DNA from: a virus
Taxonomy: Duplodnaviria > Caudoviricetes
Strand: one strand, 5' to 3'
DNA length: 44,877 nt
IMG/VR virus record: IMGVR_UViG_3300037478_000562
Location: 1 to 44,877 of that record
Shown here: piece after piece, positions 1-44,877 of the stretch
Layout: each line of letters starts with the position of its first letter
Position numbering within the stretch: position 1 is the first letter of the stretch
Notes under the pieces: model-generated
What the model was told of the DNA's origin: nothing
Seen by the model: only the letters and a program-made list of their open reading frames with translations
Databases searched by the model: none
Translations under genes and position numbers: made by a program

Positions 1-222
1 GCGGTAGAGGGCCTGGAGGTCCGCCCACGACTCCATCCGGACCGTCGTTGTGCCCTCGCGGCGGTTGATGGCGCGGTGCGCGCCGCCGTCGAAGTCGAGC
101 AACAGGGGCTTCTCGTCAGCCGAGTAGCCGAGCGAGGTCTTGAAGACGCCAGGCTGACCGAAGACCGTCACCACGACGGTCTTGACCTCGATCGGATCCG
201 AACCAGACAGCAAACTGAGCAT
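1..222 (-). CDS. Sak4-like / AAA_24 phage recombination ATPase, N-terminal part (runs off window start)
   Basis: Hand translation from ATG 222 (RBS AGGAG upstream): MLSLLSGSDPIEVKTVVVTVFGQPGVFKTSLGYSADEKPLLLDFDGGAHRA... Walker A GQPGVFKT plus LLLDFDGG, typical of AAA_24; not in the ORF track. Confidence 0.85.
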   Translation of the reverse strand, partial: MLSLLSGSDPIEVKTVVVTVFGQPGVFKTSLGYSADEKPLLLDFDGGAHRAINRREGTTTVRMESWADLQALYR

Positions 223-231
223 TGATGGCTC

Positions 232-507
232 CTATGGGTTGTGGGTGAAACGGCTGTCCCGCATCGCGTCCTCGCGGTGCGAGTACGCCCGCCAGTACGC
301 ATCGGCGGTACGGCAGTCCGAACAGTCCGGGCAGTAGCACCAGCGGCCTGAACCCTGGCCCTCGCACGCGTCGCAGCACCCATCGCACTCGATGGTCTCG
401 GGGTGCTCGACTCGACAGCCCGTGCCCTCACAGGACCAGCACGTCGCGTCCATGTGCTCCTCGCACCGGGGCTCAAGAGCGGGGAAGCTGCCCGCGAGGA
501 CGCTCAC
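232..507 (-). CDS. small Cys-rich (zinc-finger-like) hypothetical protein
   Basis: Several CxxC motifs (CWSC, CDGC, CDAC, CPDC, CSDC); GTGA-coupled to upstream ORF. Confidence 0.6.
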   Translation of the reverse strand: MSVLAGSFPALEPRCEEHMDATCWSCEGTGCRVEHPETIECDGCCDACEGQGSGRWCYCPDCSDCRTADAYWRAYSHREDAMRDSRFTHNP

Positions 508-665
508 GCTCCGTCCTCGTCGGTCTCGTCGGTCTCCCAGACCTGAACGTCGAGCTGCGAGATCGTGAGCTTTGACAGCCCGCCCTCGATCAGGTGCCGC
601 AGCTCGCGCTCGTCGATCAGCGGATCGTCGGTGCGCACGTGCATGACGACCTTGAACTCGGTCAC
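504..665 (-). CDS. hypothetical protein, 53 aa (MTEFKVVMHVRTDDPLIDERELRHL...)
   Basis: Hand-translated; GTGA overlaps with both neighbours; GC-rich third positions. Confidence 0.6.
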   Translation of the reverse strand: MTEFKVVMHVRTDDPLIDERELRHLIEGGLSKLTISQLDVQVWETDETDEDGA

Positions 666-853
666 GAGCGCGCCTTCTTCTCGGCGAGGTCCCGCCGGTC
701 GGCCTCGGCCATGAGCGCGTCCGCGTACCTACAGACCGCCACGGCCACGATGCGCGCTTCTGATGGATCGGGCAGGAGTTTCAGGGGTCCCAACGCCTGG
801 AGCGCCGCGGCGCGGAACAGGGTGAGGCGGCCGTGTCTCGTGTCTTCGCTCAC
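662..853 (-). CDS. hypothetical protein, 63 aa
   Basis: ORF track; stop/start overlap with 504..665. Confidence 0.55.
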   Translation of the reverse strand: MSEDTRHGRLTLFRAAALQALGPLKLLPDPSEARIVAVAVCRYADALMAEADRRDLAEKKARS

Positions 854-875
854 TGGGCCCCCCGGGGCCTGGGCT

Positions 876-1172
876 TCACGCGTCGTCCCCGAGGATCGAG
901 ACGAGTCCGGAGTAGCACTCCAGGCACATCAGCCGGCGCGTGAGCAGCTCGGGCCGCTCCTCTGCGGCGAGCGTCACCTTGACGCCCGGCCCCATCGCGT
1001 CGGCCATGACGGCACCGGCAGGTCCGCCGCCGAAGAGCACCTCCAGGCCGTGCGCCTGTTGAGCTGACCGCGCATCGACCATTGCCAGCGACGACTCGAC
1101 GACTTGGAAGAACATCCCGAGCGGCTTCCCGCACCGGCACGGGCGCAACTCCTCGCGACGAACAGCCTTCAT
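876..1172 (-). CDS. hypothetical protein with CxC and CxxC motifs
   Basis: ATG 1172 preceded by AAGGAGG; C-terminal part of track ORF 876..1997. Gene structure of 1172-1685 is unclear. Confidence 0.6.
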   Translation of the reverse strand: MKAVRREELRPCRCGKPLGMFFQVVESSLAMVDARSAQQAHGLEVLFGGGPAGAVMADAMGPGVKVTLAAEERPELLTRRLMCLECYSGLVSILGDDA

Positions 1173-1681
1173 CGCGCGTCCCTCCTTGTGAGCCTGGACC
1201 GGACAGGGCAGACCGCCGCTCGGGGCACACCCCCGAGGGTCGGAGCCGAGAGCCGCTCTTCCAGAGTCGCCGCTCCCGGCACCGACGCGCTCCCCTCTGA
1301 AGCGCCCCCGAAACGGGGCTCGACGCTCTGCCCTGACCGCTCCGTGCTCACGCTGCGCCCTCTTTCTCTTGCGCCGGCCCGGACGGCCGGCAGATCCGCG
1401 CCGCCACGCGCCCGCTCGGCAGCCCTCCCACGTCTCGCTCACCGCAGCCGGCCCAGCGATGGAGCCCGCGCATCGCTGGTGCAGGATCGCCTCGGCCGCC
1501 TGCTGGCCCCGCGCCCCCGAGTCCCTGGCGATCGCGGCGCGAAGGCGGGCGGCGCTCTGGCCGTTGAGGCGCAGCGCCTGCGAGGATGTGGGCTCCGGCA
1601 TGGGCTCGGGCTCGGAGGACGCCAGCTTCCACCACTCGCCCTCAGAGAGCTGTGGAGACCACGGGTTGTGCTTCCAACTCT

Positions 1682-1879
1682 TCACCGCATCCCCTCCCCC
1701 GGGTCCTGGGGCCAGGTCGGCCGGATCGGCCCCCGGCGCCGGATGCCCGGCGTCACCTTCCCCTCGTCCTGGGGAAACAATTCGTGGAGCGCGCGGTGAA
1801 GCCATCTGCCGAACAGCAGGGCAGCGACCGCGTAGCCTACACATACCAACACCAGCAGGGCCGTCTCGTGCGCCGTCAC
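1682..1879 (-). CDS. small single-TM membrane protein
   Basis: GTG 1879 overlaps upstream stop; hydrophobic stretch ALLVLVCVGYAVAALLFG. Confidence 0.55.
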   Translation of the reverse strand: MTAHETALLVLVCVGYAVAALLFGRWLHRALHELFPQDEGKVTPGIRRRGPIRPTWPQDPGEGMR

Positions 1880-2325
1880 CGCTTCGCCTCGGCCTTCGCC
1901 ACGAACTCGCCCGTGCCGCACTCGCAGTAGTCGTTCGGAGCGCCGCCGTCGTCACCCTGCGACGTGCGCCCGCAGTCGTCGCAGATCCACGGACCAAGCG
2001 AGCCCGTCAGCGCTGCGTACGTCGCGAGCCCGGCCGCGAACGCGGCCTCGGGCGCCCCGCCCCGCGCGAGCGCCGCGTGCACCGCGCCCGTCCCCGCCGA
2101 CAGCGCCACGCCGTCGATCCGGCCGTGGTCGCCCAGGCGCATCACCAGCCCGACCCGCAGCGCCGTCCGCTCCGGAGCGTCGGGCTCCTCGCCCTCGCGC
2201 CGCAGGAAGACGGTGCCCCCGTAGGTGTACGCCGCCAGCTCGGCGGCGTCAGAGGCAGACCACGGCGCCAGCGGGTCCGCGCCGGATGCCCGGCGGATCA
2301 AGGTCTCGAGGTCAGCGGTCGCCAT
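1876..2325 (-). CDS. hypothetical protein with C-terminal zinc ribbon (CDDC...CEC)
   Basis: ATG 2325 after AAGGAGG, coupled to xis-like gene. Confidence 0.6.
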   Translation of the reverse strand: MATADLETLIRRASGADPLAPWSASDAAELAAYTYGGTVFLRREGEEPDAPERTALRVGLVMRLGDHGRIDGVALSAGTGAVHAALARGGAPEAAFAAGLATYAALTGSLGPWICDDCGRTSQGDDGGAPNDYCECGTGEFVAKAEAKR

Positions 2326-2582
2326 CACGCCTCCTTCGGCCGCCGCGACGCGGCCTGCTGCTGCTCGTCGAGCCACGCCTGCACCGTCGACAGGCGCCAG
2401 CGCGGGCTCTGGCCGCTGCGCCCTGGGAGCACCAGGTCGGGCCCGGGGAACACCTTCGCGGTCCGCAGCCTCCACAGCCGCTGCGGCGTGACCGAGAGCG
2501 CTGCGGCGACCTCGCGCGGGCCGAGCGCGGGGTCGAGCGTCAGCACCGTCTTGACCTCCGCCGTGATAGCCGGCGCCCTCAC
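2325..2582 (-). CDS. AlpA/excisionase-like winged-HTH protein
   Basis: LGPREVAAALSVTPQRLWRLRTAKVFPGPD...SPRWRLSTVQAWL matches the AlpA/Xis pattern (FPxP...RW...V..W). Confidence 0.75.
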   Translation of the reverse strand: MRAPAITAEVKTVLTLDPALGPREVAAALSVTPQRLWRLRTAKVFPGPDLVLPGRSGQSPRWRLSTVQAWLDEQQQAASRRPKEA

Positions 2583-2878
2583 GGCTGCGCCCCGTCCGGG
2601 TCGCACGGCATTTCGACGACAGCGCCATCGCAGTTGATAACCACCGTCTCGATCTCCCGTCGGGAAGCCCACCGATACACGGACGAGCAGGCGCCTCCGC
2701 CGCCGAAGGCATCGCCCCCCGAGCTGCTCATCCGGTGGCCGCGCACGCAGGCGACACGTTCGCCGTCGACGTAGACCGCGAACGTCTTCTGCGGCTTCGT
2801 GGCCGGATCCGAGTCGCCGGTCGCCAGAAGAAGACCCCCGGTCGCCAGAAGAAGACCCGCAAGCGCTAAAAACCTCAC
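2579..2878 (-). CDS. small secreted/exported Cys-containing protein
   Basis: MRFLALAGLLLATGGLLLATGDSD signal-like N-terminus; four Cys. Confidence 0.55.
   Translation of the reverse strand: MRFLALAGLLLATGGLLLATGDSDPATKPQKTFAVYVDGERVACVRGHRMSSSGGDAFGGGGACSSVYRWASRREIETVVINCDGAVVEMPCDPDGAQP
2818..2858. repeat. 21-bp in-frame tandem duplication (GLLLATG x2)
   Basis: ggtcgccagaagaagaccc occurs twice at 21-bp spacing. Confidence 0.8.
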
Positions 2879-3078
2879 TACGCGGCCTCCCCCGCGAGCA
2901 TCCGCCGCGCGCACTCGCCCGGGTGGACCCCGTGCGACACCAGCCCGTCCGGGCTCGCGCCGTGGTGGACCAGCTCGCGGCAGACGCAGCAGATGGTCCG
3001 GATCCGATCGGGGCCGGCCTCGACAGGGATCCGCGGATCCGGCGCCGTCGGGGCGCTCACGCCGTTGCTCCGAGGCAC
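2878..3078 (-). CDS. small hypothetical protein with CCxC and HxxC motifs
   Basis: ORF track; fits the operon chain. Confidence 0.5.
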   Translation of the reverse strand: MPRSNGVSAPTAPDPRIPVEAGPDRIRTICCVCRELVHHGASPDGLVSHGVHPGECARRMLAGEAA

Positions 3079-3617
3079 AGCGACCGGTCCGTCTCGCTCA
3101 GCCGACGCTGTAGGTGCGCCAGCTCCACCGCGAGGGCCCGACGCTCGATGTCGTCGACCACCCCGTCAGCGAGAGCCCGCAGCATCCCCGCAGAGACGCG
3201 GGACGCGGCGGCGTCGAGCTGGGCCGCAGCCTCGGGGATCGCCCGGGCCAGCGGTGCCGCCGGCACGAGCCGGTAGCCCGCGGCTCGAGCGAGCGGCCGG
3301 AGCGCCTCGACGGCGGCCCGCGGCGCCTGAAGGCTCCACCACGCGAGATCCTCGAGCGGGAGGGCGCGCTCCCCCAGGAGCTGGGATCGCGCGTAGCGCC
3401 CGTTCCGCGGGCCGCTGCATGTCTCGACCGATCCGCCGAGGATGCCGTGCAACCCGGCGAGCGACTCAGCCGCGAGATCGACGGCGGCGGGGGTCGCGCG
3501 GGCCAGGAGGGACCGGCGCCGCGAGAGGCGCTCGCGGTACTGGTCCAGGGGATCCGCCGCTGGGACTCGCGGCGGGGCGGGTGCCGGCGCCATCGTGGAG
3601 GGCATGACGCCGCTCAC
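3057..3617 (-). CDS. phage regulatory CII-like protein (CP76 type)
   Basis: Immediately downstream of cro; C-terminal LARAAGYRLVP...ALADGVVDDIERRAL pattern typical of this family. Confidence 0.65.
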   Translation of the reverse strand: MSGVMPSTMAPAPAPPRVPAADPLDQYRERLSRRRSLLARATPAAVDLAAESLAGLHGILGGSVETCSGPRNGRYARSQLLGERALPLEDLAWWSLQAPRAAVEALRPLARAAGYRLVPAAPLARAIPEAAAQLDAAASRVSAGMLRALADGVVDDIERRALAVELAHLQRRLSETDRSLCLGATA

Positions 3618-3871
3618 CGCGCCGCTTCGGCAGCCTCGGGGGCCACCAGCTCGGACGCGGGCTGCTCGGGGGCGAAGGTCTCCTCGTAGGTGACCGGCCT
3701 CCCCAGGCGCTCGGTGAAGTAGGCGAGGCAGCGCTGAATGTCGTCCAGCGTCCAGCGTCGCGCGCCGCGGGCCTTGCGGCTGATCGTAGAAGTGTCCTGG
3801 CCGAGGGCGCGCCCGAGTTCAGTCCGGGAGACTCCCTGCCGGGCCATCCATGCCATGATCCTTGACTGCAT
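3614..3871 (-). CDS. Cro-like XRE HTH regulator
   Basis: HTH VSRTELGRALGQDTSTISRKARG; divergent from repressor; probable leaderless ATG at 3871. Confidence 0.8.
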   Translation of the reverse strand: MQSRIMAWMARQGVSRTELGRALGQDTSTISRKARGARRWTLDDIQRCLAYFTERLGRPVTYEETFAPEQPASELVAPEAAEAAR

Positions 3872-3957
3872 GGCCATACAATGCGCGTTCGTGGCCAAGT
3901 TGTCAAGCCCAATTGTCAGAGCGCCCCGCGATGGCCGAAACTATTGACGCATTGTCA
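3863..3957. promoter_or_regulatory. cI/cro switch: leftward promoter and candidate operators
   Basis: Minus strand TTGACA(3906-3901)-17 nt-CATTGT(3883-3878); related 14-mers at 3863-3876, 3892-3905, 3905-3918, 3944-3957 (TGGCCA-N4-GTCA-like). Confidence 0.6.
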
Positions 3958-4254
3958 TGGTCCGAACGGGCGCCGATTCTGGCGAAGGCGTTGAAGGATA
4001 AGGGGCTGAGCGGCGCGGAGGTCGCCCGGCGTCTCAACTACGACCCGAGTCACGTGAGTCGGTGGCTGAGAGGGGGGCGAGTTCCAGACGCCGAGCAGCT
4101 CGAGTCGATGCTCAGGCTCGCGGACTATTCCGCCGACGAGCTGCTCGGCATCACCTCGAGCGCGTTGCGGCGCCGGGCCGAAGAGGCGCAGCGGATGATC
4201 GACCGGTTGACCGACGCCCTCGCGCTGATCGAGCGCTCCCGGCCGGCTCAATGA
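3931..4254 (+). CDS. CI-like XRE HTH repressor (107 aa, no peptidase domain)
   Basis: GLSGAEVARRLNYDPSHVSRWLRGGRVP...SADELLG is a classic HTH_3/XRE; C-terminal coiled coil. Confidence 0.85.
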   Translation: MAETIDALSWSERAPILAKALKDKGLSGAEVARRLNYDPSHVSRWLRGGRVPDAEQLESMLRLADYSADELLGITSSALRRRAEEAQRMIDRLTDALALIERSRPAQ

Positions 4255-4354
4255 GGAGGCGAGCCACGCGCTCCAAATACTCGGCCGTGCTTCGCTGCTC
4301 TCGCGCTACCGCTTGCAGCGCCTCGCCCAGCTCGCGCCTGACCCGCTGATCCAT
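4151..4354 (-). CDS. small helical protein, antisense-overlapping the cI 3' end
   Basis: GGAGGT RBS before ATG 4354; first ~35 aa amphipathic. Confidence 0.4.
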   Translation of the reverse strand: MDQRVRRELGEALQAVAREQRSTAEYLERVARLLIEPAGSARSARGRRSTGRSSAAPLRPGAATRSR

Positions 4355-4495
4355 CCGCCACCTCCGCTAGAGGCCGACCATGCTACGTTCACACCACGTC
4401 AGATGCGGTCCGCCGCCGTGCGGTTCCGTGCAATATCGTTGCGTTGTGTGCCTGAGCCAGAGGGCACCCAAGATGCAGTGTGAACGGAGGGCGCG

Positions 4496-5050
4496 ATGGC
4501 GATGAAGGGCTGCCCCGACTGCGGGCGCGACGTCTCGAGCAAGGCTAATGCCTGTCCCCATTGCGGCCGACGGCTTCGACGACGGCCGAGTTGCACCTTC
4601 GGTTGCGCCTCGATCATCCTGACGCTCTTCCTAGCCCTGACGATCACGACCGCCCTGCGCAGTCCAGGGCCGCACGTCGCCGCTCCCGGCGCTGGAGACG
4701 CGCCGCCGCGGCCAGCGGCCACGCCCTGGCAGGCGACCCCGACCCCGGAGCCCTGCCAGGAGCACATCGAACTCCACTCGGCCGCTCGGTGGGCGAGGGA
4801 GATGGGGCAGACAGAGGCATGGGTCGTCGCCAACCACCGTATCAACCTGTTCGCGAGGCCGGTCGACCAGGGCCGCGGAGGGAAGGTCGGTGAACTGCTC
4901 CCGGGCTCGCGCGCGTCGATCGTGAAGCGGGGCGAGAACGAGTACCAGATCCGCAGCCCGCTCGACGGCTCCGTGGGGTGGGTTTCAGCCCTTCAGGTGG
5001 CGCGCACGCTCCACCAGGACGTCAACACCCGGGAGCCGTGCGAGCCGTGA
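4496..5050 (+). CDS. zinc-ribbon + TM + SH3-like exported domain membrane protein (lysogeny module)
   Basis: CPDCG...CPHCG; TM IILTLFLALTITT; INLFARP...ELLPGSRASIV...YQIR...GWVSA SH3b-like; GGAGG RBS. Confidence 0.75.
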   Translation: MAMKGCPDCGRDVSSKANACPHCGRRLRRRPSCTFGCASIILTLFLALTITTALRSPGPHVAAPGAGDAPPRPAATPWQATPTPEPCQEHIELHSAARWAREMGQTEAWVVANHRINLFARPVDQGRGGKVGELLPGSRASIVKRGENEYQIRSPLDGSVGWVSALQVARTLHQDVNTREPCEP

Positions 5051-6239
5051 GCCCCTCGAGCCGGTCGGCCCAGCGCTGGAGCGCCTCAGCGATCTCGGCC
5101 TGGTACAGGTGCCGGTCGTAGGTCTCGACGAGCCCACCCCGCGAGTGCCCGAGGACCAGCTCCGCGACCTCGTGCCGCACCCCCAGCTCGGCGAGCCCGG
5201 TCCTCACGGTGCGGCGGACGTCGTGGTGCCGGTAGTCGGAAGCGACCGCCCGGAGCCGCCGCGCCATGTGGTCGCGGCTCCCCATCGTGAGCGCGGCCCC
5301 CGGCCGTCGCGGGGACGGAAAGACGAGCCCTCGAGCCGTGCGGCGCCCCTCGAGCATCTCCCGGGCCTGCCGCGGCAGCACCAGCACCAGCGGCCGCCCG
5401 CCCTTCGTCCGCAGCCGCGTCCACCGGCCCGTGTCGGGCTCCAGCTCCTCCCACCGCAGCTCGGCGACCTCCGACGACCGCGCCCCGGTCCACCACAGCA
5501 GCCGCCACCAGTCCCGATAGACTGCCCGCTCCCCGCCCACAGCGGCCCAGAGCGCCGCGATCTCGGCCGGGAGGTAGTAGCGCTCCCTCGCGCGAGCGCG
5601 CGGCCCACGCAGGCCGAGGAACGGGTACGGCGCCGCGATGGGGATAAGCCCCCGCTCCACGCCCCAACTCCACGCCCGCCGGGCCAGCTCGAGCGTCCGC
5701 CGAGCCTGTGCCGGCGAGCCCCGGTCGATGACGCCCTGGATCGCCAGCGCCAGCGCGCCGCGCACGGCGGGGTCCGCTGGCCGGAAGCGCCCGATCGCCG
5801 GGAGCAGATCCTTGCGCATCATCTGGGGCCACTGCACGCGCGTCGTCCGCCCGTAGTGCTCGCCAGCAGCGAGGTGGGCGCCGAAGCGCTCCAGCACCAC
5901 ACCCAGGGTCAGCTCGAGCCGCGCGGCGGCCCGGGCACGGCGATCAGCGACGCGCTCCTCGTGGGGGTCGTGGCCGGCGTCCACCAGCCCCCGGGCCCGT
6001 CTCGCACTCAGCCGGGCCTGCGCCAGCGACACGTCGGGCCACCGCCCCAGCTTCAGCCGCCGCACCCGAGCCTCGGCCCGGTAGAGCAGCACCCAGGTCC
6101 GGATCCCGCTCGGCGTCACCCGCAGCACCAGGCCACGCTGCAGGGTGTCGGCGTAGTCGGTGCGCTGGCCGTCGACCGCTTCGAGCCCCGCGATCCGCGC
6201 GGCCTCGAGCCGCAGTCGCGCTCCACGTTTGCGCTGCAC
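5022..6239 (-). CDS. int: tyrosine integrase, P4-like with N-terminal arm-binding domain
   Basis: GLVLRVTPSGIRTWVLLYR...LGRWPDVSLAQAR arm domain; catalytic R (GARSSE), K (TKGG), HDVRR, LGH, Y (TYD). Confidence 0.95.
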   Translation of the reverse strand: MQRKRGARLRLEAARIAGLEAVDGQRTDYADTLQRGLVLRVTPSGIRTWVLLYRAEARVRRLKLGRWPDVSLAQARLSARRARGLVDAGHDPHEERVADRRARAAARLELTLGVVLERFGAHLAAGEHYGRTTRVQWPQMMRKDLLPAIGRFRPADPAVRGALALAIQGVIDRGSPAQARRTLELARRAWSWGVERGLIPIAAPYPFLGLRGPRARARERYYLPAEIAALWAAVGGERAVYRDWWRLLWWTGARSSEVAELRWEELEPDTGRWTRLRTKGGRPLVLVLPRQAREMLEGRRTARGLVFPSPRRPGAALTMGSRDHMARRLRAVASDYRHHDVRRTVRTGLAELGVRHEVAELVLGHSRGGLVETYDRHLYQAEIAEALQRWADRLEGLTARTAPGC

Positions 6240-6249
6240 CGCTCCGCTC

Positions 6250-6390
6250 CGCTGTTGCCCCGGCGAGCCCAACCCCGCGGGGGCAACACGATATCATTAG
6301 GTGCGATACATTGCAGGCGATTTATTGGACCTATGGTGCCACGTGGAACGTAGTACTATATAAGGGGATAGACCCCGGAAAGGTCGGTGA
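6250..6390. other. putative attP / divergent promoter region
   Basis: AT-rich non-coding stretch directly upstream of int; inverted repeat TGTTGCCCC...GGGGCAACA (6253-6288); palindrome TAGTACTA. Confidence 0.5.
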
Positions 6391-6393
6391 GCG

Positions 6394-6876
6394 ATGCAGT
6401 TATGGCGAGGCGTTCAAGCTCTTCTCGCGTGCTTGGCGCTGTCCGCGCAAGTCGCGTATGGACAGCAGTTACAGCCGCACGCCGGGACGATCAGCGCGGA
6501 GGGGCGACAGGAGGGCGACTTGGCTGGCCCTCCGGCGCCCGGGCTGACCGCTCTCGTCCGCCCCGAGCGGGCCGGGACCCGGCAGCAGGTAGCTGATGCC
6601 CGGGGCGCCTGGCGCTGGTACGCCGTGGCGTGGTCGATCGACGCCGGCTCCAGCGCCCTGGCCCTCAGCCGACCCGGGACACTCGAGGGGTCTGTGCTGC
6701 TGGGCGATCGCCCCGTTCTGGTGCACGCTCTCAAGGCCGGCCTGGCGGTCGGCTCCTGGCGCCTCGGCGTCCACTGGGCCAGGGGTGGCCACCCCGAGCG
6801 CGCCAGCGCCCTCCGTTGGGTCTACGCCATCGCGTCGGCCTTCGCGGGCGTCTGGAACGTCTCCGTCGCCTGGTGA
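6394..6876 (+). CDS. membrane protein with signal peptide (cargo/moron-like)
   Basis: Signal-like N-terminus, three hydrophobic segments; opposite strand to structural genes. Confidence 0.6.
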   Translation: MQLWRGVQALLACLALSAQVAYGQQLQPHAGTISAEGRQEGDLAGPPAPGLTALVRPERAGTRQQVADARGAWRWYAVAWSIDAGSSALALSRPGTLEGSVLLGDRPVLVHALKAGLAVGSWRLGVHWARGGHPERASALRWVYAIASAFAGVWNVSVAW

Positions 6877-6971
6877 GCTGCTGGGAGTGGTTCGGCCTCG
6901 GGATGGTGGCCGGGGCGCTCTACGTCGTGGCGCTCGCGGCGATCGTCCGGGCGCTGCGGCGGCGAGGCTAG
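6873..6971 (+). CDS. 32-aa single-TM peptide (MSCWEWFGLGMVAGALYVVALAAIVRALRRRG)
   Basis: GTGA overlap with upstream stop; TM followed by basic tail. Confidence 0.5.
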   Translation: MSCWEWFGLGMVAGALYVVALAAIVRALRRRG

Positions 6972-7720
6972 CGCGCGGCCAGGTCGACTACCGTGGGCCA
7001 GCGCAGGGCCCGCAGCTCGGCGCCCAGCACCCGGTCCTCGTCCGCCGTCCACCAGAGCCGGCGGCGGGAGGCCTGGTAGACCTCTCGCGCGAGCCCGCGC
7101 ATGTCGACCCGGGCGTGAGCGACGCCACCGAGGATCCCGGCGAGCGGGAGCCACGGCCCGACGACGTCGTAGATGCCGGCCTGGGGATTGCGCTCGAAGC
7201 GGACATCGCAGCGCACGCGGTCGAAGTAGGCGCCCTCGCCTAGCACGGTGGGGCGGTTCGCGCCGATCACCACGTAGGCGCCGGATCCGTCGCCCGGGAA
7301 GTCGGTGATGACCCAGGCCCGCGGGCCGTCAGGGTTCTGCGCCGAGTCGTAGGCCCCGACCTCGTGCGATGTCCCGCCGGACACCGAGAAAGTGCCTGAG
7401 CCTGCGGTCGAGGCGCCGTAGCCGATGCCGTGCGAGATCGTGAACCCGCCGCTGGGCTCGAGCTCGAAGCACCAGCTCCGGACCCGCACCGGCGGCGCCG
7501 CCGCATCGGCCGTGATCCTCGCGGCCTCGGGCGGCAACCCGGTGAGGTAGAAGGTCGCCGAGGCGTGACCGCCGTCAGGGTCGGCGGGGTTGTTGCGGCC
7601 GTAAGTCGCCGCGTCCTCCGCGGCGATCGCCTCCCAGGCGTCGCCGGCGCCGTTGATGTCCCAGTTGGCTGCGTTCTCCTGGTTGTTCGCGGCCGGCGTC
7701 AGTGTCGCGACGAAGGGCAT
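6968..7720 (-). CDS. minor tail / receptor-binding-like protein
   Basis: Last gene of tail operon; beta-rich G/A/S/T composition. Confidence 0.6.
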   Translation of the reverse strand: MPFVATLTPAANNQENAANWDINGAGDAWEAIAAEDAATYGRNNPADPDGGHASATFYLTGLPPEAARITADAAAPPVRVRSWCFELEPSGGFTISHGIGYGASTAGSGTFSVSGGTSHEVGAYDSAQNPDGPRAWVITDFPGDGSGAYVVIGANRPTVLGEGAYFDRVRCDVRFERNPQAGIYDVVGPWLPLAGILGGVAHARVDMRGLAREVYQASRRRLWWTADEDRVLGAELRALRWPTVVDLAAR

Positions 7721-7723
7721 CAG

Positions 7724-8725
7724 CTACTCCACCGTCCCGAACGTCACCCACGGCTGGGTCGGGAGGACCGGCGCCAGGAAGCGCAGGTACGCGTTGACGT
7801 CGGAGCCCGCCACGCTTGAGCCGACCTGGTCGACGTCGAGGTGGACGCGGTCGTTCAGCGCGAGGCACCGATTGGCGTAGGTGGCCCCGTCGACCGCCTG
7901 GGATCCGCTGTTGGCGGACGCGGCGATCGCGGGCGCCGTCGCGAACATGTCGTCCGCGCCGTTCTTCGCGAACTGCACCTCGATGTCTGCGTCCGTGGGC
8001 GCCGTCCCCGCGTACAGGTGGGCGCCCGTCACGATGCACGGGAGGCCGGGGCTCGGGAAGTGGCCGAGTGCGTCGTCGCCGACCGCCAGCACGCCCGCCC
8101 AGGTCCATTGCATCGTGCGCTCTTCCATCTCGGCCGGGGTCCAGAATCCCGGGCGCACCGGGCCCGGACGGATGCAGGGCTGGCCGTACCTCGCGATCAC
8201 GTCCACGTTGGCCTCGCAGCGTAGCGTCAGCTCGGTAGGGGTGCCGCCCGAGCCGACGATGCGCTTGACCGGCAGCAGCTCCCATTCGCCCCCGCCGGTG
8301 TGGTAGGCGGAGTAGATCGTGTCGACGCCGTCGAACAGGCCGACCCTGACCGCCGTCGGGCTCTCGGTCCACACGGGCACCATCGCGCTGAAGTCGAGCC
8401 CCTCGAGAAACGCGAAGGCTGCCCAGTCGGCCGCTTGGATGATCCGGCGCTCGAAGACCCCAGCAGCAGCACCGCCCGAGGTCACCTCGACGCTCGTGTT
8501 GCCCTGATAAGGGGTGCCTGGCGTCGACCTGCGGGTGACGATCGCCCCGGCCCCGGTGACCCGGTAGTACGCCGGCACTGAGGTCTCACCCGCCGGCCAG
8601 ATCGTGATCGGTGGCGCCCAGTTCCGCTGACCCAGCGACAGCGGGAGGGCGGCGAAGTTCCCCCGCACTTCAGCGGAGAGGGCCAGCGTCGACGTTTCCG
8701 GCTCGGTCTCCAGGAAATCAGCCAC
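7724..8725 (-). CDS. tail-tip protein with carbohydrate-binding-like and jelly-roll-like domains
   Basis: YSAYHTGGGEWELL and AGTAPTDADIEV...DRVHLDVDQVGSSVAGSD motifs common in phage tail proteins. Confidence 0.7.
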   Translation of the reverse strand: MADFLETEPETSTLALSAEVRGNFAALPLSLGQRNWAPPITIWPAGETSVPAYYRVTGAGAIVTRRSTPGTPYQGNTSVEVTSGGAAAGVFERRIIQAADWAAFAFLEGLDFSAMVPVWTESPTAVRVGLFDGVDTIYSAYHTGGGEWELLPVKRIVGSGGTPTELTLRCEANVDVIARYGQPCIRPGPVRPGFWTPAEMEERTMQWTWAGVLAVGDDALGHFPSPGLPCIVTGAHLYAGTAPTDADIEVQFAKNGADDMFATAPAIAASANSGSQAVDGATYANRCLALNDRVHLDVDQVGSSVAGSDVNAYLRFLAPVLPTQPWVTFGTVE

Positions 8726-8727
8726 GA

Positions 8728-11700
8728 TCAGACCTCCACGTTCTGCACTAGCCGCGCCTCGGTCAGCCGGCCGTGCTGCATCCAGACGATGCGAAAGGGC
8801 TCCTCGACGAACGGCCCGCCCAGGCCGCGCGCGCGAGTCACAAGGACAAAGTCACCAGGCTTGTAGCGCGCGAGCCGCGAGGGCACCGTGACCGTCGCGA
8901 CAATGGGCCGCGCGGCGGCCAGCGTTTGCGCGCGGTTCGCCAAGAGCTGAGCGTTGTCGCCTGTTGTGTGGAGCGTGTCCAATTCCTTGCGGCCCAGGCG
9001 GCCCGCAGCGAGCCGCACCGAGCCGTCTGACGCGCGCCGCTCAAGCCGGGCGCCTGTGGTGGGGTCCTCGCCGTAGAGTACGATCACCTCGGGGTGTACG
9101 TCCGCGCGGGGGCGGCCTGCGCGCCAGGAGGCAAAGTCGCGGTCTCGCAGAACCGGAGCCGTGGAAGGCACCGTGTCCGTGTACGGCACGTAGTAGAGTC
9201 GCCCTGCACCGTCCACCACGATCTGAGCAAGATTCGACGATCGCAGCGCCTCGAATATGGTGCGGGTCGTCGTCCTGGTCGAGAGGTAGAGCGCGAGCGG
9301 CTCAGGGTGCGACGCGCGAGCCGCCGCAGCCGCCACCTCGTCGAAGCGGTCCAGCGGCTGGCGCATGAGGCGGTGCCAGACGAATCGGCAGATGTCCACC
9401 CCGCGCGTGATCACGGCGCTCGCCGAGCCGGTGTAGGTGCCGGCCGCGTCGTCCTTGTAGCCGTCGCCGTCGACCCTCAGGATGTGCAACACGTCCGCGT
9501 CGGTGTCGGCGTCGAAGAGCGCTTCGGCGTCACCCTCGTAGCTCGGGAGTGTCGTCTTGTCTGTCGCGCGGTCGAACCCTAGAACGCTCCACCCGCTCAG
9601 GTCAGCGTTGACGCCCGTGTCGCACAGGAGGTTGAGCGTCCCCGCGCCCTTCGCGACCGTGAGGCGGTGCGACTCGTCGTCGTAGGTGACCGTGATGTCT
9701 GCGACGCTCGCCGCGGCGTTGAGGCGCGCCGCGGCCTCGACCGCCAGGGTCGCCGGGACGTAGAGCCCGGGGGTCAGCGTAGCGAGCAATGCCGAGGCGC
9801 CCACGTCGAAGTCGAGCAGGTTCTCCTCGGCGGTCACCTCGATCACCTGGACATCGCGCAGCACCTCGATGCGACAGGCCGCGAGGTCGCGCTGGTAGTC
9901 GACGCCGAGACTGAGCGTCAGCCTGCGGGCGGCGACCTGGTCCGTAGCCGCGGCCTGGTCGGCGTAGGCGTACACGGCCGTTTCGAAGCCGATACCACGC
10001 CCCGGCACTCCGGCCGTCGGGTCGGCCAGCTCGTAGGTGCCGTAGCCAGTGTCGGGGTCGCGCAGGATCCGGACCGGGGAGACGTTGGTCTTCGGGCCGA
10101 TCCACAGCGGCCTGGGCTGGCCGACCTTAGCGGCGACCATCGCGGGAAAGTCGGCCAGCGCGTAGCTGTTGGGGGGGGCGTCGCGGTGGAGCAGCCCCTT
10201 CGAGTCTTCCAGCGGGAGGCTCACGGTCTGGTCCGTCACGTCCTCGGGCTCTTCGACGCGACCGGTGAAGCGGCGTAGGTAGGCGCAGAACGAGAGCTCG
10301 CGGCCGTCGGGCATGACGCCGCCTTGGTGCACACGGGCCTCGGCGGAGATCCACTCGAAGCCGGCGAGCATCTCCTCGACCAGGCCGTCACCGTTCGCGA
10401 GCCCCACTTCGCCTTGCCCGATCACCTCGGCGCCGAAGAAGGTGTCTTGCTGGCCGACGGAGCTGGACGGCATCGCCCCGGCGAGGAGTCGCGGGCGGGC
10501 GAAGTGCCAGCGCCAGATCCGACGGACGGTGACCGCGTCGAAGACGACGCCGGCCGCTCCGGTGCCGAGTAGCGCGAGCTGCAGCGACGGTGCGGCGATG
10601 TGGGCGACGAAGTCGAAGGTGGCGGTCCGGACTCGGCCACTGGTGCGCGCGAGGGACGCCCCGTGCTGCGCGCCGTAGGAGCGGCCGTCGCTGCTGAGCC
10701 AGCCAGCGGCGTCGGTTCCCACTCGGATGCGGGCCTCGCTGGGGTTCCACGCGCCCGGAGGCGATCCGGCCTCGGCGGCGTGGTACTCGAGCACGTCGGC
10801 GGCGGTCCAGGCTCGGCCGAGGAGGAAGACGACCTGGTCGATACGGCCGTCGAGCATGTTGGCTGTGTGTACGCCCGCGGGGTCACCGGCGCCAATCTTG
10901 AACGCCGCAGCGCTCGTGATCGCGCCGAGAGCGGAGATGTCTACCGAGCCGACAAGAATCCCGTCGGCGTACCCGAGCAGCAGCCCGCTCGCACGATCAA
11001 TGATCACCACGACTGAGTGGAAGAGGTCGTCGTCTGGCATATTGCCGACCGGCGTGAAGACCTGGATCGTCGAGAGAACGGCGTCCTTGATCGAAAGAAC
11101 GAGCCTGTCCAGGGCGACCCGGCACGACCAGCCGGTCCCGCCGCCCGCGCCCTTGGAGAAGATGTGCTGGACGTTTCCGCTGCTGTCTCGCCGTACCTTG
11201 CAGGCCAAGACACTGCTTTCCGAGCCGGGATCGAAGTCCGCAGACGTCGATTGAAAGTACGGCGAGTCGGTCAGGTCGGTGACCTTCGTGAGCTGCGCGC
11301 CGTTCCCGTGGACTGCCGCTCCGTAGGTCGGGCTGTTCGCCTCCGTGAGCGCCGGCCCGATCCCAGAGCCGTCCGCCTCGAAGTCGTACCGCGCCGCGAA
11401 GGAAGCGCCATCGAGCAGGCCCGTTCCTGTCCGGTTCGCAGCAGCCGTCCGGTACTTGGCAGTCACCCGGTACTGCGCCCCCACCTGGAGCGCCAGGGTC
11501 TTCTGGACGGACGCTGCGCCGCTCTCGTCGCTCTCGATCGAGAGCCCCACCGACTTGGACCCCTCGATCGGGTCGGCTGTCTCTTCCGTCACGGCGCCCG
11601 ACCCGGCCTCGGTCTTCGTCCAGCCCGCGGGCGCCCCGCCACTCCACGCGGCCTCGAAGTCCCCATCCTCCAGCATGTCGGCGCCGAGATCCGGAACGAC

Positions 11701-12159
11701 CGCGCCCTGCCCGGCGAAGAAGAAGACCACCCGGGCGAGCACGGTCGTATCGCGCGGGTTGCTGCCGTTCTCCAGGTGGACGTAGAGCCGTGGGAAGCGA
11801 TCCCAGAATTTTCCGTCGTCCCACGACGACTCGTCCCAGATGAAAGCGTCCGTCGTGTCCACGTCGGGGTCGAAGTAGAACGTCCCGGCCGTGGCCTCGC
11901 AGTCCGCGAGCGTCTCGGCGCGCTCCAGGCCCGTGTCCAGCAACGTGACGACGTCGACCACGTCGAGCCGGCGACCGCCGAAGACGGGGGCGAACGCCGC
12001 GACGTAGGTCGTGCCGGCATCAAGAAACCAGTCGGTCATCAGGACGCCCGGCCGCAGCTCCACCACGTGCCGGCGGTCCGACGCGCTCGACTCGAGCAGC
12101 TCCTCCAGCGTCGGCAGATTGCTCGCCACGCCCATCGCCCCGCGCCCGACCCGCGTCAC
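8728..12159 (-). CDS. large tail-tip/hub protein with CBM-like and LamG (concanavalin A-like) domains
   Basis: GTG 12159 overlaps upstream stop; LEDGDFE...PAGW (CBM4/9-like); DDLFHSVVV...YADG...FKIGA...LDGRIDQV...RAWTAADV (LamG). Confidence 0.8.
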   Translation of the reverse strand: MTRVGRGAMGVASNLPTLEELLESSASDRRHVVELRPGVLMTDWFLDAGTTYVAAFAPVFGGRRLDVVDVVTLLDTGLERAETLADCEATAGTFYFDPDVDTTDAFIWDESSWDDGKFWDRFPRLYVHLENGSNPRDTTVLARVVFFFAGQGAVVPDLGADMLEDGDFEAAWSGGAPAGWTKTEAGSGAVTEETADPIEGSKSVGLSIESDESGAASVQKTLALQVGAQYRVTAKYRTAAANRTGTGLLDGASFAARYDFEADGSGIGPALTEANSPTYGAAVHGNGAQLTKVTDLTDSPYFQSTSADFDPGSESSVLACKVRRDSSGNVQHIFSKGAGGGTGWSCRVALDRLVLSIKDAVLSTIQVFTPVGNMPDDDLFHSVVVIIDRASGLLLGYADGILVGSVDISALGAITSAAAFKIGAGDPAGVHTANMLDGRIDQVVFLLGRAWTAADVLEYHAAEAGSPPGAWNPSEARIRVGTDAAGWLSSDGRSYGAQHGASLARTSGRVRTATFDFVAHIAAPSLQLALLGTGAAGVVFDAVTVRRIWRWHFARPRLLAGAMPSSSVGQQDTFFGAEVIGQGEVGLANGDGLVEEMLAGFEWISAEARVHQGGVMPDGRELSFCAYLRRFTGRVEEPEDVTDQTVSLPLEDSKGLLHRDAPPNSYALADFPAMVAAKVGQPRPLWIGPKTNVSPVRILRDPDTGYGTYELADPTAGVPGRGIGFETAVYAYADQAAATDQVAARRLTLSLGVDYQRDLAACRIEVLRDVQVIEVTAEENLLDFDVGASALLATLTPGLYVPATLAVEAAARLNAAASVADITVTYDDESHRLTVAKGAGTLNLLCDTGVNADLSGWSVLGFDRATDKTTLPSYEGDAEALFDADTDADVLHILRVDGDGYKDDAAGTYTGSASAVITRGVDICRFVWHRLMRQPLDRFDEVAAAAARASHPEPLALYLSTRTTTRTIFEALRSSNLAQIVVDGAGRLYYVPYTDTVPSTAPVLRDRDFASWRAGRPRADVHPEVIVLYGEDPTTGARLERRASDGSVRLAAGRLGRKELDTLHTTGDNAQLLANRAQTLAAARPIVATVTVPSRLARYKPGDFVLVTRARGLGGPFVEEPFRIVWMQHGRLTEARLVQNVEV

Positions 12160-13253
12160 CCGAGCGCCTCCGCCAGCGCCTGCGAGATGTTCCAGTAGCG
12201 ATCTGCCGTCAGGCCGAACGCCATTGCGCTGGGGCGGAACACGTAGCGGGTGTCCGTCTCGGTCGCCGTGAAGCTGAAGAAGAAGCACGTACCGACCGGG
12301 GTGGCCTCTGCCCACGCCTCGAGCACGTCCTTGTCCGCTTCCTCCTCGTCGGTCCAGGACACGGACCAGACATCGCGGCGCGGCTTCTGGTCCTGGTAGT
12401 GAGCGCCACCCTCCGCCGCGTCGATCGAGGACAGCTCGAACGGGTTGAGGCCGAGGTCGTGGGTGTAGGAGTGCGTCGGGAAGACGCCCGGGCCGGCGAA
12501 CCAGATGCCGACCTCGGAGAATCCGTCGGGGTTCGCCACGTCATCAATGAGCAGCTCCCAGTAGTGATAGCTTTCGTCGGCGGAGAAGACGTCGATTCGG
12601 ATCTCGGCGTCTCCGGCCAGCGCCTGCGAGAACGAGGGCGCGTCCCAGGCGTCGGTCGCGTTGCCGCGGAGGGTGAAGGTCCCACCGGAGCCCGCGTTGT
12701 GGTCGATCACGATCCCGGCGCGCACGGCCATCGCCGAGCCGAGGTCGACCTTGAGCCACTCGCGCGAGTGGTACGAGGCCGCGTCGCCCGCGTAGAACGT
12801 GGCTCCGGTGTCGTCGGCGCTCACGTCGAAGCCGAGGTCGGGGCCGCAGGAGGTGGCGGCGCTCGCCCCCGTCGACCACTCCAGCCCGAAGGCGTCGGAG
12901 CCGGTAGCGCGCGCGATCGTGAAGAGCTTCGTCCCCGCGTCGTAGGTGACGGTGTAGGTGTTGTCGGTGGCGGCCGCGTTGATCTGTGTCTCGACCTCGG
13001 CGGCGTACTGCGCCGGAGTGGCGTAGTTCCCCGGGGTGAGGGTGGCGACAGCGTCCCCCGTGGTGGCTTCGGTGAGGTCGAGCTTGTCGTTTCGCCCGGC
13101 GACCACGTTGTAGCCGGGCTTCGAGCGCCAGGTCTCAGAGCGGAGCTGATCGAGGATCGCGACCGCGGGAAACGACGGGTCCTCGCTCGACGCCGAGAGC
13201 ACCGTACCTGACGCCTGCACCAAGTTGTCGTGGAAGATCCGTCCCTGTGGCAT
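12156..13253 (-). CDS. distal tail (Dit-like) protein with inserted domains
   Basis: Directly after tape measure; LSASSE...SETWRS...EWLKVDLG...YHYWELLI discoidin-like pattern. Confidence 0.7.
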   Translation of the reverse strand: MPQGRIFHDNLVQASGTVLSASSEDPSFPAVAILDQLRSETWRSKPGYNVVAGRNDKLDLTEATTGDAVATLTPGNYATPAQYAAEVETQINAAATDNTYTVTYDAGTKLFTIARATGSDAFGLEWSTGASAATSCGPDLGFDVSADDTGATFYAGDAASYHSREWLKVDLGSAMAVRAGIVIDHNAGSGGTFTLRGNATDAWDAPSFSQALAGDAEIRIDVFSADESYHYWELLIDDVANPDGFSEVGIWFAGPGVFPTHSYTHDLGLNPFELSSIDAAEGGAHYQDQKPRRDVWSVSWTDEEEADKDVLEAWAEATPVGTCFFFSFTATETDTRYVFRPSAMAFGLTADRYWNISQALAEALG

Positions 13254-13257
13254 CGCT

Positions 13258-16200
13258 CTAGGTCCCCTGCCTGGTCACGGAGTCGGGGTGCGTCCGGAGC
13301 GCGCCGCTCCGGCTCTGGCGCTCGAACCACCGCGCAATCTCCGGCGGGTGGAAGTAGAGGTCCACGCGCTGAGCGCTCCCGCGGCCCTCACCACCGCCGG
13401 CGCCCATCCGCGCCGCACGCGCGACGACGCCCGCGAGGCTCTCGTCCGAGATGATCCGCTCCGTCCGCTGCTCGCCGACACGCACCGACCGCCCGCCGCC
13501 GGGGGTGAAGGGCACGAAGCCCTCGGCGGCGAATCCCTGCTGGGATCCACGATGACCGCCGTCGCCCTCGTCGCCCGCGCCACGCCCTCCAGGCCCGCGG
13601 TCTCGATAGTCCACGTCGACCGTGACGTTGCGCGGGATCCGCCGAATTGAGTCGATCGTCGCCTGCACGCTCGCCGGAACTTCGCCGCCCATCACCCGCA
13701 CCAGCTCGCGGAACAGCTCGAGCATGGCCCCTTGGATCTCCACGAGGCGGTCCATCGGGTCGACCATGTCGTCGAAGAGCCCGGGCACCTTGTCCGCGTC
13801 GGCGAGCAAGTCGTCGAATGCTTGGCCGCCGCTGAAGCCAAACTCGCCGATCGCTTCCTTCGCCGAGAAGATCGCCGGCCCGAGGATCTGGAATGCCTGC
13901 TCGCTGGTGAACCCGGCGGCGGTCAGCTCCCCGAACATCGTGAGAATCTCGGCCGTGATCGCGCTGAAGGTCTCCTGTGTCATGGAGCCCGTCGAGCGCA
14001 GCATGTCGATCACGCCCGCGACCCCCTCGGCCGCGGCGACCAGGGACTCGTTGTCGGTCACGAGCCCCTGGAAGCTCGTCAGCGCCGCGAAGGCGCCGGT
14101 GATCTCGAGCCCCGCCTCCTGGGCCGCGGTGATCGCTGCATCGAGCGAGGGCGCCATCGCGCGGATCGCCTCGACGAGGCCCATGCCCTGCGCGCGCAGC
14201 TCCTGGAAGACCGCCGACCCGACGAGGCCCATGCGGTCGAGCCGCTCCTGGGTCAGGTCCGTGACGCTGCCCAGGTGGGTGAAGACCGCCGCCAGGCCAG
14301 AGAGCCCGCCCGAGGTGATCTCCCTCTGGATCTCGCCCAGCTCACCCTTGAGCCGCTCGAAGGACCCGAGCAGCTCGTCGATCTCCTGCTGCCGCTGGGC
14401 GGCCAGCTCCTCATCAGAGGGCCCGCCGCCGAAGAGCCCCCCGATCAGGCCGAGGCCGCCGCCGATCGCCGCCCCGATGGGGCCGCCGAGCGACATGCCC
14501 ATCATGGCCCCGCCGGCCGCGCCCTGGATGGCGCTCCCGCCGCGACCGCCGATCAGCCCGCCGATCTGGCCGACGCCCGCCGCGATCGCGGCGAACTTCT
14601 GCGCGGGGGTGACCGCGTCGTAAAAGCCCTTAGCGATGTTCGCGACTATGTCGGGGACCTGCCCGAGTTCTCCCTTGATCGCACCGGCGAGCAGCGCGGT
14701 GCCCTGGAGCATCATGTTCCAGTCGAAGGTCCCCGACAGCACCTTCTCCGGGTCGGCGAACTGCTCAGGGACGAAGTCGGGGAGCTGCCCCGCCCGCGTC
14801 TTGAACGCTTCGATGTCGGCCTGCCGCTGCTCGAGCTGTTGCCGGTTGAAGGCGTCACGCGCCGCGAGGGCGCCCCGCGTCAGGGTGATGGTGCGTTCGA
14901 TCTCGCGGCGGTAGGACTGGGCCGAGCGGACCACGCGCTCGACGCCCTTGGCTCCAGCCTCGCCGCCTTCGCCCACGTCGTCGCGGAGGGCGCCTCCCAG
15001 CTCGCGGGACGCGCGCTGCGCATTCGCCGCGTCCTTCGTTAGCTGGTCGAGCTGATTCCGGAGTCCCCCGAGAAAGTCGTCCGTGGGGCTCTGAGCGCCA
15101 TTCCGGATGTCCTCTTCGAGACCGAAGATCCGGACCTTGCGATCGGCCGCGCCCGCACGCAGCCCGTCGAGCCGATCATTGAGGCCCGTGTCGAGCCCGA
15201 ACGACAGATCGGCCTTGAGCTGGAGCGCCCGAATCTGCACCTGGTCGAGGTCGTCGGCCAGGCGCAGGAACCAGAGCTGGATCTTCGAGAAGGCGTGCGG
15301 TACGGAGTTCCACGCATTGACGAGGAACCGCGCCGAATCCACTCCGGCCTTGCCGAGGTCGAGCATCGCGAAGACGCCGATCTCCACCTTGTCGACGAGG
15401 CTGTCCACCATCCGCTGCGGATCGTTGCCGAAGGCGTCTTGCAGCGACGCGGCAATCCCCTGCATCGCCGCGCCGAGCGCGGGTGACGTGGTGACCGCCT
15501 TCGCCAGGCTGTTGGTGAAGTTCTCGAATGTGGTACTGACCTGCGCCATGCTCAGGCCCAGCGACTGCTGGGTCTGGCCGAGTTCCTCTATCTTGGCGCG
15601 CGCAGAGGAGAGGGTGGCGTTGTAGAACGCGGTCTTTCGCTCGACGTCGGTGAGCTGCTCGGCCGTCTTCTTGAGCGTCGCCGCGTGCGTCTTGTACGCA
15701 GCCTCGGTGTCAACGACGATGCCGAGGTTGTCGAGCCACAGGGCCGACTGGCGGCCGAGGCCGGTGACCATGCTCTCGAGCGACTTGCTCGCCGAGAGCC
15801 CCATCGCGTCGCCGAGCTTCACCGCCGCCGACGCCAACTCCTCGAGCCCGTCCGCGCTCGCAGGGATCCCGAGCAGCAGCGCCTGATTGGTCCGCTGCAT
15901 CAGCTCGAGATCGGAGATCGCCCCGAGCGTGGCCGGCCGCAGCTTCGAAAGGATGACGTCGCCGGATTCGCCGGCAGCGGCCGTCAGGGCCTTGAAGCTG
16001 TTCTCGATCCCGACGACCTCGCGCCCCTTGACCGCGAGGAAGGCGACCGCGCCACCGGTCGCTACGAGCGCAGCAGTCGCCGCAAGCGCCGTCGTCCGCA
16101 GGATCGAGAAGCCCGCCGAATACGTCTGGGTGAAGCTCTTGAGCTTCTTTTCCAGGTCGATCTTGGCGACCTCGCGACCCTTCTTGGCGACGAAGCCGAA

Positions 16201-16431
16201 CGCATCGCCCGTCGCAAGCGCCGCAGTCCTCAGGGCCGGGAAGTCACGGCCGAGTCGCTGGACCACCAGCCTCGACGTCTTGAGGGCGCCGCCGAAGTCC
16301 TTCTCGACGTCGCGGGATGCCCGCTTTACTGCGGCCGAGAGGCTCTTAAACTCGGCATCGATCTGCTTGAACGCCCGGTCGGTTTGGTTCCGGGCCTGGA
16401 TGATCAGCTCGAGGGTCTGGCGGTCAGCCAC
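13258..16431 (-). CDS. tape measure protein (1057 aa)
   Basis: Ala/Gly/Leu-rich helical; GRQSALWLDNLGI motif; Gly-rich hydrophobic segment; follows chaperone genes. Confidence 0.9.
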   Translation of the reverse strand: MADRQTLELIIQARNQTDRAFKQIDAEFKSLSAAVKRASRDVEKDFGGALKTSRLVVQRLGRDFPALRTAALATGDAFGFVAKKGREVAKIDLEKKLKSFTQTYSAGFSILRTTALAATAALVATGGAVAFLAVKGREVVGIENSFKALTAAAGESGDVILSKLRPATLGAISDLELMQRTNQALLLGIPASADGLEELASAAVKLGDAMGLSASKSLESMVTGLGRQSALWLDNLGIVVDTEAAYKTHAATLKKTAEQLTDVERKTAFYNATLSSARAKIEELGQTQQSLGLSMAQVSTTFENFTNSLAKAVTTSPALGAAMQGIAASLQDAFGNDPQRMVDSLVDKVEIGVFAMLDLGKAGVDSARFLVNAWNSVPHAFSKIQLWFLRLADDLDQVQIRALQLKADLSFGLDTGLNDRLDGLRAGAADRKVRIFGLEEDIRNGAQSPTDDFLGGLRNQLDQLTKDAANAQRASRELGGALRDDVGEGGEAGAKGVERVVRSAQSYRREIERTITLTRGALAARDAFNRQQLEQRQADIEAFKTRAGQLPDFVPEQFADPEKVLSGTFDWNMMLQGTALLAGAIKGELGQVPDIVANIAKGFYDAVTPAQKFAAIAAGVGQIGGLIGGRGGSAIQGAAGGAMMGMSLGGPIGAAIGGGLGLIGGLFGGGPSDEELAAQRQQEIDELLGSFERLKGELGEIQREITSGGLSGLAAVFTHLGSVTDLTQERLDRMGLVGSAVFQELRAQGMGLVEAIRAMAPSLDAAITAAQEAGLEITGAFAALTSFQGLVTDNESLVAAAEGVAGVIDMLRSTGSMTQETFSAITAEILTMFGELTAAGFTSEQAFQILGPAIFSAKEAIGEFGFSGGQAFDDLLADADKVPGLFDDMVDPMDRLVEIQGAMLELFRELVRVMGGEVPASVQATIDSIRRIPRNVTVDVDYRDRGPGGRGAGDEGDGGHRGSQQGFAAEGFVPFTPGGGRSVRVGEQRTERIISDESLAGVVARAARMGAGGGEGRGSAQRVDLYFHPPEIARWFERQSRSGALRTHPDSVTRQGT

Positions 16432-16434
16432 AGG

Positions 16435-16875
16435 TCACCCTCTCGACTGGCGCCGCTTCCGGGGCTGTTCCTTCTCGGGCTTCGGCTGGCGCGACGGCAG
16501 GAACCGCAGCTCGCCCAGCAGCAGGCCGACGGCCTGAACCAGCCTCGCGTCCTGCTCCATGACCCCGCCCGGCTCCGGCCACTCTTTCACCCCGACCGGG
16601 TCGCCCCACGCTCCGTACTCGAGCGACCCGAGAAACCACTGGACGGTGACCTCAGCCTCCTGCGTGATCTCCAGCACGGGGCAGACCGTGGATTCGACAC
16701 GTGGCCGTCCTCGATCGTCCTTCCCAGACCGGAAAACTACTGCACGGTTACAGGGGTCTCCGGCGCAGTTGCGAGGTCCGTCCCATCCCCGGCGGCGGCA
16801 GATTCCACACCCGAGGTTCCACCGCTGATCTTTTCCGCCGGCTCGGAGGTGGAGGGCGAGCCGGAGGCTTTTCCC
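16435..16875 (-). CDS. tail assembly chaperone, -1 frameshift extension (GT-like)
   Basis: Open -1 frame from the slippery site: KSLRLALH...CGIC...RNC...CPVLEI...WPEPGGVMEQDA; no convincing own start. Confidence 0.75.
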   Translation of the reverse strand, partial: GKSLRLALHLRAGGKDQRWNLGCGICRRRGWDGPRNCAGDPCNRAVVFRSGKDDRGRPRVESTVCPVLEITQEAEVTVQWFLGSLEYGAWGDPVGVKEWPEPGGVMEQDARLVQAVGLLLGELRFLPSRQPKPEKEQPRKRRQSRG

Positions 16876-17471
16876 TCGGTAGAGGTGAGCTGGCTCAGCT
16901 CCTGCGCGCGCCCGACGACGTGAGACACCAGCGCGTGCGGTGGCGAGAGCGCGAGCAGGTCGGGGCCGTCCGTCACCGGCCCCGACTCCGTCTCGACGCC
17001 CTCGACGCCGAAGACCAGGCCGAAGCACGCCTCGAGCAGGTCGTCGCTCACCGACTGCATGTACTCGGCCTCGGCCGCCCGGTGCGCCCGTACCATCCCG
17101 GCCATCTCGTCGAGCCGCGCGTCGAGGGCGGCCTCGTCCACGGCCGGAATCTCGTGGCCGTTCTCCACGTGCCACGCCTGGAGCGCGTCCCGCATCTCCT
17201 CGGGCTCCATCGCGCCCTTCTCGATCAGGACCGGGTCGAACCCCAGCGCGCGGACCGACGCGCGGAGCCGGTCGCAGTCCTGCCGGGCGTGAGCGCGGCC
17301 GATCTTCACCACCTCGCGGTAGCTCCGCTCGACCCCGTCGGTTCGCACGCGGGAGAAGCCCGAAACGATACGGATCGCGGTGGCCCGCGTGGGCCGGTTC
17401 ATATTGTAGCGGACGGTCTCGCCGTCCACCTCTACCTCGAACGTCTTCGGCTTCCGCGACAGCAGCAGCAT
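16737..17471 (-). CDS. tail assembly chaperone (G-like)
   Basis: Between tail tube and TMP; GAGGAGG RBS; ends ...TEGKASGSPST. Confidence 0.8.
   Translation of the reverse strand: MLLLSRKPKTFEVEVDGETVRYNMNRPTRATAIRIVSGFSRVRTDGVERSYREVVKIGRAHARQDCDRLRASVRALGFDPVLIEKGAMEPEEMRDALQAWHVENGHEIPAVDEAALDARLDEMAGMVRAHRAAEAEYMQSVSDDLLEACFGLVFGVEGVETESGPVTDGPDLLALSPPHALVSHVVGRAQELSQLTSTEGKASGSPSTSEPAEKISGGTSGVESAAAGDGTDLATAPETPVTVQ
16869..16875 (-). other. programmed -1 ribosomal frameshift site G GGA AAA
   Basis: In-frame X XXY YYZ heptamer at Glu-Gly-Lys codons. Confidence 0.8.
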
Positions 17472-17509
17472 GTGGTGGCCCTCCTCGTGGCCTGGTGGCG
17501 GCGTTCAGA

Positions 17510-18697
17510 TCAGAGAAACGCCACCTTGATTTCGTCGTCGCCCGACACACCGAGCGCACGCCCCGCCAGGCGCAGCCCGATCTCGCCGTCCTGCTCCATC
17601 CGCTCCCCGCGCGGCTTCCAGTTCCGCGTCCGCCACGCGAAGATGTTGCCGACCGAATCCCCGAGCTGGCAGATCACGTCCCTCGCCGTGCGGGTCTTCG
17701 ACCCGTCGTAGAAGGTCTTGGTGTCGTCCCGCAGGTACATCTCCAGCGTCTGCTCGACCATGTAGCGCGAGCTGTTCTCGGTGCGCTTCGCGCCCGTGGG
17801 CTCGAGCGAATCGGACTCGGTCTCTCGCGTGGTGAGCCCGTTCGCGATCGTGACGTTCGCCGAGATGATCGGCACCGACGTGGCGCCGATCCAGACCTTC
17901 CCCACGGCGGGAGTCAGCGGCGAGCCCTGCGTGGTCGGCGTCGGCCGCGTCGTCGCGGTCTGCGCCGTCTCGTACTTGCCCGTGCCGCCGAACCGGCACT
18001 TAGCCAGCGGCACGGCCTCGCCGAAGTTGACCTCGAAGCCGCCCTCCTTGACGACGAGCCCCGGGACCGTCTCTCGGATGTCGTCGTTGTTGAAGAGCCA
18101 CAGGAACAGCGACAGTGCGGTCGCCTCGTCGAGGCTGTAGGTGCTCCCCACGAACACGTCCCGACCGGTAGCCGGGTCGGCGGTGAGCGCCCGATCCAGG
18201 GTGACGGTGTCTGCCCCGGGAAGCGCGGCGACCTCGCGGACCTCGATGCCCACGGCGGCCGAGACGTCGACCGCGATCAGGTCGCCCACTTCGATCCCGG
18301 ACGCGGCCACGCCGCCCGTGGCCAGCTCGAGCGCCGTCCCCGCCGAGCCCGACGTCGTGGTGGTGTGCGCGTCCGCCGTGTGCTCCGACCCGAGCAGGGC
18401 CTTCCAGAACGCCGACGGATCCGGCGGGGTGGGCGTGCCCGTCACGCCTGAAGGGATCAGGTCCATCTCGAGCGCCACCTGGGACCGCTTCCGCCCCGTC
18501 TGCAGCTCCAGCACCGACGCCTGCGCGTTGTCGCGGTCGCGGTCGCGGTAGAGCTCCTCGAGTTCGGGGACGACGGCCACGCTCGGAGAGGTGTGCTTGA
18601 AGAAGTCGCCGCCGGCGAGGGCGCCCGGGCTGGTGCCGTAGGCGGCCTCCTCCTGCACGGCGAATTCGTCGTTTCGGAGCAGGTAGAAGTCGGGCAT
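17510..18697 (-). CDS. major tail (tube) protein with internal accessory domain
   Basis: N-terminal FAVQEEAAYGT motif; ISANVTIANGL; position; no sheath gene seen. Confidence 0.85.
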   Translation of the reverse strand: MPDFYLLRNDEFAVQEEAAYGTSPGALAGGDFFKHTSPSVAVVPELEELYRDRDRDNAQASVLELQTGRKRSQVALEMDLIPSGVTGTPTPPDPSAFWKALLGSEHTADAHTTTTSGSAGTALELATGGVAASGIEVGDLIAVDVSAAVGIEVREVAALPGADTVTLDRALTADPATGRDVFVGSTYSLDEATALSLFLWLFNNDDIRETVPGLVVKEGGFEVNFGEAVPLAKCRFGGTGKYETAQTATTRPTPTTQGSPLTPAVGKVWIGATSVPIISANVTIANGLTTRETESDSLEPTGAKRTENSSRYMVEQTLEMYLRDDTKTFYDGSKTRTARDVICQLGDSVGNIFAWRTRNWKPRGERMEQDGEIGLRLAGRALGVSGDDEIKVAFL

Positions 18698-18700
18698 GGG

Positions 18701-18961
18701 TTACGCCTCTTTCTCACCGTCGCCGGATCGCGACGGAGACTTCCTTGGCGCGAGCGCCGGCTTGGCCGGCGCCGCCGGCTTCGCTTCGATCCGCTCGATC
18801 CGCAGCTTGCTGTTGCGCGCCAGCTCTGCCGCGACGGACCCGGGGATCGCGCACGGCTGATCCTCGAGCGCCACGCCATAGGCGCCGATGCTGACGCGCG
18901 CGCCCCGGCCGGCCGCGTAGGCCAAGTGCGTCCGGGGCTCGGTCTTCCTCTTGCTGGGCAT
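18701..18961 (-). CDS. small basic protein between tail terminator and tube
   Basis: ATG 18961 after GGGGGGAG; Lys/Pro/Ala-rich tail. Confidence 0.6.
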   Translation of the reverse strand: MPSKRKTEPRTHLAYAAGRGARVSIGAYGVALEDQPCAIPGSVAAELARNSKLRIERIEAKPAAPAKPALAPRKSPSRSGDGEKEA

Positions 18962-18972
18962 GGCTCCCCCCT

Positions 18973-19452
18973 CTAGGGCTCGACCTGGGTCCGCACGGTG
19001 TAGGCCAGTCGGGCGAAGTGGCACGTCACGCCCTGGTACTCGGCGTGGCCGAACTGGGCCCACTGCGCCGGCCCGCCCTCGATCACGGTCCGGGCACCGC
19101 CGCTCTTCAGCGTCTTGTCGGCCCGGAAGGCGTCGATCACGTCCTCAACCAGGTCGATGAATGTCTGCTCGCTGGCCGAGGCGTCCCCCTCGACCCGCTG
19201 GTATACGTGCACGGCGAAAGCGATGTCCGCCAGCTCCTGATTCGCCGGCAGCCGGCGTGCGACGAATGGGTTCTGCGGCGCGAGGGTGATGAAGACGGCA
19301 TTGAACACCCCGTCCTTCGCCATCTTCGCGACCAGCTCGGCCTCGGTCTTGATCAGCGGGACGTAGCCGTAGACGTTCCCGATGCCGGCGACGGCGGTCA
19401 CCAGCGTCTCGATCGAGGTCTGCACCGCACGGATCGTCGAGGAGAGCGCCAC
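18973..19452 (-). CDS. tail terminator / tail completion protein
   Basis: Size, position and LVEDVIDAFRADKTL...CHFARL pattern. Confidence 0.7.
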   Translation of the reverse strand: MALSSTIRAVQTSIETLVTAVAGIGNVYGYVPLIKTEAELVAKMAKDGVFNAVFITLAPQNPFVARRLPANQELADIAFAVHVYQRVEGDASASEQTFIDLVEDVIDAFRADKTLKSGGARTVIEGGPAQWAQFGHAEYQGVTCHFARLAYTVRTQVEP

Positions 19453-19938
19453 CTATGCCCCCCCCGCCAAGCGATCCCGGATCCGCTGTAGCGTCATCTC
19501 GGCGCTCGCCCGCACGATCGGATCGGCCTTGCGCCAGCCGTCGCGGAACATGTGGTGTCCCTTGAGGCCGCGGCGCCGGATCGCGTAGCGGACCCGCGCG
19601 GCGATCGCCACGGCATCGGCGGCGCCGAACTTCGCCCGCGCCCACCGCACCAGCGGCTCGAGGGGCGGCCACCAGCGCTTCTTCGACCCCTTCTCCACCA
19701 CCATCGCGTGCGGGAGCGGGTTGAAAACGCGGCCGGTCAGCGAGACCTCGGAGCCGGTGACATTCGTTTGGATGGCTCCACGGGTGCCGCCGGTGTTGAC
19801 GGGCGTGAGCGGCGCGATGTAGAGCACCGCCAGGTTGACGCCCTCCTCGACCCACCCGAGGGTTTCCTCGGCGACAATCACGTCGCCCCGGCCCCCGGCG
19901 AGGCCGTCACGCGGGACCTCGATCTCAAAGCCCAGCAT
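19453..19938 (-). CDS. HK97 gp10-like neck protein
   Basis: TPVNTGGTRGAI...HAMVVEKGS...WPPLEPLVRW...IRRRGLKGHHMF. Confidence 0.8.
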   Translation of the reverse strand: MLGFEIEVPRDGLAGGRGDVIVAEETLGWVEEGVNLAVLYIAPLTPVNTGGTRGAIQTNVTGSEVSLTGRVFNPLPHAMVVEKGSKKRWWPPLEPLVRWARAKFGAADAVAIAARVRYAIRRRGLKGHHMFRDGWRKADPIVRASAEMTLQRIRDRLAGGA

Positions 19939-20645
19939 CAGAAGCGATCCCGTGCATGAAAGAAGCGGTCACTTGCGCGGGAGTCGCCGAACGCAAGGTC
20001 GGCCTCGGCGTAGGCGGCGGCCGGGACGGGCTGATCAGCCGTGCTCCCGATCTTGGCCTCGTACTTCTTGCGGAACGCCGCCGCCTGCTGCCGGTACTCG
20101 CCAGCCTTCGACAACCGGTCCACCGTGTCGGCGTCGATGTTGCTCTGCAGCTCCTGGAGCGACACGGCCGCGAGGTAGTCGAACGCTTCAGCCGCGGAGA
20201 GGTCGGCAAGCGCCTCGTCGTCGCTCGCCGGCACGGTCGACGAGTCAGCGTCGAGGGTGTGCGGCACGGTGTACTCGACGAGGAAGTCCTCGGCCGCCGC
20301 CGGTGTGTGCTCGATGAAGTGCAGCACCGTGCCGGCCGGCAGTCGCCGAACCAGGTAGCGGTCGCGATCCAGCGCCTTGGGCTGCTGGTCCGTGCTCAGG
20401 TAGGGGTAGATCAGATCGAGGATCCCCGAGAACCCGTCGACCCAGCCCGTGAGTCCGGATGTCGCGTAGGAGAAGCCACCGTCCCCGTCGACCTGGGCGA
20501 CGACCTGTCGGGGGCGATCCTTCGAGTAGCGCTCGAGCGCCGAAGCGATCGCGGCGTCCAACTCACCGGGGTTGGTCAGCTTCGCCGCGTCGTCCTGGAG
20601 CCTGGCCAGGAGCTTGGTCCGGATGGCCCCGAGGTTTGCTGCCAT
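19938..20645 (-). CDS. head-tail adaptor protein
   Basis: Position after capsid genes; AAIASALERYSKDRPR pattern. Confidence 0.7.
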   Translation of the reverse strand: MAANLGAIRTKLLARLQDDAAKLTNPGELDAAIASALERYSKDRPRQVVAQVDGDGGFSYATSGLTGWVDGFSGILDLIYPYLSTDQQPKALDRDRYLVRRLPAGTVLHFIEHTPAAAEDFLVEYTVPHTLDADSSTVPASDDEALADLSAAEAFDYLAAVSLQELQSNIDADTVDRLSKAGEYRQQAAAFRKKYEAKIGSTADQPVPAAAYAEADLAFGDSRASDRFFHARDRF

Positions 20646-20654
20646 CGGGAGCCC

Positions 20655-20927
20655 CTAGATGAAGACGTTGAATTGCGGAGTCGTCCCCGTGATCGTCACG
20701 TGGAGGCCGGCGTGGAAGACGACCGGCGCCGCGGGGGTCCAGTCGTCCACGGCGAGGGCTGCGCCAGCGCCGAGCTTCGCGATGATCGGGCCCGAGCCGT
20801 CGACGCTGTCCCGGAGAATCGCCGTAGCGGCGTCGGCTGCGGCGACCAGGCGCGCGCCGAAGACCTTCCCGGGGCCCGAGTGGACCGCCGTGGTGGCCGT
20901 CATGCTGCGCGAGGTCGCCGCCATCAT
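20655..20927 (-). CDS. small virion (decoration-like) protein
   Basis: 90 aa beta-rich; PVVFHAGLHVTITGT. Confidence 0.55.
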   Translation of the reverse strand: MMAATSRSMTATTAVHSGPGKVFGARLVAAADAATAILRDSVDGSGPIIAKLGAGAALAVDDWTPAAPVVFHAGLHVTITGTTPQFNVFI

Positions 20928-20942
20928 GAGCGAGCGCCCCGC

Positions 20943-21344
20943 CTACGGCTCGAAGTCCACGACCACCACGGCCGCCAGGGCGGGGACCAGCACGCCGGAG
21001 GCGACCTTCTCCCACTCCAGGCCGATGTAGTCGCCGGCCGCCATCGGCAGGGGCGTGGCGGGCTCGTAGAGCACCGTCTCGGCCTGGGCCACCAGGTCGG
21101 TCCCGGTGTCGAGGTCGAGGTTCGCGACCTCGGTCGTGTTCTTGTCCACGTTGAGGTTCGTGCGGTTCGTGTTGTCCCCGGTGACCGCGGCCGACGGGTG
21201 GATCGCGACCTTCTTGACGCGGCAGGCGCGTTCCGCCACGTACAGCTTGAGCTTCTCGGTGGCGGTCGCGGCGGCGTGGGCCGGCAGCACCGTATGGTGC
21301 TCCTGCTGGTAGCCGGGGTGATCGCCCTGTGCGTTCTGGCTCAT
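20943..21344 (-). CDS. capsid decoration/cement-like protein
   Basis: Directly after major capsid gene; GAGGAG RBS; beta-sandwich-like composition. Confidence 0.6.
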   Translation of the reverse strand: MSQNAQGDHPGYQQEHHTVLPAHAAATATEKLKLYVAERACRVKKVAIHPSAAVTGDNTNRTNLNVDKNTTEVANLDLDTGTDLVAQAETVLYEPATPLPMAAGDYIGLEWEKVASGVLVPALAAVVVVDFEP

Positions 21345-21372
21345 GTCTCGCTCCTCGAAAGAGGTGTGAGGG

Positions 21373-21402
21373 TGGGGGCTCAGGCGGAGAGCGGAGAGCC
21401 CC
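21373..21402 (-). terminator. GC-rich hairpin after capsid gene (attenuator/stabiliser)
   Basis: GGGGGCTC...GAGCCCCC 8-bp stem; no U-tract. Confidence 0.35.
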
Positions 21403-21414
21403 CAGGCCCCCGCG

Positions 21415-23799
21415 TTAGGTGACGATCCCGCCCTGCATCCCGCGCCAGTCCTCGACCTTCCCGCCGTACTCGTGCCGGAGCTTCCACGACACCTTGTCGG
21501 CCGAGAAGACGGACCCGACGTTGGGCTGGTCCTGGACGAACAGCTCGGGCTCCTCGCGGCCGTCGACGAAGCCCATTTCGATGGTGGGCTGGAGCCGCGG
21601 GTCGGCGAGGATGAACCAGTCGTTCGCGTCGCTCATCGTCTCGAGGACGATCAGCTCGTTCAGCCCGTACCGCTGCACCTGGATGTTGGGCTCCGTCGCC
21701 GCGTTGCCCGAGACGGGCTGCATCGGGATCGAGGTCAGGCGCCAGGCCAACTCCTCGAGTTCCACGGGGACGATGAGGATCTTCGGCGAGAGGCCGAGGA
21801 CCGTGTTCGCGTCGCGGTCCTCGACCTTGAGCAGGCGCTGTCGCGCCACCGCGACGTTGGCGGCCGACAGCGCGGTCGTGTGGATGTTCCCGTCCGACGT
21901 CGGACCGCGGTTCGTCGAGGCGTTGAAGAGCGCGACCGAGTCGTCGAGCGTCGGGTTCGTGATGATCAGGTCGAACACGAACTTGTGAAGCGTGCGGGCC
22001 GCGGCGAGCGCCAGCTTCTGCGGGATCTGCGCGACGAAGCCGACGTCGTCGTTCTTGATCGCCTCACGGGTGATCGAGACGATCCCGCCGCGCTTCGCGG
22101 GCGCGTAGCTGACCTTCTCGTCCGTCGGATCCGCCAGGGTCGGGTAGGTCCCGGCCTGGGCCACGATCGCCAGGTCAGCGAACGACCCCCAGCGCAGCCG
22201 CTCCTGGGTGCGGAAGTCGCCCAGCGGCACGATGTTCGAGCAGATCCGGCGCCACCGCATCGAGAAGTCGGTGGCGCGGTACTCGGCGATCATGCGCCGC
22301 GTGATCGAGTCGCCGAGAAGGTTGGTGAACGTGCCGGTCCCGATCGCCTCCAGGAGGCGCTGGAAGCGCTCGAGCCCGCGCGCCTCGCGGAGCACCCCGG
22401 ACACGTCGCGGTCGCCCGTGATGTCCTCGTAGAGCCGCTTGATCGAGCGCGTCCCGGTCGCGGGGGCGGCGTGGCCCGTGAGGGCCTCGTACTCGCGGCG
22501 CACCTGGTCGGAGGCGCCGTGCATGAAGAACCCGTCGACCGACTCCAGCACCTTGTCCGCCTCGTCGCGGGTGACGTCGGCCGCCGCCTGCCCGCTGCCT
22601 CCCGTGGGCGGCTGGGCGAGCCGGGCGGCCTCCTGCACGATCTCGTCCGCCGCCGCGATCATCTCGGCGACCGTGGCGTCGCGCGTCGCCATCTCCTGGA
22701 GAGCGCGGCGCGCGACGTTCTGCAGCGGCCCGAAGGTCCGCCCCGTCATCACGTGCTGGATCCGCGCCTCGCGCAGCAGCGACCGATCGGCCTCGGTCAG
22801 CCGGCCGGCGTCGGGCGTCGGTGCCGGATTGGTGGCGCCCTGCGCGGGGGCCGGGGCGCCGGTCGCGGGGGCGGCGAGACCCGCGGAGGAGGGCGCCCCC
22901 GACCCCTGCGCCTCGAGAACGCGCAGGAGGGCATCCACCTCGGCTTCGGTGGGCTCGGCGGACAGGTGCGCGCGCAGGCTCGACTCCTGCAGCTTCTGGA
23001 GCTTCTGGGCAAAGGTCACGAGATCCTCCGGGGTCACAGGTACGGGGGTTGCGCTGCCGGCTACCAGCCGCATGACGCGGCCCCCGGCGCTGGGGAAGGA
23101 CACGACGTCGACGGACTCGACGGCCTTGATCGTCTTCACCCGCGTCGCGGGCCCGTCGCCGAGCTTCACGCGCTCGGTCTCCGCCTGGGCCGTATGGCTC
23201 AGGCCGAAAAGGTCGGGGGCTCCGGCGTCGTATGCCTCGAGGAGTCGCTCGCGGAGCCCGGCGTCGGTGGCGTGGAGCGTGGCGCAAATGGCACCGACCG
23301 GCTGAGCCGCCTCGAGCAACCCGTACTGGGCGCCACGCAGGAAGCCCGCGATGTCCCGCGGGTCCCGAAGCGTCCGACCGTCCGAGTGGTTCCAGAAGAC
23401 TTTCGCGCCCTCGTAGAGCGCCGCTGCGGCCTGGAGCACGTGGGCGGGGTACAGGGTGCGGTTGACGCTCAGGCCCTCTTGGATCACCACGACGGACCAG
23501 CGGGAGCCGGCCTTGCCGCCCTCGGCCTCGGTGAGTGGGCCGATGATCAGCGACGCGGCGCCCTCCTTGATCGGGACGTAGGCGATCTCGACCGGCTCGG
23601 GCTCGCCAATGCTCGCGGTGCCGAACAGATCGAAGGTGACGGGGTAGCGGGAGAGCTGCGAATCGGGCCGCTCGACGATGACGTGGTCAGCGAAGGTCGC
23701 GACCAGCGACCAGTTGCTCGTCACGTCGCTGTATGGCTCGCCCAGAACGCGCCGCAGTGCGGCTCGCGCGGCGTCCCGGAGCTGCTCGAACGACTTCAC
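21415..23799 (-). CDS. prohead protease-scaffold-major capsid fusion (Mu gpT-like, HK97 fold)
   Basis: Protease motifs FWNH, FGLSH, SVDVVSFPSAGG; Ala/Pro linker; capsid motifs KRGGIVSITREAIKNDD, PKILIVPVELE, WKLRHEYG. Confidence 0.9.
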   Translation of the reverse strand: MKSFEQLRDAARAALRRVLGEPYSDVTSNWSLVATFADHVIVERPDSQLSRYPVTFDLFGTASIGEPEPVEIAYVPIKEGAASLIIGPLTEAEGGKAGSRWSVVVIQEGLSVNRTLYPAHVLQAAAALYEGAKVFWNHSDGRTLRDPRDIAGFLRGAQYGLLEAAQPVGAICATLHATDAGLRERLLEAYDAGAPDLFGLSHTAQAETERVKLGDGPATRVKTIKAVESVDVVSFPSAGGRVMRLVAGSATPVPVTPEDLVTFAQKLQKLQESSLRAHLSAEPTEAEVDALLRVLEAQGSGAPSSAGLAAPATGAPAPAQGATNPAPTPDAGRLTEADRSLLREARIQHVMTGRTFGPLQNVARRALQEMATRDATVAEMIAAADEIVQEAARLAQPPTGGSGQAAADVTRDEADKVLESVDGFFMHGASDQVRREYEALTGHAAPATGTRSIKRLYEDITGDRDVSGVLREARGLERFQRLLEAIGTGTFTNLLGDSITRRMIAEYRATDFSMRWRRICSNIVPLGDFRTQERLRWGSFADLAIVAQAGTYPTLADPTDEKVSYAPAKRGGIVSITREAIKNDDVGFVAQIPQKLALAAARTLHKFVFDLIITNPTLDDSVALFNASTNRGPTSDGNIHTTALSAANVAVARQRLLKVEDRDANTVLGLSPKILIVPVELEELAWRLTSIPMQPVSGNAATEPNIQVQRYGLNELIVLETMSDANDWFILADPRLQPTIEMGFVDGREEPELFVQDQPNVGSVFSADKVSWKLRHEYGGKVEDWRGMQGGIVT

Positions 23800-23857
23800 G
23801 TCCTGAGGGTGCGGGATGCGCCCCCGAGCGGTCCAGAGGGCGCGTGTAAGTTGGGCG

Positions 23858-23901
23858 CGGTTTGCCGGCTTTGCCGGTTTACTCCAGCCGGTTTACTCCA
23901 G
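23858..23901. repeat. short direct repeats upstream of capsid gene
   Basis: CGGTTTGC, CGGCTTTGC, then CCGGTTTACTCCAG twice in tandem (23874-23901). Confidence 0.7.
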
Positions 23902-24102
23902 CAGCCGGAGCGCCGCGGCCAGCTTCCTGGCCTCCTGGACCGGGACCCGGCGCTCGGAACCGCCCGGAGGGCAGACCGTCGCGAGGGTCCCGGCCTCGAT
24001 CAGCTTTCGCACGAAGCGCACCGAGTAGCCGGTCATGCTGGCCACCTCGGAGACGCGCAGCGGTGGCGCCCCCTCGGCGATGCGAGCCAGCAGCCGGTCC
24101 AT
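23893..24102 (-). CDS. MerR/Xis-like (HTH_17) DNA-binding protein
   Basis: LRVSEVASMTGYSVRFVRKLIEAGTL...ERRVP. Confidence 0.8.
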   Translation of the reverse strand: MDRLLARIAEGAPPLRVSEVASMTGYSVRFVRKLIEAGTLATVCPPGGSERRVPVQEARKLAAALRLLE

Positions 24103-24113
24103 GCCCACGGGAG

Positions 24114-24248
24114 CTACTTGCGTGCCCGGCGCTCGAGCCAGAGCGCCAGGAGCCCCAACCCTACGGCCGGAGGGAGCATCAGTAGCCCGATCGCGTCGGC
24201 CTGACGACGGGCCTCGGCCGCGAAGTCCACGAGCCATGACCAGGTCAT
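24114..24248 (-). CDS. 44-aa single-TM protein
   Basis: ATGA-coupled; IGLLMLPPAVGLGLLALWL followed by basic tail. Confidence 0.5.
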   Translation of the reverse strand: MTWSWLVDFAAEARRQADAIGLLMLPPAVGLGLLALWLERRARK

Positions 24249-24400
24249 CGGGGGCGTCCGCAGTAGGCGCAGGCGACACCGCGAGAGGTCGCGCCGCAGC
24301 CCGCGCATGCCCGCGAGGCGACTGGCGGGGCGGGCGGAGGAGGTGGCAGCCGATCGTAGCCGCTCCTCACCGGCACCAACGCGGGGATCCGGGCGCCCAT
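24245..24400 (-). CDS. 51-aa zinc-ribbon protein (CAGCG...CAYCG)
   Basis: TGATG-coupled start; two CxxC motifs. Confidence 0.55.
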   Translation of the reverse strand: MGARIPALVPVRSGYDRLPPPPPAPPVASRACAGCGATSRGVACAYCGRPR

Positions 24401-24750
24401 CAGCAACTCCTGGGCAGCGTGGATGCCGGGGGGCCGAAGATCGCCCGCAGCTCGGCGTCGTGCGCTTCCCACTCCACCGGGGGCAAGCCGCACCACGCGC
24501 AGGTCTCGCCCTGGCCGGCGCCAACGTGCAAGTGAAAGGCGCCGACGAAACCGGCCGGCGGCTCCAGTGGCCGGCCCGGGCCCTCGCCGGCATTGCAGAA
24601 GACGCACCGCCCGTATCCCGCGAGCTGCGGGTCGCGAAAGTCGGGGATGCAGATGTGCGGCCGAGTCGGCTCGACCCGCACCGACCAGGGGGGTAGCGTC
24701 CCTTGCCGAAGCTGGACGTGCTCGCCCTGGTACGCTTGGGCCGGCGTCAC
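24400..24750 (-). CDS. Cys/His-rich hypothetical protein
   Basis: CVFC and CAWC motifs; coupled at both ends. Confidence 0.55.
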   Translation of the reverse strand: MTPAQAYQGEHVQLRQGTLPPWSVRVEPTRPHICIPDFRDPQLAGYGRCVFCNAGEGPGRPLEPPAGFVGAFHLHVGAGQGETCAWCGLPPVEWEAHDAELRAIFGPPASTLPRSC

Positions 24751-25367
24751 TTGCGCCCCGCGTTGATCGGGTGGGTGTTGATGTGCGCCGTCGTCCGGAT
24801 CACCCCGTCGCGCTCCCCCGGCGTCAGCGCCCGGGCCTTCGCCTCGTCCCTCGGGAGCCGGAGCTTCTTCCCGCCGACCGTGACCACGATCAAGTCGGGG
24901 CCGTCGATCCGGCTCGACAGGATGTGCGCCGGGTCGAGCCCGATCGCGTCCAGGTAAGGGCCCGGGGCGGCCGGGTCGAGCTTCGGAGGCGGGATCGCAT
25001 CGAGCTGCTCCGTGATCCCGTCCAGCTCCGCGCCGACGGCCTCGGCCTGCTCGGCCAGCTCTTCCCCTCGCTCGAGCAGCGCGTCGACGTCGTCGGGGGG
25101 CGGGGCGTCACCGACCAGCTCCTGGAGCGCCGCATCCACCGCAGCGTCGTATTCCGGGCCGGTGTACGTCCCGGCCGGGATCGCGACCGTGACGCCGGGC
25201 TCGATCTCGATCTGCTCGGCGCCCTCGAGAACGGTGATCAGCTCCGGCTCGGTGACCGCCGACGGCACCTCCGCCGACGGCACATCCACGGCGCCCGGCG
25301 TCTCGTCCGGGGCCGGCTCCGCGCCCTTCTTCCGCTTCGGCTCCGCGCCCTTCTTCCGCTTCGACAT
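24747..25367 (-). CDS. acidic protein with duplicated basic N-terminus (KRKKGAEP x2)
   Basis: AGGAGGG RBS; exact 24-bp tandem repeat 25314-25361. Confidence 0.7.
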   Translation of the reverse strand: MSKRKKGAEPKRKKGAEPAPDETPGAVDVPSAEVPSAVTEPELITVLEGAEQIEIEPGVTVAIPAGTYTGPEYDAAVDAALQELVGDAPPPDDVDALLERGEELAEQAEAVGAELDGITEQLDAIPPPKLDPAAPGPYLDAIGLDPAHILSSRIDGPDLIVVTVGGKKLRLPRDEAKARALTPGERDGVIRTTAHINTHPINAGRK

Positions 25368-25376
25368 CGCACCCTC

Positions 25377-27077
25377 CTACGCGGCCGCCGCAGTGGCGAC
25401 CGCTGACGCGGGCACCGGCACCAGCCGGCACCTACAGTTGTGTGAGATAATGCCGTTGCTGTGAACGACACCACCGACGGTCTGCACGTCGAATACCGGC
25501 CCCGCGTACCGATAGCTCAGCACTTCGACGACATGGTCCGGCGCTACGAGGCCGGCGAGTCCGTTCTTCAGCTCTCGAAACGCTACGGGGTCTCCCGAGA
25601 CACGATCGGCCGCGCGCTGCAACGCTGCGGCGTTTCCCTGCGCAGCCAGTCCGAGCAGGAGCGGCTGAAGTGGGAGGGGATGGGGCCCACTGCCCGGCGT
25701 CGGCAGGTCGCGGCCGCTCATGCCGCGGTCCGCGGCCGCAAGGCAAGCCCCGCCGAACTCAAGCGCCGCGCCTTGGCCCGCGAGGGGCGCCCCCACCACA
25801 GCCACGTCCTCTACGAGCGCGAGCTGGTCGAGGCCCTCTGCGAGGCCGGCTACGAGCCCGTCCAGAACATGGCGGTCGACGGCTACAACGTCGACATAGG
25901 GATTCGGGAGCGCTGCCGCATCGCCGTGGAGATCCAGGCCGCGAACCACCGGCAACCGCACTCGTCCATTCGCCGCGAGCGTCTCGAACACCTGATCCAC
26001 CGTGGCTTCCGGGTGCTCGTGGTCTATGTGCCGCTGCACGCCAAGCTCGACGTGACCCGGGTCGCTGAGCAGCTCGTCGCCTTCGCGGATCTCGCATGCA
26101 GGCGTCCACCCCCGCCCGGTCAGTACGGGATGATTGGCCGTAACGGCGAGCGTGTGACCCCGCGCCGTCTTGATCCGCCACGCTGTGCCCGCATAGAAGG
26201 CTTCTGAGGCCGCGAGGACTGCTCCACCGACCCTCGTCCCGGGCAGGAAGCAGTTGATCGTCTCCTCGGCCGGGCCACGGGGATCGAGCGGCATCATCAG
26301 CCGCGCCCGGCCGACCTCGAACGGCTTCTCCATCGCGATCGGCCCGGGCCTCGAGCCGCCGAAGCCGTAGCGATCGCCTGCGATGATGTGGCTACGCCTC
26401 ACCCGCTTGTCCCCGGCGGTGAGCCACGCCTTGAGCATCCCGCCCCGGATCCGCTCGTTCCCTTGCCGCATCCGTTCGAACGTCGCCTGGCCGAAGGTGC
26501 GATTCACCTCGGTCCGCACGATCGTCTCGGCCCTGGCCATCGCCGAGCCGAAGGTCTTGGGGTCCCTGATCGCCCGGGTTATCGCGTTGACCGCGGCTGT
26601 GGAATCCACCGCCCCGAGCGACGTGCGCCGGATCGTGTTCCGTAGCTTCGCGCCGAGTTCGCCCCACACCGCCGTCACCTGGCCCGTGGTCACCTGGATC
26701 GACCCGGCGATCAGCTCGGACGAGAACCCCAGCAGCCCGGCCTGGCCGACCTGGGCGCCCCCGACCCCCACCAGCACCCGGTCGACGAGTTCGGCCCCGA
26801 GGGCACCCGCCGTCTCCACCGGGCCCTGGATCGCTCCCATTGCGGCGATCCGGCGCACCTCGATTTCCGAGTCGATGATCGTCAGCAGCGCGGAAAGCTG
26901 CGCCGTGCGGAACCGCGCGGGGTCGAGCCCGGCGAGCATCCCCACCACCGCCCGCCGCAGCTCACGCAGGAAGCGGACCTGCTCGCGCGCGGCGGTCGTT
27001 TCGAGCCGGTCGATCTGCCCCAGGGTGTTCCGGGCTGGGCGCGGGACGCGATAGACAGGCGCCTCGGTGATCCTCAC
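25377..27077 (-). CDS. MuF / SPP1 gp7-like head morphogenesis protein, intein-containing
   Basis: RAETIVRTEVNR, KAWLTAGDKRVRRSH, P.DP...ETIN|CRC restored after intein removal; GTG 27077 overlaps portal stop. Confidence 0.9.
   Translation of the reverse strand: MRITEAPVYRVPRPARNTLGQIDRLETTAAREQVRFLRELRRAVVGMLAGLDPARFRTAQLSALLTIIDSEIEVRRIAAMGAIQGPVETAGALGAELVDRVLVGVGGAQVGQAGLLGFSSELIAGSIQVTTGQVTAVWGELGAKLRNTIRRTSLGAVDSTAAVNAITRAIRDPKTFGSAMARAETIVRTEVNRTFGQATFERMRQGNERIRGGMLKAWLTAGDKRVRRSHIIAGDRYGFGGSRPGPIAMEKPFEVGRARLMMPLDPRGPAEETINCFLPGTRVGGAVLAASEAFYAGTAWRIKTARGHTLAVTANHPVLTGRGWTPACEIREGDELLSDPGHVELGVQRHIDHEHPEATVDQVFETLAANGRVRLPVVRGLDLHGDAAALPNPYVDVVAVDRHVLDGLVAGLAEGLDQLALVEDVAVVGAPLAGQGAALEFGGACLAAADRGMSGRDLPTPGSGPHPLPLQPLLLGLAAQGNAAALQRAADRVSGDPVAFRELKNGLAGLVAPDHVVEVLSYRYAGPVFDVQTVGGVVHSNGIISHNCRCRLVPVPASAVATAAAA
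25437..26252 (-). mobile_element. intein (272 aa) inserted in the NCRC motif of MuF
   Basis: Block A CFLPGTRV, block B LAVTANHPVLT, block F YAGPVFDVQT, block G GIISHN followed by Cys+1. Confidence 0.92.
25461..26207 (+). CDS. HTH + DUF559/Vsr-like (PD-(D/E)XK) putative homing endonuclease encoded antisense inside the intein
   Basis: HTH ESVLQLSKRYGVSRDTIGRALQRCGV; nuclease pattern ERELVEAL...Q..VDGYNVDIGI....IAVEI...H...RERLEHLIHRGFRVLVV; exact start uncertain (GTG 25461 or ATG ~25533). Confidence 0.8.
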   Translation: MNDTTDGLHVEYRPRVPIAQHFDDMVRRYEAGESVLQLSKRYGVSRDTIGRALQRCGVSLRSQSEQERLKWEGMGPTARRRQVAAAHAAVRGRKASPAELKRRALAREGRPHHSHVLYERELVEALCEAGYEPVQNMAVDGYNVDIGIRERCRIAVEIQAANHRQPHSSIRRERLEHLIHRGFRVLVVYVPLHAKLDVTRVAEQLVAFADLACRRPPPPGQYGMIGRNGERVTPRRLDPPRCARIEGF

Positions 27078-28708
27078 GCTGATGCCTCGGGCGGCTCGGG
27101 GCCGGGTCCTGGGTCGTCGGACACGCGCTCGCGCAGGAACTGCCCTAGAAGGTGACGTCCGCGCGTTGTGCTGACGAGCCAGCGCCATGTCTCGTCGCTT
27201 CCCTCGCGGGCGAGGCTGTCGGGCGTCTCATCCCCGCCGCCCTGGTCGGGCAGCAGGCGCTGGGCCATCTGTTGCGCCAGCTCGGCGCGCCGTAGCTCGC
27301 GCTCGGCAGCCTCGGCGTCGATCCTCTCCTGCTCGTCGTCAGCGTCGACGTGCTGCCCGGTGAGCGTCTCCAGGAGCTGCAGGGTCGCCCGCATCGCCGT
27401 GCGCCGGCTGACGCGCTCTCCCTCGACCGCGGCGTCGAGCGCGGTTTCGGCCTGGGCCAGGACGCTGCCCACCTTGGAGATGTCGCGCTCGGCGATCTTC
27501 GGCAGGTTCGGTTGGAGGGTCACCCCGCCATCGACGCGCCGCGGGAATCGCGTCTGGCGCTCCGCGAGCGCATCGTAGGCGACCAGCAGCGGCGTCTGGA
27601 AAATGGCGAGCAGCTCCTCCTGGAGCGCCTCCAGGGTCTTGAAGGCGACGTCGCTCTGCTCCCCGGACGAAGCCCTATTCGAGGACCCGGCGTCGGCGTA
27701 CCAGTGCTCGGGAATACCCTTGCTCCCGAGGACGTGCAGCAGCACCTGCCGCAGCAGCACCGCGTTGTCGGCCTGGCCGAGGTCCGCGGTCTTCACCTCG
27801 TGAGCGATCGACTCATTGTGCCCGTAGATCCCGCCGGGCTTCGCGATCGCCGCGCGGAGCAGGTCTACCTCGGCCTGGACGGTCGGCCGGTCGCGGGCGC
27901 CCTCGACCTTGAGGTCGTGGACAAGGGTGTTCGCGAGGGTCGTCTTGTCGGTGAGGGTGAACATCAACTGATCGTGCATGTCGATCCAGTCGGCCTGTGG
28001 CAACAGGTCGTACATCCCGCGAAGCGAATTGAGCCGGCCCGCGTGGCGGAAGAAGAAGCACTCGCCTTCGTAGGTGCCGTCAGGGAGCGGGAGCATCACC
28101 TGATAGGACTTCGCCTGCTCGCTCGGGCTGGTCGTCAGGACGACCGTGCCGGGGGTGGTGGCCAGCCCGTTCTTGCCCTTCACGTCCTTGATCGCCTGAG
28201 AGTCGACGAAGTCGCACATGAAGGACCCGTCGACCCCGTTCCGGGCTTCGGAGACCAGCAGCAGCACCTCGCCCGTGACGAGGTACGTCACCGCGTAGCG
28301 GAAGCCGCGCCCCTTGAAGTCGTGGGCGGGGTGCGACCACCAGCGATCGAGGAAGCCCCGTGCGTCGGCCGCCAAGTCCTTCGCCGCTTGCGGGTCCATC
28401 TTCAGGTGCTCGGCGTCGAATTCGAGGGTGTAGCCCACCTCGCGCCCGACGGTCATCGCGACCTGCGTGTGGATGAGGAATCGGGCGAGTGCGTTGCTCG
28501 TGTACTGGAAGTGCGCAATGCGGAGCATCTCATCCTGAGAATAGGCGGTGAGGTCGCGCCGCCACGCCCGACCGCCCTTCACTCGGTCGCTCAGCCTGGT
28601 GTAGCCGTCGTTCTCGTCGCCGGTGAAGCCGCCCAGGGCGGTCCCGCCCAGCGCCTCGACCAACCGCTGCCGCCAGCTCGTCGGCAACGCCCGCTGCAGC
28701 CAGCTCAT
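27074..28708 (-). CDS. portal protein
   Basis: 544 aa directly after TerL; GIPEHWY...SNRASS pattern. Confidence 0.85.
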   Translation of the reverse strand: MSWLQRALPTSWRQRLVEALGGTALGGFTGDENDGYTRLSDRVKGGRAWRRDLTAYSQDEMLRIAHFQYTSNALARFLIHTQVAMTVGREVGYTLEFDAEHLKMDPQAAKDLAADARGFLDRWWSHPAHDFKGRGFRYAVTYLVTGEVLLLVSEARNGVDGSFMCDFVDSQAIKDVKGKNGLATTPGTVVLTTSPSEQAKSYQVMLPLPDGTYEGECFFFRHAGRLNSLRGMYDLLPQADWIDMHDQLMFTLTDKTTLANTLVHDLKVEGARDRPTVQAEVDLLRAAIAKPGGIYGHNESIAHEVKTADLGQADNAVLLRQVLLHVLGSKGIPEHWYADAGSSNRASSGEQSDVAFKTLEALQEELLAIFQTPLLVAYDALAERQTRFPRRVDGGVTLQPNLPKIAERDISKVGSVLAQAETALDAAVEGERVSRRTAMRATLQLLETLTGQHVDADDEQERIDAEAAERELRRAELAQQMAQRLLPDQGGGDETPDSLAREGSDETWRWLVSTTRGRHLLGQFLRERVSDDPGPGPEPPEASA

Positions 28709-30420
28709 CGCCCGTTCCTCCCGAAGATGCGCGCCGAGCCGGCGCTGTTGTAGCGGCCACGGAGTTGGCCGTAGTCGGCGTGAGTCTGCTGCTCAGACTT
28801 CACCGCTGCCGCGGGTGGCGGCACCGCTTGGAAGCGGCGAAGCGCTTGGGACGCAGTGTCCACCTGGTCTTTGGTCCTGGAGTTCGGGAAACCTGCCGCC
28901 TCGGCCAGGAACTCCTGGACCCACGGGTACAGCGCCGGGTGCGGGAGATGGACGTCCCCCGCCTCGATCGTCGGGGAGACGGACGCCGCTCGCGCTTCCT
29001 TCGACCCGTCGGGCTCGATCGGGATCATCCCCGCAATGACACCCCGTAGCGTCGAGAGCACGGCCGGGCCGTTTGCCTTGTCCTCGACCAGGTGCGCCGT
29101 CGCACGCGGCCACCGCCCGGCGAGATCCCGGACGGCCCGGACGGTCTCGACGAACTCGAGCCGGTCCCGGACCTGGTCGAGCAGGAACTTGAGGGCTGCG
29201 CGCCGCGCCCAGGTCTGGCCAACCACGTAGGAGCTGGCTTTGGTGCTCTTGAAAGCCATGTCCCACGAGTTGAGCTGCTCGTCGAAGCGGGCCGGGAGCT
29301 CCATCTGGGCGTGCGTGTGGAGCGTCCCGTCGGGCATTCTGGTGCGCCACGGTGCCGGCGGCGTGGCGAGTCCGGGCGGATACCAGAAACACCACCAGTC
29401 TTTGTGCCAGGTCCCACCCTCTCCCGGCGTCGGGCGCTGCTGGTGTTGACCGCTGAAGACGAAAGAGCCTCGCTTCTTCTCTTCCTCGACCTCGGCCGGG
29501 CCCACTCGCCCGGGCCACATGAGTTCACCCGGCTCTTCGCGCGGATCCGTGAACCCTATGCCCGTGACCTGGACCTGCGGAGGCACCTCGTATTCGGTCG
29601 GGATGCAAAGGTGTTCGTAGCCACCAGCCTCGAGCACGTGCCCCGTCAGGTCTCGCTCGTGCAGCCGCTGCATGATGACCACGATGGCGCTCGTCCTGGG
29701 GTTGTTCTGCCGGCCCAGCCACGTCTCGTCCCACGCGGCGAGGGCGCTCTCGAGGACGTTCTCGGACGCCACCTGTTTCGGGTTGAGGGGGTCGTCGATC
29801 ACGAGCACGTCGCCGCCATCACCCAGCGGGCCAGGGACGAACGCCACGGCCTGCCGGCGCCCTCCGCGGTCGTTCTCGTAGAGGCTCTTGGTGTTCTGGT
29901 CCTGGGCCCACCGGAAGCCGGTGCAGCTCTCGGCGTGCGGCGTCTCGTCGCACGTGCAACCCCAGCGCTCTTGATACCAGGGCGAGTCAATCACCCGGCG
30001 AGCCTTGACCGTGTCCCTCACCGCCAGGCGCTGGGCGTAGGACCCGAAAACCCACTGGCTCCACGGGCGCGAGATCCAGTCCCAGGTCGGCCAGAAGACG
30101 CACGTCTCGAGGCTCTTCATCGACCGCGGCGCGACGTTGATCACGAGCCGCCTGATCTGCCCCGCCGACACGGCCTCGAGGTGCTCGGCGATCGCGTCGA
30201 TGTGCCAGTTGTGGACGTAGGGGACGCTCGTGTGTAGGACGTCCCATGCCTGACGGGTGTAGGCGGAAAGGCTACGCCTCGCCTTCTCCGTCCGGATCTC
30301 GTCCAGGGTCGGGAGGCGCTTGCCCTCGAGCCTTCGGCTCAGGGAGGCGATCCGCGATTCCCTCGAGAGCGTCGAGCTCGTCGTCGGTGAGCTCCTCGAG
30401 TCGAGCACCGCGGTGCTCAT
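28705..30420 (-). CDS. terL: terminase large subunit
   Basis: NWH, Walker A APRSMKS, Walker B VLVIDDP, nuclease SWDMAFK, VEDKANG, DQVDTASQAL. Confidence 0.95.
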   Translation of the reverse strand: MSTAVLDSRSSPTTSSTLSRESRIASLSRRLEGKRLPTLDEIRTEKARRSLSAYTRQAWDVLHTSVPYVHNWHIDAIAEHLEAVSAGQIRRLVINVAPRSMKSLETCVFWPTWDWISRPWSQWVFGSYAQRLAVRDTVKARRVIDSPWYQERWGCTCDETPHAESCTGFRWAQDQNTKSLYENDRGGRRQAVAFVPGPLGDGGDVLVIDDPLNPKQVASENVLESALAAWDETWLGRQNNPRTSAIVVIMQRLHERDLTGHVLEAGGYEHLCIPTEYEVPPQVQVTGIGFTDPREEPGELMWPGRVGPAEVEEEKKRGSFVFSGQHQQRPTPGEGGTWHKDWWCFWYPPGLATPPAPWRTRMPDGTLHTHAQMELPARFDEQLNSWDMAFKSTKASSYVVGQTWARRAALKFLLDQVRDRLEFVETVRAVRDLAGRWPRATAHLVEDKANGPAVLSTLRGVIAGMIPIEPDGSKEARAASVSPTIEAGDVHLPHPALYPWVQEFLAEAAGFPNSRTKDQVDTASQALRRFQAVPPPAAAVKSEQQTHADYGQLRGRYNSAGSARIFGRNGR

Positions 30421-30856
30421 GCCCGATCGTCCCTGAGTGGCGCACCTGGTCCGGGCCAAGGAGCCCGGCGGTCTGCAGCATGTGGCGCGTGAGAATGGTG
30501 GCGATAGCTTCCTTGCGCGAGACCACGGGCTTTCGCTTCCTTCCCCGTGAGTCGGTCAGCTCGAACTCGTCCGGAAACATCGCGGCGAGGTTCTCCACCG
30601 TGGCGCCGAGAGCCCAGCGGCGGAGCAGGCCGACCATCAGCTTCCGTTCGTGTTGGATGATCTCCTGCCCCTCGATCGAGGCGGTGATCTCGGAGACCGT
30701 CGCCCGTCGGCCCGGATTGAGGCCGGCCTCCCGCAGCGCCTCGACGCCGGTGCGCCCCCAGCCCATGAGCACCGCGACCCAACGCTGCTTCTCGGAGAGC
30801 CTGCGGGCGCCGGCTTTCCCCGGCAGCGGGCCCGGCCGTCTGGAGCGCCCCGGCAT
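30272..30856 (-). CDS. terminase small subunit (probable)
   Basis: Upstream of TerL; LSEKQR N-terminus; HSGTI...LEELTDDELDAL C-terminus. Confidence 0.7.
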   Translation of the reverse strand: MPGRSRRPGPLPGKAGARRLSEKQRWVAVLMGWGRTGVEALREAGLNPGRRATVSEITASIEGQEIIQHERKLMVGLLRRWALGATVENLAAMFPDEFELTDSRGRKRKPVVSRKEAIATILTRHMLQTAGLLGPDQVRHSGTIGHEHRGARLEELTDDELDALEGIADRLPEPKARGQAPPDPGRDPDGEGEA

Positions 30857-31117
30857 TCACACGAGGCCCCGGCCGCGGTGCGCCCACAGCACAATGGAGA
30901 CCACGAGGGCACGGATGATCCGGCTCGGTCCACTCCATCGCGCTGTCGGTGGCAACGCTGAGCGGGGACTTGCGTGCTCAGCGGGCAGAGGTTCACGGCG
31001 AGCTGTCCGGGCGGAGGACAGCTCGCGGAGGATGCGCGCGGCGAGGGCTCCGACCGCGCCGAACGCGGCGCCGACCGCGACGATGAGCGAGCCCCCCGCG
31101 AGCAGTTGCCAGTCCAC
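30857..31117 (-). CDS. small membrane protein (holin candidate)
   Basis: Two hydrophobic segments, 86 aa. Confidence 0.5.
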   Translation of the reverse strand: MDWQLLAGGSLIVAVGAAFGAVGALAARILRELSSARTARREPLPAEHASPRSALPPTARWSGPSRIIRALVVSIVLWAHRGRGLV

Positions 31118-31743
31118 TACTCGCCCGCCTTGTCGTGAGGCTTGCTCAGCAGGCTGCCTTCTGGGGGCGTGAGCCCGCGGATCCCGCTCGCCTGGAGCGT
31201 CCCGAGCCAGTCGGTGATCTCCTTCACTGCCTTCCCGACCATCTCGACGGTCTGCTCTCCGGACTGCTGCGTCATCTCCCCGACTCGCCGTTCGCTCGCC
31301 TGGAGCTGGCCGATCACGCGCTGCTCCATCCGGTCGAGCTTCGCGTCCAGCTCGCGCTCCACCGCAGTCATGCGCTCGTCCAGCCGCGGCACCATGAGAG
31401 CCAGTGGGGCGATCTGATTTCGCAACTCGTGAATCTCGGGGTCTTTGCCGTCAGTACGGAAGAAGAACGCCCGGATGCGACGCACTTCGGAGCGGTCGAA
31501 CCCAGTCTCCTCGAGCGCGGTACTGAGCCGGTTGAGCGTCGCGCGAAGCTCTCCGATCTCACTGACCCGCCCCGCCCACTCTCGTAGGATCTTGACCTCT
31601 GAGGCGTCGAGGCTGCGCTCTTCGATGTGGCCTCTGAGCGCGCGGGTGGAGCGCTGGCCGGACACGATCCCGACGACCTGGCCGACGAGGAGCACCAGCC
31701 CCCCGATCGCGTAGCCGAGCTGTTCTGCCCACTCCCACTCCAC
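31117..31743 (-). CDS. N-terminal TM + coiled-coil protein (holin/spanin candidate)
   Basis: LGYAIGGLVLLVGQVVGIV followed by long heptad-rich region. Confidence 0.6.
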   Translation of the reverse strand: MEWEWAEQLGYAIGGLVLLVGQVVGIVSGQRSTRALRGHIEERSLDASEVKILREWAGRVSEIGELRATLNRLSTALEETGFDRSEVRRIRAFFFRTDGKDPEIHELRNQIAPLALMVPRLDERMTAVERELDAKLDRMEQRVIGQLQASERRVGEMTQQSGEQTVEMVGKAVKEITDWLGTLQASGIRGLTPPEGSLLSKPHDKAGE

Positions 31744-31752
31744 ACCGCAGCC

Positions 31753-32055
31753 CTATCCCTGGTCCCATCCCCGGCCCCGCCAGGTTCGCCAGGGCCGATA
31801 GACGCACCGGAGGATGGCGTACCGCAGCCACCCTATCGGAGTCCACCACCCTGCCGGCGAGCGCCGCTGCATGCAGTGGAGGAAGCGCGCGTCGGACTCA
31901 GCGAAGGTGATCGGCTTCCCGTCGATCGTGCGGTGTGTGCGCTCGTGGATGTCATGCTCGAGGCAGCAGTCGCGGAAAAGCGCGCCGCCCATCGTGCAGC
32001 CGTCGGAGTCCAGCTCTCTGGCTCGCGCGCGTACGCGGATCCAGTAGTCGCTCAT
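31753..32055 (-). CDS. phospholipase A2-like / DUF1353-like small protein
   Basis: SDGCT...DCCLEHD...ESDARFLHCM...YAILR pattern. Confidence 0.6.
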   Translation of the reverse strand: MSDYWIRVRARARELDSDGCTMGGALFRDCCLEHDIHERTHRTIDGKPITFAESDARFLHCMQRRSPAGWWTPIGWLRYAILRCVYRPWRTWRGRGWDQG

Positions 32056-32156
32056 CGAGTCGCCTCCTCGGCCGCGCGCCGGTAAAACGCCGACGCCTCA
32101 TCGAGCAGCGGCCCGAGGACCGCGCGGACGGCGTCGACCATCGCCTCGAGCATCAC
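32052..32156 (-). CDS. 34-aa hypothetical peptide
   Basis: Stop/start overlaps on both sides; contains the GAGGAGG RBS of the next gene. Confidence 0.4.
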   Translation of the reverse strand: MMLEAMVDAVRAVLGPLLDEASAFYRRAAEEATR

Positions 32157-34354
32157 GGCACCCCCGCCACGAGCCCGACGAGCCACTGCCTCGCCCCGGG
32201 CGCGCCGTCGCGCGGCTGCGTCGACACGAGCTTGACCCGCAGCGAGGCGCCGGCCGGCAGCCCGGGGACGCGCATCAGCACGTCCGCGACCCACGCCCAG
32301 CGGAGGTCGGCCTCGGTCGCTGCGGCGCAGTCGTCGCAGTCCTCGGGAGGTAGCGCCGCGATCTGCTCGCGGACCCCGTAGCCGAGGTAGGCCCGGATCC
32401 GCCAGTCGGCGTCGCGTTCCCCAGCGGCCAGGCGCACGCCGGCCAGGGCCTGGAGCGGCTCGACCTCGATGCGCTCCCGATCATCCCCGAGCGCGATGGT
32501 CACGCCGCCCGCGACCGCCGGGGAGAGGCTCCACGGGCCAGCCTCGATCCCGTCGACCGAGATCCCGAGCGTCGCCTCGCCGCCGAGCCAGGGGCTCAGC
32601 TTCAGCGGGTCCTCGACAGCGCCGCTCTGCGGGGCGGTCTCGAGCGCCCCGAAGAGCCTGAGCCGGCGCCAGGGCGGGGTGCGGGCTGTGAGCTGCGCGT
32701 GCCACGCCCGGCGGCTGTCGTAGGCCCCAGAGCCCCGGGCCGTGAACACCTGGTAGAAGCCACCGTGCAGCTCCAGCGTCGCCGCCTCAGCGCCCTCAGG
32801 AGCGACGATCGCGGCATCCCGGGGCCTCGTGGTGGGGTGGGCCCCTTCCGGCGCCTCCTGGAGAGGCTGCAAGTTGGTGGATTCGCTGGACTTGCGCGAA
32901 TCGCGTCCGCGCTGGAGTCCCGGGGCCAGCGGCGCGCCCGTAAGTCGTTGATTCTGCGATGCCGGCTTGAGGCCGACCCCCCCAGACTCTACCGCAAGCG
33001 CTGGCGGAAGAAAGATGGCCCCGCGCGGTCGATTCCACTGGACAACCGCAAGCGCTGGCGGTATATTAGGGACATCATGGAGGCCACGATGAGCACGAAC
33101 GAAACGCTGGCAGTCGCCTTTGTCGGTCGTCGTCACGGGGCGGTCTTGACCACCGACCACGCGGCCAGCTCCTACGGGCAGCCCGTGCTCGTGGTTGACG
33201 GGGTCGCGTACAGCCCCGCCGACCCCGTCCCGGCTCAGTACATGGCCGAGACCGGCATGAGCCCCACCGTCTGGGGAAACATCCACCTCTGCCCCGAAGA
33301 CCTGGTCTACCCGCTGCACCCGCTGCACCAAGCGTGGGTGACGGCATGCAGTCGCGTCCCTGAGTGTCACGATCTCTGACCCCAGCTTCCCGCTCTCGGG
33401 CTCCGAGGGCGGGGGGAAGTGGTCAGATTCAGGGCCGAGAGGCCCGAGGAGAGTGAGATGAGCAGCACCAGCAGCACCCACGAGACGATTCAGGCGGGTC
33501 GCCAAGCCGAGCGCCTCGGCCAAGTCAAGACTCTCCATGCCGCCCTGGCTAACGCCCTGGCGGGGTGCGTCGAACTGCAAGGCGCCCTGGACCAGGGCGA
33601 TATCGCGGACGCCATCGAGTGGCTCGAGGCACTCCAGGCCGACGCCGCGCGCGCATTGCTGGAGGTGAGGTAAATGCGGAAACTCCATTACTCGCCGTGG
33701 CCGATTTGGCGCGACGGCAGACAGCGGGAGCGTGCGACAGGACTTGAGACTGCGTGCGGGTACTACCGGCGCAGCGTAGCGCTCACCACCCGACGCGAGG
33801 ATGTTACGTGCGCGTCGTGCCGTAAAGTAGCGCAGGCTGCCAAGTAGATGCCCCGCCAGCGAGCCGTCCCCGGGGTGGGCCGCATCGAGCGCACCCGGGT
33901 CGTCGTCTACGCCGACGGCCGCGAGGAGACCTACCCGTCCCAGCGGCTCGCGTTGCTGGCGCTCGCGGACGCTGCCCGGGCTGAGATCGCGCGAGCGGCT
34001 GCCCGTAAGGCGGCCCGCGCCCTCGGGTCCCGAGGCGGGAAGGTCCGAGGCCCCTCGAAGGCCCGCGCCTCGGCCGGCGACGTGAGCCGCGCCTACTGGG
34101 CGAACCTCACCGACGAGCAGAAGCGAGAGCAGGGGCGGCTCCGCGCCGAGTCCCGGAGACGCAAGAAGGCCGAGCGCGAGCAGCAGTAGCGCTCGGCGGA
34201 CCGGCCGCGGCTTCGGCGGCGTCCACCGGCGCTTGCTTCGGTGGCGCAGCCGGGCGACCGCCAGGGCGGCGAGTGGCGACAAGCCGAAGGCGATCGCCAG
34301 CAGCAGCGCGGCGACCAGCGCGGCGACCGGCGCGGGCTCGGGCTCACAGATCAC
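32153..34354 (-). CDS. 733-codon ORF: N-terminal TM/signal region + antisense-derived insert + C-terminal beta-barrel-like domain
   Basis: Start and stop both GTGA-coupled to neighbours; ends (34354-34190 and ~32840-32153) have GC-rich third positions; C-terminal alternating hydrophobic strands (WRIRAYLGYG, WAWVADVLM, WLVGLVAGV). Confidence 0.6.
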   Translation of the reverse strand: MICEPEPAPVAALVAALLLAIAFGLSPLAALAVARLRHRSKRRWTPPKPRPVRRALLLLALGLLASPGLGAEPPLLSLLLVGEVRPVGAAHVAGRGAGLRGASDLPASGPEGAGRLTGSRSRDLSPGSVRERQQREPLGRVGLLAAVGVDDDPGALDAAHPGDGSLAGHLLGSLRYFTARRARNILASGGERYAAPVVPARSLKSCRTLPLSAVAPNRPRRVMEFPHLPHLQQCARGVGLECLEPLDGVRDIALVQGALQFDAPRQGVSQGGMESLDLAEALGLATRLNRLVGAAGAAHLTLLGPLGPESDHFPPPSEPESGKLGSEIVTLRDATACRHPRLVQRVQRVDQVFGAEVDVSPDGGAHAGLGHVLSRDGVGGAVRDPVNHEHGLPVGAGRVVGGQDRPVTTTDKGDCQRFVRAHRGLHDVPNIPPALAVVQWNRPRGAIFLPPALAVESGGVGLKPASQNQRLTGAPLAPGLQRGRDSRKSSESTNLQPLQEAPEGAHPTTRPRDAAIVAPEGAEAATLELHGGFYQVFTARGSGAYDSRRAWHAQLTARTPPWRRLRLFGALETAPQSGAVEDPLKLSPWLGGEATLGISVDGIEAGPWSLSPAVAGGVTIALGDDRERIEVEPLQALAGVRLAAGERDADWRIRAYLGYGVREQIAALPPEDCDDCAAATEADLRWAWVADVLMRVPGLPAGASLRVKLVSTQPRDGAPGARQWLVGLVAGVP
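32941..33067 (+). promoter_or_regulatory. sigma70-type promoter with duplicated palindromic operator and IHF-consensus site
   Basis: TGGACA(33039-44)-17 nt-TATATT(33062-67); ACCGCAAGCGCTGGCGG identical at 32991-33007 and 33045-33061; TAAGTCGTTGATT (32941-53) is the reverse complement of WATCAANNNNTTR. Confidence 0.8.
33089..33379 (+). CDS. hypothetical phage protein (LTTDHAASSYGQPVLV motif), nested operon gene 1
   Basis: GGAGG RBS 5 nt before ATG 33089, just downstream of the promoter. Confidence 0.75.
   Translation: MSTNETLAVAFVGRRHGAVLTTDHAASSYGQPVLVVDGVAYSPADPVPAQYMAETGMSPTVWGNIHLCPEDLVYPLHPLHQAWVTACSRVPECHDL
33375..33445 (+). other. long intergenic stem-loop plus GNRA hairpin
   Basis: TCTGACC/GGTCAGA, CTTCCC/GGGAAG, GCTCTCGG/CCGAGGGC nested stems; GGGCC-GAGA-GGCCC. 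Confidence 0.65.
33458..33673 (+). CDS. small helical protein, nested operon gene 2
   Basis: GAGGAG RBS; 71 aa amphipathic helices. Confidence 0.7.
   Translation: MSSTSSTHETIQAGRQAERLGQVKTLHAALANALAGCVELQGALDQGDIADAIEWLEALQADAARALLEVR
33674..33847 (+). CDS. 57-aa zinc-binding-like protein (H...TACG...VTCASC), nested operon gene 3
   Basis: Hand-translated MRKLHYSPWPIW...; GGAGGTGAGG RBS; TAA-ATG and TAG-ATG junctions; below ORF-track cutoff. Confidence 0.7.
   Translation: MRKLHYSPWPIWRDGRQRERATGLETACGYYRRSVALTTRREDVTCASCRKVAQAAK
33848..34189 (+). CDS. basic protein with AARALGSRGG motif (candidate DNA-binding regulator), nested operon gene 4
   Basis: AARALGSRGGK...KARA...YWANLTDEQKRE; Arg/Lys-rich. 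Confidence 0.7.
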   Translation: MPRQRAVPGVGRIERTRVVVYADGREETYPSQRLALLALADAARAEIARAAARKAARALGSRGGKVRGPSKARASAGDVSRAYWANLTDEQKREQGRLRAESRRRKKAEREQQ

Positions 34355-35523
34355 GGCCGCACCCGCGCTACCGGCGGGGGCGAGTCATGCAGCACCCCGG
34401 GCACCGGACACCAGCCGTCGCTGCCCCGGTAGTACCGCCAGTAGGCGACGTGCCGGAAGCCCCGCCCCAGCACGTACTCGAGGCCGTCCTCGTGGCGCAC
34501 GCGAGTCCCGCGGGAAAGGTCCGGATTCGTCGCGTACCAGGGCGCGGGGGATCGCGGGTGCAGCCACATGAGCCCGTCACCCTGGGGGCGCGGTCTCGTC
34601 GGCTGGCTCGGCGTCGCGGCGGTCGGGCCGGCGAGCGGGAGGAAGTGGTCGGTGGCGCCGACGTTCGCATCGCGTCGCTCGATCCAGTCCCAATTCGGCG
34701 GATCGCCGAAGCCGTCGCACAGCTCGCCCGGATCGCCCGGGCTACCGGATCCCAGGTCCGGCCCCGAGCCGTCGGTCAGGACGCAGTCGAAGGGCTGATG
34801 CTCGAGGTCCGAGCCCACGCAGTAGCGCCCGTCAGGGTCGACCGCGCCGCACTTCGCCAGGTCCCACTGCTCGGCGGCGACGAGGCCCCTGGGGTCGTCG
34901 ACCACGATCAGGATCTCGTCGGGCGAGCGCCCCGAGGGGTCGCCGCTGTACGCGCAGTGGCCGGCGGCGATCAGCTCGGCGGCGACGTCCTGCGTGTACC
35001 GCCTCATGTCGGGCTCGGCGTCGGGGTCCGGGGTCCGGAGCTTCGCGCGAAGCTGGCCGGCGCGCTCGTGGATCTCGACCAGGTAGCTGGGGCGGGAGGC
35101 GATCACGCGGCGCTCGGCGGCCGAGACTGCAGCTCCGGCCAGCGCGCGGTCGTCGCCAGCCCGGCAGGTGAACGCCGTGATCGGGGGGCAGCTCGCGGGC
35201 GGCAACACGGGGGGCGGCGTCGGGGTCGGAGCCGGCCCGGGCGTTGGCGTCGGCTCTACCTCCGGCGGGGGTGTGGCGGTCGGCGCGGGCGTTGGGGTGG
35301 GCTCCACGTCACAGCCCTCGACCACGCGCCAGGTGCGGCGCGGGATCCTGTCGGCGCCCACCACGATCGGGCCCTCGATCACGCACTTCGCGGGGAGCGG
35401 CGTGCCGTCGGCGCGGACGGGCCAGGGGTCGCGCGCCAAGCGCACCGTCGCGCAGCCGTGCGCCATCACGAGCGCCGGCACCAGCGCGGCCAGCGTCCAG
35501 AGGATCCCGCGCCAATCCTTCAT
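34351..35523 (-). CDS. Cys-rich lipoprotein with Pro/Thr linker
   Basis: MKDWRGILWTLAALVPALVMAHGC lipobox-like signal; PTPTP repeats; paired cysteines. Confidence 0.7.
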   Translation of the reverse strand: MKDWRGILWTLAALVPALVMAHGCATVRLARDPWPVRADGTPLPAKCVIEGPIVVGADRIPRRTWRVVEGCDVEPTPTPAPTATPPPEVEPTPTPGPAPTPTPPPVLPPASCPPITAFTCRAGDDRALAGAAVSAAERRVIASRPSYLVEIHERAGQLRAKLRTPDPDAEPDMRRYTQDVAAELIAAGHCAYSGDPSGRSPDEILIVVDDPRGLVAAEQWDLAKCGAVDPDGRYCVGSDLEHQPFDCVLTDGSGPDLGSGSPGDPGELCDGFGDPPNWDWIERRDANVGATDHFLPLAGPTAATPSQPTRPRPQGDGLMWLHPRSPAPWYATNPDLSRGTRVRHEDGLEYVLGRGFRHVAYWRYYRGSDGWCPVPGVLHDSPPPVARVRP

Positions 35524-35750
35524 CAGTCCCTCCGCAGCCGGTTGAACTCGGCCAGCACTCGCCCGACGCCGTCGATATCCAGCGCGTTCAGCAGCGCCGT
35601 GCACCAGATCCGATCGCGGTCGGCGAGGATGGGTGATAGCGGGGGCGTCCCCGGCTGGGCGGGGAGCGTGCCGAAGCACTTACTGCACCCGCAGAGTGGG
35701 TGATAGGGATGATCCGGAGACTCTTGGCCCACGTCTGTTGCATGCGGCAT
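35523..35750 (-). CDS. small hypothetical protein (HxxCxCxxC)
   Basis: GGAGG RBS; TGATG-coupled to lipoprotein gene. Confidence 0.55.
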   Translation of the reverse strand: MPHATDVGQESPDHPYHPLCGCSKCFGTLPAQPGTPPLSPILADRDRIWCTALLNALDIDGVGRVLAEFNRLRRD

Positions 35751-35784
35751 CACGCCTCCAGCGGGGCGACCGCGCCCCGGGCAA

Positions 35785-36345
35785 TCACTCCAGCCCCTCC
35801 GACGCCTCGGCGACTCGATCGTCCCGCACCACCAGCGCGTGTGAGTAGATCCGGTCGACGTAGCCCTGGAGCCGCATCGGGCTCCCGTCGTCCCCGGTCG
35901 GGCCGCCGTTGTAGCGCGCCAGCGCTCGCGCCACGTCACCGCCGACCGCGCTCAGCTCGCCGATCAGGACACGCAGCCCGAGCGCGACGTTGGTGATCGG
36001 GAGCAGCGCGAACCCGAAGCGCATGGCCGTGCCACGTGGAACACCGCACAGCTCCCGGATGTTGTAGCCCATCACCTGCATGAGCCCATAGCTCTTGTCG
36101 TCCTCGAGCATCCCGTCGTCCTGGTCCGGGGTGTCTCCGTCGCTCGCTGCGTCGCGACGGCCGGCGCGATCTTGGTGCGGCTCGTACAGCCGCGCGGACG
36201 GGTTGCCGCGGCTCTCCGCGAGCACGAGCCCCTCGAGCCATTCGCCCGGGAAGAAACTCACGCCGCGATAGGTCCAGCCGGGCAGCGCCACCAGCTCCGC
36301 GCAGGCGTCGAGCAGGCGGCGGTAGCGGCGGGTGGGGAGGCTCAC
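35785..36345 (-). CDS. endolysin, SLT-type lytic transglycosylase
   Basis: Catalytic AESRGNP, SYGLMQV, ALARYNGG, YVDRI. Confidence 0.9.
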   Translation of the reverse strand: MSLPTRRYRRLLDACAELVALPGWTYRGVSFFPGEWLEGLVLAESRGNPSARLYEPHQDRAGRRDAASDGDTPDQDDGMLEDDKSYGLMQVMGYNIRELCGVPRGTAMRFGFALLPITNVALGLRVLIGELSAVGGDVARALARYNGGPTGDDGSPMRLQGYVDRIYSHALVVRDDRVAEASEGLE

Positions 36346-36566
36346 CGGCGCCCCACCGTGATGCCGGTCTCGCGGAAGATTTGCTCCCGCTTCCCGGCGA
36401 ACTCCGCCTGAATCTTCGCGATTCCCTCCCGGCGTAGCTGCTCGAAGACGATGTCCTGCTCGCGGCGCATCCCGTCGAAGATGAGCTGGAGTTGCTCGCG
36501 CGCCGTCGGCTTCGCGTGGCGCCGGAACACGGCGGAGAGCCACGCGCGGACGCGAGCGAGCATCAC
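36342..36566 (-). CDS. hypothetical protein, 74 aa
   Basis: GTGA-coupled chain. Confidence 0.55.
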   Translation of the reverse strand: MMLARVRAWLSAVFRRHAKPTAREQLQLIFDGMRREQDIVFEQLRREGIAKIQAEFAGKREQIFRETGITVGRR

Positions 36567-36793
36567 CGGCGCTCCGGCAACAGGCGCACCTGATGGAGCG
36601 GGTAGGGCGCGGCCTGGCCTTGGCCCTCGCCGTCCTCGGAGTCGAACACGATCAGCACGGTGTCCAAGACGATCTCCTCGACCGTGCCGTGGTGGTTGGG
36701 CGGCGGATCATGGCCCATCGCCTCGAGCATGATGGCCCGTAGCTGCGCGAGCCCGGGGTCGGTGACGTAGACGCGATCGCCGGGCTTCATCAC
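36563..36793 (-). CDS. small SH3/KOW-like beta protein
   Basis: MKPGDRVYV...GTVEEI...VLIVFD. Confidence 0.6.
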   Translation of the reverse strand: MMKPGDRVYVTDPGLAQLRAIMLEAMGHDPPPNHHGTVEEIVLDTVLIVFDSEDGEGQGQAAPYPLHQVRLLPERR

Positions 36794-37053
36794 CGGCGCT
36801 CCACCGGGCGCGCCTCCTGGCGTGCGTCGAGGTCGGCCTCGGCCATCGCCCGAAGCGCCGCAGAGAACCGGGGCTCGGCCTCCAGGCCCGCCACCGCTGA
36901 GGCGGCCTCCTTGAACGCCCTGACCGCGCGCCCCAACCCCAAGAGACGGGCGGTCCCCGGCGCGAGAGGGGGCTCGGCGGGGACCGCCCCTGCGGCGGTT
37001 GGCGGCTGCGGGGGGTTGTGCGTTGGCTCCGGCTGCGACACTTCGGGCTCCAA
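36790..37053 (-). CDS. hypothetical protein, first gene after late promoter
   Basis: ORF track; TTG start uncertain. Confidence 0.4.
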   Translation of the reverse strand: MEPEVSQPEPTHNPPQPPTAAGAVPAEPPLAPGTARLLGLGRAVRAFKEAASAVAGLEAEPRFSAALRAMAEADLDARQEARPVERR

Positions 37054-37173
37054 TCGTCTGGAGCCCAGGCGCGCCGGCTAGCGTCTGTCCTGGCCCGATG
37101 GGGTCTGGGGTCTCGTCCTGGGTGTCGCTCTGCCCCTTGCCATCGGGGGCCCTACGTCGGCCGCTGGTCCGAG

Positions 37174-37202
37174 ATTATGCGCTCCGGGGCGGCGGCGGTC
37201 AA
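37174..37202 (-). promoter_or_regulatory. strong sigma70-type promoter (probable late promoter)
   Basis: TTGACC-17 nt-CATAAT pointing into lysis and morphogenesis genes. Confidence 0.75.
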
Positions 37203-37876
37203 GGGTTCATCGTCCTCGCCGAGCACCGCGCCGTCAGCTCCGGCCCGAGCTGCTCGAACCCCGGCGACCTGGACCGCGCCGTCCTGGCAATCGAAAGGAG
37301 TACGTCGCGGAAAGGCGTGGGGGTGAGGGCGCGTTGGCGCTGACTCAGCCGTTGACACGCCCCCGTCCGCACGGCTCGGCGCCGCTCGGCGGCCGAGTGA
37401 TAGCCGTCGTCGAGGCGTACCCTCTGACCGCTGCTGCCCCATCGCAGCTCAGGCAACTGGCACTCGTGAGCGAATAGCCACGTCGCCTTCCGCGCGGCGT
37501 GCCCGTAGTGCCCCTGCTCAACGCAGCAAGTCCATCCGCCGTAAAGATCGGCCGCGATCCAGCCGCCTTCGCGCGGTGGCCGGCGCAGTCCGTGAGCATC
37601 CCAGGCCCGACTCGCCTCCGGGTGCTCCAGTATGCCGCCCCACCGCCTGACGGCCGCCAGCGCCGCGGCGAAGCAGCCGCCATCGTCACCCAGGCGACGC
37701 CGAATGCGCGCTGACGGGCCTCCCGACCAGTACCTGCCCCACCTGGCGCACGGAGGGTGTGCCACGACGGGGAAGGGGCCAGCGTAGAGCCGCGCGTCCC
37801 GGCTCTCGTCCCACGGATCCACGCCGGGCAGCCCGAAGTATGGGCCGCCCGGCAGCACGTAGAGGGCGGCGATCAC
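37199..37876 (-). CDS. compact C5-cytosine methyltransferase-like protein
   Basis: VVAHPPC (motif IV-like), ILEHP (motif VI-like), Q..YGH..RKATWL (motif VIII-like), RALTP..F; no canonical FxGxG. Confidence 0.55.
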   Translation of the reverse strand: MIAALYVLPGGPYFGLPGVDPWDESRDARLYAGPFPVVAHPPCARWGRYWSGGPSARIRRRLGDDGGCFAAALAAVRRWGGILEHPEASRAWDAHGLRRPPREGGWIAADLYGGWTCCVEQGHYGHAARKATWLFAHECQLPELRWGSSGQRVRLDDGYHSAAERRRAVRTGACQRLSQRQRALTPTPFRDVLLSIARTARSRSPGFEQLGPELTARCSARTMNP

Positions 37877-38304
37877 GGGGCCTCGCACCAGTCCAGCCAC
37901 CGAGGCGAGAGCTGCGCCCGTGCTTCGGCCGCGATCTCGTCGAGCGCCGCGAACGTCGGCAGCCCCGCCACCACCCGATGGGTCCGCACGAGCTGGCACG
38001 CGATCCAGTCCGAGTGCTCGCTGAGCCGCTCCGCGGTCCGCTGCGCCTCGAGCCGCGCATCCCGCTCCGCTCGCACGTCCAGGGTAGTCCGCCCCACCCC
38101 CACGGCGATCCCGACGAGCAGCGCCAGCAGCAGGGCGCCGCAGCGCAGCGCGTACCACGCCCACTCCGGCGCGGGTCGAGGACGCAGGCACTCGCCGCGG
38201 TGGATCGCGTAGAGCTGCCTCCGGAGCCGCGCTCGGCCAGGCGAGACAGGGACGCCGGGGCGCGGCACGACGCGCGGCACGAGGGCGAGGGCGCGGCGGG
38301 TCAC
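37873..38304 (-). CDS. single-TM hypothetical protein
   Basis: GALLLALLVGIAVGVG; coupled at both ends. Confidence 0.55.
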   Translation of the reverse strand: MTRRALALVPRVVPRPGVPVSPGRARLRRQLYAIHRGECLRPRPAPEWAWYALRCGALLLALLVGIAVGVGRTTLDVRAERDARLEAQRTAERLSEHSDWIACQLVRTHRVVAGLPTFAALDEIAAEARAQLSPRWLDWCEAP

Positions 38305-38501
38305 CGCCACGTCCTCCGGATCACGTGATTCAATCGCTCGACCCACCGGAGAGAGCGACGGCGACCTTCTTCGGCTGGATCGAGCATCGCGACCGCCGCG
38401 AAGTGGTCGCGCGCGTCCATGAGTACGGATTCGAGTTCCAACACGCGGGCGCGGGCGCGCACCATCTCGCCTTTGAATGGGATCGGTCTCTCTCTGGTCA
38501 T
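38301..38501 (-). CDS. short protein with ASCH-family-like N-terminus (possible remnant)
   Basis: MTRERPIPFKGEMVRA resembles the ERPILFxxxMVRA start of phage ASCH/PUA proteins. Confidence 0.45.
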   Translation of the reverse strand: MTRERPIPFKGEMVRARARVLELESVLMDARDHFAAVAMLDPAEEGRRRSLRWVERLNHVIRRTWR

Positions 38502-38731
38502 CCGAGCCTCCGCTGCCGCACGCGCCGCACCACCACGTCCACCACGCGCCCGCCCTGACAGACGACCCGCGCCTCGACGTGTACCTCGTGCCCGTCCCGG
38601 CTCTCGGCCAGCGCGGCCTCGACTTCGAGTTGGAGCTGCTCGTCGCGCTCGCGGCCGATCAGCCGGTCGAGCCCCGGCGTGTAGGGCCGCGGGCGGGGGA
38701 AGCTCACGGGGACCGGGCGGCGCGCGCTCAC
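38498..38731 (-). CDS. hypothetical protein, 77 aa
   Basis: GTGA/ATGA coupling on both sides. Confidence 0.5.
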   Translation of the reverse strand: MSARRPVPVSFPRPRPYTPGLDRLIGRERDEQLQLEVEAALAESRDGHEVHVEARVVCQGGRVVDVVVRRVRQRRLG

Positions 38732-39948
38732 GAGGCCGGCTCCACCACCCGCACGTCGTTGAGCAGCGGCGCGTCGTAGCGGATCCGTCGGCGCGCCAAC
38801 TCGGCGTACTCGGGCGACAGCTCGATGCCCACGAAGTCCCGGCCGAGGCGACGCGCCGCCAGCCCCGTCGTGCCGGCGCCTGCGAAGGGGTCGAGCACCG
38901 TGTCGCCCGGCCGAGAGCCCGCGAGGACGCAGGGCTCGACGAGAGCGGGCGGGAACGTCGCGAAGTGCGCCTCGGGGTAGGGCTGCGTGGCGATGGTCCA
39001 GACGCTGCGGCGGTTGCGGTTGGGGCTCAATGGCGCGCCGTTGCCGTGGCTGTCGCGGGCCGTGGCGTGGCTGTTCTCGAACTTGTTGCCGCTCACGTAC
39101 TGACCACCGCGGAAGGTGCGGGCGTCGCCCTTCTCGCGGTTGTGCCCGACCGCCGAGTGATCGCCCGGTCCTGCAGCCCAACCTGCCACGCCGGCATCGT
39201 GGGCGCTAGCGCGAGGCTCCTTGATCGCCTCGGCGTCGTAGTAGTACGCCGGCCGCTTGCTCAGCAGGAACAGGTACTCGTGGGCCTTCGTCGGTCGGTC
39301 CCGCACGCTCTCCGGCATCGGGTTCGGCTTGTGCCACACGATGTCCGACCGGAGATACCAGCCGTCGGCGCGCAGCGCGAACGCGAGCATCCACGGGATA
39401 CCGACCAGGTCTTTGGGCTTGAGGGCTCCAGTGGCGCGGCGGGACGACACCCCGCGAAGCGCGTGCAGCTTGGGGCCGCCGCCCCGGTGGCCGTTCCCCT
39501 CAAGCGTCGAGCTAGCGCTCGGGGGACCGCCGCGCAACGACTGGCCGGCGCTCGCCACGTAGCTGTCCCCGATATTGAGCCACAGCGTGCCGTCGTCTGC
39601 GAGCACGCGCCGCACCTCGCGGAAGACCTCCACCATGCGCTCGACGTACTGCTCCGGCGTCGCCTCGAGCCCGAGTTGCTGGTCGACGCGGCGCGCCCCG
39701 CACTTGCCACAGACGGTTCTGTAGCCGATGGCCTGACTGCCGGCTGATGTGTTCTGTTTGGCTGACCTGACCGACTCGCCGCCGAGTTGCTGCCTGTGGT
39801 CGCAGGCCGCGTCGCCACCATCCCAGTTCGCCGTCCCGTAGTCGCGGAGGCCCCAGTAGGGCGGGCTCGTCACGCAGCACCGCGCGAGCCCGTCCGGGAG
39901 CGTCCGCAGCAGCGAGAGCGCGTCGCCGCAGTAGATCGTGCTGCTCAC
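38728..39948 (-). CDS. orphan beta-class N4/N6 DNA methyltransferase
   Basis: CCVTSPPYWGLRDY near N-terminus, WHKPNPMPESVRDRPTKAHEY, HFATFP, VLDPFAGAGTT near C-terminus. Confidence 0.93.
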   Translation of the reverse strand: MSSTIYCGDALSLLRTLPDGLARCCVTSPPYWGLRDYGTANWDGGDAACDHRQQLGGESVRSAKQNTSAGSQAIGYRTVCGKCGARRVDQQLGLEATPEQYVERMVEVFREVRRVLADDGTLWLNIGDSYVASAGQSLRGGPPSASSTLEGNGHRGGGPKLHALRGVSSRRATGALKPKDLVGIPWMLAFALRADGWYLRSDIVWHKPNPMPESVRDRPTKAHEYLFLLSKRPAYYYDAEAIKEPRASAHDAGVAGWAAGPGDHSAVGHNREKGDARTFRGGQYVSGNKFENSHATARDSHGNGAPLSPNRNRRSVWTIATQPYPEAHFATFPPALVEPCVLAGSRPGDTVLDPFAGAGTTGLAARRLGRDFVGIELSPEYAELARRRIRYDAPLLNDVRVVEPAS

Positions 39949-40481
39949 GCCCCCGGCTCCGCGGGAAGGTGCGCCGGGCACGGGCAGCGGACCAGCCGGC
40001 GCCGCCCGTACTCGGCGATCAGCGCCGCGTCCACGATCCCGTCGTGCGCCTTCCGGCTCCGCTCGCTCGCGCGGAAGTCGAACCCCGGGAACAGCCGCTG
40101 CGCCGCGATCAGGGCGCGCTGCTTCGTGTCGCTGCCCGACACGTCACGCAGCATCACCGACTGCCACGAGCGCGGCGCGACCAGCTCGTACGGGATGCCG
40201 AGGCCCGCGAGCAGCCCTTCCCACAGCCCGCGAGAAACGCCCCGCTGGAACTGAGCGTTCCCGCCCCCGGGCATCGACGGCGGCAGCGGCTGCGCTCGCT
40301 CGACAACGACGTGGAGCGACACGCGCGTCAGGAAACGCCGGATCGCCACCAGGTCGTACTCGGCTCGACCCTTCGCCGCCTTCAGCACCGGCATCGGCAG
40401 CGTCTCGGTGATCGCCCCGACATCGTTGAGCACGACCAGGCCGCCAGCCTTGCCGGGGTCACAGCCCAGTACCGTCGTCAC
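39945..40481 (-). CDS. RuvC-like Holliday junction resolvase
   Basis: LGCDPGKAGG, VVVERAQ, PRSWQ, HDGIVDAALIA. Confidence 0.88.
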   Translation of the reverse strand: MTTVLGCDPGKAGGLVVLNDVGAITETLPMPVLKAAKGRAEYDLVAIRRFLTRVSLHVVVERAQPLPPSMPGGGNAQFQRGVSRGLWEGLLAGLGIPYELVAPRSWQSVMLRDVSGSDTKQRALIAAQRLFPGFDFRASERSRKAHDGIVDAALIAEYGRRRLVRCPCPAHLPAEPGA

Positions 40482-41155
40482 GACTCGATCGCCTGCGTCG
40501 TGCCGTCGGCGTTGAGCCGCGCCCCGCGCCCGCCCGACACGATCTCGATACTGTCGATCCCCGACCCGGGCTTGGGCCGGAGCCGCTCGACCGAAGCGCG
40601 TACCTTCGCGTCCGAACTGAGCGCGCGCTCCGCGATGGTCTGCCCTGGGATGTCCGCGAACAGGTGGCGCTGCGAGTGGTTCAGCGCTGCGGCGAAGTCC
40701 TCGAGGTCCCGCTTGTACGTCCCGTGCCGCCGGATCACGGACGAGAACTCCTCGACGTCGTGCTTCCGCAGCCGGTAGACGCGCCGCCCACGCTCGTCCT
40801 CGGCTGGCTCGCCGTCGGTGTCGTACACGACCTCGGCGTGGCTCAACTCGTGGTCGAGCAACGCCGCGCGCTGCGCGTCGCTCACCTCACTGCTCTGCCA
40901 GAAGTCGGCCTGGAGCATGATCACGAAATCGAGCCCCATCAGCTCGCGATCCGGGTCACCGACCCGCTTGCACTTCCCGAGCGTCACGCGCCCGTCGACG
41001 TCGGGCTTCCACGCGGTCGCCCACGCCAGTGCGATCCGCGCGTACATCAGGTGCTCGTGGTGCTCCTCGATCATCCGGTTGAGCAGCGCGTACATCTCGG
41101 GTCCCGGCGGCTCGTCGCGCGGGATCACGTGGAAGTTGACTTTCTTCGCGGCCAT
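40478..41155 (-). CDS. putative phage metallopeptidase
   Basis: LGKCK...DFVI...ALLDHELSHA...KHDVEEF. Confidence 0.8.
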   Translation of the reverse strand: MAAKKVNFHVIPRDEPPGPEMYALLNRMIEEHHEHLMYARIALAWATAWKPDVDGRVTLGKCKRVGDPDRELMGLDFVIMLQADFWQSSEVSDAQRAALLDHELSHAEVVYDTDGEPAEDERGRRVYRLRKHDVEEFSSVIRRHGTYKRDLEDFAAALNHSQRHLFADIPGQTIAERALSSDAKVRASVERLRPKPGSGIDSIEIVSGGRGARLNADGTTQAIES

Positions 41156-41189
41156 CTAGCCCTCCCTGATTGCTACCGTTTGTTGCACA

Positions 41190-41678
41190 TCAGAATGGAA
41201 TCGGCTCCGCGCTCTTGCGAAGCAGCCCCATCGCATCCGCCAGCCTGTGGACGTACGCGGGCGCATCCTCACCAGGCCGTCGAGGGTTCGCCCGCACGAT
41301 CTCGATACGCCGCCGCTCGTCGTCCCGCTCGTCCTCGGCGCACTCAACCCGGATGCCCGACTCCTCGGGCCGCTCCAACGCGCACCCGCCGCACCACGCG
41401 CGGAACGTTGCCGCCGCTGTGCCACAGGCCCGGCAACGGGGAGATTCCACCTTGCGCTGCTCGCGTGCCGTCCCGATCAGGCGCGCCGGGTACGGGAACC
41501 GCGGCTCGTCCTCGATGGCTCGCTGAACGCAGTAGATCCACTCGGACTCGTCCATCCCACGGCACGAGCGCCAGTAAATCTCCCGGAGCCGGTCCCACTC
41601 CGGGCCGTCTGTCCGCTTGCCGAAGGCCGAAGCGAGGTCGCGGAAGTGCCTGACGAACTCGGTGTAGTGCATGCTCAT
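41190..41678 (-). CDS. replication accessory (helicase loader/inhibitor-like) protein
   Basis: Coupled to initiator; RFPYPARL motif; CxxC pair; ends in IPF. Confidence 0.5.
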   Translation of the reverse strand: MSMHYTEFVRHFRDLASAFGKRTDGPEWDRLREIYWRSCRGMDESEWIYCVQRAIEDEPRFPYPARLIGTAREQRKVESPRCRACGTAAATFRAWCGGCALERPEESGIRVECAEDERDDERRRIEIVRANPRRPGEDAPAYVHRLADAMGLLRKSAEPIPF

Positions 41679-42577
41679 CGAATGACCCGCTCCCGTCGCT
41701 GCGCTGCGACGCGCGCCTGAGTCACCACGTCCCGACCCTCCGCGACGGCGAACGACACGGACGAGTCGAACGGCTCTCCGGCTTCGATGGACTCCGCGAA
41801 CGCCGCCGCGTAGCGCGCCGCGTCGCAGTCGTCCGGCGGCGGCGGGGGCTCCCGAGTCTCACTGTTGGCTTTCCCGAACGCCCGGGTGCGCGCCGCGTGA
41901 AGCGTCTGGACGAGCCGGTCGTCGGTCATGCTCGCGGGGTTGACGACGCTCCGCCCATCCCATCGAGACAGGTCGGCCAACACCTCGGTCGGGTCTCGGT
42001 CCTCGTGCCGCGCGAGTTGGCGCACGAGCGACAGGAGCTCACGCTCGAGGTCGGACCTCCGGCCAGCTACGAGGGGGTTCGGGCGTGGTTGGGGGCGGCT
42101 TCCTTCGGGGGCTGCGGACGGGCGTGTTGAGCCGTTCTGTTCGTTCGTTGTAGTAGCAGACGGAGACGGAGACGGAGACGGAGACGGAAAGCTTTCACTT
42201 GGGTTGCCAGTAGCTAACCTATAGCTTTTGGCGTCGGCTGATTTCATTGACCTTCCGCCTTTTCTGCCATTGGCGGCAGCACGAGCGCTTCTCTCACGCT
42301 GTTGTGAGCGCTCTCTTTCCAGTCGTGACTGAAACAGGCGGTTGTCGCGCTCCTCGAAACAGGGAGAAATTGCCGGCCAGCACCGGCTGAACGTCTGGTG
42401 CCGGACTCGAAGAACCCGCGCGAGGCGGACCGGATCGGCCGGCACGGAGCCCTCGATCCAGGCGTGCATCAGCAGCCGGACGTACATCCCGAACTCCTCG
42501 TGCGTCATCGCCGCGCAGTGCTCGTCCGACAGGATGTCCTTCGGGTAGAGGCTGAATGCCGGCGACGGAGCCTTCAC
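41675..42577 (-). CDS. replication initiator, DUF1376/YdaU-like
   Basis: PAFSLYPKDILSD...MTHEEFGMYVRLLMHAW...QSRLERE...NGRKGG; PSPSPSPS linker. Confidence 0.85.
   Translation of the reverse strand: MKAPSPAFSLYPKDILSDEHCAAMTHEEFGMYVRLLMHAWIEGSVPADPVRLARVLRVRHQTFSRCWPAISPCFEERDNRLFQSRLERERSQQRERSARAAANGRKGGRSMKSADAKSYRLATGNPSESFPSPSPSPSPSATTTNEQNGSTRPSAAPEGSRPQPRPNPLVAGRRSDLERELLSLVRQLARHEDRDPTEVLADLSRWDGRSVVNPASMTDDRLVQTLHAARTRAFGKANSETREPPPPPDDCDAARYAAAFAESIEAGEPFDSSVSFAVAEGRDVVTQARVAAQRRERVIR
42130..42340. other. candidate replication origin inside initiator gene
   Basis: Locally lower GC; GACGGA hexamer array ~42159-42188; TAGCT and GAGCGCT repeats; lambda-O-like location. Confidence 0.4.
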
Positions 42578-42605
42578 GCCCCGAGCCTCTGGCGCTGTCG
42601 AGTTG

Positions 42606-43058
42606 TCACGGTGCTGGTCGCTCTCCTTCCCCGGCTCGCGCCGGCAGTGCCGCCTCCGCCAACGCCACGCCGTCGAGCACGACCCGCCAGCCCGCGCGCT
42701 GGAGCCACACGGCGGCCCATGCGCGGTGACACTGGCCACGGGCCGCGGCAGCCTTGGAGCACGCGCAGACCAGGGTGTCGCCGTCAACCACCAAGCAGGC
42801 GTCGTCCAGGAACCGGAGCCGACCGGGGGCAAGGTCGGGAAAGCGGACGAGGCACCGATTGTCGAACCGTTGTCGGTACACGTCGAGGCTGATCCGCCGA
42901 TTCCGCACCAGCTCGAGGTCGAGCGCGAGGGGCGTGAGGTCCCGCACGTTCCCGGAGAAGCGCTCGAAGTGGCGGGGCCGGGCCATGATGTTGAACACGC
43001 GCCCGCGGTGCAGCTTCCGGCTGCTCGCGTTCGTGACGTGGATCGTCGGGCGGGTCAC
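42606..43058 (-). CDS. DUF488-like protein
   Basis: DLTP...YRQRF...LVCAC...CHRAWAA. Confidence 0.6.
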   Translation of the reverse strand: MTRPTIHVTNASSRKLHRGRVFNIMARPRHFERFSGNVRDLTPLALDLELVRNRRISLDVYRQRFDNRCLVRFPDLAPGRLRFLDDACLVVDGDTLVCACSKAAAARGQCHRAWAAVWLQRAGWRVVLDGVALAEAALPARAGEGERPAP

Positions 43059-43291
43059 GCCTCCGCCTCCGGGTGGGCGCGGCGGAACGCGCGGTCCGCC
43101 ATCGAGCGCAGCCGCTGAAGCTCCGCGCACGTGCGTGCGTGCCCTTCGCGCGCTAGGCTGTTGTTGCTCATCGTCGACTCGCAGCCCCCGCAGCGCACCA
43201 CGCCCGCCGCGAGCTGCGTCGCCTCGGAGATCACGACGAACCCCTGGCCCACGTGCCGGCCGACAGGCTGGCGCTCCGTCATTCGCTCCAC
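43055..43291 (-). CDS. small zinc-finger-like protein (CGGC...HARTC)
   Basis: ORF track; coupled to neighbours. Confidence 0.55.
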   Translation of the reverse strand: MERMTERQPVGRHVGQGFVVISEATQLAAGVVRCGGCESTMSNNSLAREGHARTCAELQRLRSMADRAFRRAHPEAEA

Positions 43292-43692
43292 TCCTGCGGA
43301 AGAAACTGCCCGAGGCTGGCGAAGTGCCCCTCAACCTTGGCGCAGTACTCCGCGAATTCCGCCGTGCTCAGGTCCCGCGTGCTCTTCGGCACCGGCCCGA
43401 GCGCCGTATCCTCCACACCGATGAACGCCGCCTTGAGCACGTGGTGCGCCTGGTCCTTCGATAGCGGCACGTCTCGAGTCACGCTCAACACCTCGGCGGC
43501 GAAGGGGACGATGCAGCCCCAGTACCGGGCGTTCTGCGCCAGGCTCCGGCGCTTCCGCTCCGGCTCTACGGTGACGAGAGCCTGTCGGCCCTTGTACGTC
43601 TGGAGTCGGACGGTAGCGCGCGTGGCGAGGGCGCCGACAGGGACCAACTCACCGTGGTCACCGATGGTCGCCTCGAACTCAACCTTGGGCAT
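43279..43692 (-). CDS. NinB-like recombination protein
   Basis: KRRSLAQNARYWG...HHVLK...KSTRDLSTAEFAEY. Confidence 0.75.
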   Translation of the reverse strand: MPKVEFEATIGDHGELVPVGALATRATVRLQTYKGRQALVTVEPERKRRSLAQNARYWGCIVPFAAEVLSVTRDVPLSKDQAHHVLKAAFIGVEDTALGPVPKSTRDLSTAEFAEYCAKVEGHFASLGQFLPQEWSE

Positions 43693-44333
43693 CAGACGAA
43701 CGCCGCATCCTCGCGCGGCCCGAAGTGCCGCTCCAGGCCGCGGAGATGGATGAACGACACGAGCGCCCGAACGTCGTCCAACACGTCAGCCCGAAGCCCG
43801 TCGTAGGGGAGCTGATCGAACTCCTCGATCTGCGCGAGGTAGATCTCGCCGTCGCGTTTGCTCTCGCGGAGCACGTACACCACGTACCGGCAGGCGTCGG
43901 CCTCGAAGATGTCGAGGTAGAGCCGCCACTGGCGCGAGCCCTCGTAGCGGTCGAGGTCAAAGTGCTCGGTCGTCTTCACCTCGACCACCACGCGCCCGAC
44001 CTGGCCGTCTGTCTTTGCCACCACCGTGACGGGCTCGCCCTCGATCGTGTAGACCTTCGTGGCCTTGGCCTGCCAGATCATGCGGTCGGGGATGTGGGCG
44101 AGGGCGCGCTCCACCGCCGGGCGCGGGAACACGATGCCGTCCGCGACGAAGCCCTCGGGCTGGAGGTAGCGGTCCGGGTCGCGGAGGACGCTCTCGAACG
44201 CCATGCCGCGCTGGATCTGTGGGGTGGGCTCAAACTCCGTGATTCCCTGGACAAACCGCTCCTCCGTCATCCAGTCCGTGGTGCGGTACAGGTGGTAGCT
44301 CTCGACCGTGGTCGCGCTGATCCGGAGGCTCAC
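43692..44333 (-). CDS. PD-(D/E)XK exonuclease (RecB/Cas4-like)
   Basis: ISATTVESY, RGMAFE, AKTDG...VEVKTT, SRQWRLY. Confidence 0.8.
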   Translation of the reverse strand: MSLRISATTVESYHLYRTTDWMTEERFVQGITEFEPTPQIQRGMAFESVLRDPDRYLQPEGFVADGIVFPRPAVERALAHIPDRMIWQAKATKVYTIEGEPVTVVAKTDGQVGRVVVEVKTTEHFDLDRYEGSRQWRLYLDIFEADACRYVVYVLRESKRDGEIYLAQIEEFDQLPYDGLRADVLDDVRALVSFIHLRGLERHFGPREDAAFV

Positions 44334-44877
44334 GCGAACGCCGCCTGCTCCTCCTCGGCCGGGGCCGGGGCCGCGAAGGTCTTGGCCTTCTTGTTGAAGG
44401 TCCAGCCCTTGGCCTTCGCGTGCTCGTTCACCATCGAGGCGACCTGGGCACGCAACGGGTTCTTCAACCCGTTGACCTCAGCCAGCAGCTCGTTGAGCTT
44501 CGCGGCGTTTTCGATCTTCCCGAGCCGCTCCCACCACACCTCTGCCGCCTTCGTTGCCTCGGCGTTCGCTTGGGCGCGGTCGTTCAGGTGCGCCTTGAGC
44601 TGGTCGAGGACGAGGCGGAGAAACAGGGGCTCCTGGGCGAAGTTGGGGACCGGGAACGGCGCCCATGCCGCGGGGTTCTTTCCGATCCAGTGCTCGCTCG
44701 GGCTGAAGTCGAGCGTGCGCTGGCGTCCCGCCATGTAGCAGTAGCCGATCGCGTCCGATGACTTGACGACCTCGCCGTAGCTGCCACCCTGGATGTCGGG
44801 CCGCACGATCTTGGCGTCGCCGTCGTCCTTCTCCTTGTCGTGCGCTATCAAGATCAGGTCGACGCCAAGCGCGCGAG
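44330..44877 (-). CDS. Sak4-like / AAA_24 ATPase, C-terminal part (enters from window end)
   Basis: Frame open to window edge: RALGVDLILIAHDKEK...RPDIQG...SDAIGY...GKNPA. Confidence 0.85.
   Translation of the reverse strand, partial: RALGVDLILIAHDKEKDDGDAKIVRPDIQGGSYGEVVKSSDAIGYCYMAGRQRTLDFSPSEHWIGKNPAAWAPFPVPNFAQEPLFLRLVLDQLKAHLNDRAQANAEATKAAEVWWERLGKIENAAKLNELLAEVNGLKNPLRAQVASMVNEHAKAKGWTFNKKAKTFAAPAPAEEEQAAFA

Follow-up and report, generated by a model that had tools for sequence, protein, structure and literature searches.

A variable antisense gene cassette in codon register within a phage gene for a predicted outer-membrane protein, with evidence that the host frame is maintained

The window, a 44,877-nt stretch of DNA from one of a small family of uncultured phages, carries a promoter and four in-register genes on the plus strand inside a single minus-strand host ORF (Table 1). 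This cassette lies between a predicted export signal and a predicted beta-barrel, and we think it probable that selection has kept the host frame open, so that signal, filler and barrel would be made as one precursor. The location of the cassette in a gene for a predicted outer-membrane protein and the maintenance of the frame are largely supported by comparison with related sequences; translation of the fusion, its export and relief from polarity are inferred.

Table 1. Features of the host ORF and of the nested cassette (window coordinates).
Feature	Position	Strand	Description
Host ORF	32153..34354	-	733 aa: N-terminal helix, basic/proline loop, signal-like leader, ~425-aa filler, beta-barrel
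First hydrophobic helix	34253..34327	-	aa 10-34; one in window, L014 and intact P0018; none in G002
Basic/proline segment and hydrophobic stretch ending G-A	34142..34234	-	aa 41-71; conserved; predicted export signal
Filler	32870..34141	-	aa 72 to ~495; antisense reading of cassette; without confident fold
In-frame TTG	32870..32872	-	same codon in G002; start chosen by gene callers (P0001, P0011)
Predicted outer-membrane beta-barrel	32153..32773	-	~10-11 strands; no Pfam or PHROG family
IHF-consensus match	32941..32953	.	sequence identical in G002; near barrel junction
Two 18-bp imperfect palindromes	32991-33008, 33045-33062	.	operator-like; second fills promoter spacer; both kept in G002
Promoter, sigma70-like	33039..33067	+	cassette promoter; 10/12 matches; -35 is TTGACA in G002
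Cassette gene 1	33089..33379	+	96 aa; G002 has a diverged homologue, L014 another, unrelated gene
Spacer hairpin	33375..33427	+	z -4.7; G002 counterpart at same place with other sequence, z -4.1
Cassette gene 2	33458..33673	+	71 aa; unrelated genes instead in G002 and L014
Cassette gene 3	33674..33847	+	57 aa; window only; least supported as a gene
Cassette gene 4	33848..34189	+	113 aa, basic; sole gene common to all three cassettes

The minus frame is free of stops from 32153 to 34385, and the remaining two minus frames contain 14 and 17 stops within 32153-34354. Counted from the GTG at 34354, the ORF encodes 733 aa and is stop-start coupled to its neighbours at both ends by GTGA overlaps; the reading-frame and overlap checks thus agree with an earlier sequence-only reading of this DNA. 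That reading had also placed all four gene starts (33089, 33458, 33674 and 33848) at position mod 3 = 2, the register of the minus ORF, and had described TAA-ATG and TAG-ATG joints between genes 2, 3 and 4 and a minus frame without stops through the promoter region and the hairpin spacer, all of which is seen in the sequence. Its statement that ATGA/GTGA overlaps are used almost everywhere else in this phage was too strong, as 4-nt overlaps occur at 14 of 47 junctions and are common rather than near-universal.

Sigma70-like sites such as the cassette promoter number 2 in 7 kb against 0.3 in shuffled sequence, and no further copies of the palindromes with up to 3 mismatches are present within the window. 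Transcription of the cassette is likely to take place at a different time from that of the late operon, under the two promoter palindromes. Differences between gene 1 and its diverged homologue are distributed 6/2/14 over the codon positions in a 31-codon core, and gene 4, represented in L014 by its 3' half only, has a dN/dS of 0.42 in its own frame versus 0.80 in the minus frame. Gene 3 is proposed from its ribosome-binding site and junctions only, and its exact sequence had no match in the searched collection. Genes 1-4 gave no Pfam match and only weak PHROG matches (E 0.014-0.052), none of them to a nuclease; matches to PADLOC were equally confined to weak ones (E 0.02-0.05), and gene 4 found no usable match in the Atlas (best 0.83).

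The window by itself is weak evidence for a maintained frame. The codons TTA, CTA and TCA together make up only 0.37% of its codons, and the probability of meeting no stop, given the register, is 0.24-0.29 across the four genes (from the window alone); the promoter region has a value of 0.22 and the spacer one of 0.76. Of 47 junctions between same-strand genes, 12 keep the frame and 1 abuts; a rough product including the phases is ~1e-4, uncorrected for selection from many windows. The caution in the sequence-only reading that in-register antisense frames are often open was well placed, since this genome contains many such frames, 400-945 codons long. As an internal control, the plus frame 19839-21422 is open by chance for 528 codons across three same-frame structural genes. 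Stop avoidance inside the cargo genes is likewise non-significant alone (P 0.24-0.40). Openness within genes is unremarkable (P ~0.25-0.4), whereas the phase has been kept through five changes in the length of non-coding or stub sequence. The rough joint chance of the new features in the relatives is 2e-4; this product, as the one above, is approximate and assumes independence.

Three cassette-bearing sequences were found, two of them complete and one without the barrel side; two come from one metagenome. The complete phage G002 carries different cargo and has no minus-frame stop from 2570 to 5243, its host ORF comprising 633 codons from a GTG with the same layout as in the window. The contig L014 holds a third cargo in the same layout; its frame begins at a GTGA-coupled start and meets no stop before the contig ends. 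The GTGA overlap with the upstream gene is present in all three, and both complete phages show stop-start coupling at both ends. All length changes outside the cargo genes are multiples of 3 (spacer 78/84/75 nt, stub 165/147/153, leader -3), so that five of five in non-coding or stub sequence keep the frame. The promoter region has accumulated 60 substitutions without a stop (P 0.45). There is also a new in-frame gene junction, and in runs X2 and X3 another gene 1 likewise starts in register with the promoter region (a loose end behind 33067). Both junction regions are well conserved at the DNA level. In X2, two overlapping contig pieces (depth ~5) imply a -1 shift at 33413 and a +1 shift near 33450, which would bring TGA codons at 33423 and 33429 into frame; upstream of gene 1, the X2 contigs that contain its start differ in sequence, and one low-depth strain with a spacer stop may be present.

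Uninterrupted homologues were also found. P0018 is a 302-aa protein consisting of a membrane helix, a basic-proline loop, a hydrophobic leader and the barrel, and aa 17-68 of the window ORF can be aligned to its N-terminus with a score of 63, whereas 38 other N-termini reached at most 47 and windows of the filler further downstream at most 30; the alignment consists of low-complexity blocks, which inflate its shuffle z of 5-6. P0002, P0012, P0015 and P0016 are intact, with the leader directly on the barrel. In G001 the flanks match, the cassette is absent and the gene is intact. Helix and barrel were found in one protein and in no case as separate genes, and a constrained insertion that leaves the host frame readable, as the sequence-only reading proposed, is supported by P0018, by the frames of G002 (across the whole cassette) and L014 (to the contig end) and by the multiples-of-three changes. 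Judged on the sequences readable in full, none of the three tests named in that reading (helix and barrel as separate genes, stops or frameshifts in relatives, an open frame common by chance) told against it. As a separate observation, the G001 start resembles the W44 codon of the window at 9 of 10 bases.

The sequence-only reading took the first helix for the retained signal. This helix is absent from G002, and it is the second hydrophobic stretch (aa 55-71) that forms the conserved predicted signal. The segment aa 41-71, near-identical in three phages, can be aligned to the N-terminus of P0018, and its last 16 codons overlap the end of gene 4 in antisense. That the leader is a mere shadow of the charged tail of gene 4 is disfavoured because comparable stretches are rare, with 4 instances among 12,028 shadow codons and none at the ends of 49 genes. 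Leaders were recognised by hydropathy and inspection, and the export signal is thus predicted. All five full-length intact homologue types have a hydrophobic leader. Neither of the two cassette-type barrels has its own and the product from the in-frame TTG is leaderless, in line with the earlier claim that the barrel lacks an obvious signal peptide of its own; no Shine-Dalgarno sequence was seen before this TTG on reading the sequence. Weaker hydrophobic patches occur in the filler (11-residue hydropathy 2.0-2.1 in G002 and L014).

The barrel is conserved, with 76% identity to the intact G001 protein and 81% to P0018, and is under purifying selection (dN/dS 0.25 versus G001). In addition, cassette-type barrels are about as similar to outgroups as the intact protein is, and so show no decay. 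The barrel-side filler (32777-33088) has a dN/dS of 1.0 and is neutral. A comparison of the window barrel with that of G002 gave 0.90, a value not relied on, as synonymous sites approach saturation at such a GC content. Behind the same junction lie two different types of barrel, 40% identical and both intact. The C-terminus was modelled as all-beta (pLDDT 64, pTM 0.60), with outer-membrane barrels as best matches, which is consistent with the barrel-like domain of the sequence-only reading, although the barrel proper begins near 32773 and not at ~32840. Top PDB matches were OmpT, OpcA, Ail and OmpX (TM 0.3-0.5), models of phage outer-membrane proteins in BFVD reached a TM of up to 0.52, and Atlas neighbours at 0.92-0.95 include Tsx and Phage_OMP, the Pfam family PF24653 being a weak Atlas lead (16% of members). 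A model of the whole ORF, made from a 2-sequence alignment, had a pLDDT of 28 and no confident fold.

Other explanations of the open frame were weighed against this evidence. It could merely carry ribosomes across the cassette and prevent termination, the fusion not being exported and the barrel arising from the internal TTG or being useless. The coupling at both ends in both complete phages, the neutral filler, the conservation of the TTG as an alternative start in the window and G002 and the precedent of P4 eta, as far as its accessible description goes (PMC10111431), are consistent with such a bridge. It would, however, need neither the signal-like stretch nor the barrel to be conserved, yet both are kept, and the TTG product lacks both a leader and a visible Shine-Dalgarno sequence; we consider this explanation unlikely. 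A purely passive origin, in which one ancestral in-register insertion was followed by whole-gene swaps that retain the phase for free, GC-rich codon usage keeps the frame open and the host gene is in practice broken, gains from the scarcity of antisense-stop codons, from the 528-codon shadow over three genes in the same genome and from the X2 fragments that may show a stop. It appears quite improbable given the five multiples-of-three length changes, the 60 promoter-region substitutions that left no stop, the new in-frame gene junction, and the two intact barrel types.

If an unrecognised intron, excision of DNA or self-processing of the protein removed the cassette, the leader would be joined directly to the barrel. 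The conserved junction DNA, a modest minus-strand fold at the 5' junction (z -2.3), what we take to be an IHF-like site near the barrel junction and a tyrosine integrase encoded by the phage all fit such a process. On the other hand, Rfam gave no match to a group I/II intron core at E <= 5, either in the window region or in L002, and no Pfam family, a Hint splicing domain included, was found in the 733-aa ORF at E <= 0.1, though Pfam flagged the real intein elsewhere in the genome. Intein junction motifs (N-terminal C/S; C-terminal HN then C/S/T) were not seen in the translation, no repeat pair flanks the cassette among the repeats listed, and no clean excision joint was present among those listed from four DNA runs, in which the sides of joints were <=24 letters except for one fitting a shorter cassette. 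As an open frame would moreover be unnecessary if RNA or DNA were removed, we regard removal as very unlikely.

Searches for further cases returned few. A viral scan with the long-ORF alignment, covering 54 of 64 parts, found G002 only among the matches listed, and of the 2 loci from a DNA-pattern scan one was again the G002 contig. None of 596 candidate stretches from a metagenome scan with the gene 4 alignment was confirmed, and neither the barrel nor gene 4 was matched in annotated phage records. Genome-contig scans with two barrel alignments gave 0/72 and 0/113 and so pointed to no prophage or host. L003-L005 were dropped as gene 4 relatives (45% over 31 residues), L003 being a different protein with stops in its antisense frame. 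A gene-called long fusion was absent among 8000 candidates of 403-1283 aa, which says little because gene callers do not call it.

In antisense-endonuclease inteins, a LAGLIDADG or VSR-like homing endonuclease lies antisense in the host ORF, and the host frame is translated across this real gene as filler, as we propose for the present case; in the accessible part of that source a splicing domain removes the filler, and a single endonuclease makes up the cargo (bioRxiv 10.1101/2025.01.02.630785). Here, in contrast, a three- or four-gene operon with its promoter varies between phages, and no splicing domain was found. The ShiLan insertion, which interrupts a phage DNA methylase and is presumed to form a tolerated loop in the host protein, similarly hides a real gene without splicing or in-frame stop, and is described in the available text as one homing HNH endonuclease in another reading frame (PMC11855218). 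The present insertion differs in its antisense multi-gene cargo, in which no nuclease was detected, and in its position between export signal and mature domain. For the eta ORF of phage P4, the study cited is reportedly Forti et al. 1999. Eta is coupled to its upstream gene and its translation lets transcription cross the embedded unit; the coupling resembles the GTGA overlap here, which is a sequence signature only, whereas eta, in the portion of the account at hand, embeds an internal promoter, immunity RNA and nested kil and joins no signal to a barrel (PMC10111431). Noncontiguous operons and excludons share oppositely oriented genes between co-oriented operon genes, but these lie between genes, with no open frame across them described in the accessible text (PMC11034616), and here they lie within one ORF. 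Phage-encoded outer-membrane beta-barrels share the predicted fold, the signal-bearing intact homologues and the phage location, and differ in that here no sequence-level family matches and a nested operon interrupts the gene.

Under the favoured reading of a frame kept open by selection, the GTGA overlap would pass ribosomes from the upstream gene into the host frame, where they would read the back side of the cassette. The second hydrophobic stretch would direct Sec export, with cleavage behind A71; the filler, unfolded, would reach the periplasm and either be tolerated there or be trimmed, while the C-terminal barrel would insert into the outer membrane. By the same read-through, the lysis-region and terminase genes downstream would remain coupled and escape polarity. 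Cargo could be exchanged only in register, a requirement that whole-gene swaps would satisfy automatically through their fixed start and stop sites. It is about an even question whether the junction of signal peptide and mature domain is, more generally, a reusable landing site for a swappable antisense operon whose back side is exported as a disposable propeptide, without splicing and with cargo in register only. In the same genome, the intein holds another frame that is necessarily read across an antisense gene.

The likely reason for the lack of stops across the block is that the export signal of the protein stays joined to its barrel via ~425 filler residues. If so, a prokaryotic gene carries a whole variable promoter-bearing operon without splicing, placed where the amino-acid sequence is free. 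This would provide a natural comparative case of translation of both strands, in which one product is constrained in frame and not in sequence, and the reasons for which long antisense frames persist could be tested directly. Gene callers list such barrels as leaderless fragments (P0001, P0011) and never the true ORF, and more cases could for that reason be hidden. It would also suggest how much unfolded filler between signal and barrel Sec and BAM tolerate.

The 733-codon minus-strand host ORF described in the sequence-only reading is present with GTGA overlaps at either end, as are the four in-register plus-strand genes with their abutting joints and the cassette promoter and hairpin. Two 18-bp palindromes without other copies in the window lie at the promoter, and a presumed IHF-like site lies near the cassette. 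Genes 1 and 4 behave as real genes, since differences between gene 1 and its homologue in the complete cassette-bearing phage G002 fall mostly at third positions (6/2/14 by codon position) and dN/dS of gene 4 is lower in its own frame (0.42) than in the minus frame (0.80). No homologue was found for genes 2 and 3; gene 3 is supported by a ribosome-binding site and its junctions, gene 2 by the same and its codon score. A segment that includes the IHF-like site is better conserved against G002 than its surroundings and may serve in packaging, recombination or regulation.

Coordinates of the nested locus and of related features (window positions unless stated)
Feature	Position	Strand	Content
Host ORF	32153..34354	-	733 codons
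Cassette genes 1-4 (starts)	33089, 33458, 33674, 33848	+	antisense inside host ORF
Conserved segment	32830-32960		short inverted repeat, IHF-like site
Coupled ORFs after barrel	31753-32156	-	34 aa and 100 aa
Chance control frame	19839-21422	+	open for 528 codons opposite three structural genes that share one frame
Intein in Mu-F/minor-capsid-like gene	25437-26252	-	starts C, ends HN then C
Helix-turn-helix + PD-(D/E)XK-like nuclease gene	25461-26207	+	in-register antisense of intein middle
G001 region (contig L001)	1889-2860		HNH-like gene, G-rich repeat region, different terminase (read from translations)

The caveat that open in-register antisense frames are common was well placed. Codons reading as stops on the opposite strand make up 0.37% of 11,906 codons, and the probability of being stop-free in register is 0.24-0.29 for the four genes, 0.22 for the promoter region and 0.76 for the spacer; 12 of the 47 junctions in the window are in-frame. 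The 528-codon frame, which served as internal control, shows no sign of being a gene and is a chance example. As the product of chances, including five phases, is about 1e-4, a value that a scan of many windows could give, and such a chance frame occurs, the single window does not settle the question.

Comparison with relatives is more direct. G001, with closely similar flanking genes, is devoid of the cassette, and in its 256-aa gene product a hydrophobic leader runs straight into a barrel that shares 76% identity with the window's. The same arrangement is found in the barrel homologues P0012, P0015 and P0016, while P0013 is a fragment. The two ends of the host ORF, read earlier as parts of one interrupted gene, are joined in P0018 (302 aa, clustered with the G001 protein at 90%), which consists of a membrane helix, a basic and proline-rich loop, a second hydrophobic stretch ending G-A, a short linker and the barrel. 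Its first 70 residues align to aa 17-68 of the window ORF with a score of 63, compared to at most 47 for other N-termini of this phage (n=38); the shuffle z of 6 is an overestimate because the aligned blocks are of low complexity. Layout and alignment place the probable insertion point just behind the second hydrophobic stretch (aa 55-71, the predicted export signal), with an insert of about 425 residues. All three cassette phages keep this stretch, and the first helix (aa 10-34) is absent from G002. The second stretch is the antisense reading of the last 16 codons of gene 4, and comparable stretches as a mere shadow are rare (4 in 12,028 codons, 0 of 49 gene ends).

G002 (43,383 bases, 72-84% identical to the window in matching stretches) carries a diverged gene 1 and an unrelated gene 2, lacks gene 3, and has a barrel 40% identical to that of the window. 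Its three cassette genes share a register with zero minus-frame stops across them. In L014, a 2,434-base contig with a third cargo, the minus frame is open from the GTGA-coupled start as far as the sequence reaches; the contig stops at the gene 1 start, leaving the barrel side out of view. Since swapping whole genes preserves phase automatically, only changes outside genes were counted. The spacer measures 78, 84 or 75 bases and the N-terminal stub 165, 147 or 153, and the gene 1 leader of G002 is shorter by 3 bases; each of these five length differences is a multiple of three. In the promoter region 60 substitutions gave rise to no stop (chance 0.45), and the rough joint probability of the relatives' features is 2e-4, independence assumed. 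A further gene 1, different again and also in register at its start, is present on contigs from sequencing runs X2 and X3. Two X2 pieces (30-base overlap, depth ~5), linked as we infer, imply loss of one base at 33413 and gain of one near 33450, which would put two TGA codons in frame unless both are altered. It could reflect an error, a copy that is not nested or a real counter-example, because depth is low, the two TGA codons may be altered, and gene 1 in this run follows upstream sequence unlike the window's. The claimed frame conservation under different cargo thus stands in G002 and, to its contig end, in L014, with X2 as a possible break. Before window position 33069, the different X2 sequence upstream of the gene 1 start has its own palindrome, suggesting that promoter-operator modules are swapped too.

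The window is an entire virus record of 44,877 bases, with 70% GC, and the phage is temperate, as it encodes a tyrosine integrase along with divergently arranged helix-turn-helix regulators. Two genome-contig scans for a host gave no match; export leaders on intact homologues of its barrel suggest that the host has an outer membrane and is not an actinobacterium. Confidence in the barrel model is moderate (pLDDT 64), its best structural matches being bacterial and phage outer-membrane barrels (TM up to ~0.5). The host ORF belongs to a series of minus-strand genes with a lytic transglycosylase gene on one side and the terminase genes on the other, and the barrel's location amid lysis-region genes is at most a lead to its function. 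After the barrel, two coupled ORFs replace the 122-aa gene of G001 and G002; the 100-aa ORF is without a hydrophobic N-terminus, and its product bears a C-x-x-H-D motif reminiscent of secreted phospholipase A2 but has no Pfam match. G001 packages with a different terminase while having the barrel and adjoining genes in common with the window, pointing to module exchange directly beside this locus.

The window phage itself carries an intein with an antisense nuclease gene, resembling the antisense VSR-like architecture in bioRxiv 10.1101/2025.01.02.630785, a study that describes antisense endonuclease genes within inteins as well as minor capsid proteins carrying non-canonical inteins. In ShiLan, an insertion with no in-frame stop and no splicing hides a single HNH gene (PMC11855218), whereas the window cassette is multi-gene and variable; read-through in P4 eta depends on translation (PMC10111431), and in noncontiguous operons antisense genes sit between operon genes (PMC11034616). 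Searches of mostly open-access literature yielded no case of several exchangeable antisense genes lodged between a signal and its mature domain, and the cassette appears to be a variant, not yet described there, of known nested-gene arrangements.

The barrel dN/dS of 0.25 against G001 (0.20 in a neighbouring control gene) and the value of 1.0 against G002 in the 103 codons that separate the barrel from gene 1 indicate that the frame is conserved and the amino-acid sequence of the filler, the host-frame reading of the cassette's back side, probably is not. Cassette-type barrels are no more distant from outgroups than the intact barrel, and that of G002 shares 64-65% identity with the intact proteins P0015 and P0016. 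The nested cassette is a real feature, and its comparative support is unusually direct, although the sample is small. That its open frame is a passive by-product, as the single-genome chance levels would allow, seems quite improbable beside the length changes in threes. A bridge to the coupled neighbours without export is somewhat likelier, but still unlikely given the conserved hydrophobic stretch. Least probable is removal of the cassette by splicing or excision of an unrecognised kind.

Secreted proteins such as autotransporters can bear long unfolded regions before a C-terminal barrel. The most economical reading, which we consider reasonably probable, is that the host frame would be read through the cassette's back side as a single precursor, the second hydrophobic stretch would direct export and then be cleaved, the filler would be tolerated or trimmed, and the barrel would insert from its C-terminus. 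Read-through may bring a second benefit, as coupling to the downstream genes would continue and polarity be avoided.
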